Program-made: the position numbers and the translations under genes
The notes under the pieces: generated by a model
What the model was told of the DNA's origin: nothing
The model's database searches: none
The model's input: only the letters and a program-made list of their open reading frames with translations
Assembly: GCA_013166775.1 (NCBI GenBank)
Contig: JABLTJ010000020.1
Span: 1-62,988, forward strand
DNA from: Promethearchaeati archaeon
GTDB taxonomy: Archaea; Asgardarchaeota; Heimdallarchaeia; Heimdallarchaeales; Heimdallarchaeaceae
DNA length: 62,988 nucleotides
Direction of reading: 5' to 3'
Part shown: piece by piece, positions 1-62,988 of the stretch
How positions within the stretch are numbered: position 1 is the stretch's first letter
How the letters are laid out: each line of letters begins with the position of its first letter

Positions 1-630
1 GCAGGAGCTGATAAATTTGATTGCTTTTTCAGCAAGTATCTTACAGTCGATTGTTTTAGTAACCGTTCAATAAATACTCTAGTATTCGTTTAGTATCTTT
101 GAATTATTGTGATTGTCTAGGGAGTTCTTTCATCATTTCTGTACCACTTGTATTATCACAATTTCATTATTAATCACTAACATTTTTAGAGAAGTGGAAA
201 CCACATCAAGTAAAGTAGGGATAAGAAATTTGAAGTTGAAGAGATTATTTCACATAAAATTCTTAATGTGAAAAAGTATAAAAAGATACTATTAATCATC
301 CAGAACCGAATTATGAAATAAGATACATTAACGATGAACCATATCTGCGAAACACTTATATGTTCTTTTTCCTCTTAGAATTTTTGGTGATGAGCAATAC
401 TAAGCTCACTCAATTATCTCGACCAATCTTTAATCTTACTTAGTTTGGTTTGAGTGTGGAGAATGAGTTTACCTGTATTAATTAAGGAAGTGTTATGATG
501 GAAGAGGAGTTTGGAGATTACTTGCAGACTTTATAGGGTAGCTTATGTCCTGTCTATCTTTCACTTCTTTGATGGTAGGAGTTTGGCTATCCTTGCATTT
601 CTACTATCAGCTCATCATAAATTAAACGGA

Positions 631-1239
631 GTGAAAAAAATTAACAAAAAACTGAGAAATGCCGTAATATTAGTTGCTATGGTGTCAATTTTGGGTTTTT
701 CGACAGCCTTAGTTAAAGGAGATACACTGTATGTAGATGTAGAAATAACAATAAAACAGATTGTTTTTGACCATAACAGAAATGATGGTGATATTATAGG
801 ACCAGGAGAAATAGGTTTCAAAGTTACAGCATATGGTGGAGAAAACTATTTTGACTACTATGGTACTCTAGGTAAAGGTACACATACAATAAGTGGCGTA
901 AGTTTCTTTTTTGAGAGATACCTCCCTTATGCTTACTTCACAATTGAAACTTGGGATAAAGATGGAAGTGATTATGAGAAAGATTTAGTTTTTCGAGCAA
1001 AGCTTGAAGTCGGAAATTCTGGACCATACTCATATGACTACAATGGTGTATGGTGTTATGCAACTTGGTTTATACCATATCCTTCAGGATGGTATCCTGT
1101 TACTAATGACAACCAATATTCTCTTCTTGATTTTAACGTAATTGATATGGATGATGTTGAACATAGCGAAGTTACCCACTATATACCAAAAATGACTATT
1201 GATGTAGATCTTACATATTACTATGCTGGTCCGGGGTAG
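631..1239 (+). CDS. Secreted hypothetical protein, possible C2-like beta-sandwich
   Basis: ORF 511..1239; GTG at 631 gives a signal peptide (KKINKKLRNAVILVAMVSILGFSTALVKG); FTIETWDKDGSDYEKD resembles the C2 'VEVWDxD..D' loop. Confidence 0.6.
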   Translation: MKKINKKLRNAVILVAMVSILGFSTALVKGDTLYVDVEITIKQIVFDHNRNDGDIIGPGEIGFKVTAYGGENYFDYYGTLGKGTHTISGVSFFFERYLPYAYFTIETWDKDGSDYEKDLVFRAKLEVGNSGPYSYDYNGVWCYATWFIPYPSGWYPVTNDNQYSLLDFNVIDMDDVEHSEVTHYIPKMTIDVDLTYYYAGPG

Positions 1240-1262
1240 TATCTACCCACCCACCTTTTTTT
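1233..1262 (+). terminator. Hairpin plus T-tract after the secreted-protein gene
   Basis: GGGTAG-tat-CTACCC stem overlapping the stop codon, followed by a T7 run. Confidence 0.45.
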
Positions 1263-1313
1263 AAAAAAGAAATACATTTAAATAAACAAGTCTTTATATG
1301 AAGTGGATGCAGA

Positions 1314-4037
1314 TTGTTAAACACAGGGAATAGACCTATTAAATATAAGTATATCATTTTACCCCTAGTTTTATCTGCTATTTGTTTCATAACAGTCTAT
1401 TCAAATGATTTAGCAATTTATTATGGTAATTATGATGATATAATCTCAGATTCTTTCTCAGACTACATTATTATAAAAGAAAACGTTTCTTATCTGTATA
1501 CAGAAGAATATAAGGAGACAAATATTAAATCACAACTTCAGCTTGACGAATATCTGCATATAGGTTTTATGTCAAGTACAATTGAAATAGAGCACGCTGA
1601 AACTTTTCCAGTTGCAGTAATTTGGGCACCTGAAGAATTTTATAGTAATCAGTGTAATTTGTCTATTGAAGAAAATGAATTTTTTGTAGACAATTCTTTA
1701 AGAGATAAAAATCTGAATATTTCGCAATCACTCTTTACATCTTTTCAGTTTGCAGGAGATCTTAATGTAAATAGTACTTTATCATTTCAAGGCTTTGTTC
1801 CTGTAAATAAAATAGCTCAGACTAAAATGTTAGAAGCTTTTTTTTCTAAGTATATAAATGGTAATTGTATTCTTATAAACGATAATACATTTGATGGACT
1901 CTTTGACGATTATTTTCATCAAATTGCGACACAAGAAGCTTTCTTATTCAAATTTGATAAATCCAAAATCTATAACCAATTGGTCGAAGATATTATTACT
2001 TATTTAGGAGTTGAAGAAGATAAAATTCACGGAGTATTTGAAGTAGATACTGAAGATATTACCAATGATTCTTCAATTTATCAATATTCATTGAAAGGTC
2101 AATTAGAGCTATTTAATAGTAATTTTGAAGAGGTTAGAATAACTCAAAGAATCTCTCTTTATTTGCTAATATCAATTATTATCATTCTTTCTCTGGTCTT
2201 TACATCTAAAGGTTATTTAAATTCTCAAAAAAGTAAATTTATATTATTCAAGATGAGAGGTGGAAAAGACTTTCAGATATCACTAACGCTTGTTTTAACA
2301 GAAATAAAAGCGGTTGGAATCGTTCTTATTTTAAGCTATATTTACTCGTTAATTTACCTCAAACTCACTGTACCATTTTTTTTGAGGTTTGGTGTAAATT
2401 ACATTAAACTTGCTGGTACCGCTCTAGCATTTGTAGCATTGAGTGGTTCTTTTCAATTATTTCTCCTCATACAAAAATCAAAAAAGGCTACTAAAGAAGA
2501 AAATAGAGATTCTACACTTTTTCGAAAACTCTACAACATAGCTGGAGAAATATTTGTTTCACTTATTCCTATTACTTTTTCTGCTCTATTCTTCATTAAC
2601 ACATATATTCTACTTTTTGGTAGTGAAAATGATATCAATTATTGGATTTTTGGCTTATTTTGTATTGTATTATTGGTTTTCAGCTTATTACTGAAAAAAG
2701 ATCGCATTTCAAAACTAGGAACCCTGATTATCTTATTATTTGCTAAGGTTTATTCTATTCTTAATTATACAAGAGATTTCTCCAGAAAAGTGCTTATAAA
2801 AGAAAAGGGAGTTTCAAAGCTACTGGTGATATTTGTAATGATAATTTCTCTATTCTTCTCTGTGCATGATTCATTTGTTGCATTTGATACAAGAAATGAA
2901 GCTTACAATGAAATTGGTGATTTGACGATTGTTTACCCAATTACCAGTAGTATTGATGTTCACAATCTTCTGAGGGATTATATTGATTCTTCAATAGAGT
3001 TTTATCATACATACTTCGATACAGAGTATATTGGTTTAGCTGATACGCAAGGAATAATTTTACAGCAATTAGATGGTTTTATTATAAATCAGAGTAAAAT
3101 CCAGAACTTATTTGATTCTCAAAAATACATAGAAGAATATTCAGGAGAAAGGAATATAGAAGATATAAAGCAAGAATTTGAAAATAATTCAAATTCCATA
3201 ATTATTCCAAAAGGGCTATCAAACATGCTAGATAAAGATATAGGAAATTCTCTTACTTATACTCACACTTCTACTGGTGAAGTTAGATACTACGGTGAAA
3301 TAATAGATATTGTCAATTCAGTTCCAACATTTTCTTGGTTGAGTTTTTATTATTATACAAATCCTGGTTCTTCTTCTCACCCCCAAAATCCAAACTACAT
3401 CTTACTAAATGGCAACATCTCAGATGTATCATCATATGAATTTCTTGAATCATTATCAATTCTCTTCTTGAAAAACAATACTAATAAAAACCAGCTTAAA
3501 TCTTTGATTGGTTTATGGAATGATGATTATCATTATGATATTTCTATAATTGATTTTGGCAACACTAAATTCGTTACAGAATTCGCAGATGTATTTTTGA
3601 ATTCTGAACAGCTGATTACAATAATTGTAATTATAAGTATAGCACTAAGTTACTACATTTTTGAATATTGTAGACAGATTTTCGATGATCAGCTTAATGG
3701 TTTCAGTGTTTTCTTTGCAAGAGGAACATCAATTAAACAGGGTATCTTCCTTGCTTTGGTTCCTCTGCTTTTATTTCTATATTTTCTTATGATATTAGGG
3801 AATCTTTTTGGATGGCTTTTTACATTAATTCTCTCCAGCAATTTTCAACCTTATGATTATCTGAAAATAGGATTGTCAGTTTTTCCTTATTCTTTATTTG
3901 TGCTCCTTTTACAATTTGTGTATCTAACTACTATTACTTGTTTCTCTGGATTTATTTATTTTTGGAAGTTAAAAAAAGCTTTACCACCTATCAAACAGAT
4001 TGACAATCCTCTATTTCAATTGGAGGAACAAGAATGA
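1314..4037 (+). CDS. FtsX/MacB-like ABC permease (two extracytoplasmic domains, two TM clusters)
   Basis: Duplicated TM-cluster architecture; 'LFKMRGG' and 'FFARG' motifs typical of FtsX-type permeases; adjacent ABC ATPase. Confidence 0.65.
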   Translation: MLNTGNRPIKYKYIILPLVLSAICFITVYSNDLAIYYGNYDDIISDSFSDYIIIKENVSYLYTEEYKETNIKSQLQLDEYLHIGFMSSTIEIEHAETFPVAVIWAPEEFYSNQCNLSIEENEFFVDNSLRDKNLNISQSLFTSFQFAGDLNVNSTLSFQGFVPVNKIAQTKMLEAFFSKYINGNCILINDNTFDGLFDDYFHQIATQEAFLFKFDKSKIYNQLVEDIITYLGVEEDKIHGVFEVDTEDITNDSSIYQYSLKGQLELFNSNFEEVRITQRISLYLLISIIIILSLVFTSKGYLNSQKSKFILFKMRGGKDFQISLTLVLTEIKAVGIVLILSYIYSLIYLKLTVPFFLRFGVNYIKLAGTALAFVALSGSFQLFLLIQKSKKATKEENRDSTLFRKLYNIAGEIFVSLIPITFSALFFINTYILLFGSENDINYWIFGLFCIVLLVFSLLLKKDRISKLGTLIILLFAKVYSILNYTRDFSRKVLIKEKGVSKLLVIFVMIISLFFSVHDSFVAFDTRNEAYNEIGDLTIVYPITSSIDVHNLLRDYIDSSIEFYHTYFDTEYIGLADTQGIILQQLDGFIINQSKIQNLFDSQKYIEEYSGERNIEDIKQEFENNSNSIIIPKGLSNMLDKDIGNSLTYTHTSTGEVRYYGEIIDIVNSVPTFSWLSFYYYTNPGSSSHPQNPNYILLNGNISDVSSYEFLESLSILFLKNNTNKNQLKSLIGLWNDDYHYDISIIDFGNTKFVTEFADVFLNSEQLITIIVIISIALSYYIFEYCRQIFDDQLNGFSVFFARGTSIKQGIFLALVPLLLFLYFLMILGNLFGWLFTLILSSNFQPYDYLKIGLSVFPYSLFVLLLQFVYLTTITCFSGFIYFWKLKKALPPIKQIDNPLFQLEEQE

Positions 4038-6649
4038 AGCTATTATCATTACTGAAAAAAGGACAGAAAAAGACCTTGCTATACGAGGGCATAATTATTT
4101 TATTTCTGTTTGTTTCATCTTCATTTTCGCTCTCATTATTCACATCTGATTATTATAGCAAGTGGTCAACTCTTGTACAAACTCAAAATAAAGCTGATTT
4201 TGAAGTTCTAGTAGAACAGAGTTTTTCTAACTATCTATCTTCGTATACATCTTTCTCTGGTCGTTTCAAAGACTATAATTATCGTTCAATGGATTTAGTT
4301 CCAAAAACATTCATTAACCTAAATTATAGTGGTTTTTACTTCACAAATTATAATCTTATCTTGCTAAATTCTGATTTATTGACCGCTCTTAATTTGACTC
4401 TAGATAACGATGAAGCTGTACTATTTCACCAAAGCGATTATGAAATTGAGTTAGGTAGCCTATTTATTGAGTGGAATTTCCCCTCTTATAATGAAAGCAT
4501 TTCTTTGCTAGATTCAGTAAATGAGACTGTTTTTTTAGATGTTTTTATGAATTTTGAAGATTTAATAATTAGCAATAATCTTCACAATCTGAATATTCTT
4601 ATGTCAGAAGATTCTTTCTTTAACTTTGCAATTACAGTTGGCTATGATTCTCTTTTAAGTTTAGCATCTAACGAGACTACTTATCATTTCACATATTTTC
4701 AATGGGACAAAACTTCTACGGTAAATTATCTTCCGAAAAAAGTTGTGGAATTACACAATCATTGGACAAGTAGCATTAGATTTGATTTTTTTGATTTTTA
4801 TAGCTTTTTTGAAGAAAATAGAGATTTAACTATTATTCTAACTTTTAATGGTAAGGAGACGAATGCGTCACTTCTAAATATATCATTACTAGTTATAATT
4901 ATTACTGGAGTTTTTCTCTTTTCCACCTATCTTTTTCTTAAAAATAATCTAAGAGAATTGAGAAAAATCTTGAAGGTTTTTACAGAGAGGGGTGCTGGTT
5001 ACTCACAATTAGTAAAAAGGATTGTTTTGCTCCAAACCTCTGTATTAATGATTAGTTTAGCAATTTCTTCCATTTTAACTTTTATTGTGTTATTCATTAA
5101 TGGGTCAAGTAAATGGGTATTTTCCAAGATTTTGATGTCTGTTGATCTTTGCATAATTTTTGTTTGTGTAATTATTTTCCAATATTCTCTAACTTCAGCC
5201 ATCCGATTTAGAGACATTTCAAATAAACAAGCTGAGAAAAAATATTCTAAATCAAAAAAGATTAGCATATTGATTCAGACAACAACTATGGTATTAGTTG
5301 TTGTCTCTATTACACTCTTTTGGACTTTGAATAAGGTAACATTTCAGTTGCAATATCTTTCCACAGGATGGATCTGGACAATTTCCTTAAGTTTCTTTGT
5401 TTTTTGCACTTTACTAGTTTTTTCTCCTAAATTAGTTGTACTAGTAATGAGAAAAACCCTCAGTAGGATTTTATCAGTTCTTACTTCTTTACATTTATTT
5501 ATTTCTAAGCTCTTCTTATCCATATATAGAACAAAAAAACAATTGTGGTTTCTATACTTTTTCCTAATTTTCTTTACATCCTTCCTATCTTCAAGTTTTA
5601 TAACATTAAGACAACACAGCGACCAATATTATTCATCTCAGAAATTATTAGATGTCTCAATTGTTGTTAATTCAGACAGTATTCCCGAAATAATTCAGGA
5701 ATATGGGAATACAGAGTATATTGTTTCTTATATGGATAGTGTTTTTTCTGGACAAATTTTTGAGAGTTTTATCTATATTACTAACCCCTTGAAATTTTAT
5801 GATCATATGATTTTTACTAAGAACTATTTCCAAGAACTTTCTAACTATGAGGTTTTCCAACAGTTGAACAGTTCTATTGATAATGTAATAACATCTAGTC
5901 AAATCATGCAACAACATCACTTTTCAATTTCTGATGATATTTCTGTACCAAAATTCTCATCGAATGGAAGTATATTTTATGAGAAAAAAACTCTGATTGA
6001 CTATACAACCTATCTACCTTTTTACTCGAATCTATTAGGAGATTCTTGGTATATAATGAAATATGCTGAAAATGATAACATTACAAAATTCCAAAGTGCA
6101 ATTTTTAGTTTTAGAGAGAATATCGAAAATATACACGAGTTTTATAGCTATTTAGAAGAAGAGAAAATGGTGGACTTAGTACTTCATGGTAAAAATAATA
6201 GTAATTTGGAAATTTACACAAATGAACAACTATTGCAGAATCTTAAAATTACATTAGTTTTTGTAAATCTGGTGATACCAGTGATCCTTACCCTAATCCT
6301 AGTTGATATAAAACGAGAAGCAAAGAAGCAATTAGATTTCCTGAAAATAAGAGGTATGAAGACACCTCTATCCACCTCATCTCTATTGTTATGGTTCACA
6401 AGTCATACACTTCTTGCATCTGCTTTTGCTGTAATTTTAGCAGTTTTTGGTCTTCAAATTATCCTATCTATCTACAATATTTCAAATAATTTTCCAATAA
6501 TTATAGAAATCTCATGGTTATCATTTATTACTCCCATCTTCTTGATTCTTCTTGGATTACTTCAACCAGTTGAATCATTTTTGCATTTTAAGAACTTAGG
6601 ACGATTAAAATATAAAAAACAAAAAAATGAAAGTGAGAAAGATGAATAA
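4034..6649 (+). CDS. FtsX/MacB-like ABC permease, paralog
   Basis: ATGA overlap with the previous gene; 'VFTERGA' and 'FLKIRGM' motifs; same topology. Confidence 0.65.
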   Translation: MKLLSLLKKGQKKTLLYEGIIILFLFVSSSFSLSLFTSDYYSKWSTLVQTQNKADFEVLVEQSFSNYLSSYTSFSGRFKDYNYRSMDLVPKTFINLNYSGFYFTNYNLILLNSDLLTALNLTLDNDEAVLFHQSDYEIELGSLFIEWNFPSYNESISLLDSVNETVFLDVFMNFEDLIISNNLHNLNILMSEDSFFNFAITVGYDSLLSLASNETTYHFTYFQWDKTSTVNYLPKKVVELHNHWTSSIRFDFFDFYSFFEENRDLTIILTFNGKETNASLLNISLLVIIITGVFLFSTYLFLKNNLRELRKILKVFTERGAGYSQLVKRIVLLQTSVLMISLAISSILTFIVLFINGSSKWVFSKILMSVDLCIIFVCVIIFQYSLTSAIRFRDISNKQAEKKYSKSKKISILIQTTTMVLVVVSITLFWTLNKVTFQLQYLSTGWIWTISLSFFVFCTLLVFSPKLVVLVMRKTLSRILSVLTSLHLFISKLFLSIYRTKKQLWFLYFFLIFFTSFLSSSFITLRQHSDQYYSSQKLLDVSIVVNSDSIPEIIQEYGNTEYIVSYMDSVFSGQIFESFIYITNPLKFYDHMIFTKNYFQELSNYEVFQQLNSSIDNVITSSQIMQQHHFSISDDISVPKFSSNGSIFYEKKTLIDYTTYLPFYSNLLGDSWYIMKYAENDNITKFQSAIFSFRENIENIHEFYSYLEEEKMVDLVLHGKNNSNLEIYTNEQLLQNLKITLVFVNLVIPVILTLILVDIKREAKKQLDFLKIRGMKTPLSTSSLLLWFTSHTLLASAFAVILAVFGLQIILSIYNISNNFPIIIEISWLSFITPIFLILLGLLQPVESFLHFKNLGRLKYKKQKNESEKDE

Positions 6650-7325
6650 AAAAGAACAGATAATAAAGGTACTAGATTTAGTTCATGTATATAAAGGTAA
6701 AGTGGAGACTATAGCTCTTCCAGGAATAAATTTAAACATTAACAAAGGTGAAAGAGTAGTTGTACGCGGCAAATCTGGCATTGGTAAATCGACTCTTCTC
6801 CATTGTCTAGCGGGTATTTTAAGGCCAACTGCTGGAAAAATACTTGTTGAATTCAAAAATATAGTTGAGTATGATGAAGATCAACTAGCCGAGTATAGAT
6901 GTAAAACCATTGGCTTAATTTATCAATCCTATAATTTGGCCCCCTTTCTTACAGTAAAAGAAAACATTGAATTCCCTATGGTTTTAGCAAAAATAGTTAA
7001 AGAGAAAAGAGAAAAACGGATTAATGAGCTTGTGGAAATGCTTGAGATAGATCGTTACCTTAAACAGAAACCCCCATACCTCAGTGGAGGAGAACAGCAA
7101 AGAGTTGCGATGGCAGTTGCATTAGCTAATAATCCTCTAATTATTCTAGCGGATGAACCAACAGGCAATTTAGATTCTGAAATTTCTACAACTGTATATG
7201 AGCTCCTTTCAAACATGTCTATAGCATACAATACAACATTGGTTATAGCTTCCCATGACCCAGAAGCATCCAAATATGCAGATAGGGAAATTGTTTTAGC
7301 AAAGATCAAATCACAGGAATTATGA
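6642..7325 (+). CDS. ABC transporter ATP-binding protein, LolD/MacB family
   Basis: GKSGIGKS, LSGGEQQRVA, ILADEPTGNLD; alternative start at 6627. Confidence 0.95.
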   Translation: MNKKEQIIKVLDLVHVYKGKVETIALPGINLNINKGERVVVRGKSGIGKSTLLHCLAGILRPTAGKILVEFKNIVEYDEDQLAEYRCKTIGLIYQSYNLAPFLTVKENIEFPMVLAKIVKEKREKRINELVEMLEIDRYLKQKPPYLSGGEQQRVAMAVALANNPLIILADEPTGNLDSEISTTVYELLSNMSIAYNTTLVIASHDPEASKYADREIVLAKIKSQEL

Positions 7326-7549
7326 TGTGTTTCGTCATCTTATGATATAAACAAGAATAATTAATAAGTGATGAAGCCTATCAATTCTTAAAACAAATTC
7401 TTTATGCCTTTGATTTCCACAACATTCTAACAACTTAATGATAAAAGTTACATACGGGTTTTGAGTAAAAAAGAGTGAAAAGTAATTTGTTTCAAATTAT
7501 AGATTGGTTTAGATAGAGGGTTGAGAGAGAGTTCAATATAGATAGAGCA

Positions 7550-7912
7550 GTGATTTATGGAAATGGTTCCTTTTCTATCACAATCGTAATTATGGCTAAC
7601 TTCACAAATGTTTCGATTGACACACAAGGTTCTCTTATTATTTTTAATGCATTTGTAATTGACACTAATAACAATTCATTTTTTGATTCTTATTATTATT
7701 TTTACAAAGCTTCGATAACCAACTCATCGCTTTTTGGAATTGCTATTGTTTTGAGACACTCAGAAGGAGATTCTGTTGGAATAAAAGGTATGAGGGTTTG
7801 TGAATTTCAAGGATATATTAATGGTACTTTTTCAATAGGACAACAAATTAATTTCATACTCACACATCACTACAGAGAAGATAAGTTTTCTATTTTATTC
7901 AATTCATATTAA
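7550..7912 (+). CDS. Hypothetical protein or gene fragment
   Basis: 120-aa ORF with beta-rich, secreted-like composition, no clear signal peptide; start uncertain. Confidence 0.35.
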   Translation: MIYGNGSFSITIVIMANFTNVSIDTQGSLIIFNAFVIDTNNNSFFDSYYYFYKASITNSSLFGIAIVLRHSEGDSVGIKGMRVCEFQGYINGTFSIGQQINFILTHHYREDKFSILFNSY

Positions 7913-7990
7913 ACTATTGTTCTCTAAAATTTAAACCAATAATTGACATTTATGCTATTTTACGAAGTGTTTATCTTTTTTTTACTTTTT

Positions 7991-8638
7991 CTAGATTACT
8001 CCACCAATAATAGCAACATAATGTAATGAAGCTCCTACAATTATCAAAACATGGAATATATCATGAAATACAAATACACCTGGGAAAGGTTTCTGTTTGT
8101 TAATTGCATGGAAAATTGCTCCTATTGTATATGCTAATCCTCCGAAAAGAACAAGTAAAAAGACTCGAAGAGATAATCCTTTGAACATATAATCTATTCG
8201 AATTGCTATCATCCACCCCATTACTAAGTAGATCCCAACATCAAGCCAGGTAGGAATATTTACTGCAAGAATTTTGAGTATTGTTCCAAATGCAACAAAC
8301 CCCCATTGCAGTGAGATTATTGTCCATTTAAAGATTCCATCTAAATACAAGTAAGAAACGATAGTGTATGAACCTGCAATCATGAAGTAGATAGCTATGT
8401 GATCTAACTGTCTCCAAAAAGAAACTTCATCACTTTCTTTTTTTAGAGTGTGAAAGACTGAGCTTCCTGTAAACATAAAACAGATACAGAAAGAATAAAG
8501 TATACTTATTGCTAAAAGAGCATTATCTTTTCTTGTTATGTAAATTAGATAGATTGAACCTATAATTGCAAATACTAAAGCTACAGAATGAGAATAAGCG
8601 GCAAATCTTTCAGTGGGTATTGGTTTGCGGAGATTCAT
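7991..8638 (-). CDS. Hemolysin III / PAQR family membrane protein
   Basis: SH..A, SSVFH, LDHIAIYFMIAGSYT, HDIFHVL motifs; 7 TM. Confidence 0.93.
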   Translation of the reverse strand: MNLRKPIPTERFAAYSHSVALVFAIIGSIYLIYITRKDNALLAISILYSFCICFMFTGSSVFHTLKKESDEVSFWRQLDHIAIYFMIAGSYTIVSYLYLDGIFKWTIISLQWGFVAFGTILKILAVNIPTWLDVGIYLVMGWMIAIRIDYMFKGLSLRVFLLVLFGGLAYTIGAIFHAINKQKPFPGVFVFHDIFHVLIIVGASLHYVAIIGGVI

Positions 8639-8860
8639 ACTATTGATTGAATGAATCTATCTCACGTATAATAATATGTGTGATACTTGATGATTTAACG
8701 AAATATTTATCTTTAGTAAAAAATCTCTTTTCTCTTGAATTCTTTTTTATAACAAAAGTTATATACTCGTTTTGAGTAAAAATGAGTGAAAAGAAATTTG
8801 CTTTCAAAATTAAAAGTGAAATAAGTATATAATATTGAAAAGACAAAGGTGTAAAAGAAA

Positions 8861-10075
8861 ATGAAAGCTGTTATTCTTGCTGGAGGAAAAGGTACTGATT
8901 TGTTTCCTTTAACCCAAACAAGGCCAAAGCCTATGATAACTCTGCTTGGGAAACCTATTCTTCAGTATTTAATTAAGGAATTGAAAGAGATTGGTTTAAC
9001 TGACATATTGATTGTTACTGGTTATAAGGGAGAACAAATTCGTGATTATTTCAAGAAGGGGAGCGATTTTGGTGTTTGTATTCACTATGCAGACCAGGGT
9101 GAAAGTATAGGTATAGAAGCTGCTCTTCTAGCTGCAGAGGATTTTGTTAAAAATGAGAGTGAATTCTTGCTTCTATTCGGAGATGTAGTTTCAGAGAAAG
9201 GATTAATGCTAAGGGCACTGAATGCTTTTGAGAACACTCAAGCTGATATGACCATGACTCTTACTCTCCAAGGAGACACTGGAGATTTTGGTATGGTTGA
9301 TATTGATTCAATGGGGATGGTTAAGAAGGCAGGCATTAAGAAAGCAGATCCGCAGTCTCAAAGCAATTATGTAGATGCCGGATGCTTCGTAATTAGAACT
9401 GATATATTTGAAGAAATAAAGAATAAAGCAACTTTGAGTCAAGCAATAAACAATAGAATTGAAAAGGGAGATAAAGTAGCTGCTGCTATTTGGGAGAAAG
9501 ATTGGATAGATATAGGAAAACCATGGAACATTATTGAAGCTAATAAATTATTACTTTCCAAACTTACCGTATCTAAAATTGCAAAGGATGTTTACATATC
9601 ATCCAATGTTGAGCTAAAAAACGTTGTAATAATTGATGAAAATACCGAAATCAGTTCTGGAACAGTCTTAAATGGTCCATTATACATTGGACCAAACAGT
9701 TACATTGGAAATAACGTTTTAATTAGAAATCATTGCTCTATTGGGAAGGGATCGATTGTCGGTTTTGGTAGTGAAATTAAGAACTCTGTTTTGTTTGATG
9801 AATCAAAAGTTTATCGCTTATGTTACGTTGGAGACAGTGTAATTGGTCAGAATAGTGTCCTTTCGTCTGGAGTGATTACAGTAAACACAGAAACGCCTAA
9901 AAAAGAAGTAATAATGAACATAAACGGAGAAAAAATGAATACAGGCTTAATGAAACTTGGTGCTATTGTGGGAGATAATTGTGAAATCGGTGTTAATACA
10001 CTAATACTGCCTGGTCGGAAAATTGCATCGGGTTCCACCATTGCTCCAGGATCAATAATTAAAGAAGACTCTTAA
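8861..10075 (+). CDS. GlmU-like sugar-1-phosphate nucleotidyltransferase with left-handed beta-helix domain
   Basis: ILAGGKGT..PLT..RPKPM; hexapeptide repeats; YVGDSVIG, KLGAIVGD. Confidence 0.85.
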   Translation: MKAVILAGGKGTDLFPLTQTRPKPMITLLGKPILQYLIKELKEIGLTDILIVTGYKGEQIRDYFKKGSDFGVCIHYADQGESIGIEAALLAAEDFVKNESEFLLLFGDVVSEKGLMLRALNAFENTQADMTMTLTLQGDTGDFGMVDIDSMGMVKKAGIKKADPQSQSNYVDAGCFVIRTDIFEEIKNKATLSQAINNRIEKGDKVAAAIWEKDWIDIGKPWNIIEANKLLLSKLTVSKIAKDVYISSNVELKNVVIIDENTEISSGTVLNGPLYIGPNSYIGNNVLIRNHCSIGKGSIVGFGSEIKNSVLFDESKVYRLCYVGDSVIGQNSVLSSGVITVNTETPKKEVIMNINGEKMNTGLMKLGAIVGDNCEIGVNTLILPGRKIASGSTIAPGSIIKEDS

Positions 10076-10143
10076 TTAAGTAGGAAATAACAGAAATAAA
10101 AGAAAAAGAGAGAAATCTTCATAGAACTTTAGCTTCTTGTGAT

Positions 10144-10419
10144 TCAATAATCAAAGTCTGTAATCTCAAGAAGTGTTATGATCTGTAGTAGCATTGTTCT
10201 TGCGTGAGCAGGACAATTTGGATCTTGAGATATTTCATCTAAGATTTCGATTGCATTATTTGCTTTTACTGCTAGACTTAATTCTGAATCTGGTTCTCGA
10301 ATTATCTCTAGTGAGTTTAATGCTGCTCTTCTAATGTTTCTAGGAACAGTTGTATCTTCACTTATTCTCTCTAAAAGATGAACTGCTTCGTTTATCTGTT
10401 CGAGGGTATCATCGCTCAT
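10144..10419 (-). CDS. UPF0147 family protein
   Basis: DTTVPRNIRRAA and ILDEISQDPNCP.HART motifs. Confidence 0.9.
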   Translation of the reverse strand: MSDDTLEQINEAVHLLERISEDTTVPRNIRRAALNSLEIIREPDSELSLAVKANNAIEILDEISQDPNCPAHARTMLLQIITLLEITDFDY

Positions 10420-10523
10420 TTTAGCACCTCAATAAAAAGTTGTGTCCAAATCATGACTGTTTCTTTATTTTTTAATGATTTCGGTAGAAGAAAATATTAT
10501 TTTCAAAAAAAACAGTTAAAAGT

Positions 10524-12455
10524 ATGAAATACCATAAGCAAATTTATAAGATTCAAAACGGTTTTTCGCGTATGGTGGAAAAGAAAGAGGAGCAAGTTAG
10601 AAAGTTTTCCAGATGGCTTTTACCACTATTTATAGGTTTATTAAGCATTTTAATTCGTATTCCTAAATTACCATACATTTACGGTTATGATGGATTTGAA
10701 GTTATTTGGATGGCTTTTGCAATCAATAATGGTGCTTTAGTCAGTGATCATACATGGCTTATTCACCCTCTTTCGTACTTTGGTTTCTACCCATTTTCTC
10801 AATATCCTATTGCACTTCCATTATTATTAGCTGGATTGCTTTCAATAAATATATCATTATCAGTCTCAATAGTTATGGTTGATTTCTTACTGACAATTGT
10901 GTGTGCAATTGGTGCATATAAGCTTTCAAGTTTACTTTTTAGGAAAGAAATTTTTAGAAATTTGTTTCTTATAATGGTTTTATTCGGTAGTAAAGATTTC
11001 TACAATTATACTTACTTTTCTCTACATCCCAGAGGTGTACTATTGGCTTTATCTTTTTGGTTTCTTTATTATCTTCTGAAGTTTAAAGAGGAGGAGAGTA
11101 TAAAAAACAAAATATTCTCAATTATTAAGATTTTAGTAGTTTTTACTTTAATGGTTTTAAGTTATAGAATTTCAGTTATGTACTTACTTTACTTAATTCC
11201 ATTTGTTTTCCAAATAATTGTATCTTCAGAGAGAATCAAGAGGTTTACAAAGAAAATTATAGAAAACCGAATAACGGAGGTATTCTTTTTACTCTTATCG
11301 ATTGGAATGATGGTGTTAGGTTTTATAATAACACCAGATTTTGATGTATCGTTGTGGTCTCCCATATCTGATAGTAGAGAAACTACATCTCAAATTATTT
11401 CACTGGGGATGGTTTATTTTTCAAATCTTGGTGTATTGTTGATATTCCTTCCAATTGGATTGCTTTCCATCTTTTTCTCAAGGAAGGAGGTTGATTTTGA
11501 TAGAAGACCATTTCTACTCGTAATTGTGAGCCTCATAGCTCTATCTTGGAAAATTCCTGTGTACTCGATTGTTCTTTTCTTACCAATCTATGTATGGATA
11601 AGCGTTTTAGGAATAAAACAAAGCGTATCGTTTTTGAGAAAAAAAGGTTGCTCGAATAAATTTTCATTCCTTTTATGTGCTTCAATTGTAGGTTTATCAG
11701 CAGTTGTAGTGCATGTTATCTACATTTCAATCATAGTTTATGTTAGGATTACATATTTTGTTGTACTAGTAGCGATTGGGGGATATGGGTTATTTTTCAT
11801 AGTGAAAAGATATTTGTTTGGTTTCAAAAGAATGCAATGGGTTTTAGTTTTTATGTTTATTATACTCACAAGTAATATATTATTTCTTCAAACAGCGTAC
11901 GAAGGTCAAGAGAATTATGCTAGTTTGTGGATTGCCCCATACTCACTAAATTACTCCCAGAATCATATCACAAATGATGAACTTCTTGTCATAGAATATA
12001 TAAAATCTGAAGGAATTAATGGAACTATTCTAACATCTTCAACTACTCTATCTAGACGTATAGGTGGAGCTGGATTTTTACCTACGATTCCAGGTTATCA
12101 CACTGAACACCCTCTTTATTACGGATGGATACCTGCAGATTTAGTTATCAATAATACCTATTTCAGTTTCTATGGTTTTGTTGAAACATTTAGTTTAGTT
12201 TACAATGGTTCCTCATACGAAGATCAGGTTTTATCTCAAATTAGAGGGTTGAATATTACTCGATCATACACAATTGATACTCTTGTTTCACTCAATATCC
12301 AGTATATCGTTGCAATAAAAAATACAAGTAACGATACAATATATCCTTACTTATTTCATCCCTATGGGCGCACAGATTATTTCATTTTTGAATCTTTGAA
12401 TAATTTAGCACCTTCTTTTAACACAAGTTTTCTTGCTGTTTGGAAAATTTACTAA
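10524..12455 (+). CDS. Polytopic membrane protein, possible GT-C-fold glycosyltransferase
   Basis: About 13 TM segments, acidic 'GYDG' after TM1, extracellular C-terminal domain; lies among sugar-nucleotide genes; start may be later (MVEKK). Confidence 0.55.
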   Translation: MKYHKQIYKIQNGFSRMVEKKEEQVRKFSRWLLPLFIGLLSILIRIPKLPYIYGYDGFEVIWMAFAINNGALVSDHTWLIHPLSYFGFYPFSQYPIALPLLLAGLLSINISLSVSIVMVDFLLTIVCAIGAYKLSSLLFRKEIFRNLFLIMVLFGSKDFYNYTYFSLHPRGVLLALSFWFLYYLLKFKEEESIKNKIFSIIKILVVFTLMVLSYRISVMYLLYLIPFVFQIIVSSERIKRFTKKIIENRITEVFFLLLSIGMMVLGFIITPDFDVSLWSPISDSRETTSQIISLGMVYFSNLGVLLIFLPIGLLSIFFSRKEVDFDRRPFLLVIVSLIALSWKIPVYSIVLFLPIYVWISVLGIKQSVSFLRKKGCSNKFSFLLCASIVGLSAVVVHVIYISIIVYVRITYFVVLVAIGGYGLFFIVKRYLFGFKRMQWVLVFMFIILTSNILFLQTAYEGQENYASLWIAPYSLNYSQNHITNDELLVIEYIKSEGINGTILTSSTTLSRRIGGAGFLPTIPGYHTEHPLYYGWIPADLVINNTYFSFYGFVETFSLVYNGSSYEDQVLSQIRGLNITRSYTIDTLVSLNIQYIVAIKNTSNDTIYPYLFHPYGRTDYFIFESLNNLAPSFNTSFLAVWKIY

Positions 12456-12513
12456 TTCAATCCTCGAAAAAGAGTAACTAAAAGAAGAATATTGTCACAT
12501 CGGAGTCAAATAA

Positions 12514-13458
12514 TCAAGTTTGTGATAACCATTCCAGATACATTTCTATTCCTTTATTAAGAGATATTTTTGGAGCCCATCCTAATTGTTTCAGTTTAGT
12601 AACATCAGGCGAAACAAAAGAAACATCCCCTTCCCAGCCCCTTTTTTCATTAGTAAAAGAGTACTTTACATTTTTAATTCCCAATATCTTAGTGACTGTT
12701 TCAGCTATGTCGACTACTTTAATTGCCTTAGCAGAACTTACATTATAAACATCAAAACCTCTTGTATTTAATTGATAGAGCATATTGAATGCATCTATTG
12801 TATCTTCAATATAAAGATAAGATTTGGTTTGGTTACCATCTCCTAGTATATCCAGTTTTGAAGGATTTGTTTTTAGTTTATTGTAGAAATCATACATCAC
12901 ACCGCGTTTAGACCTAGGTCCGTATATGTTTCCTAGACGTAAGGAAACGATATCTAGACCATATAATGAAGAATAACTTGAACAATACATCTCGGCTGCC
13001 GCTTTAGCAGAACCATAAATACTAATAGGTTTCAGTGGGTAATCTTCTGGAGTTGGAGAAGCTGCTAATTCTCCATAAACAGTTCCTCCCGATCCTGCAA
13101 AAACTAGATTCTGAATATCTTTTTTCCTCATCAATTCCAGAATGTTGAATGTTCCTACTGTGTTAACGCTGAAATCAAATTCAGGTTCCTCTACACTTTT
13201 TTTCACATCGGATTGAGCTGCTAAATGGAAAATTGAATCAAATTCCAGTGGGATAGATAATAGAAGTTCCAAGTTTCTAATATCGTATTGGTAGAAAGTT
13301 GCTTTCTTTTCTTCCAAATGTTGTTCTAAAAATTTTGTTGATGTATTACCTGATAAATTGTCTACAACTATTACAAAAAAACCTTGATCAACTAGTAAAT
13401 CAATAAGATGTGAACCTATGAATCCACATCCTCCAGTTACTAGTACATTTTTTTCCAT
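12514..13458 (-). CDS. galE: NAD-dependent epimerase/dehydratase (UDP-glucose 4-epimerase-like)
   Basis: VTGGCGFIGS, HLAA, YGSAK, NIYGPR; start moved to ATG 13458 to avoid overlap with the cysteine desulfurase. Confidence 0.85.
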   Translation of the reverse strand: MEKNVLVTGGCGFIGSHLIDLLVDQGFFVIVVDNLSGNTSTKFLEQHLEEKKATFYQYDIRNLELLLSIPLEFDSIFHLAAQSDVKKSVEEPEFDFSVNTVGTFNILELMRKKDIQNLVFAGSGGTVYGELAASPTPEDYPLKPISIYGSAKAAAEMYCSSYSSLYGLDIVSLRLGNIYGPRSKRGVMYDFYNKLKTNPSKLDILGDGNQTKSYLYIEDTIDAFNMLYQLNTRGFDVYNVSSAKAIKVVDIAETVTKILGIKNVKYSFTNEKRGWEGDVSFVSPDVTKLKQLGWAPKISLNKGIEMYLEWLSQT

Positions 13459-13474
13459 TTGGGAACAACCTATT

Positions 13475-14740
13475 TCATTCAATTGCTTTTGCAAAATCTT
13501 CAAGTGCTCCAAGGAATATTTCTATTTCATTAGCTGTATTGTAAATGTAGAGAGAAGCTCTTACAACCCCTTCTCCTTTATTTGGTTTTATCCCTATTTG
13601 ATATTGGAACGGGTGAACGCACATATTTCCTGATCTCATCAAAATTTTATGATTTGGAATCATCTCATTGAAATACTCTACGATATCATTGTGATTAACA
13701 GCATCAGATTTTGGACGAAAAGATACAAGAGCAGCTCTCTGTTTGTAGTCTAATGGCCCTAGTACTTCAAATTTGTCAAGTTCTAGAATACCTTCAAGTA
13801 ATTTTTTTGAGAAGCTTAATTCGCGATTATGAACATTATCCATACCGATGTTCGTCAAATAATCTACCGCAGCTCCTGCTCCTAACATACCTCCATAGTT
13901 CTGTAATCCTGCTTCAAATTTATGAGGTGGTGGAAGGTATTTTGGTATCACTTTGTTTCCTTCATAGACAACATCTTCGATGACATCTCCTCCAACCATA
14001 AACATATCCAATGATTCTAAGAGCTCATATTTACCATAAAGTACTCCAATTCCAGTTGGACCACATGCTTTATGCACACTCAACACACAGAAATCCACAT
14101 CAATGTCTCGAACATCTAGCTTCTGATGTGGAGCATATTGAGCCTCATCAGAGATTACTAAAGCATCATGCTCATGAGCAATCTTGACTACTTCCTTTAG
14201 TGGAGCAACTGTGCCAGTAAGATTAGAAGCATGAACAAATGATACAATCTTTGTTTTATCATCGATTTTTTCTTCAAAGTCAGCGGGATTAAGTGTCCCG
14301 TCTTCTCTAGCTTCTACTAACCTAAGCTCGCTTCCTGTCTCTTTACACCTTTTGAAGAAAGGAAGCATTCCACTATGATGTTCTAGAGTTGTTGTAACAA
14401 CATTTTCATCTTTTTCCAAGGGTATTGTTGCTGCTACAAGATTCAGACCTTCAGTCGCGTTCCTAGTCCAAATTATCTCATTTGAACTTTCAGCATGTAT
14501 GAAATTAGTAATCTTATCTCTTGCTTCTTCTGTGAGTAAACTTGTTTCTACTCCAAGACTATGAGTAGATCTTCCAGCGCCACCACATGCACCAAGATAT
14601 TTGTAGTAATATTCCATTGCTTTCCAAACTTGAACTGGCTTAAGTGCCATACAAGCTGAATCAAAATAAATCAAACTTTTTCCATCATAAAGCTCACTTA
14701 GAACAGGGAAATCTTTTCTTATCCGAGACCATATAACCAT
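13475..14740 (-). CDS. sufS: Cysteine desulfurase, group II (SufS/CsdA)
   Basis: YFDSAC, TRNATEGLN, EHHS, SVHKACGPTGIG (PLP Lys), RSGNMC (catalytic Cys), RASLYIYNT. Confidence 0.85.
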   Translation of the reverse strand: MVIWSRIRKDFPVLSELYDGKSLIYFDSACMALKPVQVWKAMEYYYKYLGACGGAGRSTHSLGVETSLLTEEARDKITNFIHAESSNEIIWTRNATEGLNLVAATIPLEKDENVVTTTLEHHSGMLPFFKRCKETGSELRLVEAREDGTLNPADFEEKIDDKTKIVSFVHASNLTGTVAPLKEVVKIAHEHDALVISDEAQYAPHQKLDVRDIDVDFCVLSVHKACGPTGIGVLYGKYELLESLDMFMVGGDVIEDVVYEGNKVIPKYLPPPHKFEAGLQNYGGMLGAGAAVDYLTNIGMDNVHNRELSFSKKLLEGILELDKFEVLGPLDYKQRAALVSFRPKSDAVNHNDIVEYFNEMIPNHKILMRSGNMCVHPFQYQIGIKPNKGEGVVRASLYIYNTANEIEIFLGALEDFAKAIE

Positions 14741-14752
14741 TAAATCACCACT

Positions 14753-14998
14753 CTATGCATTTTCATTAAGGCTGGATATTAGTTTCCAGATAAAACCTGT
14801 TGATGACCACTCTCGTTCTACAACACCTTGTTCAACAAGTTCTTTTCCTGCTAAAATAACATCACCACCAGATGTACACCCTGCGCATATATCAGGGAAT
14901 AAATCTCGCATAGCCATTATTTCTTTTGTTGTTGCAGGATTTTGTTTCTTCAGAATAGCGAGTATGCATTCAACATTTCGTTCCTTAAAGCTGCTCAT
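14753..14998 (-). CDS. Small winged-helix-like protein with a CxxC motif
   Basis: ILAILKK..PATTKEI...LVEQGVVEREW...FIWKL pattern; CAGC; 12 bp upstream of sufS. Confidence 0.65.
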   Translation of the reverse strand: MSSFKERNVECILAILKKQNPATTKEIMAMRDLFPDICAGCTSGGDVILAGKELVEQGVVEREWSSTGFIWKLISSLNENA

Positions 14999-15062
14999 AT
15001 TATCAGTAATCTAGTTTTAGTCAGTAATTTAAATTATTCTACTAAATACTAATGACTTGTCC

Positions 15063-15992
15063 CTAACTTGAAAGAAAATCTGACAAAGATTTTTGTCCTT
15101 TCAATTTAAGAGGAACTTCAGAGAATGAGATCGAATGGCCAATCATTTTTGAGAGATTTGAGACATAGTAACTATTATTAACTCTAGTTATTGCAAGTTT
15201 TCCTTTTATCCCTACGAGCTCTCCAGTAATCTGCCTGGTTTTTTCGATTTCATTTAAAATTGGGTTTACATCGAGAGAAGAGATTTCTCCATAGTATGAA
15301 GAAAGCTCTGTTTCTTTGTACAATAATTCAGATTCTTGTAAATCATAATCCGTTTTCTCTAAATAAGTAACAACATTGTCTTTGAGTTCCCTGAATTCAG
15401 GTAGTGATCTAGAAAGATTATAGTTCAATTTCCGTGCTTTTTGTGATTTTCTGATAGTCTGAGGAATATTTAGCACTTGTGATATTTCTTTCTCGATTTT
15501 TCTTGCTTCTAAACCATTTTTTGCTTTGAATATCTCAATAGCAACATCAGCACCTTGATTCATCCAACGTTTTAATGGATTGAAAGAAACACCAACCTTT
15601 ACATTATTCGCAATTAACGCCAAATAAACTGAGCAAGGATGTGAAACACAATATTCATAAGCTTCCGAATTTTGAGCACAATTTCCATATGGTTTCGAAG
15701 CGTCACAAAGCAAAAAACACTTTTCAAAATCGTTTTGTTCGCAAGTATAACATCGTACGTATTGTTCGTTAGTGAAATTAGAACAGAGATAGTATTTCTC
15801 CTTGTTAATTGAATGCCCTATGCAGATTTTTTCTTTAAACATTGTTACATTAAATGAATCTTTAGCTTGGAGAGGTTTTTTGTATACTTCTTCAGGATTT
15901 TCTTTAAGGTTGCGTAAAAAGAGAAAAACATATGGAGGAGTAAAAGGATTCCATTTGATAGCCATTAGGTGTTCTTTCAATAGTATCTCCAC
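15063..15992 (-). CDS. DUF2797 family protein with C-terminal PIP-box
   Basis: Cys-rich N-half, VYLA...KVGVS...RWMNQGA (GIY-YIG-like), G.L.GIKG; ends QKSLSDF. Confidence 0.8.
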   Translation of the reverse strand: MEILLKEHLMAIKWNPFTPPYVFLFLRNLKENPEEVYKKPLQAKDSFNVTMFKEKICIGHSINKEKYYLCSNFTNEQYVRCYTCEQNDFEKCFLLCDASKPYGNCAQNSEAYEYCVSHPCSVYLALIANNVKVGVSFNPLKRWMNQGADVAIEIFKAKNGLEARKIEKEISQVLNIPQTIRKSQKARKLNYNLSRSLPEFRELKDNVVTYLEKTDYDLQESELLYKETELSSYYGEISSLDVNPILNEIEKTRQITGELVGIKGKLAITRVNNSYYVSNLSKMIGHSISFSEVPLKLKGQKSLSDFLSS

Positions 15993-15998
15993 AATTTT

Positions 15999-17435
15999 TT
16001 ATTCTGAAAGAACTATGATTTGTTCTTCTCCAGCATCAATCTTTTTCTTACAGATTTCATATATTCTGTATATTTTTTCTTTGAAATTTGATGAGATAAT
16101 ACCTTTTTCAACTAAATCATTTATTATCCCAGTATCCTTGGTTTCGGTATCACCATTTTTCTTTATTAACGTTAAACCTAAATCGATATAACGCAGTTTT
16201 CCTCCGTTTGACAGTTCAAGTGGGGTAATTATCTTAATAGTTTCTCCCAGTAATGAATCTTCACGATTGATTTTCATGTGAACGGACCAACTTCCTTCTT
16301 TAGTCATTATTGTAGATGAATCACCTTGCTGGATATCATTTTCAAGTCCATAATGTACACCTCGCGAGGATCTAAAACTTCTTTTTATTACTAAAACATC
16401 ATCAGACCAATTTAATTGTCCCAAAATTCTCTCTTGAGGTGGCGAAGTCAACCTATATTCTTCTAGATATAAGAGAGAATTTTCTGCAAAATCCCTTTCA
16501 AGAATTATCTGCTTCAGTATTGGAGATAATTTTGCTCCATCAATTTCCTTAGATATTCTTTCAGCAAAGGTTGTTGAAAGTTTCAAGTCCCTTGAATATG
16601 ACATAAACCAATGGTACATTGGTATTGTAGGAGTTACTTCATTATGCAATTCAGTTAATTTATCCTTAGCTTCCTTTACGAATAGTGCATGAGCCACGGT
16701 TTGACCTGGTTGGAGAATACCAGGACCATATGAGGATCCAGAAATTAAAAGATCAAGTTCTTCTGCACGTTGAACAAGTTGATCTATATCAGCTTGAATG
16801 CCCTCTTGCGATGCTTTAGTAGCGCTTGTTCTCATGATTAAACCATGATCTTGAGGTTTTAATTGCTTTCCAAGCGTAAATAGTGCATCTCTTTCTTGCT
16901 TAGGTAGCTTTCGGGAAACACGAACAAAATTTGCGTCTCTTTCAAGAATGACTGAATGCCCAGGAAAATGAATTACTGTTGAACAAACAGGTAATTGATC
17001 TTCAAATATATTCAGCTGTTTTATTTGAACAATTACTTTATCTCCCCTATGGAAATTTGAACCAAAAAGAATTGTATTAATATTTTCTCCTATATCAACA
17101 ACAGAAAGATTCTTTTCATGATTCACATGAACTATCTTTCCATTATACACTGCATGTATTTGAACAGGATGCTGAAGAATTATAGAATCTGGAATATTCT
17201 TATGGAGAAGAGCTGCAATAGCGGAAACATATTCTTCATCTCCCTCTATAGAAATACCATACCCATCTAGAATATCCTGAATCTCTAAATCATATGGATC
17301 TATTCTTTTCTTTATCTTTAACAGATTTGCTTGCTCAGGACTAGGCTGAACAAGATTATACTTTAGATTCTCTTTAATCAATTTTATTATTGGAACATCA
17401 TAAATACTTCTAACACGAAAAGTTGGGGAAACCAT
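15999..17435 (-). CDS. aubA: FAU-1-like RNA-binding protein / ribonuclease (RNase E/G-like S1 plus DUF402)
   Basis: VRSIY at the N-terminus, S1 region VVDIG...VQIK, RVSRKL, GLIMRTSA, C-terminal ITPLEL..RYIDL. Confidence 0.75.
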   Translation of the reverse strand: MVSPTFRVRSIYDVPIIKLIKENLKYNLVQPSPEQANLLKIKKRIDPYDLEIQDILDGYGISIEGDEEYVSAIAALLHKNIPDSIILQHPVQIHAVYNGKIVHVNHEKNLSVVDIGENINTILFGSNFHRGDKVIVQIKQLNIFEDQLPVCSTVIHFPGHSVILERDANFVRVSRKLPKQERDALFTLGKQLKPQDHGLIMRTSATKASQEGIQADIDQLVQRAEELDLLISGSSYGPGILQPGQTVAHALFVKEAKDKLTELHNEVTPTIPMYHWFMSYSRDLKLSTTFAERISKEIDGAKLSPILKQIILERDFAENSLLYLEEYRLTSPPQERILGQLNWSDDVLVIKRSFRSSRGVHYGLENDIQQGDSSTIMTKEGSWSVHMKINREDSLLGETIKIITPLELSNGGKLRYIDLGLTLIKKNGDTETKDTGIINDLVEKGIISSNFKEKIYRIYEICKKKIDAGEEQIIVLSE

Positions 17436-17544
17436 TGCATAAACACCTTATTGGCAGATAGAACAGTATTGAATAAAAAGTTAATGAAACAAAAGTTAAG
17501 AGAAAAGATAATTTAGATTGCTAGGATATTAATTTTTCATAATT

Positions 17545-17627
17545 TGGAGCCAAGACGGGGATTTGAACCCCGGAGGCAAACGCCAGTGGTTTTCGAGACC
17601 ACCACCTTACCGCTTGGTTATCTTGGC
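17545..17627 (-). tRNA. tRNA-Ser(CGA), long variable arm, encoded CCA
   Basis: GCCAAGA...GTGGT-CT-CGA-AA-ACCAC...CGGGG TTCAAAT CCCCG TCTTGGC T CCA. Confidence 0.95.
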
Positions 17628-17717
17628 AATAACATTAGTTGTTTACATAAAATGCTTGATAAAAGAATTGTGAAGAATTAAAAATTCTTCGCTCTTAAGA
17701 ATTCTTAAACAAATATG

Positions 17718-18320
17718 TTAAAGTCTAATAAACTGCCTACTTCCACAATTAGAACAACCCTTAACAGAGCATTCTGAGCAAAAGAAAGATCCACATTTTG
17801 AGCATTTACTATTTGCTTGCTTGCTACAGTTTATACATTTTTTCATTGAGAGACGATTGCGAACTCTGTACAGGATATAGACTGCTCCTCCTACTCCCGC
17901 TATTCCTGCCATAACCTCTGCAATGATAATGAAGATTCTTCCAATGTCTACATTGATACCGGGCGTACTATCTTCAACGATTCTAACAATTTTGGTATTA
18001 CGATATTCGTAATATCTAATGGTTCCATTTTCTAGCACAACTTCCCAATTAATGTTTTTAGTCTCTTGTTTCTTCATCTCCAGAAGCTCATCGACAACGT
18101 TATGGTTTAATTCATTGTAGTTTACTTTTACTCTGAATGGATCATCATCAGAATATGTTATTGAATATCTTCCATCAATATATCGAACAAAGGATATGTC
18201 TATTATATCATCATACTCTACACCGTTAAGATTGTCATAAGCTTGAGTACTAGACAAAGCATAAAAAAAGAGCACTATAAAAACGAAGAGCAGAGAAAAT
18301 CTGCTTAGTAATTTAGCCAT
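17718..18320 (-). CDS. Single-pass membrane protein: degenerate FKBP-like ectodomain, TM, C-terminal 8-Cys zinc finger
   Basis: Signal peptide MAKLLSRFSLLFVFIVLFFYALSSTQA; TM IFIIIAEVMAGIAGVGGAVYILY; CINC-x6-CSKC-x4-CSEC-x4-CSNC; paralog of the next gene. Confidence 0.75.
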   Translation of the reverse strand: MAKLLSRFSLLFVFIVLFFYALSSTQAYDNLNGVEYDDIIDISFVRYIDGRYSITYSDDDPFRVKVNYNELNHNVVDELLEMKKQETKNINWEVVLENGTIRYYEYRNTKIVRIVEDSTPGINVDIGRIFIIIAEVMAGIAGVGGAVYILYRVRNRLSMKKCINCSKQANSKCSKCGSFFCSECSVKGCSNCGSRQFIRL

Positions 18321-18370
18321 CTTGAGATATGCTGTAGGGAAATTTAAAAGAATTTCGAAGAGGGATAACA

Positions 18371-19024
18371 TTAGGTCTTAAAGCGTATCATAGTTCTACT
18401 TTTGCAATACGGACACCCATTTGAATAACATCTCTCACAGAAGACTCTGCCACATTTCCTACAAGTACCTACTGCAAGTGTTTTACAAACGGTACACCTT
18501 TTACCAAAAATCCTTGGATAGAATTTGTAACCTCCATATATTAGAAAAATAAAAGCTGTCGCACCTAGCAAACCTAGAACCACTCTGAGAAAATAGAAAC
18601 CAAATGAACCAGGAGTTAACCCACCATTTTCAATTTCTGTAATATGAACACCGTTAATTTCGAATATAGTTAAATCATCGTAGTAAAGAGTAAGATTTGC
18701 ATAAATACCGTATTTAGGATCATATTCTGAGAAACCATCTTCTTTAGCAACGATTAAATTTCTCACTTCCCCTAGTTTCATTCCTATAATCTCATTATAC
18801 AAACCTATTGGCTTAATAACGTCTATTGCGACTTGACCTTTAAAGGGGGCTTCTTCTGTGAAAACCTCAACTTGTACTGCACTTACTGTTAATCTATAAC
18901 CTAGAGAAATTAAATCATTTTTTTTAACAACTGGAAGCGCTGCAGAATTGTTTAAGCTAACCTGTATACAAGAGATAGTGAATATGAATATAAAAAAATA
19001 AGAGATTTTGATGGATTTTCTCAT
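18371..19024 (-). CDS. Single-pass membrane protein: SlyD/FKBP-like ectodomain, TM, C-terminal FYVE-like 8-Cys zinc finger
   Basis: Start MRKSIK (19024); VKKNDLISLGY...GLYNEIIGMKLGEVRNLIV...GFSEYDP matches the FKBP/SlyD pattern; CTVC...CRKCGRVFCERC...CPYC. Confidence 0.8.
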   Translation of the reverse strand: MRKSIKISYFFIFIFTISCIQVSLNNSAALPVVKKNDLISLGYRLTVSAVQVEVFTEEAPFKGQVAIDVIKPIGLYNEIIGMKLGEVRNLIVAKEDGFSEYDPKYGIYANLTLYYDDLTIFEINGVHITEIENGGLTPGSFGFYFLRVVLGLLGATAFIFLIYGGYKFYPRIFGKRCTVCKTLAVGTCRKCGRVFCERCYSNGCPYCKSRTMIRFKT

Positions 19025-19083
19025 CGAAATTAGAAAACATTGGTAATAATAAAAAGATATCGAAATAAGAAAAATGAGTAAAT

Positions 19084-19190
19084 TGGCGCCCGTGCCGGGA
19101 TTTGAACCCGGGTCGAAGGAGTTCAGCACATGTTACGAAAGTAACACGTTTGACAGTCCCCCATCATAGGCCGAACTAAACTACACGAGC
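19084..19190 (-). tRNA. tRNA-Asp(GTC) with a 29-nt intron (19122..19150) at position 37/38, encoded CCA
   Basis: GCTCGTG...GGGGA CT GTC A [intron] C TCCTT CGAC CCGGG TTCAAAT CCCGG CACGGGC G CCA; the intron forms an ACGTGTTAC/GTAACATGT hairpin and a relaxed BHB. Confidence 0.93.
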
Positions 19191-19288
19191 ACTTATCTTG
19201 TGATATTTTTTTTAGCTGTCAACCTCATTTAAACTTGTCGTTTTGTATAATCCAATGTTGAGTTAAGATTGCGTTTTCGGAATTCAGA

Positions 19289-19858
19289 TTACTCCAAACC
19301 TACTTCCACTCTTCTTTTCTCAACAGCTTTCATGAGTTCCTTAGCAAAAGTAGCAAAAGCTTCTTCTACTTTTTCTCCGGTTTTAGCTGAAGTTATAAAG
19401 AAAGAATCTTCCGAGAGATTTAATTCATTAGCTATTGCTTTAATATTTTCGTTTTCCAGTTCTACTTGTTCTTTAAGATCAGCTTTGTTACCAATTAGGA
19501 AATAAATAACGTCTTCTTCCACACCTTCTAGACCCTTTTTCCATGCTTTAACTGAAGAGAGGGTGTTACTTCTAGTTAAATCGAAGACCAAAAAACATCC
19601 TCTAGCTCCACGATAAAATTTTTCTCTTACGGAAGCAAAACGTTCTTGTCCCCCAATATCACTAATTAAGAATAAAACTTCATCTTTACCAACAAAAAGT
19701 TGCTTGCTTAGAATATCTACACCAATTGTCATTAGATAAGATGCTTGGAATCTATTGTGAACAAATCGTGTTATTAATGAGCTTTTGCCCACGCCAGGAT
19801 CGCCAAGTAAAACTATCTTGAAGATATATTTTTTCCCTGGAACCTCTTCTTCTGTCAT
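19289..19858 (-). CDS. Rab-like small GTPase (Ras superfamily)
   Basis: G1 GDPGVGKS, TIGVD, DIGGQERF, FYRGA, LVFDLT, NKAD, SAKTG; no C-terminal Cys. Confidence 0.95.
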   Translation of the reverse strand: MTEEEVPGKKYIFKIVLLGDPGVGKSSLITRFVHNRFQASYLMTIGVDILSKQLFVGKDEVLFLISDIGGQERFASVREKFYRGARGCFLVFDLTRSNTLSSVKAWKKGLEGVEEDVIYFLIGNKADLKEQVELENENIKAIANELNLSEDSFFITSAKTGEKVEEAFATFAKELMKAVEKRRVEVGLE

Positions 19859-19928
19859 ATTTTTCCCCTTTTTGTTTCATACTTTGATTATTTTTTATTA
19901 ACTTTGTGTTTAATTTTGAGTTTTTTTA

Positions 19929-20342
19929 CTATTTTTTGAAAATTTCAATTAATTTTCTAGCTTCGTCTTCTTCTAACTCCGATTTTGGTACAACATCCAT
20001 CAAACCATCCTTTGGATACCTTGGTATTAAATGAAAATGAATATGATTAATTACTTGTCCGGCATCTTTTCCATTACTTTGTAGAATATTCATACCTGTG
20101 GCATTGACAGCATTTTTTAATTTTTCAGCAATTTTTGGAAGTTTCTTAAGAAAAATCATTTTCTCCTCTGATATGTCATATATTGAAGCAAAATGCTCTT
20201 TTGGGATGTAGAGGCTGTGACCTTTAGAAGTTGGATAAAGGTCTAAGAATACTTGTATTTCCTCATCTTCATATAAAGTAAAGCTAGGAATCTCTCCTTT
20301 CACTATCTTACAAAAAACACAATCATCACTCATTTTTATCAA
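19929..20342 (-). CDS. HIT family hydrolase (Hint-like)
   Basis: CVFCKI, AGQVINHIHFHLIPR. Confidence 0.93.
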   Translation of the reverse strand: MIKMSDDCVFCKIVKGEIPSFTLYEDEEIQVFLDLYPTSKGHSLYIPKEHFASIYDISEEKMIFLKKLPKIAEKLKNAVNATGMNILQSNGKDAGQVINHIHFHLIPRYPKDGLMDVVPKSELEEDEARKLIEIFKK

Positions 20343-20402
20343 TTACACCATTTCTCTTTGGTATACTTTGATACTTTTTCAGTTTTTGCATTTTTTAGCA
20401 AA

Positions 20403-21473
20403 TCAGCAATTAACCTCATTTATCGTGAGACCAACATCTTGTTTTACTATGTAAGCTTCTCCTCCATTCTTTAGAATAGATTTTGCAACATTTTTTTCTT
20501 TTCCTGGAGCATAAGCTAAAAATGATCCCCCATTTCCAGTTCCCAATAACTTACAAGCTTTTGCGCCTGCTTTCTTAGCTCTTTCAATTAAAAACTGCAT
20601 TTTTTCACTAACATTTTCGAAGTAATTTTTTTGAAAATCATGATGCATATTTATGAGTTGAACAATATTTTGATCTAATTCTTCATTAGATTTGACCAAT
20701 TTATACCCTTTTCTTACAATATCTCGAATTCCTAGAACACCCAAAATTCTCTTTAAATCGGGATTCTTTTGTTCTTCATAAATACCGAAAGCTTCATCCA
20801 ATGGAAAATCCAAAAGACTAAAATCATTTGTTAATTCGCTTAATATTTCAATACCACTTTTTATTTCACTTTTTCTAAGTGTTAGTAGCTCTATTGTCTT
20901 CTTCCTCTTTAGAGTATCACCAATAACAAGACCGTCTAGTTTTAAATCTAATTTTTCATAAAAATAAGGTTCCCTACATTCCAGATAAATAACATTACCT
21001 AGTACACTCGCAAAATGGTCCATCATTCCACCAGGCTCCCCTAGATTTACTACTTCTGCTAAATAAGCTTTCCAAGCAATTTCCTTTGCTGTTGAATTCA
21101 GGTTTGCGGCTTTATCAAAAAATGCAACAAATACTGAAGAAAATGCAGATGAAGAGGAAAGACCTTTTCCTATTAATAAATCGGATTTAACAGTTATATC
21201 AGCACCAAAATTCGAAGGTAGATACTCATGATATAAATTAAACGCCGATTTTACATAATCTCTTTTTGAGAGTATATCTTGTCTTTCACTCTTGAATTTC
21301 ATAATTTGGTTGAAATCATCCAGCTTAACTCTGATTTCTCCGGTGTTTGTTACTTTTCCTTTAAGTTCGATTCTTTTATCAATGGCAATAGTAATTACTT
21401 CCAAACTCATGTAATCTACGTCCTCTCCGAAAAGACATATTCTACCTGGGGTTGAAATGAAAATTTCTTTCAT
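20403..21473 (-). CDS. GHMP-family sugar kinase (galactokinase-like)
   Basis: PGRICLFGE, GKGLSSSSA, GMMDHF, KLLGTGNGGS. Confidence 0.85.
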   Translation of the reverse strand: MKEIFISTPGRICLFGEDVDYMSLEVITIAIDKRIELKGKVTNTGEIRVKLDDFNQIMKFKSERQDILSKRDYVKSAFNLYHEYLPSNFGADITVKSDLLIGKGLSSSSAFSSVFVAFFDKAANLNSTAKEIAWKAYLAEVVNLGEPGGMMDHFASVLGNVIYLECREPYFYEKLDLKLDGLVIGDTLKRKKTIELLTLRKSEIKSGIEILSELTNDFSLLDFPLDEAFGIYEEQKNPDLKRILGVLGIRDIVRKGYKLVKSNEELDQNIVQLINMHHDFQKNYFENVSEKMQFLIERAKKAGAKACKLLGTGNGGSFLAYAPGKEKNVAKSILKNGGEAYIVKQDVGLTINEVNC

Positions 21474-21474
21474 A

Positions 21475-22815
21475 TCAGTCAGTCCACTTTTCCTGATATT
21501 TCTTAACTTCTTCTGTTATTCTTTTCATATCAATAGTTGTTAGAACATTTTCTTGATACAAAATCTTGCCATCAACAATAACTGTGCAAACATCTTTTCC
21601 AGATGCAGAATAAACCAAATGAGATACAGGGTCATATAATGGGATAGCATTTATGTCAGATATATCTACTTGAATTAAATCTGCCTTCTTCCCTTCCTCT
21701 ATCGACCCAATTTCATGATCCCAATTAATTGCTCGGGCACCATCGATTGTAGCCATTCTTAGAATTTGCTGCGCAGGTAAGACCTTTTCGTTCAGATGTT
21801 TTACTTTTTGTAGGAATGTAGCTAAACGAATTTCATTGAACATATCGAGATTATTATTACAAGGAGCTCCATCTGTTGCCAGACCAACAATTACACCCAT
21901 TTCAAGATATTTTTGAACATCGCAAATACCAGAAGCAAGTTTACAATTACTGGAGGGGTTGTGTGAGATTCTTGTATCTGTTTCTTTAATAATTCGATAC
22001 TCCTCTTCATCTAACCAAATGCCATGAGCAATAATTGTTTCACTTCCTAGTGCTCCAATATCTCTTAATGCCCGAATATATGATTCACCAAAAATTTTCT
22101 CGACTTTTTTACATTCCGCTTTTGATTCTGAAGCATGTGTATGAATCATAAGATCGGAATATTGTTGCTGAGTAGTAACTATCAAATTCATGAGTTTAGG
22201 AGAACACGATAAAAGAAAACGAGCGTTTAAGGAGGATTTGATTCTATTGTTTTTGCTTCCATGATAGGTTTCTATGTGTTTTATAGCTTTTTCAATCACT
22301 TCATCTGCTGGTTCGACTTCAGCATCAGGAAAATCTTGATTGATGTCCATCAACATTTTTCCTGTTCTTGTTCTGATACCACTATCTATAGCAGCTTCGA
22401 TTCCTTTTTCACTGTCATGGGTGGTAAGCATATCGTTAGTTGTGGTTGTACCTGTTCTTATCATTTCTGCAAAACCAAGAAGCGAGGAAAGATATACATC
22501 TTGCTTAGAAAAATTCAGTTCTCCAGGTAAAATAACTTTGCTTAACCAATCTAATAGTGACAAATCATCAGCTTTTCCTCTTAGAAGAGTTTGAACACTA
22601 TGAGAATGAGTATTAATCAAACCTGGTAAAAGAATTTTATTTGTCCCATCAATTACTTTAGAAGATGAATAATCTTTATGAATCTGTGTTTTCGTTCCTA
22701 GTGAGTGTATTCTTCCAGCTACAACATAAATTGCTGCTTCCTTAATGATTTGATTCTTAGAATTGCATGTAACTAAGTAATCTGCTTCAATTATTGCTTC
22801 TTTCAACCTTATCAA
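21475..22815 (-). CDS. mtaD: Amidohydrolase, 5'-deoxyadenosine/MTA/SAH deaminase-like
   Basis: PGLINTHSH, HTHASE, AHGIW, HNPSSNCKLASG, ATDGAPCNN. Confidence 0.8.
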   Translation of the reverse strand: MIRLKEAIIEADYLVTCNSKNQIIKEAAIYVVAGRIHSLGTKTQIHKDYSSSKVIDGTNKILLPGLINTHSHSVQTLLRGKADDLSLLDWLSKVILPGELNFSKQDVYLSSLLGFAEMIRTGTTTTNDMLTTHDSEKGIEAAIDSGIRTRTGKMLMDINQDFPDAEVEPADEVIEKAIKHIETYHGSKNNRIKSSLNARFLLSCSPKLMNLIVTTQQQYSDLMIHTHASESKAECKKVEKIFGESYIRALRDIGALGSETIIAHGIWLDEEEYRIIKETDTRISHNPSSNCKLASGICDVQKYLEMGVIVGLATDGAPCNNNLDMFNEIRLATFLQKVKHLNEKVLPAQQILRMATIDGARAINWDHEIGSIEEGKKADLIQVDISDINAIPLYDPVSHLVYSASGKDVCTVIVDGKILYQENVLTTIDMKRITEEVKKYQEKWTD

Positions 22816-22879
22816 AGGATTAATTGGGAATATATTAATAAATTCTATTTTTCAGTTATTTTAGTAAGAGGTAGTTGGG

Positions 22880-23536
22880 TTGTCAGAAAACTTAACTGAA
22901 TTAACCGACAAAATTATTAGCTGTGAAGCATGCCATTTGAAGGAAGGAAGAACTCAGGTTGTCCCTGGCATTTATGGACCAAAGAGCAGTTTGTGCTTCA
23001 TAGGAGAAGCACCAGGGTACTATGAGGATAAAGAAGGAGTGCCCTTTGTAGGTAGATCAGGTAAATTACTAGACAAGATGCTTGAAGGGATAAATCTAGT
23101 TAAGCAAAGAGATTTAAGTATCTTGAACATCATCAAATGTCGTCCCACAACTGAAGAAGGTAATAATAGAACACCTAATGAAAAAGAACTTCGTTTCTGT
23201 GGAGAAAGATGGTTGCACAAACAGCTTAATTTTCTTTCGCCAAAGATGATTGTAACATTGGGAGGAGTTGCTTTAAAGTTCTTTTCTCCAAATACTTCTG
23301 TAACAAAAACAGCAGGGAAAATGATCAATACTGATAGTAATTATCAGATTTTTGTTATGTATCATCCAGCCTATATTCTAAGAAACTATAATCTAATGGA
23401 AGAATATAACAGCCAATTTGAAAGCATAAAACAGGTTCTTAACAGTAAATTAGTTGAGCTCAGTTTAAGTGAGAAGGAACAACAAAAAACACCCAAGCAA
23501 AAAGGAGAACAAAAATCTTTAACTGATTTTCTTTGA
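22880..23536 (+). CDS. udg: Uracil-DNA glycosylase family 4 with C-terminal PIP-box
   Basis: CxxC, FIGEAPG..ED..G.PFVGRSG, KCRP..NRTP, YHPA; ends QKSLTDFL. Confidence 0.93.
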   Translation: MSENLTELTDKIISCEACHLKEGRTQVVPGIYGPKSSLCFIGEAPGYYEDKEGVPFVGRSGKLLDKMLEGINLVKQRDLSILNIIKCRPTTEEGNNRTPNEKELRFCGERWLHKQLNFLSPKMIVTLGGVALKFFSPNTSVTKTAGKMINTDSNYQIFVMYHPAYILRNYNLMEEYNSQFESIKQVLNSKLVELSLSEKEQQKTPKQKGEQKSLTDFL

Positions 23537-23600
23537 TTTTGTCTTATAAAATTTCTATTAGTTTAGGAAAATAGTTATATTACACTATGAGAGCCTAAAA

Positions 23601-24995
23601 TTGATGGAAAAGACTAAGCTTTTTGGAACAGCTGGTATTAGAGGTCCATATGGCAAGAAAGTTACTGCTGAGCTTGTTTTTGATGTGTGTCAAGCTGTTG
23701 GAGCAATATATTCCTCTAAAGGAATTCTTGTTGGTCATGATGCACGAACTTCTTCTGAAGCACTGAGTCAATGTGCATGTGCTGCCCTATCTTTGGGAGG
23801 ATCTCCTGTTTTTAATGTTGGTTTATGTAGTTTTCCAGTTATTGCAAATCTAACTTTGAACAAAAAACATTCTGTTGCAATATATATTACAGCATCTCAT
23901 AATCCTCCTTCAGATAACGGTATCAAAGTATTCAGGAATGGGAGAGAATTTACAGAAAAAGAACAAGAAGAAGTGGAGCTAAAAATAGTTCAAGATCATG
24001 AAAGAAATGTTCCTATTAATCATGTTGCGTGGGATAAAATAATTCCTCAAGAAGAAATTAATGAAACAAATTTACTCTACAAAAAAAGGATTCTCTCTGA
24101 ATTGAAATTTCAAGGAGACGGAAGGAAAATCATTCTAGATTGTGCTAACGGTCCAATGTCAAATCTTGCTCCCGAATTATTAACAGATTTTGGATTACAT
24201 GTTATAACAATAAATTCTCATATAGATGGACATTTCCCAGGGAGATTAGCAGAACCTAGTCCAAGCAATCTGAGTCTACTTATTGAGCTCTGTAAAAAAG
24301 AAGGATGCATAGGTGCAGCTTTTGATGGAGATGGAGATAGAATAGCTATTGTTGACGAAAATGGTGAATTTGTTGAGTTATCTAGAGTAAATGCTCTTCT
24401 AGCTAAGCTTATGATAGAAGACTATGGTACTGGAAAGATAATTGTAAGTATAGATTCTTCAACAACTATTGATAGAACTACAGAAGTCTTGGGTGGGGAA
24501 GTAATTAGAACGAAATTAGGAGAACTTCATAGCAAAGCTGAAGAGTTGCTTGCTAATGGGGAGAAAATTATTTTTGCTGCGGAACCTTGGAAACCTATCT
24601 TTCCACATTGGGGTTTGTGGATTGATGGATTATATGGTTTATGCAAATTTTTGAAAGTGATTATAACACGTCAAACAACCGTATTTGAAGTAATGAGAGA
24701 GATACCCGATCATATTGCTGAAAGAAAAGCATATGTCATTGAAGAGGGAAAAGCTGAAAGAGTTTTTACTAGATGTAAGGAATCACTTAAAGAGTCCTTA
24801 GGAGGAGAAGAGGGTAAAATGCTTACAATAGATGGTCTTAGATATGATTTAGTTGATGGTACATGGATTCTCATTAGAAAATCTGGTACTGAACCCAAAA
24901 TTAGAATCTATTATGAATCACCATTACTCGAGAGATTCAAATGGATTGATGGAATTGTTAAAGAACTAGAAAAAATAATTCATGCAAAAGAGTGA
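23601..24995 (+). CDS. Phosphohexomutase (GlmM/PMM-PGM family)
   Basis: FGTAGIRG, TASHNP, DGDGDR, RKSGTEPKIRIY. Confidence 0.93.
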   Translation: MMEKTKLFGTAGIRGPYGKKVTAELVFDVCQAVGAIYSSKGILVGHDARTSSEALSQCACAALSLGGSPVFNVGLCSFPVIANLTLNKKHSVAIYITASHNPPSDNGIKVFRNGREFTEKEQEEVELKIVQDHERNVPINHVAWDKIIPQEEINETNLLYKKRILSELKFQGDGRKIILDCANGPMSNLAPELLTDFGLHVITINSHIDGHFPGRLAEPSPSNLSLLIELCKKEGCIGAAFDGDGDRIAIVDENGEFVELSRVNALLAKLMIEDYGTGKIIVSIDSSTTIDRTTEVLGGEVIRTKLGELHSKAEELLANGEKIIFAAEPWKPIFPHWGLWIDGLYGLCKFLKVIITRQTTVFEVMREIPDHIAERKAYVIEEGKAERVFTRCKESLKESLGGEEGKMLTIDGLRYDLVDGTWILIRKSGTEPKIRIYYESPLLERFKWIDGIVKELEKIIHAKE

Positions 24996-25377
24996 TTATA
25001 TGGTATCAGATACTATGCAGAAGGAATTAATAATAACATATGAAAGATTACGTTTAGCTTTTGTTGTTTTACTATTTTGGGTTGTTATCGTAACTTTAGA
25101 TATTGCAGGAGCCATGAGATTAGAAGCTGTAGGATTGAATTTTCTTGTATATGCTATTTTAGCAACAACTTCTGTTGTCCTCTTGTTAGTAGGTTTAGTA
25201 GTACAAAGTGAACCTCTACTTAAAGTGATGATCAAAAATAGAAAAGACACCAGCAAAATATGGGAGAGTAGTGAAGAGTTGAAACCAAGTATTGATCTTA
25301 GAAAAAAAATCAGTGAGATTGTTCAAATCATTGCAATTCTATTAATGTTCATTTCATTGCTCTTCGTTGTTGTTTAG
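24982..25377 (+). CDS. Small membrane protein, 3 TM
   Basis: Hydrophobic segments; coupled to the upstream gene. Confidence 0.65.
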   Translation: MQKSDYMVSDTMQKELIITYERLRLAFVVLLFWVVIVTLDIAGAMRLEAVGLNFLVYAILATTSVVLLLVGLVVQSEPLLKVMIKNRKDTSKIWESSEELKPSIDLRKKISEIVQIIAILLMFISLLFVVV

Positions 25378-25625
25378 TTTTGAGATATCTATCCTATTAA
25401 ATTGCTGTTTAAAGTTAGGCAAAACTACTTTTTTCTCTTTAAAGAGTCAATCAGTTAATTAATAAACCACCTTCTTACATGTTCTAGTTAATATTCCAGT
25501 CGAAAAAAGGGGGTTTTGAAAGAACCAGAGGTAATTGAAAGTATTCAGTATCTTATTAGAAGGAATAGATTTAGAATTAGGTTAAGGAAATATCTTTATT
25601 TAGTCAGTCAATTTGATATACTTGA

Positions 25626-26387
25626 ATGGTTAAAAATAATCCCTCAGATTTTGCTATATTTTTTGATGATGGAGGAGTCATGAACGATAATAAACTTCGA
25701 GGCATTCAATGGATGAAAATGATCGGTGAATACTTTTCACCTAAATATGGCGGAGAACCTCATCAATGGGCTGAAGGGAATTTTGATTTCATCAATGAAA
25801 TTGATGCCGAATACAATGTTAACCTGGAGGAAGGAAATCTAGAGGATTATCAGGAATACTTTTCTGATTTCATTTTAAGATGGATTACTTCAATGTTTGA
25901 TTACGTGGGAATTGAATGTCCTTCAACAGAAAAACACAAAGAGATCTATTTTGAGGTTGTAGATATTATCACCCCCAACGTAAAATCTGCATTTCCAGGA
26001 GTGATAGATTGTATAAAAATTATTCATAATATAGGATTAAAATTGTATACATCATCTGCTGAGCATTCAAAAGAGCTCAAAGGTTATCTCAGGGGGATGA
26101 GAGTAATTAATTGTTTTGAAGGCTTCTATGGACCAGATTTAGTTAACACTCATAAAACCGATGAATCTTTTTATGAAGCTATCTTCAACGATATAGGTCT
26201 TGATTCAAAAAGAGCTATAGTTATTGATGATAAGCCTAGGTTTCTTGAGAGGGCTCAAAAAGTTGGAGCAAATGTAATTCAGGCTTGCTTAACAGAAGAA
26301 ATAGAAGCTTCTTTTCAATACTATGTAAACCACATGAGTGAATTACCAGAAGTTGTTGAACAAGTAATAAAAAAAGCAAAAAAGTGA
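25626..26387 (+). CDS. HAD-superfamily hydrolase
   Basis: IFFDDGGVM, FPGV, YTSS, K, VIDDK motifs. Confidence 0.85.
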   Translation: MVKNNPSDFAIFFDDGGVMNDNKLRGIQWMKMIGEYFSPKYGGEPHQWAEGNFDFINEIDAEYNVNLEEGNLEDYQEYFSDFILRWITSMFDYVGIECPSTEKHKEIYFEVVDIITPNVKSAFPGVIDCIKIIHNIGLKLYTSSAEHSKELKGYLRGMRVINCFEGFYGPDLVNTHKTDESFYEAIFNDIGLDSKRAIVIDDKPRFLERAQKVGANVIQACLTEEIEASFQYYVNHMSELPEVVEQVIKKAKK

Positions 26388-26400
26388 AATGAGGGATATA

Positions 26401-27855
26401 CTACTTATCGTATATTCCTTTATAAGGCGCTCTTTCTCCACTCATATACCTTTGATGAGGATCTCTAATAAATACTGTAAAAATAATACCTATAGAGAAA
26501 AGTATTAACAGGCTTGCAAGAGCGATTCTCATTGGAGTAGGAGTAGGTAAGTGATCAGTTAGAAAAATCACACCTCCAAACATGAGCGGAGATACAATGG
26601 CACTTACCCTTCCAGCAATCTTTTGGAAGCCACCATATTGTGCTAGTTTTGATGGCGGTGCAAGAATCATAATAAATTGCCTTCCAACAATCCATATCCC
26701 CCCAAATCCTATCCCAATGAAAATTGCTCCAAACCAAATTACCCAAGAAGGAATTGGTCCCAATCCACTTACAACAAAAATGGCTATTGCAATAAACCAA
26801 GATATTGCTACACCTAAGAATAAGTTCTTTGGTCCTAATCTATTCATAAGTCGTCCAACAATTATACCGAAAATTATTGAGAAAACTATTCCCCCAAGAA
26901 TTATATAATCAGTCATTCCTGCAAGTGCTTCTCCACCCATTGTTGAAACAACTGGAACCATATAAAGAATAGTCGTATTCGCCGCATCCGTTATGAAAAA
27001 CCAAGCTAAAAAGAACAACCATGAATTCCTATCGGAGAGAATTGCTTTGAAGGAAATTTTGAAATCAGTAACCGCTGATTTCACATAATCTTTAGCTGTT
27101 AAATCTTCATCAGGAGGATTTTCTACTTCCCTATGGAAGAGATATGGAATACTGATCAAGATTATGACTATTGCTGATATCAAGAATAACCATCTTAATC
27201 CACCATAGTTCAAATTGTTACGATCAAGAACTACACTACCTAATTCCCACATTTCATGATTCTGTTCATTTAAATCGTGTGGACCAAATACACCATCCAG
27301 ACCGATTATAATACTGATTACTATGGCAATTACTGAGCCAAACGCTGCAAGCGCACCGCCTATAGCTTGCATAAAACCTCTTTTTTCTGTTTCAGCTATA
27401 AAAGGAATTTGCGCATCATAAAACATTCTACCTGCCTGATAACAAAAATTCGCAATCACAAATAGAATACAAGCCCACCAAAAGTTATTCCAAACAGTGA
27501 TTAATGCTGTTACTGTCACCATGATTCCTGCGGAAATAAGCACAGCTGGTTTTCTTTTCCCGGCTTTATCCGATATAGCACCCAATATTGGACCGAATAT
27601 AGCAATTAAAAGGTTTGAACCTGCCATGAATGCTGACATAACAATAAATACTTTGGATAGCGACCAACCCAATTGATATCCAGCTAACAAAGCAAATGGA
27701 GTGAATGCTAGACTGATTACAGCTTGTGAAAAGAAAGTATCAGCCATATCATAGCTATACCACAACCAAGCATTTTTCCTGTTTGTTTCTTTTGATTCTA
27801 ATCCTAGTTCTTTACTATCTTTGTCTAAAACCAAGTCATTTGACAATTTTTTCAC
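26401..27855 (-). CDS. MFS transporter, UMF1/Atg22 family
   Basis: W..YDMAD, PILGAISDKAGKRK, FYDAQIP; 12 TM. Confidence 0.85.
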   Translation of the reverse strand: MKKLSNDLVLDKDSKELGLESKETNRKNAWLWYSYDMADTFFSQAVISLAFTPFALLAGYQLGWSLSKVFIVMSAFMAGSNLLIAIFGPILGAISDKAGKRKPAVLISAGIMVTVTALITVWNNFWWACILFVIANFCYQAGRMFYDAQIPFIAETEKRGFMQAIGGALAAFGSVIAIVISIIIGLDGVFGPHDLNEQNHEMWELGSVVLDRNNLNYGGLRWLFLISAIVIILISIPYLFHREVENPPDEDLTAKDYVKSAVTDFKISFKAILSDRNSWLFFLAWFFITDAANTTILYMVPVVSTMGGEALAGMTDYIILGGIVFSIIFGIIVGRLMNRLGPKNLFLGVAISWFIAIAIFVVSGLGPIPSWVIWFGAIFIGIGFGGIWIVGRQFIMILAPPSKLAQYGGFQKIAGRVSAIVSPLMFGGVIFLTDHLPTPTPMRIALASLLILFSIGIIFTVFIRDPHQRYMSGERAPYKGIYDK

Positions 27856-28157
27856 CTTAAATAATCCTCTTAATAGGAGAATTTTGTCTTTAACTATACT
27901 GGTTTATTTTAAAGATTCACTAGAATATGATGAAAAATATATTATTTCATATTTTTACTCTTTTACACAATAGTAAGAGCTAGCTGAAACAGTTTCTGGA
28001 TTATAATTTGAGAATAATACCACCTTATTAGAAGAGTAATTACTTTAGAAAATAACCTTGTTGTTTAGGTCACTTTCTTGTGAAGGAACCTTGATGCAAT
28101 GTTGATACAACAGTATATATTTAAGAGGAGAAAAAGAATTGGTGTAAGGAGATTATT

Positions 28158-28631
28158 ATGACAAAAGCTATTGTTGAAACTAATAAAGGAAAATTCATAA
28201 TCGAATTTTTTGATGAACATACACCTAATACTGTTAAGAATTTCGTAAGTCTAGCAAGTTCTGGCTATTATGATGGTGTAACATTCCATAGAGTAATACC
28301 TGATTTTGTGGTTCAAGGTGGAGATCCAACAGGATCAGGGAAAGGAGGACCTGGATATAATTTTGCTGATGAAGTTGATAATCCTGTTCAAGAGCACAAA
28401 CTTGGTCATCTAAGTATGGCGAATGCAGGAGCTAACACAAATGGATCACAGTTCTTCATCGTTCTTAATCCAAATAATTGTAAACACCTAAATGGAAAAC
28501 ACACTGTTTTTGGTAAAATTGTTGATGGTATGGGTGTTGTTAATAACATAGGTCAAGGAGATTCAATGACAAAAGTAACAATTGAAGATGAATCTGATAT
28601 TATTAAAAATCATCAACTTGTAAAACTTTAA
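28158..28631 (+). CDS. ppiB: Cyclophilin-type peptidyl-prolyl isomerase
   Basis: YYDGVTFHRVIPDFVVQGGDPTG, SMANAG.NTNGSQFFI, HTVFG. Confidence 0.95.
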   Translation: MTKAIVETNKGKFIIEFFDEHTPNTVKNFVSLASSGYYDGVTFHRVIPDFVVQGGDPTGSGKGGPGYNFADEVDNPVQEHKLGHLSMANAGANTNGSQFFIVLNPNNCKHLNGKHTVFGKIVDGMGVVNNIGQGDSMTKVTIEDESDIIKNHQLVKL

Positions 28632-28705
28632 AGCTATAGATTTTTCTTCTTATTTTTCTTTCTTTATAGAAAACAAATCAGTTTCAAAATCAATATTAAG
28701 GGAAT

Positions 28706-28725
28706 TAGTGGCTCGAGAGGGTTTC
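28706..28725. repeat. att-like degenerate copy of the tRNA-Met 3' end
   Basis: TAGTGGCTCGAGAGGGTTTC vs TGGTGGCTCGAGCGAGTTTC (30635..30654): 17/20 identical, direct orientation. Confidence 0.6.
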
Positions 28726-28966
28726 TTTTTACGCGTTTAAATACTATTTTGGAAATAATAGAGTAGCAAGAAAAGGTATCATCAATTTCTACTGAAATCA
28801 TTACTAGATTATTTGACTTACATCCGATAGAACCTCAATCAGAGATCGGATATGAGATATTTGGTAAATTTTGTTCCTCTGTTAATAAACTGATAAACGC
28901 TGGGATGATGTATGACGATACTCTGTTTGAAAGAGATAATTTGACATCAGTGAAGAACTTCTATAA

Positions 28967-29305
28967 CATAATCACTCAAAATCAGGATTTGAAGATCTAA
29001 GATGGTCAAAACATTCTCAAAGGAGAGAAACAAATTTTTTCATTTCAACATGGCAAATACATTGGTTCTTTAGTAGAATTATTCAATTATCAACAAGCAT
29101 TGCTAGACGGAATGGAATAAGAACAGAAATTGTAAATCCTTACAAAACCTCTAAAATCTGTTCAACTTGTGGAAAGGAAGGTTCAAGAAAAAGTAAAAAA
29201 TTCAAATGTACACATCACTTATGTAAGTTGCAATTAGATAGCGATCTGAATGCAGCACGCAATATAGGTAATGTAAACAGAAAGTGTTATCCTGTTCAAC
29301 TATAG
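28967..29305 (+). pseudogene. tnpB: TnpB (IS200/IS605 RNA-guided nuclease) C-terminal remnant
   Basis: Manual translation FEDLRWSKH...VNPYKTSKICSTCG...FKCTHHLC...DSDLNAARNI* contains RuvC-II Glu, the Zn ribbon and RuvC-III Asp; in-frame stops upstream, no RuvC-I. Confidence 0.85.
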
Positions 29306-29362
29306 GTTTTACAGGTTGGGTTTCCGTAAAATCCCATATTAAGTTGCTTGCAACTTTGAAAA
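29306..29362 (+). ncRNA. Putative omegaRNA 3' scaffold / IS right end
   Basis: Directly after the tnpB stop: TTTTAC/GTAAAA hairpin whose TGGG loop can pair with downstream CCCA, then an AAGTTGC-TT-GCAACTT hairpin followed by TGAAA. Confidence 0.4.
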
Positions 29363-29621
29363 TACAACTTCGATCCCTCGACTAATCTTGTACCAATTTC
29401 AATTCCTATCGTTTTGATTTTCTAAAAATGAGAAACTCAAATAGATATATAAATGCAGTAAAAAAGATTATTTGTACTATGTTCTTGAGACTCAAAAATA
29501 ACCAAAGTGGAAATGAAAAAGAAAATAGCACAACTATCAATTTAGAAAATTACAGAATTGCAAAGCACACTATTTGAGAGAGATATTAGGACTGCTCTGA
29601 ATTGCTGCTATTTATATTATT

Positions 29622-30581
29622 ATGAGAATTTATTCAAGTGTAATAGGAGCTATTGACAATAATGAACTTATCCTCTTTATTTTAACTCCAATATTATGTG
29701 TTTTTTGTTCTTTACTCTTGTATAATTCATATAATCTTATTTTCAGATCCTCTAGAGTTATAAACAGAAATTTCCTTTTGATACGAGTGGTTTCAGTTGT
29801 ATTTCTTGGTTTATCTTTGCTTATTAATAAAATAGTCATATCTAAATTAGGAATTGAACCAGTTTTAGATTTTGGAGGGGGATATTTAGACATTAGCTTT
29901 TACTTGGTAGTAATTCTTCCCTTTTATTCCATAATTTCTACTCTTTTTATTATGCTCTATTTGAATATTTTCAAGAAAAATAACTTATTATTCATTCATT
30001 ATTTTCAAGAAAAACGAAAAAAAGAACAGCAAAATATAGAAAAATCGATTCAAGTTTATTTAGGTATCTTAGCAGGCATAATATTGTTAGATCCTATATG
30101 GTTTCTATATTATTCTAGGAAGGAAATACTAATTGTTAGAAAAGATGAGGTTGATTGGAAAGATTTAGCACAAAGACTTCAAAAATCGCTTTCAGAAAAA
30201 CAAATACTTAAAACGGATTATCTCGAAAAAAAGAGTTCTAGTACCATAATTATTGACAGCAGACAACAACTAAATCATGATTTTCTCGAAAAAAACCAGA
30301 AGTTTATCAAAGAATTACAAGAAATAAGTCTTATAGGAATACTTTGTCTATTATTTTTGACACAACATCATCCCTCTTTCTCCTCAGTAAGAATAATTAA
30401 CAGAACACTTCAAATTCCCGTTTCATCAACTTATAGAATTTTACAGAAACTAGTTGGTATGAATTTAGTTACAGACTATATTATAACTAAACAACCCAAT
30501 AAGATGTTCTACGGTATAACTGAGAAAGGAGATACAATAGTACTTAAACTCTATGAATTATTAGGAGAAAGCATTTTGTAA
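29622..30581 (+). CDS. Membrane protein with C-terminal winged HTH (one-component regulator-like)
   Basis: About 4 TM, then IPVSSTYRILQKLVGMNLV...YGITEKG; N-terminus may be truncated. Confidence 0.7.
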   Translation: MRIYSSVIGAIDNNELILFILTPILCVFCSLLLYNSYNLIFRSSRVINRNFLLIRVVSVVFLGLSLLINKIVISKLGIEPVLDFGGGYLDISFYLVVILPFYSIISTLFIMLYLNIFKKNNLLFIHYFQEKRKKEQQNIEKSIQVYLGILAGIILLDPIWFLYYSRKEILIVRKDEVDWKDLAQRLQKSLSEKQILKTDYLEKKSSSTIIIDSRQQLNHDFLEKNQKFIKELQEISLIGILCLLFLTQHHPSFSSVRIINRTLQIPVSSTYRILQKLVGMNLVTDYIITKQPNKMFYGITEKGDTIVLKLYELLGESIL

Positions 30582-30634
30582 TATATTAGTGATATTATCC
30601 AAATCATTTGACACCAAAAATAAAGAAAAAACTA

Positions 30635-30760
30635 TGGTGGCTCGAGCGAGTTTCGATCTCGCGACCTCAGGATTTCTCATCTGAGGTTTTCAGCTCATAA
30701 GTCTAGCCCTTATTTCAAAGATTATGAGTCCTGCGCTCTAGCCAGCTGAGCTACCGAGCC
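30635..30760 (-). tRNA. tRNA-Met(CAT), non-initiator type, with a 49-nt intron (30674..30722), encoded CCA
   Basis: GGCTCGG TA GCTC...GAGC G CAGGA CT CAT A [intron] A TCCTG AGGTC GCGAG ATCGAAA CTCGC TCGAGCC A CCA; perfect BHB (CTCA/TGAG); Ile2 identity not excluded. Confidence 0.9.
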
Positions 30761-30989
30761 ATTTAGGTTTTTCGTGGAAATTTACCTTAAAAAGTTTTCT
30801 TAAAGCGATTACCCTTGAATATATAATTCACGTTTTTAAATTCTTAATTCTATCCAATAACTGAAAAAGATATTATCTTTCTAGAAGATTAATTTATTAA
30901 AACAATTGATTGGGAAGAAATTGATTAATAAAGACAAATATTGTAATTTTTGGACTTAAAATAAAATAATTAAAAATAGGGAGGGAAAA

Positions 30990-31667
30990 TTATTCTTGTT
31001 CTTCGTCAGTCTGCGCGTCTGCTGCGGATTCTTCACCAGTCTGCGCGTCTGCTGCGGATTCTTCATCAGTCTGCGCGTCTGCTGCAGGTTTTGCGATTTT
31101 AAGTATTCCTTTTGAGAATTTTCCGCTCTTCTGCAGCTCTTTTACGATCTCGTTTCCTTTACCTATCTTATATGTACATTGAGTTGGAAATCTATCTGCT
31201 GCTCTTTTTAAAGCATCAAGAGCTATTCTATAATACTCAGCAGTGGTTCTCACTGTAACTAATTCTTGACCTTCTTTTACTCTTGCTGCCCTATCTGTTG
31301 GTTTTCCAAAAGATCTTCTCATTCCATCTTGAATTCTATCAGCACCAGCTACTGCCATCATTTTGTTTTCTCGTAGTATATGATGTGGATGAATTCTGAT
31401 AGTCATATGATAGTTATCTAGTCCTAATTTTCTTTGTAGATGTCTATTTACCGCAATTCTTGCTGCTTCTAAAGCTGTGTGTCTAATTTGACATTTATCT
31501 GTTGAAACAAGGTGTATGTGTACTGGAAAATCACCTTTTCTGTTACCTGTGTCATAAGCCCTTATTCTTGAGTCTGGTACTCCTCTAACATATTTACCTA
31601 CTCTTGTATTTGCGGGTCCTCTTACTTTTACATAACATCTTGCTGGTCTTTTACCCATTTCTTTCAC
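30990..31667 (-). CDS. rpl10e: 50S ribosomal protein uL16 (L10e) with acidic repeat tail
   Basis: RPARCY, QIRHTALEAARI, HILRENKM..AGADRIQDGMRRSFGKP. Confidence 0.97.
   Translation of the reverse strand: MKEMGKRPARCYVKVRGPANTRVGKYVRGVPDSRIRAYDTGNRKGDFPVHIHLVSTDKCQIRHTALEAARIAVNRHLQRKLGLDNYHMTIRIHPHHILRENKMMAVAGADRIQDGMRRSFGKPTDRAARVKEGQELVTVRTTAEYYRIALDALKRAADRFPTQCTYKIGKGNEIVKELQKSGKFSKGILKIAKPAADAQTDEESAADAQTGEESAADAQTDEEQE
30999..31085. repeat. 30-bp tandem repeat, about 3 copies, encoding AADAQT(D/G)EES
   Basis: TTCTTC(G/A)(T/C)CAGTCTGCGCGTCTGCTGC(GGA) repeated in frame. Confidence 0.95.
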
Positions 31668-31676
31668 CCATTCACT

Positions 31677-32246
31677 TTATCTTGCTGAAAGAGCTATTCT
31701 TTCAATTTCTTGTCTTTTCTTCACTGCAGCACTTGCTTGTTCACCTTTTGCTGCAAGAATTAATTCTTCTGCTACTATCTCCTCAAAGCTTTTTATGTTA
31801 TTGAAGCTTTTCTGATAAATTGCAGCTGTTAAGAATCTTAATGCTAGATCTACTCTTCTAGAAGGAGCAACATCAACAGCAATATGTTGAGCTACACCAC
31901 CATAAGTTAAACGAGTGGTTTCTTCTCTTGGAGCAGCAGTCCTAATGGCATCAACTAATACTTGAACTGGATTATGTCCAGATCTTTCATGTATTATTTC
32001 AAATGCTACTCGTACAACATTGATTGCTCTTTGCTTTTTTCCTGCATTTTTCCCTTTTCTCATCAACTTGTTAACAAAGCGCTCTACGATACTCATTTCT
32101 GCTTTCTTAAATCGTTGATCTTGATTCCTTCCTCCTGAGTGAGGAAAATATACTGGTCGAAGGGAAATGTATCTTTGTAGCCCTAAATCACTTACTGACA
32201 CTTCGGAAAGATCCCATTTTCCAAAGAGCTTGATTTCTTCGCTCAT
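31677..32246 (-). CDS. rps7: 30S ribosomal protein uS7
   Basis: KLFGKW, IVERFVNKLMR, NPVQVLV.AI..AAPREET, AVDVAP.RRVD, ERIALSAR. Confidence 0.97.
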   Translation of the reverse strand: MSEEIKLFGKWDLSEVSVSDLGLQRYISLRPVYFPHSGGRNQDQRFKKAEMSIVERFVNKLMRKGKNAGKKQRAINVVRVAFEIIHERSGHNPVQVLVDAIRTAAPREETTRLTYGGVAQHIAVDVAPSRRVDLALRFLTAAIYQKSFNNIKSFEEIVAEELILAAKGEQASAAVKKRQEIERIALSAR

Positions 32247-32374
32247 TTTAGTAGCCTCTTTAACTAGATTAGCAGAACTATATTATGTTTAAAAATATAA
32301 TGTTGAAAGACAGATACTGATTTATTTCTTTTAGAAAGAATAAAAAAAGGAAAAAGAAGAAAAATTTCTTATTA

Positions 32375-33388
32375 CTACAAGTTCAATTTCTTAACTATCC
32401 AAGGTACGAGCAGGAATAGTATTGGTCCCATTAATGCATATACTACCATATCTAGTGATATCTTCAACGCTTCAAGAGCCATGTCATCGGTTAGTATCTG
32501 ATCATAGACATAGATGACTCCTATTGGGATAGCTACTAGAAGAATACGTAGAATATACTTCCACCATTTATCTGCTCTACTATTGAAGCCTACAAGTTTA
32601 CCTTCTAGAGCATAAGATATTGACGCTGTAGTAAACAGAACTAATGTTTTCAAAATCCTTATCTTTTGTTTAAATTCATCAGGATTAGATGATCCTTCGT
32701 GAAGGAATATTATAGGTAAGGCAAAAACAGCAAACACAAGTAAAGCAACTAGGATTTTAATTATTATTGATTGTTTATCCAAAAAGTTTCCTACTGGTTT
32801 TTCTACTAATATAAAGATTCCAACAACTAGCATTCCTATTCCAAAACCCATTAGTACGTCTGTAAACCAATGAACGACAAGATAAATTCTTGAGAAACCA
32901 ATAAGCAAAGGTAAAGCAATACCCACAGTTATCATACCCCATTTAGCAACACTTGCTGCAAGAGTACCCCAAACTGTCGTGCTCAACTGTGCATGACCGC
33001 TTGGTAGACCATAGGTTATCTTGTCTACTGGATCATAACCAAAACTATCGTCTGGTCTATCAAAACCAAAACCAACTTTCGTTACGGCATTTACTGTCAT
33101 AGAAGATACTAGTGTTACGATTATTCTGTAAGCCTTCTTTTTATCCCAAACGTAATAAAGAATCACAAGGAGAGCTATGTAAATAATGGACTCACCTAAG
33201 TATGTTATTATTCCCATTATTTTATGACCTATTCCTTGTTCTGACTCAGTAACATAGAAGAAATCAGAAACTGCTGTATCAATTGGATTATCTCTGTTTG
33301 GTGAACTATATACAATTCCTAATGCTGCACCAATGAGTGCAGCTCCTAAAACAATTAAAACAATTAAAGCGATGTTTTTCTTTTTCAT
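32375..33388 (-). CDS. PAP2-family membrane phosphatase
   Basis: K......RP, PSGHAQ, SRIYLVVHWFTDV. Confidence 0.92.
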   Translation of the reverse strand: MKKKNIALIVLIVLGAALIGAALGIVYSSPNRDNPIDTAVSDFFYVTESEQGIGHKIMGIITYLGESIIYIALLVILYYVWDKKKAYRIIVTLVSSMTVNAVTKVGFGFDRPDDSFGYDPVDKITYGLPSGHAQLSTTVWGTLAASVAKWGMITVGIALPLLIGFSRIYLVVHWFTDVLMGFGIGMLVVGIFILVEKPVGNFLDKQSIIIKILVALLVFAVFALPIIFLHEGSSNPDEFKQKIRILKTLVLFTTASISYALEGKLVGFNSRADKWWKYILRILLVAIPIGVIYVYDQILTDDMALEALKISLDMVVYALMGPILFLLVPWIVKKLNL

Positions 33389-33628
33389 AATACCATTTTT
33401 TATAGTTTTACATATTCAAAAAGCTTTTCGTTCAACTATGGAAACACGTATTATTCACGTATTATTTTCGTGTGTCTATAAAACATGTTTTTTAGTTAAA
33501 TATCTCGAAATGGCAATATAATTACGTTTCTTATAAAAAAAGGCAAATAGCGAAAATCGAAAAAATTAAGTAAAAAATCTTGGCTGATTCATGCAGAAAT
33601 TTTCAGCGAAAGAATAAAATAAGACAAT

Positions 33629-34420
33629 ATGAAATATAGTGCAGTGATTATAATGGGTACATACAAAGACCTAGTTGGGAAGAAAGTCGTAATTACTGGA
33701 GGTGCAAGTGGGATAGGATTATCAACTGCTAAACGTTTTATTGATGAAGGTGCTAAGGTTGTAATTATTGATTGGAATGAAGAAGAGTTGAATAAAGTTC
33801 TCTCTAGTATTCCTGAACTCAAGGGTGGAATCCATGCCGATGTGAGTAATCCCGAGCAAATTAAAACTGCATTCAAGAAAATAGATGAAGTTTTAGGAAG
33901 TATTGATATTCTAATTTCCAATGCAGGTATAAGTTTTCGTAATCCGTTTTTAGAAATTGATTATGAACAATGGTCCAAAGTTCTCCGAGTTAATCTAGAT
34001 GGAATGTTCTTATGTGCAAAAGAAACAATATTAAGAATGCAAAAACAATCATCTGGAGTTGTTTTATTAACTGCATCCAATAATGGAATGGAGGGTCGTC
34101 CATTTTATACAGATTATAATAGCTCAAAAGCTGGTGTCATACTTCTTGCTAAAACATTAGCTTTAGAATTTGCTCCTTGGTTAAGAGTAAATGCTATCTG
34201 CCCAGGTTATGTTCTTACACCTATGCAAAAAGCAGAATATACACCCGAGAAGTTAGAAATACTTAATTCAAAAATACCTTTGAAACGTCATGCCAAACCA
34301 GAAGAAGTTGCTGGTCTATTTGCGTTTCTTGCGTCTTCTGAAGCAGCTTATATTACAGGGCAAGCTATCGCTATTGACGGGGGAGAAACAGCTGGTCCAT
34401 ATACACCAATGGATGAATAA
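33629..34420 (+). CDS. Short-chain dehydrogenase/reductase
   Basis: TGGASGIG, NAG, YNSSK, RVNAICPG; start may be 33653. Confidence 0.93.
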   Translation: MKYSAVIIMGTYKDLVGKKVVITGGASGIGLSTAKRFIDEGAKVVIIDWNEEELNKVLSSIPELKGGIHADVSNPEQIKTAFKKIDEVLGSIDILISNAGISFRNPFLEIDYEQWSKVLRVNLDGMFLCAKETILRMQKQSSGVVLLTASNNGMEGRPFYTDYNSSKAGVILLAKTLALEFAPWLRVNAICPGYVLTPMQKAEYTPEKLEILNSKIPLKRHAKPEEVAGLFAFLASSEAAYITGQAIAIDGGETAGPYTPMDE

Positions 34421-34445
34421 ATAGAAAAATTGGAGAAGAAATTTT

Positions 34446-35237
34446 ATGGAATCAAAATATAAGCAAGTTCTGGATCTCATTTCTTTAGAAGGAAAAATAG
34501 CAATAGTTACAGGAGCTGCATCAGGTATTGGTCTAGCAACAACAAAGCTGTTAGCTGAAATGGGTGCTACTGTTGTTTTGATTGATATTAATGAATCCAA
34601 GGGAAAAGAGGTAGCTGAGCAAATTAAGGAAGAAAAAGGACAAGCAGAGTTTTATTTATGCGATGTTACTTCTGATTCTGAATGTGAAAAAACAGTAAAC
34701 GCAATTTACGAAAAGTTTGGAAAAATTGATATATTGTTCAATAATGCAGGCGTGATGCGACGAAAGAATGTTGTTGACTTAGAAGAAAAAGATTGGGATC
34801 TAATCATTGATGTTAATCTTAAATCAATATACTTACTGTCTAAACATGTTATTCCTATCATGATTAAAAGAGGAGGGGGGAATATCATTAACAATGGATC
34901 AGGTTGGGGCATTAAAGGAGGAGCTAAAGCTGTTGCTTACTGTGCAGCTAAGGGGGGTGTTGTGAATATGACAAGGGCAATGGCAATAGATCACGGAAAA
35001 GATGGCATTCGTGTCAATTGTGTTTGTCCAGGTGATGTTGACACTCCACTTTTGAGAGGGGAGGCAAAGCAACTAGACGTTGATGAAGAAGAGTTCATGG
35101 AAGAAGCTGCAAATCGACCACTCAATCGAGTAGGTAAACCTCTAGATGTAGCTCGTGCTGTTCTTTATCTCGCTAGTGATCTTTCAAGCTGGGTAACTGG
35201 TACTTCCATAATTGTTGATGGTGGGGGTCTTGCTTAG
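34446..35237 (+). CDS. Short-chain dehydrogenase/reductase
   Basis: TGAASGIG, NNAG, YCAAK, RVNCVCPGDVDT. Confidence 0.93.
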   Translation: MESKYKQVLDLISLEGKIAIVTGAASGIGLATTKLLAEMGATVVLIDINESKGKEVAEQIKEEKGQAEFYLCDVTSDSECEKTVNAIYEKFGKIDILFNNAGVMRRKNVVDLEEKDWDLIIDVNLKSIYLLSKHVIPIMIKRGGGNIINNGSGWGIKGGAKAVAYCAAKGGVVNMTRAMAIDHGKDGIRVNCVCPGDVDTPLLRGEAKQLDVDEEEFMEEAANRPLNRVGKPLDVARAVLYLASDLSSWVTGTSIIVDGGGLA

Positions 35238-35283
35238 ATTATGAATTAATATTTCATATAGAATTTTGGAAGAGGCATATTTA

Positions 35284-36696
35284 ATGAGCAAAAAAAAGAA
35301 AATAATCCATCCTTACATTCCGAACTCTGTTCCGGAAATAAAAGCAAAAATGTTAGAAGAGATTGGTGTAAAGAATATAGAATCACTTTATGAAGATATT
35401 CCAGAAAGCCTAAGATTCAAAGAGGAACTGAATTTACCTGAACCCTTTCTTTCCGAATATGCTTTGAAAAGACATGTGGAACAGATTCTGTCAAAGAATC
35501 AAACATGTCAAGAAAATCTTAGTTTTCTAGGTGGAGATTGTTGGCAACATTATGTTCCTGCAATATGTGATGAAATCAACCAACGTTCTGAATTCTTAAC
35601 TGCATATGCCGGAGAACCTTATGAAGATCATGGTAGATTTCAAACCCTTTTCGAATATGCTAGTATGATGGGAGAGCTTCTAGATATGGATGTGGTAAAT
35701 GTACCAACGTATGACTGGGGTCAAGCTGCTAGTACTTCTATAAGAATGGCAGGTAGAATCACAGGTCGTACCGAGATACTGATTTCAGAAACCATATCTC
35801 CAGATAGGCTTTCAATAATCAAAAATTACTGTAAACCAACTATCAAAATTAATACAGTGAAGTATGATCCGAAGACAGGAAAACTTAATCTTGAAGATTT
35901 AGAAGAGAAAATATCATCAAAAACAGCAGGTATCTACTTCGAAAATCCTTCATACTTAGGTTGTATTGAAGATCAAGGCAAAATTATTTCTGATATAGCA
36001 CATTCCCAAGGTGCTTTAAGTCTCGTAGGAATAGATCCAATTTCATTAGGCATATTAGTTCCTCCAAGCAATTACGGCGCAGACATTGTTTGTGGAGATA
36101 TTCAAGCCTTAGGTATGCACATGCAATTTGGTGGTGGACTTGCAGGTTTTATAGCTACAAGAGATGAAGAACGTTTTGTAATGGAATATCCTTCTAGACT
36201 TTTTGGAATTACAAAAACTACTGTAGAAGGAGAACATGGGTTTAGTGATGTCACTTATAATCGAACATCTTTTCATGATAGAATTGAAGGAAAGGAATTT
36301 GTAGGAACTGCATCGGCTTTATGGGGCATTACTGCAGGAGTTTACTTGGCATTGGCAGGTCCTCAAGGAATGCAAGAATTGGGTCAAGTAATTGTGCAAA
36401 AATCTCAATATGCTGTGAAAAGGTTATCTAAGATAAATGGAGTAAAAATACCCTTTGAACAATCTTCATACTTCAAAGAGGTAGTTGTAGATTTCAATGA
36501 CGCTGGTAAATCGGTCAAAGAGATAAACAAGGTTTTACTTGAAAAGAATATTTTTGGTGGAAAAGATATTTCCAACGAGTTTCCTGAATTAGGAAATTGT
36601 GCAGTCTATTGTATAACAGAGATTCATTCCAAAGAGGACATTGATAGACTTACCCATACCTTAGAGGAATACTTGGTTAAGGAGGAGCTACAATGA
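35284..36696 (+). CDS. gcvPA: Glycine dehydrogenase (decarboxylating) subunit 1-like, divergent
   Basis: HPYIP, FLGG...HYVPA, EFLTAY, ADIVCGD.Q.LG..M.FGG; ORF-track start is 35266. Confidence 0.85.
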   Translation: MSKKKKIIHPYIPNSVPEIKAKMLEEIGVKNIESLYEDIPESLRFKEELNLPEPFLSEYALKRHVEQILSKNQTCQENLSFLGGDCWQHYVPAICDEINQRSEFLTAYAGEPYEDHGRFQTLFEYASMMGELLDMDVVNVPTYDWGQAASTSIRMAGRITGRTEILISETISPDRLSIIKNYCKPTIKINTVKYDPKTGKLNLEDLEEKISSKTAGIYFENPSYLGCIEDQGKIISDIAHSQGALSLVGIDPISLGILVPPSNYGADIVCGDIQALGMHMQFGGGLAGFIATRDEERFVMEYPSRLFGITKTTVEGEHGFSDVTYNRTSFHDRIEGKEFVGTASALWGITAGVYLALAGPQGMQELGQVIVQKSQYAVKRLSKINGVKIPFEQSSYFKEVVVDFNDAGKSVKEINKVLLEKNIFGGKDISNEFPELGNCAVYCITEIHSKEDIDRLTHTLEEYLVKEELQ

Positions 36697-38243
36697 ATAA
36701 GAAGACCAAAGTAAGAAACTTCCATCAAGCAAAATGGGATGAGCCAGTAATTTATGAACTAAGTAACAAAGGAGAAAGGGGAATTCTATTTCCGGAAATT
36801 GAGAAAGAGATTGAGGAAATTATTGGTGATGGAATATCTAGACTTCCTGAAAACATGATAAGAAAACAACCACCTAATCTACCAGAGCTTTCTCAAATGC
36901 GAGTCCTTAAACACTATCTGCGACTATCCCAACAAACTCTTGGAGCTGATTTGAACGTTGATATTGGTCAAGGAACATGTACAATGAAATATAGTCCTAA
37001 AATAAACGAAGAATTTGCAAAATCTCCAAAGGTGACAGAACTTCATCCATCGCAAGACGAAAGAACTGTTCAAGGGATATTAGAAATAATCTACAATTTG
37101 GATTTATTTCTCAGAGAGATATCAGGATTGGATAAGTTTACACTTCAACCTGGGGGTGGTAGTCAAGCAATATTTGCAATGGCATCTATTATTCATGCCT
37201 TCCATGAATCTAACGGTGATTCAGAAAAAAGGGATGAGATAATTTCAACAATGTTTTCTCATCCATCAGATGCTGCTGCACCCACAGTAAAAGGTTACAA
37301 AGTTATCAATATCTATCCAAATGAAGATGGGTTACCAGATGTTGAAGCACTAAAAAAAGCTGTCTCCAATAGAACAGCAGGATTATTAATTACTAATCCA
37401 GAAGATACAGGAATCTTTAATCCTAAGATAAAAGAATTTACTCAAATTGTTCACGATGCCGGAGGTATCTGTGGTTATGACCAAGCAAATGCTAATGGTA
37501 TTCTGGGAATTACTAGAGCGAAAGAAGCTGATTTTGATCTTTGTTTCTTTAATCTACATAAAACCTTTTCTTCTCCCCACGGTTGTGGTGGTCCAGCTAC
37601 AGGAGCCCTTGGTGTAACTAAAGAACTCATAAAATTTCTACCCGTACCTTTAGTTGAATATGATAATGAAAAATTTTATTTTAATTATGATGTACCCAAG
37701 AGCATAGGTAAAGTAAGAGCTTTTTATGGAGTAATCCCAGCAATTCTGAAAGCATATTCTTGGATTATGAGTTTAGGTAGCGAAGGATTAAAAGAAGTAT
37801 CTCAAATTGCTGTTCTCAATAATAATTATCTCCTAAAGAAAATATTGGAAATACGGGGAGCAAATGCTCCATATGCTAGAGGGAGGCATCGAATCGAACA
37901 AGTTCGTTATAGCTGGAATAAACTTTACGAGGATACAGGTGTGACAACGGAGGACGTTACTTGTCGTATGGTTGATTTTGGTTTTCACATGTGGTCTAGC
38001 CACCACCCATTTATTGTCCCCCAACCTTTTACTCTTGAACCAACTGAATCCTACTCTAAAGCTGAACTAGATGAATATATTGCTGGATTAAAGAAAGTTG
38101 TTGAAGAAGCATACGATAATCCAGAAATAGTTAAGAATGCACCCCACAGAAGCGTTGTACATAAACTGAAAACGGATACATTAGATGACCCAGAGAGATG
38201 GGCTATTACTTGGCGAGCATATTTGAAGAAAAATAAAAAATAA
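36693..38243 (+). CDS. gcvPB: Glycine dehydrogenase (decarboxylating) subunit 2-like, divergent
   Basis: GTCTMKYSPKINE, NLHKTFSSPHGCGGP (PLP Lys), EPTES; ATGA overlap. Confidence 0.87.
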   Translation: MNKKTKVRNFHQAKWDEPVIYELSNKGERGILFPEIEKEIEEIIGDGISRLPENMIRKQPPNLPELSQMRVLKHYLRLSQQTLGADLNVDIGQGTCTMKYSPKINEEFAKSPKVTELHPSQDERTVQGILEIIYNLDLFLREISGLDKFTLQPGGGSQAIFAMASIIHAFHESNGDSEKRDEIISTMFSHPSDAAAPTVKGYKVINIYPNEDGLPDVEALKKAVSNRTAGLLITNPEDTGIFNPKIKEFTQIVHDAGGICGYDQANANGILGITRAKEADFDLCFFNLHKTFSSPHGCGGPATGALGVTKELIKFLPVPLVEYDNEKFYFNYDVPKSIGKVRAFYGVIPAILKAYSWIMSLGSEGLKEVSQIAVLNNNYLLKKILEIRGANAPYARGRHRIEQVRYSWNKLYEDTGVTTEDVTCRMVDFGFHMWSSHHPFIVPQPFTLEPTESYSKAELDEYIAGLKKVVEEAYDNPEIVKNAPHRSVVHKLKTDTLDDPERWAITWRAYLKKNKK

Positions 38244-38266
38244 TAACTGCACAAAGAGGAATAAAT

Positions 38267-39382
38267 ATGAAAAGAATAGGTTTAATAGTTAATCCTATTG
38301 CTGGAATGGGAGGCAAAGTTGGACTCAAAGGAACAGATGGTTCAGCTATTTTAACAAAAGCAAAATGTATGGGGGCAGAACCAGAATCATCAAAACGTGC
38401 AGTAAAAACATTAGAAAGAATTGTTTCTCTTAAAGATGAAATCGAGTTAATTACATATCCAAGTGAAATGGGTGAAAATGCAGCTAAACAATGTGGTTTT
38501 GTTCCTAAAGTAATTGGAACAATAAGAGAAGGAAGGACTACTAGTGACGATACTCAACAAGCAGCCAAAGATTTATGTAAACATAAAATTGATCTTCTGC
38601 TTTTCGCTGGAGGTGATGGAACAGCGAGAGACATTTACACATCGATAGGGGATGAACTTATTGTATTAGGGATTCCAACGGGTGTTAAAATGCATTCTGC
38701 AGTTTTTGCAAGTAATCCAATGAGAGCTGGAGATTTAGCGTTGTTATATCTTCAAGGAAAGGTAAAAGAAGTAAAAGAAGTTGAGGTTATGGATATAGAT
38801 GAGGAAGCATATAGAACAGGAGCAGTTTCCGCAGAATTATATGGTTACCTAAAAATCCCTTTTGAGAGAAGATATGTTAGAGGAATGAAAGCAGGAAGCT
38901 CACCAGATGAAAAATATGCTCAAGAAGCAATTGCTCAAGAAATTATAGATAATATGGAAGAGGATTGTTTCTATATCATTGGACCTGGTACAACACCTAG
39001 ATCAATCATGAAAAAATTGAAACTTGATAATACATTGCTAGGCGTAGATCTCATTTATGGTAAAGAACTCATAGAAAAAGATCTTAACGAAAAAAAACTA
39101 CTAAAGCATATTAAGGATAATAATGTAAAGTTGATTATAACTCCTATTGGAGGACAAGGTTTCTTATTTGGAAGAGGCAACCAACAGTTGAGCCCAGATG
39201 TGATTAAGGAAATAGGAGTAGACAATATCATTGTCATTGCTACAGTTCAAAAGATTAATTCACTAAATGGTCAACCATTTCTCGTAGATACCGGTGATAG
39301 AGAACTGGATGATTCCTTGAGTGGTCATGTTATTGTAGTAACTGGATATCGTGAAAAGATAGTATACAGAATAGATTCGTGA
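38267..39382 (+). CDS. ATP-NAD kinase-like / AcoX-related protein
   Basis: IVNPIAGMGG.VGLKGTD, FAGGDGTARD, GIPTGVKMHS, GGQGFLFGRGNQQ. Confidence 0.85.
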   Translation: MKRIGLIVNPIAGMGGKVGLKGTDGSAILTKAKCMGAEPESSKRAVKTLERIVSLKDEIELITYPSEMGENAAKQCGFVPKVIGTIREGRTTSDDTQQAAKDLCKHKIDLLLFAGGDGTARDIYTSIGDELIVLGIPTGVKMHSAVFASNPMRAGDLALLYLQGKVKEVKEVEVMDIDEEAYRTGAVSAELYGYLKIPFERRYVRGMKAGSSPDEKYAQEAIAQEIIDNMEEDCFYIIGPGTTPRSIMKKLKLDNTLLGVDLIYGKELIEKDLNEKKLLKHIKDNNVKLIITPIGGQGFLFGRGNQQLSPDVIKEIGVDNIIVIATVQKINSLNGQPFLVDTGDRELDDSLSGHVIVVTGYREKIVYRIDS

Positions 39383-39515
39383 AAAAATCATTATATTTGA
39401 GTAAAAAAAAGGGAAAAACATAGAAAAAACACGTTTACAAGCCTCAAAATACCAAATATCTGTGTCTCAAATGATTTTATGAGTTTATATATTAATCTCT
39501 GGTTAATATAATAGA

Positions 39516-40466
39516 ATGTCCCGTTATGCGACTTTGCTATTGTTATTAAAACACATGGGATACATTAACGGGAGAGTCCAGTTTCAAAAATTAACCTTTC
39601 TTTTGGAAAAAAATTATCACATTAACACCGAGTATGATTTTATTCCCTTCAAGTTTGGTCCATATTGTCAAGCAGTTCAGGAGGACATTCAGCATTTAAT
39701 CAACTATGGATATATCGAACACGAAGAAGTGGAAAAAACAGGTGGAGAATTACTTCATCGTTATCAGATTACAGAACATGGTGAGCAATATCTCTTAGAA
39801 AATGATTTTGGAGAGATATATGACCAAGTAATTCAAGATTTGTGCTATGATTTCAAAAATTATAGTATTAGACAGCTTGTTGAATACGTTTACGAAAACT
39901 ATCCAGAATATATAATTCACTCTGAGGTCAGAAGTCAATATTATCACCCTAAACCTAAACAAGAAGATTTTACATCTGCGGATAAGCTTCTTGATAGAAA
40001 ACCCATCATCACCCCATCCTTTGTCAAGTGGTTGGATGAAGAGATTAAAATCACAACAAAGAGATTGGAAGTTTCTGAAGTGCCAAATGAGCATAAAGCT
40101 GATGAGATGGAATTAGACGAGTTAGTCTCAGAAATGCTTGATATTGCATATGAAGATATTGCTACCAAAGCCCAAGAAATTTCAACTAAAATTATGTTAG
40201 AAGATTACAGTGAATCTGGAGATATTAATAATAAAATCTATTTTATACTTGAAATTCTTGAAAATCTACTTGGAGTGCTTGCGGAAAAGGATATTATTGG
40301 AATATATACAGAATTTGCAAACACGAAAACCAATATACAAATGCTTGATGAGTTAATAGCGCTTCATCGAACTTCTCTAAAATCCGATCTAGTCAGATTT
40401 TTGTTTGAATTCATAGAGGATGTAGGCTTTTTCTTGGATAGTATAGATAGAATAATCTCACTATAG
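39516..40466 (+). CDS. DUF4065/SocA(Panacea)/YwgA-like N-terminal domain plus acidic helical C-terminal domain
   Basis: GRVQFQKLTFLL...YDF.PFKFGPY...YQITEHG...LVEYVYENYPEY. Confidence 0.65.
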   Translation: MSRYATLLLLLKHMGYINGRVQFQKLTFLLEKNYHINTEYDFIPFKFGPYCQAVQEDIQHLINYGYIEHEEVEKTGGELLHRYQITEHGEQYLLENDFGEIYDQVIQDLCYDFKNYSIRQLVEYVYENYPEYIIHSEVRSQYYHPKPKQEDFTSADKLLDRKPIITPSFVKWLDEEIKITTKRLEVSEVPNEHKADEMELDELVSEMLDIAYEDIATKAQEISTKIMLEDYSESGDINNKIYFILEILENLLGVLAEKDIIGIYTEFANTKTNIQMLDELIALHRTSLKSDLVRFLFEFIEDVGFFLDSIDRIISL

Positions 40467-40509
40467 ATAAGTTATATTATATTAAAAAAAGAAGAAAAAA
40501 TAAATGTGT

Positions 40510-43218
40510 TTATTTGTTTTTCAACGTAGCATGTGCAGCTGCGAGTCTAGCAATGGGTACTCTAAAGGGACTACAAGAAACATAATCTAAGCCAATTCTG
40601 TAACAAAAATCAATAGATTTGGGATCCCCGCCCTGCTCACCACAAATTCCAACCTCTAACTTTGGATTTGCTTCTTTACCTTCATCCACGCACAGTTTCA
40701 TTAATCTTCCAACACCCTCTTCTTCAATCGAAACGAATGGATCGGTTTCCAAAATACCTTTATCCATATAATTTGAAATAAATGGTCCAGCATCATCTCT
40801 GCTAAAACCAAGAGTCATTTGATGTAAATCATTTGTTCCAAAACTGAAGAATTCAGCACCATTTTCTCCACCTGCGATTTCCCTGCTAGTTAAAGCAGCT
40901 CGAGGTACTTCGATCATTGTTCCTATGAGATACTTGAATTGTAAATTCTCTTCTTCCATGACTTCTTTTGCTACACGATCAATTATAGTTTTTTGATTTT
41001 GAAATTCCTTATTAAAACCAACAAGAGGAACCATCACTTCAGGATATACTTTTTTTCCTTTCTTAAGAACGTTAGTAGCTGCCTTGAATATTGCTCGAGA
41101 TTGCATTTCAGTTACAACAGGCATGGTAATTCCAAGCCTGCATCCTCTTAAACCTAACATTGGATTCTGTTCTTTCATGTCTCTTACAACATCGAGCATA
41201 TTGTATTGCTCTTTTAATTCTTCATCGGTTTTTCCTTTCAGTTTTTCTTCATAGATTTCAATAAGAAGTTCTTCTTCACTTGGTAGAAACTCATGTAACG
41301 GGGGATCAATTAACCTTATTATAACGGGCAAGCCTCCTGAAACATCAAACAATCCTTCAAAATCTTCTCGTTGGATTGGTTCAAGTTGGTCAACATAATG
41401 CTTTCGTTCACTTTCGTCTTTAGCTAAAATCATTCCTCTAACTAAATCTAGATTATCGAAAAACATATGTTCTGTTCTACAAAGACCAATCCCTTTTGCT
41501 CCAAAATCTAGAGCTTTTTCAAATTGATCAGGCTTATCAGCATTTGCTCTAACACCAATTTTTGCAGTAGTATCGCACCAATTAAGTATAGTAATGATTG
41601 AATCTGGAAGTTGTGCAGGTCTTGTTGGAAGTTTATCTGCATAGATAAATCCATCCTCACCATCAATTGTTATCCAATCTCCTTCTTTAACGGTGATTCC
41701 ATTTGCAGTCATTTCACGTTTCTCAGCATCAATAGATATTCCGCCGTTTTCACTGCCTACAATACAAGCTTTTCCTATTTGACGTGCTACAATTGCTGCA
41801 TGACTTGTAAGACCACCTTTCATTGTTAGTATTCCATTACTTGCAGCCATTCCATGAAAATCTTCAGGTGTTGTTTCAACCCTAACCAAGATTACGTCTT
41901 GATTTTTGTTTGCATATTCTTCTGCTTTATCTGCATCAAATATTGCAATACCTGTAGCTGCTGCTGCACCTGCTGCTAGCCCAGAACCAAGTGATTTGTC
42001 TTTAAGAGATTCTTTTACTTGTTTTATTGGAGCATTTGGATTAATCTGTGACCAATCAACTGATGGAAATAAGGCGTTTTCAACATCACTAGGTTCTATT
42101 CTAAGAATCGCCTCTTCTTTGCTTATCAACTCTTCTTCTACAAAATCATAAGCTATTTGTCCAGCAGCTATCCCTGTTCTTTTCCCATTTCTTGTTTGAA
42201 GCATGTAAAGCTTCCCTTGTTGAATCGTGAACTCCATATCTTGCATATCACGGTATCTTTGTTCTAATAATTCTGAAATCGCTGCAAGTTCTTCATATAG
42301 CTTAGGCATGCTTTCTTTTAGGGTTTCAATAGAGATTGGGGTTCGAATTCCTGCTACAACATCTTCCCCTTGAGCATTTACCAGATATTCACCATATAAG
42401 TGCTTATCACCTGTTGATGGATTTCTTGTAAAAGCTACTCCAGTTGCAGAAGTTTCTCCAAGATTTCCGTAAACCATTGTCATAACATTAACAGCTGTTC
42501 CTAAATCATGCGAAATGTTTTGGTAATTTCTATAGTCAATTGCCCTTTTAGTATTCCAGCTTCCAAAAACCGCTCGAATTGAATCATCTAATTGCTTCCT
42601 AGGATCTTGTGGAAAATCTTCACCCAAATGTTCCTTGTATAGTTGTTTGAATTTTTGAATTAATTGTTTCAATTCTTTAGCTGGTACATCTGTATCAGAT
42701 TCTACACCTAGTTTTTCCTTTAATAGCACAAATTCTTTCTCAAAATACTCTTTACTGACTCCTTTTACTACATCAGCATACATATAGATGAATCTTCTAT
42801 ACGAATCGTAAGCAAATCTAGAATCATTTGATGCTCTAGCTAATCCTTCAACCGAAGAATCATTCAAACCTAGATTTAGAACGGTATCCATCATTCCTGG
42901 CATGGAAATAACTGCACCGCTTCTTACGGAAACTAGAAGTGGGTCATTGTTATCTCCAAGTTTTTTCCCCATGAATTCTTCTAATTCTTGTAATACATGA
43001 TCAATTTGTTCTGATAAACCATCAGGATAAGTTTCATTCTTTTCCAAAAAATGAATACATGCTTTAGTTGAAATCACAAAACCAGGAGGAACCGGTAAGC
43101 CTAAATTAATCATCTCAGCAAGATTTGCACCTTTACCACCAAGTAAAGGTTTCATATCTGCTTTTCCTTCACTTAAATCCTTACTAAAGAATTTATAGAC
43201 ATATTTTTCTATCATCAA
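40510..43218 (-). CDS. ppdK: Pyruvate, phosphate dikinase
   Basis: LGGKGANLAEM, SMPGMMDTVLNLG, GGLTSHAAIVAR, FSFGTNDL, GICGE. Confidence 0.97.
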   Translation of the reverse strand: MMIEKYVYKFFSKDLSEGKADMKPLLGGKGANLAEMINLGLPVPPGFVISTKACIHFLEKNETYPDGLSEQIDHVLQELEEFMGKKLGDNNDPLLVSVRSGAVISMPGMMDTVLNLGLNDSSVEGLARASNDSRFAYDSYRRFIYMYADVVKGVSKEYFEKEFVLLKEKLGVESDTDVPAKELKQLIQKFKQLYKEHLGEDFPQDPRKQLDDSIRAVFGSWNTKRAIDYRNYQNISHDLGTAVNVMTMVYGNLGETSATGVAFTRNPSTGDKHLYGEYLVNAQGEDVVAGIRTPISIETLKESMPKLYEELAAISELLEQRYRDMQDMEFTIQQGKLYMLQTRNGKRTGIAAGQIAYDFVEEELISKEEAILRIEPSDVENALFPSVDWSQINPNAPIKQVKESLKDKSLGSGLAAGAAAATGIAIFDADKAEEYANKNQDVILVRVETTPEDFHGMAASNGILTMKGGLTSHAAIVARQIGKACIVGSENGGISIDAEKREMTANGITVKEGDWITIDGEDGFIYADKLPTRPAQLPDSIITILNWCDTTAKIGVRANADKPDQFEKALDFGAKGIGLCRTEHMFFDNLDLVRGMILAKDESERKHYVDQLEPIQREDFEGLFDVSGGLPVIIRLIDPPLHEFLPSEEELLIEIYEEKLKGKTDEELKEQYNMLDVVRDMKEQNPMLGLRGCRLGITMPVVTEMQSRAIFKAATNVLKKGKKVYPEVMVPLVGFNKEFQNQKTIIDRVAKEVMEEENLQFKYLIGTMIEVPRAALTSREIAGGENGAEFFSFGTNDLHQMTLGFSRDDAGPFISNYMDKGILETDPFVSIEEEGVGRLMKLCVDEGKEANPKLEVGICGEQGGDPKSIDFCYRIGLDYVSCSPFRVPIARLAAAHATLKNK

Positions 43219-43324
43219 TTAACACCTACAATCCATTCAATCAAAATGAAATTTTTAAGGTTATGTTTTAACAAAATTTATTTTCAAAGATAAAGTTTAA
43301 CAAACAGAAGAAGTAATTTTTTTT

Positions 43325-44134
43325 GTGAAAGATAAATTAATTTTACTAACAAATGATGATGGTATTAAATCTCAAGGTCTTTATTCATTAAAGAAGCATC
43401 TCAACAGAATCTGTAAAGTAGAGTGTTTTGCTCCAACTGAACCTAGTTCAGCTGTCTCCAAAGCTCTTACATTTCATAAGCCCATTCGTTTTTACTCCTT
43501 TAACTTTGAGGACGGTACTACAGGATACAGTACTACAGGTTCTCCCGCAGATAATGTTTTGGTTGGTCTCCACGTTTTGAAAAGAAAACCAGATATCGTA
43601 GTAAGTGGGATTAATTATGGAGATAATTCATCAATTCATTCTATTCTTACAAGCGGAACATGTGCTGCAGCTTTTGAAGCAGCTTTTAACAACGTTCCTG
43701 CTATCGCATTTTCAGCTGATGTTTCTGATGATGCACAATTAATTGATCAAAGAGGTATTGATTTTGATCATTTTGCACAGATATCCAAGGAGATTGTTGA
43801 ACTAACATTGGAATTGGATTGGCCAAAAGATTTAGCTTTTCTCAATGTGAATTATCCCACAGAAATCACTGATGAAACCAAGGTATATGTGACAGAACCA
43901 ACAGTTTACAAATACGATAATTATATGGTTGAAAAGAAGGATCCCAGAAAACTAACATATCTTTGGCTTTGGGGTGAAAGAAAGAAAACGTTTCCTGAAA
44001 ACACTGATTCCTGGGCTGTCATTCATAAAAAAGGTATAAGTATATCTCCAATAGCTTTCAATCTTCATGAAAAAACAGATCAGTCATTAAAACTAGCAAA
44101 AACAGTTCAAAAACACATTAAAATAGATTTGTAG
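43325..44134 (+). CDS. surE: 5'/3'-nucleotidase SurE
   Basis: LLTNDDG, GSPAD, VVSGINYG.N, SGT.AAA.EA. Confidence 0.93.
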   Translation: MKDKLILLTNDDGIKSQGLYSLKKHLNRICKVECFAPTEPSSAVSKALTFHKPIRFYSFNFEDGTTGYSTTGSPADNVLVGLHVLKRKPDIVVSGINYGDNSSIHSILTSGTCAAAFEAAFNNVPAIAFSADVSDDAQLIDQRGIDFDHFAQISKEIVELTLELDWPKDLAFLNVNYPTEITDETKVYVTEPTVYKYDNYMVEKKDPRKLTYLWLWGERKKTFPENTDSWAVIHKKGISISPIAFNLHEKTDQSLKLAKTVQKHIKIDL

Positions 44135-44192
44135 TTATGTTTAGCGTTGTCTTTATACTCCTTTATATACTAATATCCATATGAAAAAGTGA

Positions 44193-45590
44193 TTGGTTTT
44201 GCCTTTAGAATCTCGTGAGTATCAGAACTTTATCATTCAAGAAATTGCTAAAAAAATAGAGTTAAATCAAAGCGTTATTCTTGAATTAGATTGTGGGATG
44301 GGTAAACGAGTTTTAGTTTACCGACTTCTTGTTGAGATTTTCAAAGAACAGAAAGTAGTAGTCTTTCTTCAAACCCATTCATCACTTGAAGAAACTAGCA
44401 GCTACCTGGAGAAAGAATATGGTGGAATTGAGGGATTAGCGACTATAAAGAGTGGTTCAAATTCTAAATATAGAAAATATATTATTGAAAATAATAGAGT
44501 AATTCTCACACTCCCAATAGTTTTTTCAAATACTCTCAAAAAATTCCCCCAACTTGCAAGAGAATTTAACATTGTAATTATTAACGAAGTTGATCAGATA
44601 ATAAAACGTATATCTCAGCACAGAGTTCTATGTGTTCCTTGGAATACATTAATACAGCAAATGTCTGAAACCCATTTTATTGGAATGAGTGGAACTCTAC
44701 GTGATGAACACATAATTCTAGATGAGAATCAACTTCATTTAAGAAATGAATTAAAAACACTAATTGAGTTTATTCCTAACAGTTCTGTTATTTCTATTGA
44801 AGATTTTCTTGATACAGATTTAGAGAATTATATTAAAAACACAGAGGTCCATATACATCCAATTATTGATGATAAAACGGCAGAAATTATTCAAATGCTT
44901 ACTACCAGAATAGAAGAAGTCAAAGAAGAAATAATCCAAGAAGTATCTGAAACTTCACCTAAAGATCTTTACCAGCTGAAGAAGAATTTTTTCAATATTT
45001 TACCGATGCTTTCTATTGATACCGAGCTTATTGAGAAACTTAATCGTTTGTTATTATTACGAAAGTATGTGTATTCAATGCCTGCTAGTACCTACTATAA
45101 TTACCTTATTAGATACGGTTTTAGTAGAGATGACCTTAGTAATTTACCAAAAAATAGTGGAAAAGAGCTTGAAGCTTTAAAAATTGCAAAACAACATCAA
45201 AAAACTACAATCCTTTGTTCGTTTCTCTCAACAGTTAGTTCGTTATCAGAATTGATAGAAAAAGAAGGTTTTGCAATATTCCAAGTAACTGGGAGAACAA
45301 AAAACAAAAATGAAATAATCCAAAATTTTAAAGATTTTGATGATAGAGCAGCACTTATTTTGTCTCCCATAGGTGAAAGGGATTTAGATATTCCACAAAC
45401 AGACATGATAATTGTTTTTGATTTAGTTAACTCACCTAAAACAGTATATCAGAAATTCAAAAGGAGCAGGGGTGGAAAAGTAGTTTTGCTGTTTTATGAT
45501 GATACACCAGAAAGACAAAAAGTCAAACGCGTTGTTAGTGAAATTGCTATTCGATATCCTTGGTCTACTATTTTCTATTCTGATAAGTAA
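44193..45590 (+). CDS. Divergent SF2 helicase-like protein (Hef/FANCM-like core, no nuclease)
   Basis: REYQ Q-motif, CGMGK Walker A, NEVD motif II, GMSGT, GERDLDIP, YQKFKRSRGG. Confidence 0.7.
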   Translation: MVLPLESREYQNFIIQEIAKKIELNQSVILELDCGMGKRVLVYRLLVEIFKEQKVVVFLQTHSSLEETSSYLEKEYGGIEGLATIKSGSNSKYRKYIIENNRVILTLPIVFSNTLKKFPQLAREFNIVIINEVDQIIKRISQHRVLCVPWNTLIQQMSETHFIGMSGTLRDEHIILDENQLHLRNELKTLIEFIPNSSVISIEDFLDTDLENYIKNTEVHIHPIIDDKTAEIIQMLTTRIEEVKEEIIQEVSETSPKDLYQLKKNFFNILPMLSIDTELIEKLNRLLLLRKYVYSMPASTYYNYLIRYGFSRDDLSNLPKNSGKELEALKIAKQHQKTTILCSFLSTVSSLSELIEKEGFAIFQVTGRTKNKNEIIQNFKDFDDRAALILSPIGERDLDIPQTDMIIVFDLVNSPKTVYQKFKRSRGGKVVLLFYDDTPERQKVKRVVSEIAIRYPWSTIFYSDK

Positions 45591-45695
45591 TTTTTGATAT
45601 AATTTTTTAAGTCTTAATTCATAAGCTTTTTATTATGTCAAATTTCCACATATTTGCGAGGACATATTAATTTTTGCTGACCTATGGGTGTTTAG

Positions 45696-48600
45696 ATGGC
45701 TACAAAAAAAAGTAAGACAGATATCAATAGTCGTTGGATATTAATTAATGCAATGTTTGATGAATTAGGTTTAGTTAGACAGCATCTTGATTCTTTTAAT
45801 GCGTTTATTGAAAATGGATTGCAGTCCGTTATAGACGAAATTAAAGTTATTGAACCTGAAGATTCAGAATTTTACGTTAAATTAGAAAGAGTTGAGGTTG
45901 AGGAACCAACAGTTCGTGAAGCTGATGGTTCCCAAAGTTCTATCTACCCCATGGAGGCTAGAGTTAGAAATCTCACATATGCATCTAGATTGAATCTTTT
46001 TATGACTCCTATCCGTCGAGGAGCTGAGGATGGGGTTGAGATACCACTAGAAACTATCAACGTTTTTATTGGTTATTTACCAATTATGCTAAAATCTAAG
46101 AAATGTCAGCTCTATAATCGTTCACCTGAATCTCTAATAAAATTGGGAGAGGATCCTAAAGATCCTGGAGGGTACTTCTTAGTAAACGGTAGTGAGCGTG
46201 TTATTGTAACTCAAGAAGATTTAGCACCAAATAGAATATTGATCGAAAAACTTAGTAGCAAAGGTAACGTTACTAGTGAAGCTAAGGTTTTCAGCGTAAT
46301 TCATGGTTTTAGAGCACCAGTAACTGTAGAACACACAAATGATGGACAATTGCGTGTAAGTTTCCCAAGTATGCCAAGAAAAATATCTCTCATTCTTCTA
46401 ATGCGAGCATTAGGAATTGAAAGAGATGATATGATTGCTATGGCTATAAGTCCAACACCAAAGTTGAGGACAAGAGTAATGTCCATTCTTATGAGAGAAT
46501 CCTCTGAAATAGATACAACAGAAGAAGCACTTGATTACATTGGTAAAAGGGTAGCTGTAGGACAAACTAAAGAATATCGTATAAATAGAGCAATGCAAGT
46601 ATTAGATAAATATTTGTTACCTCATCTCGGTAGCGATGAAGAATCAAGATTGAAAAAAGCGTTCTTCTTAGCTCGAATGGCTCAGCGATTGTTAGAATTA
46701 GAAGCTGGGATAAGAAATGAGGATGATAAGGATCATTATGCCAACAAGAGGTTAAAACTAGCAGGTGATCTACTATTAATGCTATATCGAGTTGCATTCC
46801 ATGCCCTTTGTCGTGATATAAAATATCAATTGGAAAGAGTTACAGTCAGAGGTCGTAGACCAAATCTAAAGACGGCTGTACGAGCTGATCTTATAACCGA
46901 AAGGCTTCGACACGCATTAGCTACTGGAAATTGGACTGGAGGAAAATCAGGTGTCAGTCAACTACTTGATAGAACAAATTATATGTCAGCATTAAGCCAT
47001 CTTCGAAGAGTAGTTAGTCCTTTAAGTAGAAGTCAACCTCACTTCGAGGCAAGAGATCTTCATCCCACTCATTTTGGTAAAATATGCCCTAACGAAACAC
47101 CAGAAGGACCTAATTGTGGTTTAGTTAAAAATTTAGCATTACAAGCTTATATTAGCGTAGGATTAGACGAAAAAGATATTGAGAAAAAACTGATAAAAGA
47201 TTTAGGATTGAATAAAATCAAACCTAAAGATTTGACTGATCCTAGCTCGCCTTTAGCAAAAATGGTTGCAGATCCCAACTATTGTAAAATTTTCTTGAAT
47301 GGTTGTTTTCTTGGTGTTGTTGAAAATGGAAATGATTTTCGAAAGCAGCTTATTGAAAAGCGTAAAACTGGAGACATCCACCATGAAGTCAATGTTGCTC
47401 ACTATGATGACACCAATGAAGTCTTGATAAATTGTGACGCAGGACGAGTACGACGTCCTCTCATCATTATAAAAGATGGAACACTTCAATTAACCAAAGA
47501 TATGTATAATTGGATCAAAAGTGGAAAATGGTCTTGGTCAGATCTTCTACGAAATCAAGTCTTAGAATATGTTGATGCTGAAGAAGAAGAAAACCTATTC
47601 ATAGCAATTGATGAAAATAACTTAAAAGCTGATAATTCTCATATGGAAATCACACCAAGTACAATTTTAGGTATCTGTGCTTCTCTAATACCATACCCAG
47701 AGCACAACAGATCCGATCGTAATGTCTATGAAGCTGGAATGGCTAAACAAGCTTTAGGTATTTTTTCAGCTAATTTTCGGTATAGGATGGATACTCGTGC
47801 TCACATTCTTCATTATCCCCAAAAACCCCTTGTAAAGACTCATGGAATGGATGCTATCCATTTTGAGAGTCGTCCCGCAGGTCAAAACTTTATTGTAGCA
47901 ATATTATCTTATGAGGGATATAACATGGAAGATGCTTTATTAATCAACAAAGCAGCTATTGAAAGGGGATTAGGAAGAAGCACCTTCTACAGAACATACG
48001 ATGCAGAGGAGAGAAAATATCCAAACGGTCAAGAGGACACTTTTGAAATACCAGATGACACCGTGAGAGGATACAAAGATGAATCACAATATGTACATTT
48101 AGGCGAGGATGGAATTATAGAGCCTGAAATATCGGTTGATGGAAATAGAGGAGATGTTCTTATCGGTCGTACAAGTCCACCTAGATTTTTAGAGGAATAC
48201 ACTGAATTTGATGTTCCTCCTCAAAATAGAAGAGAAACAAGTAAAGCAATAAGACACGGAGAAAAAGGAATATCAGATGTAGTTGTTTTGACAGACACCA
48301 ACGAAGGGAATCGATTAGTTAAAGTTAGGGTTAGATCTGAACGTGTTCCTGAGATTGGGGATAAATTCGCATCGCGCCATGGACAAAAGGGAGTTATTGG
48401 TTTGATTGTTCCTCAAGAAGATATGCCATTTACTGAATCAGGTGTTGTTCCTGATATAATAATAAATCCACATGCTATCCCCTCTAGAATGACAATTGGT
48501 ATGTTAATGGAATTAATTGCAGGGAAAGGAGCAGCACAAAGAGGATATGCATTTTATGGTACCGCTTTCAGCAATACAACACTAACTGAATTGCATCAGG

Positions 48601-49094
48601 AGCTAAAAAAGGGCGGATTACACCCACTTGGTAGAGAAGTAATGTATGATGGCAAAACAGGAAAAAGATTAGAAGGAAGTATCTTTGTAGGTTCGCAGTT
48701 TTATCAAAAACTCCATCATTTAGTTCAAGACAAGATTCATGCCCGTGCAAGAGGTCCTATACAAATGCTTACTAGACAACCCACCGAAGGTAGAGCTAGA
48801 GAGGGTGGTTTGAGATTTGGTGAAATGGAAAGGGATTGTCTAATTGGACATGGTACATCTATCCTTCTAAAAGAAAGATTACTTGATGAATCAGACAAAA
48901 CTGACGCTCTAATCTGTTCAAAATGTGGATTTTTAGCTATGTATGATCGTAACCGCGATCGCTATCATTGTCCTGTTTGCAAAGAAGAAACCCCTGTTTC
49001 CAAAGTAATCATAAGTTATGCATTCAAGCTTCTATTACAAGAACTGATGAGTCTGGGTATTGCTCCGCATATTGAATTAGAAGATATTGCCTAG
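45696..49094 (+). CDS. rpoB: DNA-directed RNA polymerase subunit B (Rpo2), unsplit
   Basis: GGYFLVNGSERV, CPNETPEG..CGLVKNLA, GYNMED, GDKFASRHGQKG, GGLRFGEMERDC, Zn ribbon. Confidence 0.98.
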   Translation: MATKKSKTDINSRWILINAMFDELGLVRQHLDSFNAFIENGLQSVIDEIKVIEPEDSEFYVKLERVEVEEPTVREADGSQSSIYPMEARVRNLTYASRLNLFMTPIRRGAEDGVEIPLETINVFIGYLPIMLKSKKCQLYNRSPESLIKLGEDPKDPGGYFLVNGSERVIVTQEDLAPNRILIEKLSSKGNVTSEAKVFSVIHGFRAPVTVEHTNDGQLRVSFPSMPRKISLILLMRALGIERDDMIAMAISPTPKLRTRVMSILMRESSEIDTTEEALDYIGKRVAVGQTKEYRINRAMQVLDKYLLPHLGSDEESRLKKAFFLARMAQRLLELEAGIRNEDDKDHYANKRLKLAGDLLLMLYRVAFHALCRDIKYQLERVTVRGRRPNLKTAVRADLITERLRHALATGNWTGGKSGVSQLLDRTNYMSALSHLRRVVSPLSRSQPHFEARDLHPTHFGKICPNETPEGPNCGLVKNLALQAYISVGLDEKDIEKKLIKDLGLNKIKPKDLTDPSSPLAKMVADPNYCKIFLNGCFLGVVENGNDFRKQLIEKRKTGDIHHEVNVAHYDDTNEVLINCDAGRVRRPLIIIKDGTLQLTKDMYNWIKSGKWSWSDLLRNQVLEYVDAEEEENLFIAIDENNLKADNSHMEITPSTILGICASLIPYPEHNRSDRNVYEAGMAKQALGIFSANFRYRMDTRAHILHYPQKPLVKTHGMDAIHFESRPAGQNFIVAILSYEGYNMEDALLINKAAIERGLGRSTFYRTYDAEERKYPNGQEDTFEIPDDTVRGYKDESQYVHLGEDGIIEPEISVDGNRGDVLIGRTSPPRFLEEYTEFDVPPQNRRETSKAIRHGEKGISDVVVLTDTNEGNRLVKVRVRSERVPEIGDKFASRHGQKGVIGLIVPQEDMPFTESGVVPDIIINPHAIPSRMTIGMLMELIAGKGAAQRGYAFYGTAFSNTTLTELHQELKKGGLHPLGREVMYDGKTGKRLEGSIFVGSQFYQKLHHLVQDKIHARARGPIQMLTRQPTEGRAREGGLRFGEMERDCLIGHGTSILLKERLLDESDKTDALICSKCGFLAMYDRNRDRYHCPVCKEETPVSKVIISYAFKLLLQELMSLGIAPHIELEDIA

Positions 49095-49138
49095 TATACA
49101 CCAACATTGACAATTAGAATTAGCGGAAAACATCTTGT

Positions 49139-49540
49139 TCAGAGTCTACTCTCAAGTAATTGATCATACTCTTCATCTGTTAATTCTTTTGAATCATATA
49201 GTTCGAATTTTTCTCCTATAATTTTTGCTAAGAGATGATAACAAAGAGTTTTCTCTTCTCTTCCCAATACTCTTACCTGAAAATCCGTACACTCACAAAA
49301 ATTTTCATCTATTATAATATATTTCTTACTTTTTCCCTCAATCTCCCAAAATTCCATATCATTACTTAAAACTAGTTTATGCAATTTCTTCTCTTTTAGT
49401 ATTTTTGCTGCCTTTTCTCCTCTAGAATTAAACACTGAGATAATCTCGTTTTCTGCAATTTCAGACAGTTCTTCCTCTTTTTTTAATAGAGAAATCAATT
49501 TCGTTAGTTTTTCATTATCGGAAAGAGAAGTTCTATTCAT
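49139..49540 (-). CDS. SWIM zinc-finger protein
   Basis: FCECTDF...LCYHLLA (CxC...CxH). Confidence 0.8.
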   Translation of the reverse strand: MNRTSLSDNEKLTKLISLLKKEEELSEIAENEIISVFNSRGEKAAKILKEKKLHKLVLSNDMEFWEIEGKSKKYIIIDENFCECTDFQVRVLGREEKTLCYHLLAKIIGEKFELYDSKELTDEEYDQLLESRL

Positions 49541-49647
49541 TTAACATAACCTACTTAATTGTTTATTTTCAATTTAATATGATTATACTGTCAGTTTGTA
49601 AATAAAATACTTTCTAGTGAATGGAAACAAAAAGAAAATCATTTAAG

Positions 49648-50091
49648 CTACTGTTTTATCATCACGTCTGAAATATCAAATTGTCTTAAAACTAGTTTTT
49701 TAATTTTGTTTATGTTTTTTCCACTTCTACCTATTGCTCTTCCTTTGTCTTTGTTATCTACTTCTACAGTAGCTGTTTTACCATTTCTTCTTTCTTGGAG
49801 ATTAATCTCTCTTATTGCTATTGGTAAAAAGCAATTTTGAATAAACTTTGTGGGATTAGAAGAATGTTCAATTATTTCTACATCTTTGGAGATTAATTCT
49901 TTAAGACGATTTATATTAACTCCTCTTTTTCCTATTGCTAAACCAGCCTGACCTTCTGATACAACAAAAATAACTTTGTTTTCTTCTTCATCTACAATGC
50001 AGTCCATAATTGTAACATTTACAACCCCCTGAAGGATTGTTATATATTGCATTTCTGTTTGTGAGAGTTTGACAGCTGGCATATTATTCAT
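49648..50091 (-). CDS. nusA: Archaeal NusA (KH-domain) transcription factor
   Basis: Two KH motifs, AIGKRG and AIGRSGKNI. Confidence 0.93.
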   Translation of the reverse strand: MNNMPAVKLSQTEMQYITILQGVVNVTIMDCIVDEEENKVIFVVSEGQAGLAIGKRGVNINRLKELISKDVEIIEHSSNPTKFIQNCFLPIAIREINLQERRNGKTATVEVDNKDKGRAIGRSGKNINKIKKLVLRQFDISDVMIKQ

Positions 50092-50327
50092 CCATATGAT
50101 TAAGGTTTTTTATTTTAACTCTTTTATTACGGGTTTTTGGGCATTTTACACTGATATTTCCCATAGATATATAATTAAATCTTGCTCTTCTGAAGTAGAA
50201 GAATAAATTTAAACATATTTGGAGATATATTTGTTTTTTCCTTTTGATTATAAAATGGAGACCAATATACTAATACCATCATATGATTTTCATGGGTCAT
50301 TGGCATTGGTTAAATTCCCCACCTTCA

Positions 50328-50627
50328 TCATTTCTTGACAGCTTTAAGGATATCGCTATCTCCCATTTCATAAACAGTTAAGACTGCTACAAAATGAGGT
50401 CTTCCGCAAATTGCACCTAAATCTAGAGAAGATCCCTTAAAATCCAATATAGGAATTTTTGAAAGAGTAGCATAATGACTTACATCTTCTTTTATTTCTG
50501 TAGGGCAGTTTTGTGCAACAATTACTAGTTTTGCTTGTTTATTCATTAGAGCTGTTTTTGATGATTCTGCTCCAAATGAAACCTTTCCAGTATCAACAGC
50601 AATTCGTATACTTCGATTTATATCCAT
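50328..50627 (-). CDS. rpl30e: 50S ribosomal protein eL30
   Basis: AVDTGKV.FG, AKLVIVA.NCP, DLGAICGRP, GDSDIL. Confidence 0.96.
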   Translation of the reverse strand: MDINRSIRIAVDTGKVSFGAESSKTALMNKQAKLVIVAQNCPTEIKEDVSHYATLSKIPILDFKGSSLDLGAICGRPHFVAVLTVYEMGDSDILKAVKK

Positions 50628-50766
50628 GAAATGACACCTTCATTACAGTTGTGCTGATTTCATCCTTAAATTCTTAAATTTTTGCACTTTAGAGTTAATA
50701 TCGTAGCTTATTTTCATGTTTTAATAATCTAAGGAAAAAAAACTAAGAGTTCCAGAAATCCTTTAG

Positions 50767-51657
50767 TTAGATTTCCACAGCTCCGGAAAAAAGAACATCC
50801 CATGCTTTACTCCATCTTTCTGGGTGTGCTACATCAATCCAAAAAGCACTTTTTGGCGAAATATGCGCCTTAAGCTGATTATCTTTGATAAGCATTGGAA
50901 TAATATCATTTGAAATTGATTTTCCTTCTGATTCAGTCAGGTAATCAATAATTTGTGGTTCAAAAACATAAATGCCAGTATTGATGTAGCCATCTAGCTG
51001 AGTTTTTGTTGGCGTCTCTTCAAATTTCACTACTTGGCATTCCGATGTGTTATTAACGTAGAATACTCCATAATCTGAAAATAATCCTTTTTCACTAGTT
51101 TTTCCCATTAGTTGATAATAGCTATTTACACCAATCCCACAAATTGTTGCAATATTTTCGTTTTTTTGCTTTTTGTGAGAATCAATAACATTTGATAGAT
51201 TAATGTTAGTTAAAATATCCGAATTCATTACAATGAAAGTTCCTGAGATCAAATTTTTTGCATTGTATATTGCTCCTGCAGTATCGAGATTTGTGGTTTC
51301 GCTAACATAACTTAATTCTAAGCCATTCCAATTTTGCCCAAAATGTTTCATTATTCTGTTACCCAACTTTCCAATAAGCACTACAACATCTGTTATTCCA
51401 CTATCTGCTATCAAATTAAGGTTATATTCAAGCAATGGTTTGTAGCCAACAGGTATCATAGCTTTAGGTATGGATTCTGTTATTGGTTTCAGTCTCGCTC
51501 CTTCCCCTCCAGCTAAAATGAAAGTTTTGATTTTTCGAAGTTCGAATTCTTTTTCAATCAAACGTATCAAAAAGTCCTTGATTGATCCCGAACCTTTCTT
51601 CTCTTTTACTGCATTCCATATTCTTTCTGGAAACTCAACCGTAAATTTGTGAACCAT
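50767..51657 (-). CDS. Sugar-phosphate nucleotidyltransferase with N-terminal ribbon-helix-helix-like segment
   Basis: Likely start MVHKFTVEFP (51657); ILAGGEGARLKPIT..IPKAM, DTAGAI, NSDIL, WIDVA; ORF track extends to 51723. Confidence 0.85.
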   Translation of the reverse strand: MVHKFTVEFPERIWNAVKEKKGSGSIKDFLIRLIEKEFELRKIKTFILAGGEGARLKPITESIPKAMIPVGYKPLLEYNLNLIADSGITDVVVLIGKLGNRIMKHFGQNWNGLELSYVSETTNLDTAGAIYNAKNLISGTFIVMNSDILTNINLSNVIDSHKKQKNENIATICGIGVNSYYQLMGKTSEKGLFSDYGVFYVNNTSECQVVKFEETPTKTQLDGYINTGIYVFEPQIIDYLTESEGKSISNDIIPMLIKDNQLKAHISPKSAFWIDVAHPERWSKAWDVLFSGAVEI

Positions 51658-51828
51658 ATAGTTACACCAGTCTATTATACAAAATATCTTTAATTCCTTT
51701 TTAGTTTTGCTCTTTTTATACATTTAATAACATTTTCTACCATGTAATTCAAAGAACTTACAACTTTTACTTCACCAATAGATTTTTTTAATTCTAGCAT
51801 CAAGAATAGTTAGTCTTCAAACAAACGG

Positions 51829-52941
51829 GTGAAATTTCTGTCAGACAAGATTTCATTAACACAATATGCACTTGAACGATTGAAGAAGAGACAAGAAATA
51901 GCGGAGAAATATAATCTTTCTCTCGATCAGATTCTTGATCTTAGTTTAGGAGACAATCTCTTCATTCCCCCGTCGTTGATACGGAAAATGCTTGTTAAGG
52001 AGATTCAGTCAATTGATCCACGGGAAAGCTATCCTATTGATTATTATTCATTTATTGAAGAAATTTCTCGCTTCTTGGGTGTTGAAACTACTACAATTTA
52101 CCCTGGATTAACACATAATCAACTAATTCAAAGAGTTGTATCTACAATTACTAAACCTGAAGACTCAATAATTTTACTAATTCCTGATAAGGAAATCTAT
52201 TACAAAATTGCATACAACCAGAAGCTGAAAATTCAAGGTGTTAATCTCACCGAAGGTTTTGAGTTGAATTTAGATGAAATGTTGAAAAAGGTGGATTCAA
52301 CCAAACCAAAAGCCATAATTTTCTCATCTCCCCATTATCCTACTGCCAATCAATTAAATGAAAAAGACATTTTATCACTTGCAAAAGAAATACAAATCCC
52401 AATCATAATTGATGAGTCTTATGTCGAGTTTGGAAAATATTCACTAGTAAATCAAATTAAGAATTATACTAATTTAACAATAGTTCGCTCATTTTCAAAA
52501 GCTTGGGGATTGGGAGCCACATCTTGTGCATATCTGATAGCAGATCCTTCTTTCGTAAATGTTTTAAAGGAAACTTACTCTTTTGAAGAAATTCCCCCTA
52601 TACATCTATTGCTGACTAATTATATTTTACAAACTCCCTACAGATTTGTGGAATTAATCAACGGTTTTGTTGTTGAAAGAAAAAGAGTCATTGAGCATTT
52701 GAAAATGTTAAATGGTTTGAAGGTTTATAAAAGTGATACCAATTTTCTTTTCATTAAGTATAAGAATAATGTTAGAGAGTTATTTGAACAGCTTAGCAGT
52801 AAAGGGATTATAGTTCGTACTTTCGGGGATTTCCCATCATTTAAGCAAAGAGATGAGACTTTTCTAGTAACCCTAGGGGATTCTAGTATAAATGATCGAT
52901 TTATTGTAGCACTCATTGAGTTGTTGGAATCTCTTCTTTAA
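51829..52941 (+). CDS. Class I/II PLP aminotransferase, HisC-like (divergent)
   Basis: IIDESYVEF, RSFSKAWGL, SDTNFLF. Confidence 0.8.
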   Translation: MKFLSDKISLTQYALERLKKRQEIAEKYNLSLDQILDLSLGDNLFIPPSLIRKMLVKEIQSIDPRESYPIDYYSFIEEISRFLGVETTTIYPGLTHNQLIQRVVSTITKPEDSIILLIPDKEIYYKIAYNQKLKIQGVNLTEGFELNLDEMLKKVDSTKPKAIIFSSPHYPTANQLNEKDILSLAKEIQIPIIIDESYVEFGKYSLVNQIKNYTNLTIVRSFSKAWGLGATSCAYLIADPSFVNVLKETYSFEEIPPIHLLLTNYILQTPYRFVELINGFVVERKRVIEHLKMLNGLKVYKSDTNFLFIKYKNNVRELFEQLSSKGIIVRTFGDFPSFKQRDETFLVTLGDSSINDRFIVALIELLESLL

Positions 52942-52951
52942 GAATTAAAAG

Positions 52952-53476
52952 TCATGATAATTTTTTCTTAACAAATAACCGTGTTGTAGGGCTCCCACAT
53001 TCTATACATTTATTTTGTTTTGTTTTGTATTTTTGTCCACAGACGGTACATTTCCAAAAATATCTTCTTGCTGTTCTAATTTTAAATGAATATGATTTGA
53101 TGGGTATCTCGAGATAAAAACAGACATTCTGGATTGCATTATCATCGCTTACAACAGTAGAATTTGGAAAATCTAATGCGATTGCTATAACTTGGAGATC
53201 AGTTTCAGATAGACTAACAACATCACACGTTTTTTCTGCCATTGATTCAACTTTCTCAATAGACTTTGAAGTAGGTATTGAGAAAATCAACCTATTATCT
53301 GCCTTTAAAGTCTCAAAAACTGCTTCTGCTTGAAATGATTGTATCTCATTTCTAATGATTTCAGGAAAAACTAATGTTGTATTTTCGTCAGAAAAATCTT
53401 CCTTAGATATTACATGAATTATAGCAGTAGAATCGATAATTAGATATTTCTGCTCTTTTGAATCCTTTCTATTCAT
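52952..53476 (-). CDS. nob1: Nob1 family PIN endonuclease with Zn ribbon
   Basis: IDSTAII, LSETD, SDDNAIQNV, CTVC/CIECG. Confidence 0.88.
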   Translation of the reverse strand: MNRKDSKEQKYLIIDSTAIIHVISKEDFSDENTTLVFPEIIRNEIQSFQAEAVFETLKADNRLIFSIPTSKSIEKVESMAEKTCDVVSLSETDLQVIAIALDFPNSTVVSDDNAIQNVCFYLEIPIKSYSFKIRTARRYFWKCTVCGQKYKTKQNKCIECGSPTTRLFVKKKLS

Positions 53477-54323
53477 CTATATCATCAGGATTAAATCGTA
53501 GTAATTTTTCTCTTACTCGAGATACATAGTTTTCTGAAAATCTTACAAAACCAATAGATTCATTTGACTTATCCACTTTTATAGATTCTTTATAACCAAG
53601 ACTATAGTAAGATTGTCCATCTATGACAACTTTACCTGCTCTATACTTGCTTAGATTTTTTACAATGATTTTAGCTGTTGATGGAACTACGATGGGAATT
53701 ACTCGTTTTGAGAAAGGACAAATAGGTACTAAAGTGAAAGCATCAACTTGAGGCATTATTAAAGAACCGCCTGCAGATAGTGAATAAGCACTAGATCCTA
53801 CGCAACTAGCAATTATTAATCCATCACCATGCAAAGTATAAAGAAACTTATCATTCACTTCGATTCTTAGAAGAATCATTTGCCCTATTTTATCTGAAGT
53901 CACTATGACGTCATTTGCTGCTGAGATTGTTGGATAAGTTTTTGTAGACACTGCTAATGCACTGTTGGTTTCTATGAAATATTCTTTCTTCTCGAGTTTC
54001 TCTATAGCGCTCTCGAACTCGTCAGGAGTAATCTCTGTTAAAAAACCAACCCGTCCACAGTTAACACCAAGAATCGGTACATTCTTCCAATTAGCAAATG
54101 TTTTTAATATTGTTCCATCCCCCCCGAATACAAAAATAAAATCAACTGTATCATCTAGACATACCTTGTCAGCATCATCCACGTCCTTTGATAGAAGAAA
54201 ATCTAAAAACACGTTAAAATTCCTTTCTTTTAATTTATGATAAGCGTCGATAGCTAATCTTTTTGCATCCTTATTGCTTGAACTTCTTATTAGAATACAT
54301 GATTCTTTTATTGTGGAGGGCAT
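53469..54323 (-). CDS. nadK: NAD(+) kinase
   Basis: GGDGTIL, G.VGFL, ND, GDGLII, GSSAYSLSAGG. Confidence 0.93.
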   Translation of the reverse strand: MPSTIKESCILIRSSSNKDAKRLAIDAYHKLKERNFNVFLDFLLSKDVDDADKVCLDDTVDFIFVFGGDGTILKTFANWKNVPILGVNCGRVGFLTEITPDEFESAIEKLEKKEYFIETNSALAVSTKTYPTISAANDVIVTSDKIGQMILLRIEVNDKFLYTLHGDGLIIASCVGSSAYSLSAGGSLIMPQVDAFTLVPICPFSKRVIPIVVPSTAKIIVKNLSKYRAGKVVIDGQSYYSLGYKESIKVDKSNESIGFVRFSENYVSRVREKLLRFNPDDIDE

Positions 54324-54369
54324 TACAAGAAAGGGGGGAGTATTAAATTAAAAAAAGTTTGGTATTTGA

Positions 54370-55551
54370 TTAAATCTTCCGCATTTTTGCGATAAAATAA
54401 CCAAGAGTTTTATGAATCCCTGGGATAAATCTTTGAACCGGATATTTCAAATCTTCTACAACGGAAGCATAATCAGAATGTCTATATTTTTGCTCAATTG
54501 TTTCAAAATTAAGTTTCTCATTTGCATATTCAATTACTTCTTCATTTTCTTCTCTTGAAATAGTACAAGTAGAGTAAATAATTTCTCCTTGAGGTTTTAT
54601 TAATTTATTACATGCATGAAATATAGCTTTTTGATATCTCGACATTGATTTGATTGAATCTTTTGTGGTTTTTATTGATAACCGAGGTCTTAAACCCAAT
54701 GCAGTACAAGGGGGATCTATTAATATTTTATCGAATTTCACATTCCATTTTTTGCTTAACTCTATGATGTCTCCTGATGTAATTTCAATATTCTTAATTC
54801 TAAATTTGTTGATTTTATCACTTAATTTCCTTAATCGATTTTTAGACCTATCAACAGCAACTATTCTAGCTTTATTCCCGGCTATCTCACTAAGATGAAT
54901 TGTTTTATTACCTGGAGCAGCACAGCAGTCCAATATTCTTTCATCAGTTTTTGGTTCTAAATTTAAACATGTTAAATATGCAGGAAAGCTTTGAAAATAA
55001 ATGGATAAGTCGTCTAGATTAAGTTGTTCAATACTTGGTACAACGTAGGGAGATTGAAGATTCTTTGCAGCCAAACCTTTTCGATTCTCTAACATTTCCT
55101 TGTAATTCATCTGTGCCTCTGCATTTGCCACATGTATATTCTGTTGATTAACAATTTGAACAGTATCCCCTTGTTTGACTTTGTTAGCTCTTTTTACACC
55201 TGGTACATAAATATCAGCTCCTTGATATATCATTTCGGAAGCTTTAGTGTCTACAACTATTTTCTTTAAATTTGGTTGTGAGTCAAGTTTAAATGGTCCA
55301 TTAGGAGAGCAAATTATTAAATTTGAATACTCGTTATGAATACTGGCTTGAAACTTATTTCTTTGTAATGCTTGCAATATTTCATCTATTTTTGTTTCAT
55401 CTTTATACACATGAAGCGTATATTCTTCCATTGGTGTGCATATATTGTCAAAGTATTTGTTAGCTATATTTTCTCCAAGTAAATCGGCAATATAAACTTC
55501 TATTTCTTTTGATATAATGGGGATTTTCGTAAACATGTTGAGATCATTCAC
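54370..55551 (-). CDS. PUA-domain RNA m5C methyltransferase (NSUN6-like)
   Basis: PUA (GADIYVPGV), LDCCAAPGNKT, DPPCTALG.RP, YSTCT. Confidence 0.88.
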   Translation of the reverse strand: MNDLNMFTKIPIISKEIEVYIADLLGENIANKYFDNICTPMEEYTLHVYKDETKIDEILQALQRNKFQASIHNEYSNLIICSPNGPFKLDSQPNLKKIVVDTKASEMIYQGADIYVPGVKRANKVKQGDTVQIVNQQNIHVANAEAQMNYKEMLENRKGLAAKNLQSPYVVPSIEQLNLDDLSIYFQSFPAYLTCLNLEPKTDERILDCCAAPGNKTIHLSEIAGNKARIVAVDRSKNRLRKLSDKINKFRIKNIEITSGDIIELSKKWNVKFDKILIDPPCTALGLRPRLSIKTTKDSIKSMSRYQKAIFHACNKLIKPQGEIIYSTCTISREENEEVIEYANEKLNFETIEQKYRHSDYASVVEDLKYPVQRFIPGIHKTLGYFIAKMRKI

Positions 55552-55560
55552 TCAAGTCAA

Positions 55561-56055
55561 TTATATCAATTCATGAAAATCAACTTTCCGATTTTCAGTA
55601 TCAAGAATTGCAATAGTAGCTGTTCCATACAAATCTCCGAAGGTTTCTCCAGGATTAATCAGAATTGTTTTTCCTTTTTCTTTTACTTCTTTATGGTGAG
55701 TATGACCAGTTATTATATAGTCATAATTTTCGGAATTAAACAGAGCACTTATAATAGGTTCATGTGTTCCATGATAAAGTGCGAATGTGATATTATCTAA
55801 ATCAATTTCTCCTATTTCAGAGTAATATTTTCCAATTCCTTCTATCAAGCTTTCCAAAAATTTAGTGTCTCCTAGATTATTACCCGCACAAAGGAAAAAT
55901 CTTCCGCTAAACTCTTCAAAAAGAGGGATACAGAAAGGGGAAATGAGATCACCAGCATGTAAAATAACTTCTACTCCTTGTTTCTTGAATATTTGAATTG
56001 CTTTTTTGATATTATTCAAATTATCGTGAGAATCACTCATAATTCCAATTTTCAT
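55561..56055 (-). CDS. YfcE/MJ0936-family metallophosphoesterase
   Basis: SDSHDN, HAGD, GNN, HG, GHTH, NPG. Confidence 0.9.
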   Translation of the reverse strand: MKIGIMSDSHDNLNNIKKAIQIFKKQGVEVILHAGDLISPFCIPLFEEFSGRFFLCAGNNLGDTKFLESLIEGIGKYYSEIGEIDLDNITFALYHGTHEPIISALFNSENYDYIITGHTHHKEVKEKGKTILINPGETFGDLYGTATIAILDTENRKVDFHELI

Positions 56056-56103
56056 CTTATTTTGAAGTTTTCTTCTGTCTTAAAAATTGTTTTGATTAAA
56101 TCG

Positions 56104-56188
56104 TGGTGCGGGGAGGGAGATTCGAACTCCCGAACCACTAAGGACTAGAACCTGAATCTAGCGCCTTTGTCCACTCGGCAATCCCCGC
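56104..56188 (-). tRNA. tRNA-Leu(CAG), encoded CCA
   Basis: GCGGGGA...CTAGA TT CAG GT TCTAG...GGGAG TTCGAAT CTCCC TCCCCGC A CCA. Confidence 0.95.
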
Positions 56189-56283
56189 GTTTTAGGGAAC
56201 ATTTTTCTATCGGTTTTCTTTCTAACAAGATATATAAACCATTGTATCCTTTGTCATTTGTTCAATCATAATACCGTGATTTT

Positions 56284-57567
56284 ATGAGCTTGAAGCCATA
56301 TCTAGACTCTCTAAAGAAATCTGATTTAATCGTTGAAGTTGAAGAAACTGTTAACTTAGATAAAGAGATAACTACTTATTTACAGAAATATAAAGAAAAA
56401 ACTGTCCTTTTTAAGAAAATAAAAGAGATTCCCTATCCTTTGGTTGGCAACTTACTCACTTCAAGAAAGCAATTAGGTAAGATCCTAAATTCGAATAATT
56501 ACCATCAAGAATTTCTATACGCACTTCAGAAACCAATTGAACCCGAAGAAATAGAGGAAAATTCAACATTTGAAAATCAGAAAAAGGGAAATTTCTCTGA
56601 ATTGCCTATTCCTAAATTTTTTGGTAATGATGGAGGAAAATACTTAACATCTGGGATAGTTTTTGCCAAATTTCCAGATTCTAATATTTATAATGCGAGT
56701 ATTCACCGTGTTATGGTTATAGATAATCAAAGAGGAGCCATTCGTTTAGTACCAAGGGATTTACATCACATTTATGAGGAAAATGGCAAAAGCGGAGAAG
56801 ATACTCCAATAGCTATAGCTGTAGGATATCATCCTGTTTTAGGATTAGCAGCTTCTTCTCCTTTACCTATAACTAAATCTGAAATGTCTGTTGCAAATGC
56901 AATACTGAAAGGCAAATTGAATGTAACTAAAACCCCGAAATATAACATAGTTGTTCCCACTGATGTTGAATTCATTCTAGAAGGTAAAATAATCAAAGAT
57001 AAAACATATGAAGAAGGACCTTTTGTAGATATTACTGGTACAGCAGATCACATCCGACAACAACCAATTATTGAAATTGAAAGGCTCTATCATAGAGATA
57101 ATCCAATATTTCAAACCATTTTGCCTTCTTATGAAGAGCATTTCATCTTAATGGGATTTCCACGCGAGACACAAATTTACAACTATGTTTCGAAAGTAAT
57201 TCCAAAAATTCATAATGTTTATTTAACACCAGGTGGTTCTGGGTGGCTCCATGCGGTTGTATCAGTAACACCACAAAAGCTTGGAGACGCTAAGAATGTA
57301 GCCTTAGCTGCCTTTGCTGCACATCCTTCACTTAAATGGTGCACAATAGTGAATGAAGATATTGATGTACATAATCCCAGAGCTGTTGAATGGGCAACAA
57401 TGACTAGAGCTGGAGATAAGGATATCATTATAATTGATAATGTTCGAGGTTCATCTCTTGATCCTTCAAGAAATGCACAAGATAATACCACAATTAAAGT
57501 TATAATTGATGCGACAACAAAAGAAGATAAAGGAAGCATTGGATATGAAAGACTGATTCCGTTTTGA
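56284..57567 (+). CDS. UbiD-family prFMN decarboxylase (possibly anhydromevalonate-phosphate decarboxylase)
   Basis: DGGKYLTSG, NASIHR, EEGPFVDITGT, WLHAVVS, DID. Confidence 0.88.
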   Translation: MSLKPYLDSLKKSDLIVEVEETVNLDKEITTYLQKYKEKTVLFKKIKEIPYPLVGNLLTSRKQLGKILNSNNYHQEFLYALQKPIEPEEIEENSTFENQKKGNFSELPIPKFFGNDGGKYLTSGIVFAKFPDSNIYNASIHRVMVIDNQRGAIRLVPRDLHHIYEENGKSGEDTPIAIAVGYHPVLGLAASSPLPITKSEMSVANAILKGKLNVTKTPKYNIVVPTDVEFILEGKIIKDKTYEEGPFVDITGTADHIRQQPIIEIERLYHRDNPIFQTILPSYEEHFILMGFPRETQIYNYVSKVIPKIHNVYLTPGGSGWLHAVVSVTPQKLGDAKNVALAAFAAHPSLKWCTIVNEDIDVHNPRAVEWATMTRAGDKDIIIIDNVRGSSLDPSRNAQDNTTIKVIIDATTKEDKGSIGYERLIPF

Positions 57568-57648
57568 TTTTCATGTTGCCTTTTTCAGTTCTATCTATTT
57601 ACAAAAATATTTAAAGAAAACTTAGAGATATTCATTAGAGGTTAAAAT

Positions 57649-58977
57649 ATGAATCTAATGAATGATATAGCTAATACTGACCCTGAAGTTGCAGATATGC
57701 TACTTAGAGAGTTAAAACGTCAAGAAGAGGGCATAGAACTTATTCCTTCTGAGAATTACACTTATCGATCTGTTCTTCAAGCTATGGGGAGTGTTTTCAC
57801 CAACAAATACTCTGAAGGTTATCCAAAAAAAAGATATTATGGTGGAAATGAAATTGTAGATGAAGTTGAAATTCTTGCTATAGAACGTGCCAAGAAGCTC
57901 TTTGGATGTGAGCATGTTAATGTTCAACCTTATTCAGGCTCTCCAGCTAACCAAGCAGTGTTCTTTGCTTTACTAAATCTAAAAGATAAATTCCTAGGTT
58001 TTAGTCTAACATCAGGGGGACATCTTACTCATGGAAGTCATGTAAACTTCTCTGGTAAGAATTATGTTTGTGTTAGCTATGATGTTGATAAAGAGACAGA
58101 AATGCTAGACATGGCAGTAATCCAAGAACTAGCTAGAAAGGAAAAACCTGAGATGATTATATCGGGTTTAACTGCTTATCCTAGAAAAATAGATTTCAAA
58201 GCATTTCAAGAAATCGCAGAAGAAGTTGATGCTTATCAACTTGCGGATATTTCTCATATAGCAGGTTTAGTTGTTGGTGGAGTACATGAAAGTCCAGTTC
58301 CTTATGCTGATGTTGTAACAACTACAACTCACAAGAGTCTTAGAGGGCCACGTGGTGCAATCATAATGTGTAAGACTGAAGATAGATTGCATGAGATTCA
58401 TCATCCTGAAAAGAAAACAAAAGCAGGTGAACCATTTACTTTAGCTAGATTAATAGATTCGGCAGTATTTCCGGGCCTACAAGGAGGACCTCATGATCAC
58501 TCAACTGCAGCAAGAGCAGTTGCTTTCGCAGAGGCAATGAAACCTGAATTTAAGGATTATGCCAAACAAATTGTTAAAAATGCTAAAGTATTGGCAGATG
58601 AATTGATGGCTCTTGGTATAAAACTAGTAACTAATGGAACAGATAATCATCTGATTCTAATCGATTTGCGTCCTGAAGATCTAACTGGAAAAGGAGGACC
58701 AATTCAAACAGCTTTAGATGAAGCAGGTATAACTTTGAATAAAAACACAGTTCCATATGAACCTTCAAGTCCCTTCAATCCTTCTGGACTTCGATTAGGA
58801 ACACCAGCTATTACATCTAGAGGAATGAAAGAATCTGAAATGAAAGTGATAGCAGAAGGTCTTGCAAAAGTAATTAAGGCAAAAGGAAGCTCAGAAATAG
58901 CTGCCAAAGTTAGAGAAGATATCTTGGAGCTCACTGAACAATTCCCACTGTATCCTGGTTTATCAATCTTAAAATAG
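57649..58977 (+). CDS. glyA: Serine hydroxymethyltransferase, bacterial/THF type
   Basis: LIPSEN, NKYSEGYPKKRYYGG, GGHLTHG, TTTHKSLRGPRG, SGLRLGTPA. Confidence 0.96.
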   Translation: MNLMNDIANTDPEVADMLLRELKRQEEGIELIPSENYTYRSVLQAMGSVFTNKYSEGYPKKRYYGGNEIVDEVEILAIERAKKLFGCEHVNVQPYSGSPANQAVFFALLNLKDKFLGFSLTSGGHLTHGSHVNFSGKNYVCVSYDVDKETEMLDMAVIQELARKEKPEMIISGLTAYPRKIDFKAFQEIAEEVDAYQLADISHIAGLVVGGVHESPVPYADVVTTTTHKSLRGPRGAIIMCKTEDRLHEIHHPEKKTKAGEPFTLARLIDSAVFPGLQGGPHDHSTAARAVAFAEAMKPEFKDYAKQIVKNAKVLADELMALGIKLVTNGTDNHLILIDLRPEDLTGKGGPIQTALDEAGITLNKNTVPYEPSSPFNPSGLRLGTPAITSRGMKESEMKVIAEGLAKVIKAKGSSEIAAKVREDILELTEQFPLYPGLSILK

Positions 58978-59031
58978 AGAAACTTCATTTTTCTCTTTTT
59001 TATTCTAATACTAAATCAAGAGAAATGATTG

Positions 59032-59415
59032 TTATTCTTCTTCTTTTTCCAGAACATCTGATTCTATTTTATTCATAATTTTCATGAGTAAATCACTAGA
59101 AATATCTTGAATGTTCAAAGAAACTAAGACTAATTTTTGAAGTTTTGTAGCTAATCTTTCACCTATTACTCTTACAAATTGCTCGTTCTTTGATCCAGTT
59201 ATATAAAGAGTAGAAGCTTGCATTATAGAAGTTCCAGGTACAGAGACACTAAAAGTACCAAAAATAGGAGATTCTTCATAGATGAATAGAGAAATAGCAT
59301 TTTCCAAAAATACTACAGTTATTCCATAGTTTTGATCATCGATTTCAATTTTTTCTGTAATGGTAATATCGCCCATAGTTTCTAGAAGTTTTGCTTTTCC
59401 TAAATAACTTTGCAT
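59032..59415 (-). CDS. Proteasome assembly chaperone 4 (PAC4/PSMG4)-like protein
   Basis: FGTFSVSVP...ST.YITG....VRVIGERLATKLQKLVLVSLN resembles PAC4 'LG.LAVA.P..ST.LLG..LA.RLA.K..KQVFVS.N'. Confidence 0.55.
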   Translation of the reverse strand: MQSYLGKAKLLETMGDITITEKIEIDDQNYGITVVFLENAISLFIYEESPIFGTFSVSVPGTSIMQASTLYITGSKNEQFVRVIGERLATKLQKLVLVSLNIQDISSDLLMKIMNKIESDVLEKEEE

Positions 59416-59420
59416 ATGAA

Positions 59421-60380
59421 TTAAACACAGAAACCTGTTTCTCCTATAGTATTATAGTTTTCATAGTAGGTTTTTAAGCAGTTTCTTTTTTCTTCATCAT
59501 CTTTGGCTTTTTTCAATTCAAATGCTAACAAGAGATTGCTTGCTAATATACACACAGTTGCAGGACCACTACCACCTGGAACTGGGCTGATATAACTTGC
59601 ATCAAGTTTTAAATCGTCATAATCTACATCACCAATTAGCTTACCGTCTTCAAAATTTATACCAACATCAACAACAACTGCACCCTCCTTAATCATTCTT
59701 TTTTTAATAAAATGAGGTTTTCCAACTGCTACAATAAGGATATCTGCATCACTTGTATGTTTCTCGAGAGACTTAGTTCTAGAATGACATATAGTAACTG
59801 TAGCATTTTCTTTAAGGAATAAATGTGCTACTGGTTTACCTACGATCATGCTTCTCCCGACAACCACAACATGTTTACCTTCTATTGGAATTTTGTAAAA
59901 TTTCAACAACGCTAAAACACCCAGAGCTGTAGCAGGTACAAGATTGGGTAAAGCTTTGGCCCAAGCGTAAACATTTCCAGGAGATAATCCTTCAACATCC
60001 TTACTCGGATTAATACTTTCTATGATAATATCTTCATCAATATGATCTGGAAGAGGCATCTGAACTAGTATTCCATCGATAGAATCATCCTTATTCTGTT
60101 TTTCAATAAAATTCAGAAATTCTTTCTCCTTTATATTTTCTGGAAGTCGAAAAACTTCAGATTCAACACATAGTTTTTCGAAAAATCTTTCCTTTAATTT
60201 TATATAGGATTCAGAAGCAGGGTTGCTACCTACAAGAATTGTAGATAATTTTGGTAGTTTCTTATAATGTTCTCTAAATATATCGCATCTAGGTTTTAGA
60301 ATTTTTTCCAGATACTCCTGAGCGAACAATCTTCCATCTAAGATTTTTGATTTCTCTTCACTTTGATTCATTCTCAACAC
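59421..60380 (-). CDS. folD: Methylenetetrahydrofolate dehydrogenase/cyclohydrolase
   Basis: GILVQMPLP, KDVEG, GRSMIVGKP, VDVGIN, PVPGGSGP. Confidence 0.95.
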   Translation of the reverse strand: MLRMNQSEEKSKILDGRLFAQEYLEKILKPRCDIFREHYKKLPKLSTILVGSNPASESYIKLKERFFEKLCVESEVFRLPENIKEKEFLNFIEKQNKDDSIDGILVQMPLPDHIDEDIIIESINPSKDVEGLSPGNVYAWAKALPNLVPATALGVLALLKFYKIPIEGKHVVVVGRSMIVGKPVAHLFLKENATVTICHSRTKSLEKHTSDADILIVAVGKPHFIKKRMIKEGAVVVDVGINFEDGKLIGDVDYDDLKLDASYISPVPGGSGPATVCILASNLLLAFELKKAKDDEEKRNCLKTYYENYNTIGETGFCV

Positions 60381-60509
60381 ATTCAGTTTTAACTCTGAAA
60401 AAACATGTTAATAAATTATAGTAATTTACATTTTTCTCTCCTCTAGCGAGAGGAGGAGTACTTTAAACTTTGAAAGAATGTTTATAAGAATACATTGTTA
60501 GACTAAATC

Positions 60510-61898
60510 ATGGAGAGAAAACTAAGAATTCTAATCGTTATCGGAATAATAATTGGGATTTTTGGTGCTTTAATTCCCCCACTGTATATATTTGTACTAA
60601 AACCTAGAAAGGACAATGATCTTGTTTTTCCTCTACTTCTGCTTGATAAAAGCACAATTTCAGATATGATCTTAGAGAATGACGATAAAGTTCATTTTAT
60701 CATATCAAGTTTCAATAATCAAAGCTATGGACCAACATATTTAGTCGTAAACTACAAAAACAAATCATATCCATATAGTCCTGTTTTTTCAAGTTCATGG
60801 ACAGGAAGTCATCATCAACTAAAAATAGAATTAGATGTTGAAAATAATCCCATTATTTATGATTTTGCAACTACTCCATTTTTTTATACTGAAGGAGAAC
60901 TACGTGTTCTTAAAAATGGAAACTGGAAAATTTACCCAGCTTTGGCTAATGTTCCATACATTTTTGGTTCATTAACGAGAGGTAAAGCATTGAATTGGGA
61001 GTTCTCAGCTTCTGGTAAAATAAATCTTGCTTACATATTTTCTGATACAAGTTCTACACCTGCAATTTATAATGAAACAGAAGAAGAATATTCTCTATTA
61101 AATGAAACTTTTTCTGAAATTCAAGGTTTTGAAAGTAGTTATCCAGGGGACTTCAAAATAATAGATTCCAATGTTGTTTTAGTATGGGAAAGAATCATAA
61201 ATGAAACTAATTATCATCCGTATTTAGCTATAAATTGGGTTGAAGAGGGATGGAGAATCTGTAAGCTAGGAAATGATACAGATAGCCTAATTGGACTTGC
61301 TATCATTCCACAGGATAGTATATTCAATATCTTTTATTATGATAATGGAATTATATCAGGTCAAAGTAGAATGTTCCTAGCCCAGGTTTCTAATTCAACA
61401 AATCTAACCACAAAACATATTCATCAGTTTGATGGAAGGGTTTACTTCTACCATGACTCTATACAAAAATTGTCATCAGATAACTATGTATTTCTCTATG
61501 CTAAGCGTACATATCAACCTTTCAGTCAAACAGATTTATTCATGGGACATTATGACGGAACTGTATTTAAAGAAATTCAACTAACTGATACATCGTCATA
61601 TATGGAGTATTGGGCGCATTGTGAACTTGGGGAAGAATATCTACATTATGCATGGACACAGAGTGAATATAAGGGAACTGATACGATTGATCCGGAAAAA
61701 AGTAAATTGTTCTACAATAGAACACTTCTATCAGAACTAGAAAATGTTACACAGTATGTTCTAAAGAAAGAAAATTCCATGCTTGAAAATGATGATTTAA
61801 ACAGAGGTACTTATTCAAGACATTTCATTTTAATTAATAAAGAACTAATACTAAATTCTCTGCTTTTTACAATATTGAGCAATATAAATCATTATTAA
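60510..61898 (+). CDS. Membrane-anchored extracellular beta-rich (propeller-like) protein
   Basis: N-terminal TM, repeated blade-like strands (VHFII, INLAYI, VVLVW, LHYAW), many N-x-S/T sequons. Confidence 0.65.
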   Translation: MERKLRILIVIGIIIGIFGALIPPLYIFVLKPRKDNDLVFPLLLLDKSTISDMILENDDKVHFIISSFNNQSYGPTYLVVNYKNKSYPYSPVFSSSWTGSHHQLKIELDVENNPIIYDFATTPFFYTEGELRVLKNGNWKIYPALANVPYIFGSLTRGKALNWEFSASGKINLAYIFSDTSSTPAIYNETEEEYSLLNETFSEIQGFESSYPGDFKIIDSNVVLVWERIINETNYHPYLAINWVEEGWRICKLGNDTDSLIGLAIIPQDSIFNIFYYDNGIISGQSRMFLAQVSNSTNLTTKHIHQFDGRVYFYHDSIQKLSSDNYVFLYAKRTYQPFSQTDLFMGHYDGTVFKEIQLTDTSSYMEYWAHCELGEEYLHYAWTQSEYKGTDTIDPEKSKLFYNRTLLSELENVTQYVLKKENSMLENDDLNRGTYSRHFILINKELILNSLLFTILSNINHY

Positions 61899-62221
61899 TA
61901 TCTGCAACTATTCGAAATTTCTATAATATTTAGTATATCACTATTGTTGAAAAATTAATTTGGTTTTTCATAAGAGAATGTCAATATACGGATACAGTAT
62001 CATTCAATTTACCTGAATCAATGTGTGTAATGAGAAATATTTTCGAACTGTTCGAGAAATACCAAGATGTGCAGAGAGTAGGTGAAAATACTGATGAATT
62101 GTTTGAGGGGATTCAAGAAAAGTATTTCAGCTTCTAACTGCAATTAGAATTGTGTTAAAAATCAAAAGGTTTTTATCAAATATGAAGGGCAACTCACTTT
62201 ATTTCTCATAATATATACTTG

Positions 62222-62988
62222 TTAGTAATTTATGATTTTTAAGATATTAAAAGCTAGATTACGTGTTTGTTCTACTAACATATCTAAAGCTTGAACATTC
62301 TCTGAAGTTGGAGGTTTACTTCTTTTGTTCTTTTTAATAGATAGCACATCGAAACCCATTTCATTTTTCGATAAATCTAAACGAAAAACTGAAATCCAGT
62401 TCTTTTTTATTCTTATTTTTTTCTTAATCTTGTGAAATCTATCTCCAAAGATTTTTAACATATCATCATCAATATGGTTCTTCTTTGAATATTGCACAAA
62501 AAACTCTTTTATTACTAATAAACCTCTTACAATTTCGAATAATAGAATTTCAGCTTTTTCAGTATCGTAATAATTTCTTTGAATTCTGATCACCTGATCT
62601 AGCCTATCTAAAGATTTCTGAATAGCTTGATAACACCACATATCATTCAGCTTAAATTCATTACTGAGGTTTTCTCCCAAAACAATCTTAGATTCTGTGA
62701 CAAAATGATGAAAAAAAGGAGCATAAACACTGTTATTAATATGTTTTATGTGCTGTTTTTCAATAATTTTTATATCAAGTTTTTCGGGAATAGTATCTAA
62801 TTTGAATAATTCTGATATTTCTTTAGATGTTTTTTCTCCACAACCATCTTGACATATAACCAGAATATCAATGTCACTTGAATTTCTAGCATCTTCTTTT
62901 GCTAATGACCCTCCTAACACAATTGATTTTATATATGAAATTGTACAATTTTTTTGAATTTTATCAATAAAAACTTCTTTTAATTCAT
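62222..62988 (-). CDS. Nucleotidyltransferase (Pol-beta/MNT) domain protein, 5'-partial
   Basis: LGGSLAK......SDIDILVI; the frame stays open to the window edge. Confidence 0.75.
   Translation of the reverse strand, partial: ELKEVFIDKIQKNCTISYIKSIVLGGSLAKEDARNSSDIDILVICQDGCGEKTSKEISELFKLDTIPEKLDIKIIEKQHIKHINNSVYAPFFHHFVTESKIVLGENLSNEFKLNDMWCYQAIQKSLDRLDQVIRIQRNYYDTEKAEILLFEIVRGLLVIKEFFVQYSKKNHIDDDMLKIFGDRFHKIKKKIRIKKNWISVFRLDLSKNEMGFDVLSIKKNKRSKPPTSENVQALDMLVEQTRNLAFNILKIINY

Follow-up and report, generated by a model that had tools for sequence, protein, structure and literature searches.

Two adjacent, co-oriented genes in a 62,988-nucleotide stretch of heimdallarchaeal DNA (the window) encode paralogous proteins, here termed A and B, which represent a real and conserved architecture that is best filed among the membrane-anchored FKBP foldases and that lies outside any conserved GTPase module. 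Our tentative reading, to which we give somewhat less than an even chance, is that A and B act as a surface foldase/chaperone pair which a basic cytoplasmic finger would dock, probably at the ribosome-translocon. Heimdallarchaeia are the archaea closest to eukaryotes, and the origin of the folding and quality-control apparatus of the endoplasmic reticulum (ER) is still debated; a family of FKBPs and thioredoxins that are exported, anchored in the membrane and equipped with an exchangeable basic cytoplasmic tag would offer a small candidate, open to experiment, for folding coupled to the translocon at a time before the ER. For the more striking claim, an ancestral FYVE-Rab effector system, the A/B family provides no evidence. 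The architecture was not found described in the searchable literature, of which coverage was partial, and within that coverage nothing was found on B-boxes, FKBP/transmembrane (TM)/zinc-finger proteins, peptidyl-prolyl isomerases at the translocon or the prenylation of Rab-like proteins in Asgard archaea.

Layout and transcription of the locus

On the minus strand, the order of transcription is HIT gene, GTPase, tRNA-Asp, A, B, tRNA-Ser and RNase E/G gene (Table 1). A and B align end to end as paralogs (24% identity, E 1e-14). Hydropathy gives each an N-terminal hydrophobic segment (residues 4-25 in A, 1-28 in B), read on this basis as a putative signal segment, and a single TM helix (residues 141-166 in A, from about residue 122 in B). 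The C-terminal tails of both carry four CxxC pairs at the same spacing, C-x2-C-x7-C-x2-C-x4-C-x2-C-x4-C-x2-C, with a net charge of +12 in A and +10 in B, and both ectodomains are acidic. From the hydrophobic segments, the acidic ectodomain, the lone TM helix and the basic, cysteine-bearing tail, we infer a topology in which the FKBP domain faces outward and the finger lies in the cytoplasm. The original prediction had read from this DNA two co-oriented paralogs with a signal/TM segment, an FKBP domain, one TM helix, a basic patch and a four-CxxC finger, preceded on the same strand by tRNA-Asp and a Rab-like GTPase lacking a prenylation cysteine; all of these elements are present, and the transmembrane FKBP-finger architecture was borne out as a conserved type-I layout with a predicted inward-facing, two-zinc finger.

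Longer reading frames exist for both genes, from a GTG at 19129 for A and an ATG at 18371 for B. Neither is likely to be used, as a conserved promoter-like motif lies 23-24 nt ahead of each of the shorter starts, and the longer frame of A would in addition run into tRNA-Asp. The two motifs have the consensus TTCGAWA plus a T-run in common, and no such motif was found ahead of the GTPase, the thioredoxin fusion described below or the single-copy relatives. The presence of a motif of their own before A and before B, and of none before the GTPase, suggests that A and B are transcribed separately from the GTPase. The motif defines no regulon, with 8 matches in the genome against 5 expected and only 4 of them ahead of an open reading frame (ORF), and a scan for bacterial promoters and terminators gave results at chance level.

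Table 1. Positions in the window of A, B, their domains and the flanking features.
Feature	Position	Strand	Basis
Paralog A, 217 aa: signal segment, FKBP domain, TM helix, basic B-box-like finger	18371..19024	-	ORF, Pfam, alignment, model, hydropathy
FKBP-fold ectodomain of A, residues ~31-125	18650..18934	-	Structure and alignments
TM helix of A, residues ~141-166	18527..18604	-	Hydropathy; helix 141-173 in AlphaFold model
Eight-Cys cross-brace finger of A, C177-C207	18404..18496	-	Alignment, profile, model
Paralog B, 200 aa: layout as A, degenerate FKBP, flap region deleted	17718..18320	-	ORF, alignment, tree
Eight-Cys finger of B, C162-C192	17745..17837	-	ORF, alignment
Conserved promoter-like motif (TTCGATA, then T-run TATA-like box), 24 nt before A start	19049..19064	-	Conserved in 27 A genes; putative promoter
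Conserved promoter-like motif TTCGAAATTCTTTTAA, 23 nt before B start	18344..18359	-	Conserved in 26 B-type genes; putative promoter
tRNA-Asp(GUC), intron-containing	19087..19190	-	Neighbour, outside proposed system
Rab-like small GTPase without prenylation Cys	19289..19858	-	Neighbour, outside system on present evidence
tRNA-Ser(CGA), downstream flank	17545..17627	-	tRNA call

The FKBP ectodomain

The FKBP domain had been described as clear in A and eroded in B, and the searches agree: the ectodomain of A matches Pfam FKBP_C (E 0.002), and that of B has no Pfam FKBP match, though it still aligns with the protein family, with its flap region deleted. Across the family FKBP_C is matched by 38 of 48 members (best E 8.7e-21). 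The AlphaFold model of A (mean pLDDT 82), in which FKBP-domain matches span residues 28-126, superimposes on Thermus thermophilus SlyD with Z 12.9 (rmsd 1.5 Å over 84 residues), on FKBP2 with Z 12.1 and on Methanocaldococcus jannaschii FKBP26 with Z 11.5; human FKBP11 is matched with Z 11.4 over residues 28-174, TM helix included, at an rmsd of 9.8. With an FKBP domain of only about 95 residues, which aligns end to end with SlyD delta-IF constructs, A has no insert-in-flap chaperone domain, and some family members retain the insertion typical of archaeal FKBPs. Archaeal FKBPs are among the nearest solved sequences (E 6e-5 with a near-family profile, 1e-12 with a wide one), the closest being the SlyD-type proteins M. 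jannaschii FKBP26 (3prb) and Methanothermococcus thermolithotrophicus FKBP (1ix5). Because archaeal FKBPs are nearest in sequence and the insertion persists in some members, the simplest reading is that the ectodomain goes back to a SlyD-type protein of archaea from which the insert-in-flap domain was lost. Those archaeal proteins are soluble and cytoplasmic and keep the insert, whereas A lacks it, is predicted to be exported, is anchored in the membrane and ends in a zinc-finger tail.

In a mapping drawn from the alignments, the FKBP12 residues Y26, F36, D37, W59, Y82 and F99 correspond in A to Y, F, T, L, F and Y. The hydrophobic pocket is retained in A, but the equivalents of D37 and Y82 are T and F, and by the same mapping the pocket of B is altered further, with loss of the flap. 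Many single-copy relatives keep the canonical pocket (Y, F-D, F, Y, F). Given the pocket changes in A and the loss of the flap in B, prolyl isomerase activity is likely to be reduced in A and is doubtful in B.

Identity of the cytoplasmic finger

A profile built from 44 fingers retrieved the PML B-box1 first (E 7.7e-4) and the ANCHR B-box second (0.007), with FYVE chains at E 0.75 or worse. Pfam found an ANCHR-like B-box in 18 of 48 members and zf-B_box in 8, all below the curated cut-off; FYVE matched A at E 0.69 and is absent from the list of 25 families for the 48 members at E<=0.1. The finger is modelled with pLDDT 89, the zinc itself being absent from the model, and its nearest solved folds among the matches listed are RING, U-box, B-box and ZZ, tied at Z 4.0-4.5. 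These matches include the PML B1 multimer structure 6imq; no FYVE chain occurs among the 50 listed, which does not in itself exclude a FYVE fold.

The spacing tells in the same direction. The B-box type 1 pattern C-x2-C-x7-12-C-x2-C-x4-C-x2-C is matched, with the spacer of 7 in 81 of 103 fingers and of 12 in 14 of 103, and the first six ligand spacings, a conserved alanine before the second pair and the cross-brace fold are all found in B-box type 1 and ANCHR-like domains (PML B1, 2mvw; ZFYVE19, 2d8v). However, the last two ligands are not histidines as in B-box type 1 but the invariant C204 and C207, which form a RING-like CPxC(K) ending, with K or R after the last cysteine in 59 of 103 fingers. 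Ligands 3, 4, 7 and 8 never change. At position 6 a Ser, His or Asp is common, and positions 1 and 2 show occasional substitutions; 19 of 48 aligned members have lost one zinc ligand. Variation confined to positions 1, 2 and 6 is what interleaved (cross-brace) sites would lead one to expect and argues against a nested double ribbon. A generic double ribbon was among the refutations named by the original prediction; it is a cross-brace, B-box-like finger that the analysis recovers. Conserved surface residues are A184, G186, G192, G203 and P205. The linker between ligands 6 and 7 has 4 residues in 92 of 103 fingers (range 4-6) and contains a tryptophan in none. As modelled, then, the finger is a minimal two-zinc cross-brace module of the B-box/RING/ZZ group, which would bind zinc.

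The suggestion that the finger is FYVE-like holds for one part only. Like the FYVE and FYVE-related fingers of Rab effectors (EEA1, rabphilin), it has eight cysteines in four pairs around a CxxCGxxFCxxC core, and the CRxCGxVFCxxC match that had been noted is there; spacing, profile and fold point instead to the B-box/RING/ZZ group, the spacings of 7 and 4 being far shorter than those of FYVE. PI3P-binding FYVE domains are defined by WxxD, R(R/K)HHCR and R(V/I)C motifs (PMC3017826). Among 103 family fingers WxxD and [RK][RK]HH each occur in none and RVC in 2, which confirms the earlier remark that the WxxD/RRHH residues are missing and rules out a FYVE protein by motif. The likeness of CRxCGxVFCxxC to FYVE is that of a generic zinc-finger core.

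Family range and exchange of the tail

A protein-family profile at E<=1e-15 matches 63 of 83 Heimdallarchaeia genomes (a few of the matches are finger-less variants), with 29 of 30 in the taxonomic family of the host, 12 of 12 and 1 of 1 in two other families of the order, and 19 of 22 in Hodarchaeales; with the queries used, neither family f3 (3 genomes) nor family f7 (12 genomes) gave a match. In 300 genomes of the phylum, the class Heimdallarchaeia alone yields strong full-length finger matches, and a few members of the protein family are labelled Hermodarchaeota or Promethearchaeota. The duplication into A and B is confined to the family of the host, where the two lie side by side in genera g1, g2 and g5 and three genomes have a third copy in tandem; most other taxonomic families, and genera g3 and g4, have a single copy at the locus. 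Trees, built on 82-98 columns, resolve only shallow nodes.

The TM helix and finger also occur, in many genomes of the host's family, on a protein of 270 aa that combines a signal segment with a thioredoxin of the ResA/TlpA type, its CxxC intact. The tails of these thioredoxin fusions nest within the B clade (support 96/80), B matches the thioredoxin-finger protein at E 5e-28, and no gene for the latter was found in the host genome, which is 89% complete. Conversely, sister paralogs in Hodarchaeales retain the FKBP domain and TM helix and have, instead of the finger, a Cys-free basic tail of 63-73 aa, which ends in a poly-Arg motif in 4 of 5 and has no solved relative and no sequence match to FKBP11. 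Several relatives lack a tail, and FKBP-TM proteins with only a short basic stub exist. Judged from the thioredoxin fusion and the Cys-free tails, the finger moves between extracytoplasmic folding catalysts and is swappable for another basic tail. As the Cys-free-tail ectodomains group among finger-bearing ones, with moderate support, the common feature of the tails is basic charge and not the zinc fold. Every one of the 48 aligned members has a basic tail (net charge +2 to +15, mean +9), and most ectodomains are acidic.

The neighbouring GTPase

The gene at 19858-19289 encodes a Ras-family GTPase (Pfam Ras E 1.5e-43) with visible Rab-like motifs and no C-terminal cysteine. In 18 of the 22 other genomes of the genus that have the locus, only tRNA-Asp separates this gene from A, and a small GTPase within 500 nt is found for only 1.7% of the ORFs of the host genome. 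However, synteny within the genus extends over the entire block (RNase E/G, tRNAs, HIT, GalK, amidohydrolase, UDG and PGM), and the GTPase usually travels with the HIT gene. In 4 genomes of the genus, and in both of the next genus, insertions of genes part the GTPase from A; in the other genera the gap measures 3.4 kb, 7 kb, 31 kb and 288 kb, the last two distances coming from single-contig genomes; the GTPase linkage whose conservation across Asgard genomes was to be checked is therefore not conserved. The tRNA-Asp is a site of gene insertions and is inverted relative to A in 11 related loci. No ortholog of the GTPase was found at E<=1e-60 outside the host's taxonomic family, where the FKBP-finger protein persists; judged by this distribution, the latter is far older. 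At 31 loci outside that family (flanks mostly 5-7 kb, some shorter) the nearest small GTPase lies at 4.0 kb, in one case only, and none occurs at 7 thioredoxin-finger loci. Since the block is syntenic, the link decays with distance, the tRNA is inverted and the motifs are separate, the adjacency of A and the GTPase is ordinary synteny, which gives no reason to expect contact and forbids none with some GTPase.

Proposed role and alternatives

The reading proposed at the outset is that A and B are type-I membrane proteins which would expose a folding helper with the FKBP fold to the outside of the membrane, at the side where proteins bound for secretion or for the cell surface emerge. The ectodomain of A may act as a weak prolyl isomerase or holdase, that of B probably as a binding-only domain, and the cytoplasmic finger would serve as a positively charged docking tag that most likely holds the protein at the ribosome-SecY translocon, in the manner of the basic C-terminal helix of human FKBP11. 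That protein (FKBP19) belongs to the secretory translocon of the ER (PDB 9n9j/9ygy) and has a signal peptide, an FKBP domain, one TM helix and a basic cytosolic tail; its C-terminal helix sits at uL22 and rRNA H24 next to the translocon, and with a buried catalytic site the protein works as an adaptor (PMC12804085). A catalytic role is doubtful in both systems. Unlike FKBP11, whose tail is a helix, A and B end in an eight-Cys finger; their ectodomain is closer in sequence to archaeal FKBPs, and ribosome binding is known for FKBP11 only. Since FKBP11 scores E 2e-5 in the profile search, against 1e-12 for an archaeal FKBP, and stands near the bottom of the 60 FKBP matches listed, the likeness is offered as analogy and orthology is not claimed.

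The docking tag is supported by tails that are basic throughout the 48 members, set against mostly acidic ectodomains, and by the Cys-free but likewise basic tail of the Hodarchaeales sister paralogs, and the folding helper by the occurrence of the same TM helix and finger on thioredoxin, another extracytoplasmic folding catalyst. However, basic cytoplasmic tails are also expected from the positive-inside rule, which provides the tail charge with an alternative cause. In addition, the invariant ligands and conserved surface residues are more than a plain charge tag would need, and the several tail-less relatives likewise count against docking. Among the loci compared across taxonomic families, no conserved neighbour points to secretion. 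In favour of a folding role, prokaryotic B-boxes are associated with the folding, stability and proteolysis of membrane proteins (PMC4506424, citing Burroughs et al.).

An alternate scenario would place the family in membrane quality control, the FKBP or thioredoxin capturing misfolded surface proteins and the finger recruiting the ubiquitin system, whether by acting as a minimal E3 itself or by assisting transmembrane RING ligases as a cofactor. Recruitment of ubiquitin machinery was already an alternative in the original prediction, and it is kept because the host genome encodes two catalytic E2s, one of them adjoining a JAB-like protease, and 15 RING proteins, and has about 12 RING-H2 proteins with TM segments; E2-family genes occur in all 83 genomes of the class. 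The layout of ectodomain, TM helix and cytoplasmic cross-brace finger is that of type-I transmembrane RING E3 ligases (RNF43/ZNRF3), which the host genome also has, and both the RING and U-box folds among the nearest structures and the RING-like ending fit such a role. However, the finger lacks the Trp-bearing central RING helix that most of the host's true RING-H2 proteins possess, has no Pfam RING match and is not among the RING matches of the host genome, and its incomplete ligand set in many members and its replacement by a Cys-free tail argue further against the scenario, which we consider unlikely. A complex prediction of the finger with the host's best-scoring E2 yielded a score of 0.00 and no model, and is evidence for neither side. 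A broader proposal would embrace this scenario and translocon docking alike: that in Heimdallarchaeia a modular TM helix with B-box/RING-like finger couples extracytoplasmic FKBPs and thioredoxins to the translocon or to membrane ubiquitination, as a prokaryotic counterpart of folding in the ER lumen and ER-associated quality control. This is possible, if on the unlikely side. Alternatively, since B-boxes self-associate, the finger might bring A, B and the thioredoxin fusion together in a folding complex at the cell surface (an A-B heterodimer) that has no fixed cytoplasmic partner. The PML B-box1 as best profile match and the tandem arrangement of the paralogs are consistent with such oligomerisation; however, the single copies of other families and genera, the strongly basic surface (+10 to +12), which disfavours self-association, and the separate promoter-like motif of each paralog make it distinctly unlikely.

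Two further possibilities would make A and B receptors. The original prediction, in which a FYVE-like finger recruits the adjoining Rab-like GTPase, could draw on the rarity of so close a GTPase and on the need of a GTPase without lipid anchor for a membrane receptor. However, it is already largely refuted by synteny, as the block-wide conservation, the insertions and growing distances, the inverted tRNA-Asp and the narrow range of the GTPase ortholog all run counter to it, as does the lack of PI3P motifs, and a joint system is highly improbable. A signalling pair is very unlikely, albeit less so: here envelope stress would be reported to a cytoplasmic partner or nucleic acid, possibly through release of the finger by intramembrane proteolysis. 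The type-I layout, the degenerate and probably non-catalytic ectodomain of B and the potential of the conserved, basic finger to bind nucleic acid are compatible with such signalling, and in one other lineage an AN1-finger/M50 protease lies two genes away. However, neither a regulator nor a protease recurs as a neighbour from one taxonomic family to another, and fusion of the finger to an enzyme-like thioredoxin with intact CxxC fits a catalyst better than a sensor.

Variants of the FKBP-finger architecture

Three tandem FKBP-finger copies occur in three genomes of the genus (loci L005, L007 and L009). The additional copy has an ectodomain of type B but a finger of type A, suggesting recombination between paralogs A and B. 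In many Heimdallarchaeaceae genomes a fusion protein places a thioredoxin domain before the TM segment and finger; this fusion was not found in the genome of the window, G000. Related eight-ligand fingers elsewhere in Asgard take the form of 50-54 aa stand-alone proteins and of a TM-finger-TM miniprotein. Paralogs from Hodarchaeales carry a Cys-free basic tail with a conserved LKELREL helix, ending in VKFRRRR in four of the five; their layout is even closer than that of the FKBP pair to FKBP11, the human transmembrane FKBP with a basic cytosolic tail, and no solved relative of this tail was found.

Genomic surroundings

The tRNA-Asp between the Rab-like GTPase gene and paralog A, missed by ARAGORN, is inverted in relatives, where its intron is sometimes absent and gene insertions occur (an island of ~6 kb at L070). 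Elsewhere in the window, the 81-aa CxxC and DUF2797 genes lie between an RNase E/G gene and a class-V aminotransferase, an order conserved throughout the family.

Fifteen RING-H2 proteins exceed the Pfam cut-off in G000; about 12 have TM segments, and at least two show an RNF43/ZNRF3-like signal-ectodomain-TM-RING layout. If membrane E3 ligases are sought, these proteins make stronger candidates than the FKBP pair does. A TM-RING gene lies ~3 kb beyond the E2 and JAB/MPN-like protease at L124, and the three form a ubiquitin-system cluster.

Locations of features (L, locus; C, contig; G, genome)
Feature	Location	Remarks
81-aa CxxC protein	window 14753-14998	conserved; no Pfam family
DUF2797 protein	window 15063-15992	
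tRNA-Asp(GUC)	window 19087-19190	intron roughly 30 nt
Hodarchaeales FKBP-TM paralogs	L153:1213-1971, L154:2341-3060, L155:1578-2330, L156:2498-3256, L157:2346-3071	Cys-free basic tail
Signal-thioredoxin-TM-finger fusion	L052-L058, L160; example L052:5528-6340	ResA/TlpA-like
Related eight-ligand fingers	L127:1870-2193, L144:2026-2178, L145:1985-2149, G048:C66, G051:C11	other Asgard genomes
RING-H2 genes	C35 (64028-66169, -), C107 (86842-88275, -), C53, C102, C75, C97, C76 and others	G000
Catalytic E2 adjoining JAB/MPN-like protease	L124:1480-2760	G000 contig C102

Follow-up and report, generated by a model that had tools for sequence, protein, structure and literature searches.

A glycine decarboxylase-like pair in a five-gene operon

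Is a gene pair that resembles glycine decarboxylase still a glycine decarboxylase when it lies between dehydrogenase and kinase-like genes? The question is raised by a 62,988-nucleotide stretch of DNA from a Heimdallarchaeaceae genome (contig JABLTJ010000020.1), referred to here as the window. Five co-directional open reading frames were confirmed within it at 33629-39382, all on the plus strand. They form a tight operon with successive spacings of 25, 28, -4 (an ATGA overlap) and 23 nt. Genes for two classical, NAD-type short-chain dehydrogenases come first (SDR1, 33629..34420, adh_short in Pfam, 1.4e-54; SDR2, 34446..35237, adh_short, 9e-63). They are followed by genes for a GcvPA-like subunit (P0001, 35266..36696; NCBIfam NF001696, 496 bits) and a GcvPB-like, PLP-binding subunit (P0002, 36693..38243; NCBIfam NF003346, 580 bits), whose reading frames overlap by 4 nt. 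The last gene (38267..39382) encodes P0003, an 'AcoX-like' protein of NAD-kinase/DAG-kinase fold that has N- and C-terminal NAD_kinase domains (Pfam) and is annotated as ATP-NAD kinase family. The listed start codon of P0001 is TTG, and an ATG is found six codons downstream.

The reading favored here, with a probability of roughly 0.6, is that the operon encodes a member of a distinct family of paralogues of two-subunit glycine decarboxylase ("P-like"), which would catalyze the PLP step in the catabolism of an alpha-amino acid other than glycine. However, both subunits score above the NCBI equivalog cutoffs for GcvPA and GcvPB (364 bits for NF001696 and 441 bits for NF003346), so on sequence glycine activity can still be entertained.

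A paralogue beside the canonical system

The PA/PB pair of the window is best described as a paralogue, and not as the housekeeping glycine decarboxylase. The same genome carries a canonical gcvH-gcvPA-gcvPB cluster and gcvT on a separate contig (C27), and P0001 and P0002 are 36% and 38% identical to its canonical GcvPA and GcvPB, respectively. The initial annotation had proposed a divergent P-protein pair with no gcvH, gcvT or lpd nearby, and both observations hold. A profile search placed gcvH and gcvT on contigs C27, C56 and C97 only, with none on the window's contig, and no match to lipoamide dehydrogenase reached the cutoff anywhere in the genome. Two extra GcvH paralogues, one of them without the lipoyl lysine, are encoded away from the operon. 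A true NAD kinase had also been placed at 53469. A NadK-type gene does lie there (53469-54323, minus strand), but its 206 bits on NAD(+) kinase models fall under the equivalog cutoff.

Trees of PA and PB were rooted reciprocally, with canonical sets of 28 (PA) and 31 (PB) sequences taken only from the same genomes. The P-like sequences, comprising the window type and its plasmid relatives, are monophyletic (support 0.99 for PA and 1.0 for PB) and sister to the canonical copies. The pair is neither the only GcvP of its genome nor a member of the canonical clade, and the outcome that the initial annotation had named as refuting it (a lone GcvP that groups with canonical enzymes) was not observed. 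Scores against NF003346 are bimodal in 50 cassette-bearing genomes, at 642-758 bits for canonical and 557-593 bits for P-like copies, and about 46 of the 50 contain both. A closed Heimdall chromosome (G020, CP070760.1) encodes gcvT and gcvH, yet the P-like pair is its only P-protein.

Proteins of the P0002 type, at 70-96% identity, extend over Asgard archaea and several bacterial phyla, and the archaeal sequences are nested inside bacterial ones. Homologues also occur in the cultured bacteria Rhodococcus jostii RHA1, R. qingshengii, Bacillus sp. F19, Paracoccus aminophilus and Sphingomonas psychrotolerans. Was the operon horizontally acquired, as first suggested? Exchange between bacteria and Asgard archaea is supported, but only as an old event. 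The GC content of the window locus is unremarkable, and synteny is kept in 15 other loci from Heimdall-labelled genomes. A literature search found no experiment or paper on the P-like family.

Rebuilt motifs around a conserved catalytic center

The motifs that had been quoted for the pair (TAYAGEPYEDHG, GQGTCTMKYSP, SHPSDAAA and NLHKTFSSPHGCGGP) are all found in the translations, and the changes proposed for the substrate-side motifs are borne out by alignment of P-like with canonical sequences. P0002 keeps the PLP lysine (NLHKTF), the ring-stacking histidine (SHP) and the N1-binding aspartate (YDQAN), and these are conserved in 85 aligned clade members. The canonical motifs YTPYQ, REQHIRR..ATSNICT, PLGSCTMK, SAHGTNPA, NPNTLG, YYDGAN and PHGGGGPG are all rewritten, and each of the substrate-side and tunnel motifs tested has become another clade-invariant motif. 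At 21 positions in PA and 39 in PB, both clades are conserved, each with its own residue, and these positions sit in classic P-protein motifs. In PA, YTPYQPExSQG is replaced by YAG-EPYEDHG, and TREQHIRRE(R/K)ATSNICTN by R-T-S-F-x-x-R-x-x-G-K-E-F-V/I-G-T. In PB, an arginine (R405) takes the place of the canonical valine in all P-like sequences examined.

Some of these positions have been assigned roles in the human enzyme. The tyrosine pair of YTPYQ corresponds to the active-site residues Y161 and Y164 of human GLDC (PMC7259800), and in the alignment one of the two is deleted in P-like. Human R373 and K376 have been modelled as salt bridges to the H-protein (PMC7259800), and the equivalent basic positions are variable or acidic across the P-like clade. 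To judge from these alignments, P-like is an enzyme with the catalytic PLP residues retained and the substrate-side and tunnel loops rebuilt.

The dehydrogenases, the kinase-fold protein and their surroundings

Both dehydrogenases have the classical SDR signatures TGxxxGxG and YxxxK (TGGASGIG and YNSSK in SDR1, TGAASGIG and YCAAK in SDR2). Both also have the NAD-type aspartate after beta-strand 2 (in IIDWN and LIDIN, respectively), which would point to the oxidative direction. SDR1 scores 232 bits, above the cutoff of 215, on the NCBIfam model of a glucose-1-dehydrogenase subfamily, and its orthologues occupy the same cassette in further genomes. The closest solved relative of SDR2 is the dihydroanticapsin 7-dehydrogenase BacC (1.8e-56), and at least one member of the SDR2 family is present in 68 of the 85 loci that were clustered (84 fetched plus the window).

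P0003 matches PF01513 (1.9e-19) and PF20143 (5.1e-19) in Pfam and has the GGDG motif, and an NCBIfam search gave no match, NadK equivalog models included. Among 128 homologues, conservation is 85% or higher for the motifs NPxAGMGG, FAGGDGT and TPIGGQG..GRGNQ, and 98% or higher for the F and GGDGTA of the FAGGDGT region. In a structural search, the N-terminal domain of the predicted model resembled P. aeruginosa NADK (7qvs, Z 9.0), DgkB (2qvl, Z 8.8) and SphK1 (4l02, Z 8.1), and the C-terminal half gave no clear match. Of the 85 loci, 56 have the kinase-like gene next to the P-like genes, as do seven plasmid records from cultured bacteria. The kinase-like gene is not obligatory, because one closed genome has a 71-aa remnant and in another the gene was not found; the P-like loci of Bacillus F19 and of the P0248 and P0255 contigs also lack it. 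Elsewhere, the kinase-like family neighbours aminotransferases, and in P. acidaminophilum it adjoins another PLP enzyme. It had been speculated that P0003 replaces T-protein, and nothing was found to suggest such a role.

The SDR, PA, PB and kinase-like genes remain clustered, in shuffled order, in Asgard archaea and bacteria. Beside P-like relatives are genes for APC and SDF amino-acid transporters, Asp/Glu racemase, aminotransferases, acyl-CoA synthetases and primary-amine oxidase, and M20 amidohydrolases are nearby in five contexts. These neighbours vary by lineage: some bacteria have glycosidases (GH2, GH29 and GH31) and others have M20 hydrolases. In the window, a 133-nt gap separates the operon from a gene for a Heimdall-specific 316-aa protein (39516..40466, plus strand). 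A Pfam search placed it in no family, and a profile search gave a weak MarR-type match to residues 51-122. It is syntenic in 15 Heimdall loci (82-96% identity) and absent from the non-Heimdall lineages among the loci compared. It may be a local regulator, and whether it belongs to the operon's system is uncertain.

What might the P-like enzyme do?

The substrate of P-like is likely not glycine, and is probably a hydroxylated or polar alpha-amino acid. There is also a good chance that decarboxylation is retained. Binding of such an amino acid, probably a hydroxylated one, to the alpha2beta2 enzyme would form an external aldimine, and decarboxylation at C-alpha would follow. The two NAD-type SDRs could oxidize hydroxyl or aldehyde groups on the substrate or product, and P0003 might phosphorylate a hydroxyl of a pathway intermediate or serve as an accessory subunit. 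Chances are about even that the chemistry is independent of H-protein, being either plain decarboxylation or decarboxylation-dependent transamination of the dialkylglycine decarboxylase kind. Transfer to the housekeeping lipoyl H-protein is somewhat doubtful. The equivalog scores, the presence of the P-like pair alone in G020, the lineage-varying neighbours and the non-obligatory kinase-like gene were counted against a non-glycine module.

What if the pair is simply a redundant or differently regulated isozyme in the normal glycine cleavage system? The equivalog scores favor this, as does the closed G020 chromosome with gcvT and gcvH and no canonical P. Nevertheless, one set of invariant residues has been swapped for another, canonical copies coexist in most cassette-bearing genomes, P-like is a separate clade, and it is linked to SDR and kinase-like genes instead of gcvH and gcvT. 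All of this makes an isozyme very improbable. The initial annotation offered another idea, in which P-like would decarboxylate a non-glycine amino acid and pass the resulting aminoalkyl group to the lipoyl H-protein of the housekeeping system. Breakdown of this adduct would yield an aldehyde and ammonia, and the SDRs would process the aldehyde. Retention of the whole P-protein architecture and PLP residues is consistent with this, AcoX-type proteins accompany another lipoyl-reducing enzyme, and at least one GcvH is encoded in all 50 cassette-bearing genomes. However, so many genomes carry GcvH that finding it in one has no discriminating value. None of the 50 P-like loci has a gene for GcvH, GcvT or Lpd closer than 10 kb, whereas in the same comparison most canonical PB genes have a gcvH no more than 6 kb away, and the window genome's extra GcvH paralogues are encoded elsewhere, one lacking the lipoyl lysine. 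With no gcvH near the cassette and the modelled H-protein docking residues (PMC7259800) unconserved, lipoate dependence is questionable, and this route is unlikely.

Perhaps phosphorylation comes before the PLP step. In this scenario P0003 would phosphorylate a hydroxy-amino acid, and P-like would decarboxylate the phospho-ester or eliminate phosphate from it. PduX with CobD, and hydroxylysine kinase with its phospho-lyase, are precedents for the logic. The conserved GGDGT and NPxAGMGG motifs argue for a role of this kind, as do the position of the kinase-like gene directly beside PA/PB in distant lineages, its association with another PLP enzyme in P. acidaminophilum, and R405 of PB, which could bind phosphate. 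Yet the gene is missing from the three loci named above and is a remnant or not found in two closed genomes, the C-terminal half of P0003 has no clear structural match, and we know of no kinase of the NADK/DAGK fold that acts on amino acids. A kinase-first route is thus rather improbable. A bolder extension of the non-glycine reading, offered tentatively and against the odds, is that P-like and the kinase-fold protein constitute a new PLP system. Here the tunnel that takes the lipoyl arm in glycine decarboxylase would instead accommodate either a long polar side chain or the kinase-fold partner. Oxidative decarboxylation or cleavage would then proceed independently of H-protein, on an amino acid that is hydroxylated, derived from an amino sugar or conjugated in some other way.

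Implications

P-like genes carry the database name "aminomethyl-transferring glycine dehydrogenase". Consequently, in metabolic reconstructions of groups such as Asgard archaea, Aminicenantes, KSB1 and Desulfobacterales, these genes are scored as a second glycine cleavage system, although they probably represent something else. The strong conservation of the family and its exchange across domains among sediment heterotrophs suggest an abundant, unrecognized substrate in necromass or glycoconjugate turnover. The family also ties AcoX-type kinase-fold proteins to PLP enzymes, and if the new-PLP-system reading is true it would give the AcoX-type family its first biochemical role. The homologues in cultured hosts (R. 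jostii RHA1, R. qingshengii, Bacillus sp. F19 and P. aminophilus) are a new finding and make the family testable by ordinary genetics and enzymology.

Comparison with known systems

The nearest known system is the two-subunit GcvPA/GcvPB (EC 1.4.4.2) of Thermus thermophilus (1WYT), which has the same layout, lengths and fold family (PA to chain A, 1e-64; PB to chain B, 1.1e-92). P-like shares its PLP Lys/His/Asp and passes its NCBIfam cutoffs, but differs in clade and motifs, and has SDRs and a kinase-fold protein for partners instead of gcvH and gcvT.

AcoX-type proteins accompany the lipoyl-reducing acetoin dehydrogenase E1. P0003 shares with AcoX of acoXABC the Pfam NAD_kinase domain pair and the name 'ATP-NAD kinase family', and its gene, like that of AcoX, adjoins those of a large decarboxylating enzyme that depends on a cofactor. 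The resemblance is drawn from the shared domains. However, the partner of AcoX is a ThDP-dependent E1, whereas that of P0003 is PLP-dependent. The context of an acoXABC acetoin dehydrogenase operon was not found, the neighbour of P0003 being the P-like pair both here and in the seven plasmid records. The function of AcoX itself is still unknown (PMC10107126). P0003 also shares GGDGT and, in the predicted model, the fold of the N-terminal domain with NadK and with DgkB/sphingosine kinase. Its similarity to the genome's own NadK-like protein is not significant and covers the GGDGT stretch only, and P0003 is about 90 residues longer.

Dialkylglycine decarboxylase is a fold-type-I PLP enzyme that needs no lipoyl acceptor to decarboxylate a substituted glycine, and CobD (L-threonine-O-3-phosphate decarboxylase) acts on a phospho-amino acid made by the kinase PduX. 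These families are unrelated to P-like, and the likeness would be one of logic only.

The operon and its surroundings

Five open reading frames, all running in the same direction, fill positions 33629-39382 of the window, with gaps of 25, 28, -4, and 23 nt. The first two encode SDRs (SDR1, 33629-34420; SDR2, 34446-35237), an assignment with which both Pfam and NCBIfam agree, and both proteins have the NAD-type Asp. They are followed by a GcvPA-like gene (35266-36696; 496 bits, passing the NCBI equivalog cutoff of 364) and a GcvPB-like gene (36693-38243; 580 bits, cutoff 441). These two subunits, PA and PB, and their relatives are referred to here as P-like. The last gene (38267-39382) encodes a kinase-fold protein that has only the N- and C-terminal NAD_kinase domains of Pfam and matches no NCBIfam model. 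The motifs quoted in the initial annotation are all found in the translations. The evidence supports the view that the P-like pair is a PLP enzyme paralogue acting on an alpha-amino acid other than glycine, within an NAD-dependent oxidative module.

The operon's neighbors encode archaeal uS7, uL16, a PAP2 phosphatase, a 316-aa protein without a family and pyruvate phosphate dikinase (PPDK). The 316-aa protein (39516-40466) has a weak winged-helix match only and belongs to no Pfam or NCBIfam family. It is syntenic downstream of the cassette (SDRs, PA, PB, and usually the kinase-like gene) in 15 Heimdall loci, at 82-96% identity, and absent elsewhere. Within the 240-nt stretch upstream of SDR1, positions 33440-33480 hold a tandem direct repeat, CACGTATTATT, followed by CACGTATTATTTT and CGTGTG. 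A local regulator may use this repeat as its operator. An ACACGT word resembling it lies 3' of the kinase-like gene, near 39428-39436.

Coexistence with canonical glycine cleavage genes

The P-like pair is not the only P-protein of the source genome (3.85 Mb, 88.7% complete). Another contig, C27, bears a canonical gcvH-gcvPA-gcvPB cluster and, about 9 kb from it, gcvT; the window subunits are only 36% (PA) and 38% (PB) identical to the canonical pair. Nothing anywhere in the genome reaches the cutoff for lipoamide dehydrogenase. The best match scores 144 bits, and the second best (100 bits) is a related flavoprotein near the canonical cluster. There are also two additional GcvH paralogues on other contigs. 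One (contig C56, L005:1456-1935) has Glu in place of the lipoyl lysine (IDSIEET versus the usual ESVKA context) and a long, acidic C-terminal tail. The other (contig C97, L006:1420-3266) keeps the Lys, and its gene has a 4-nt overlap with that of an FAD-binding (FAD-linked) oxidase, which suggests a separate lipoyl-protein system.

The 120 best matches to the PB-like protein are 76-96% identical and span Heimdall, Hod, Hermod, Loki/Promethearchaeota, and Thor archaea as well as Aminicenantes, KSB1, Aerophobetes, and other bacteria; the closest are labelled Heimdallarchaeota (96%). A genome scan returned 287 relatives and 80 loci, with identities of 70-96%. Across 50 of these genomes GcvPB-model scores are bimodal (642-758 bits for canonical copies versus 557-593 bits for P-like ones), and both classes are present in about 46 of the 50. 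Two of the genomes that do not show both (G002 and G008) are contig-end artefacts. One genome, G005, has two P-like copies.

What if the P-like pair is simply a redundant glycine enzyme? Its HMM scores lie above the equivalog cutoffs, and there is one clear exception to coexistence. The closed Heimdall chromosome G020 (CP070760.1, L132) has gcvT and gcvH together with the P-like pair only; canonical gcvPA/PB were not found in it. Nevertheless, set beside the two score classes in nearly all the other genomes, the distinct phylogeny and the altered active site, a redundant glycine enzyme is unlikely. A paralogous enzyme for another amino acid is the preferred reading.

Phylogeny and transfer

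A tree was built from combined PA and PB sequences, each half rooting the other. It sampled 85 PB and 74 PA sequences of the window type, four plasmid-borne relatives from cultured bacteria, and canonical copies from the same genomes. The window type and the four plasmid relatives are monophyletic (support 1.0 for PB and 0.99 for PA), with the canonical copies as sister. The P-like proteins therefore fall outside the sampled canonical GcvPA/B in a clade of their own, in line with the divergence the initial annotation had proposed. Among 1.8 billion representatives searched there are about 15-20 full-length sub-families at 43-68% identity, after which scores grade into canonical proteins. A match at 42% identity already lies beside SHMT and gcvT.

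The operon had also been called probably horizontally acquired, and this is only partly right. The archaeal sequences of the window type form two groups, each adjoining one bacterial sequence and both nested in bacterial branches, a pattern that fits exchange between bacteria and Asgard archaea long ago. However, a recent island is rejected. The locus is syntenic (PAP2 through PPDK) in 15 other loci of the Heimdall lineage, which indicates vertical inheritance there, and the GC content of the operon (0.36 versus about 0.33 across the window) is not anomalous. In one record named Zixibacteria (DATKYH010000069.1, loci L008 and L009), Arf/Ras/Roc GTPase genes and a longin-like gene adjoin the cassette. 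This is probably an Asgard contig mis-binned as bacterial.

The active site of the P-like pair

Active-site mapping was based on PMC7259800 and alignments made here. Positions conserved both in the clade and in canonical copies, with different residues in each, number 21 in PA and 39 in PB. In PA, Y-T-P-Y-Q-P-E-x-S-Q-G becomes Y-A-G-(deletion)-E-P-Y-E-D-H-G-R, and T-R-E-Q-H-I-R-R-E-(R/K)-A-T-S-N-I-C-T-N becomes R-T-S-F-x-x-R-x-x-G-K-E-F-(V/I)-G-T. The Tyr pair of YTPYQ aligns to Y161 and Y164 of human GLDC, which are listed as active-site residues (PMC7259800). In PB the replacements are PLGSCTMK by GQGTCTMK, SAHGTNPA by FSHPSDAA, NPNTLG by NPEDTG, YYDGAN by GYDQAN, and PHGGGGPG by PHGCGGPA. 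PB retains the PLP Lys, His, and Asp, and its C-terminal domain has gained invariant Trp, His, and Arg residues. Changes common to the whole P-like family include G116 and D121 in PA and P191, D238, R405, and W434 in PB; others occur in the window type alone.

Judged from these alignments, the P-like active site is rebuilt, not decayed. Loss of a Tyr, together with a Thr-to-Ala and a Pro-to-Gly change, would add space beside C-alpha. The acidic, basic, and aromatic residues gained would line a pocket that accepts a polar side chain.

Gene neighborhoods, substrate, and the question of lipoate

Neighbors were clustered for 84 fetched loci and the window (85 in all). The only broadly recurring ones are SDRs (68/85 loci) and the kinase-fold gene (56/85), in an order that is shuffled in some phyla. 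Some bacterial loci carry genes for GH29 alpha-L-fucosidase, GH2 beta-galactosidase, or GH31. Among metagenomic sub-families, one context has an SDF transporter and Asp/Glu racemase, and others have M20 hydrolases.

Searching plasmid records by tblastn revealed cultured hosts. In Rhodococcus qingshengii the gene order is LysR, SDR, APC permease, SDR, kinase-like, PA, PB, AMP-binding, and ArgE/DapE, and on pRHL1 of R. jostii RHA1 the kinase-like gene adjoins PA. Sphingomonas psychrotolerans has the cassette with Zn-ADHs, and Gemmobacter fulvus has it with an APC permease, SDR, acyl-CoA synthetase, and primary-amine oxidase. A family member is also present in a plasmid record of Paracoccus aminophilus. 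Bacillus sp. F19 (PA 63% identical) has sigma-54 regulator, SDR, PA, PB, SDR, M20, aminotransferase, and KdgT-type permease, in that order, and Natronosalvus halobius has M20, PA, and PB. The family is thus present in cultured, genetically tractable hosts. Regulators of the LysR, sigma-54, and TetR types are encoded next to it. Nothing on the cassette was found in the literature.

The nearby amino-acid transporters, M20 amidohydrolases, racemase, and aminotransferases point to catabolism of an amino acid or conjugated amino acid. No one substrate fits the glycosidases (GH2, GH29, GH31), M20, transporters, KdgT-type permease, racemase, and amine oxidase together. As a guess, the candidates are a 2-amino-2-deoxy-aldonate (an amino-sugar acid) and glycosylated hydroxylysine, in no order of preference.

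Perhaps the decarboxylated intermediate is handed to a lipoyl H-protein, as it may be given that the P-protein architecture is retained. A parallel between AcoX and the kinase-fold protein also counts in favor of this. However, the docking residues are unconserved. Human R373 and K376, modelled as salt bridges to H-protein (PMC7259800), map to the REQHIRR.K stretch and are variable in the clade (D/E/V and E/K/Q). Linkage to gcvH is also completely absent. Across the 50 genomes no GcvH, GcvT, or Lpd gene lies near any P-like locus, unlike canonical PB genes, which are mostly within 6 kb of gcvH. The presence of GcvH discriminates nothing on lipoate dependence because it is found in 50/50 genomes.

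The kinase-fold protein

A separate NAD kinase, as the initial annotation had it, is real (53469-54323, minus strand) and has nothing but a GGDGT stretch in common with the kinase-fold protein of the operon. Across 128 homologues of the latter, conservation is at least 85% in the motifs NPxAGMGG, FAGGDGT, GIPxGVK, and TPIGGQG..GRGNQ, which argues for a working site that binds nucleotide and probably transfers phosphate. The AlphaFold model has a mean pLDDT of 76. A wide VIA search matched its N-terminal domain to NADK, DgkB, and SphK1 (Z 8-9), a middling likeness amid generic Rossmann-like folds, and Foldseek found no PDB match at E <= 0.001. Predictions of a complex between the kinase-fold protein and PA scored 0.00, 0.43, and 0.00, with the mark set at 0.32, and speak neither for binding nor against it.

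When the kinase-like gene does not adjoin the P-like genes, it is usually elsewhere in the same genome. In a closed Desulfobacterales chromosome (G028, C1:1279945-1280157) it consists of the first 71 residues, directly 3' of the P-like PB, and in another closed genome with a P-like pair it was not found. On a plasmid of Peptoclostridium acidaminophilum (L124:7001-9077) the gene for a homologue (42% identity) extends into the start of one for a class I/II PLP aminotransferase, which gives this family another type of PLP partner. Among known systems, AcoX, the function of which is still unknown (PMC10107126), is a relative of the kinase-fold protein by domain content.
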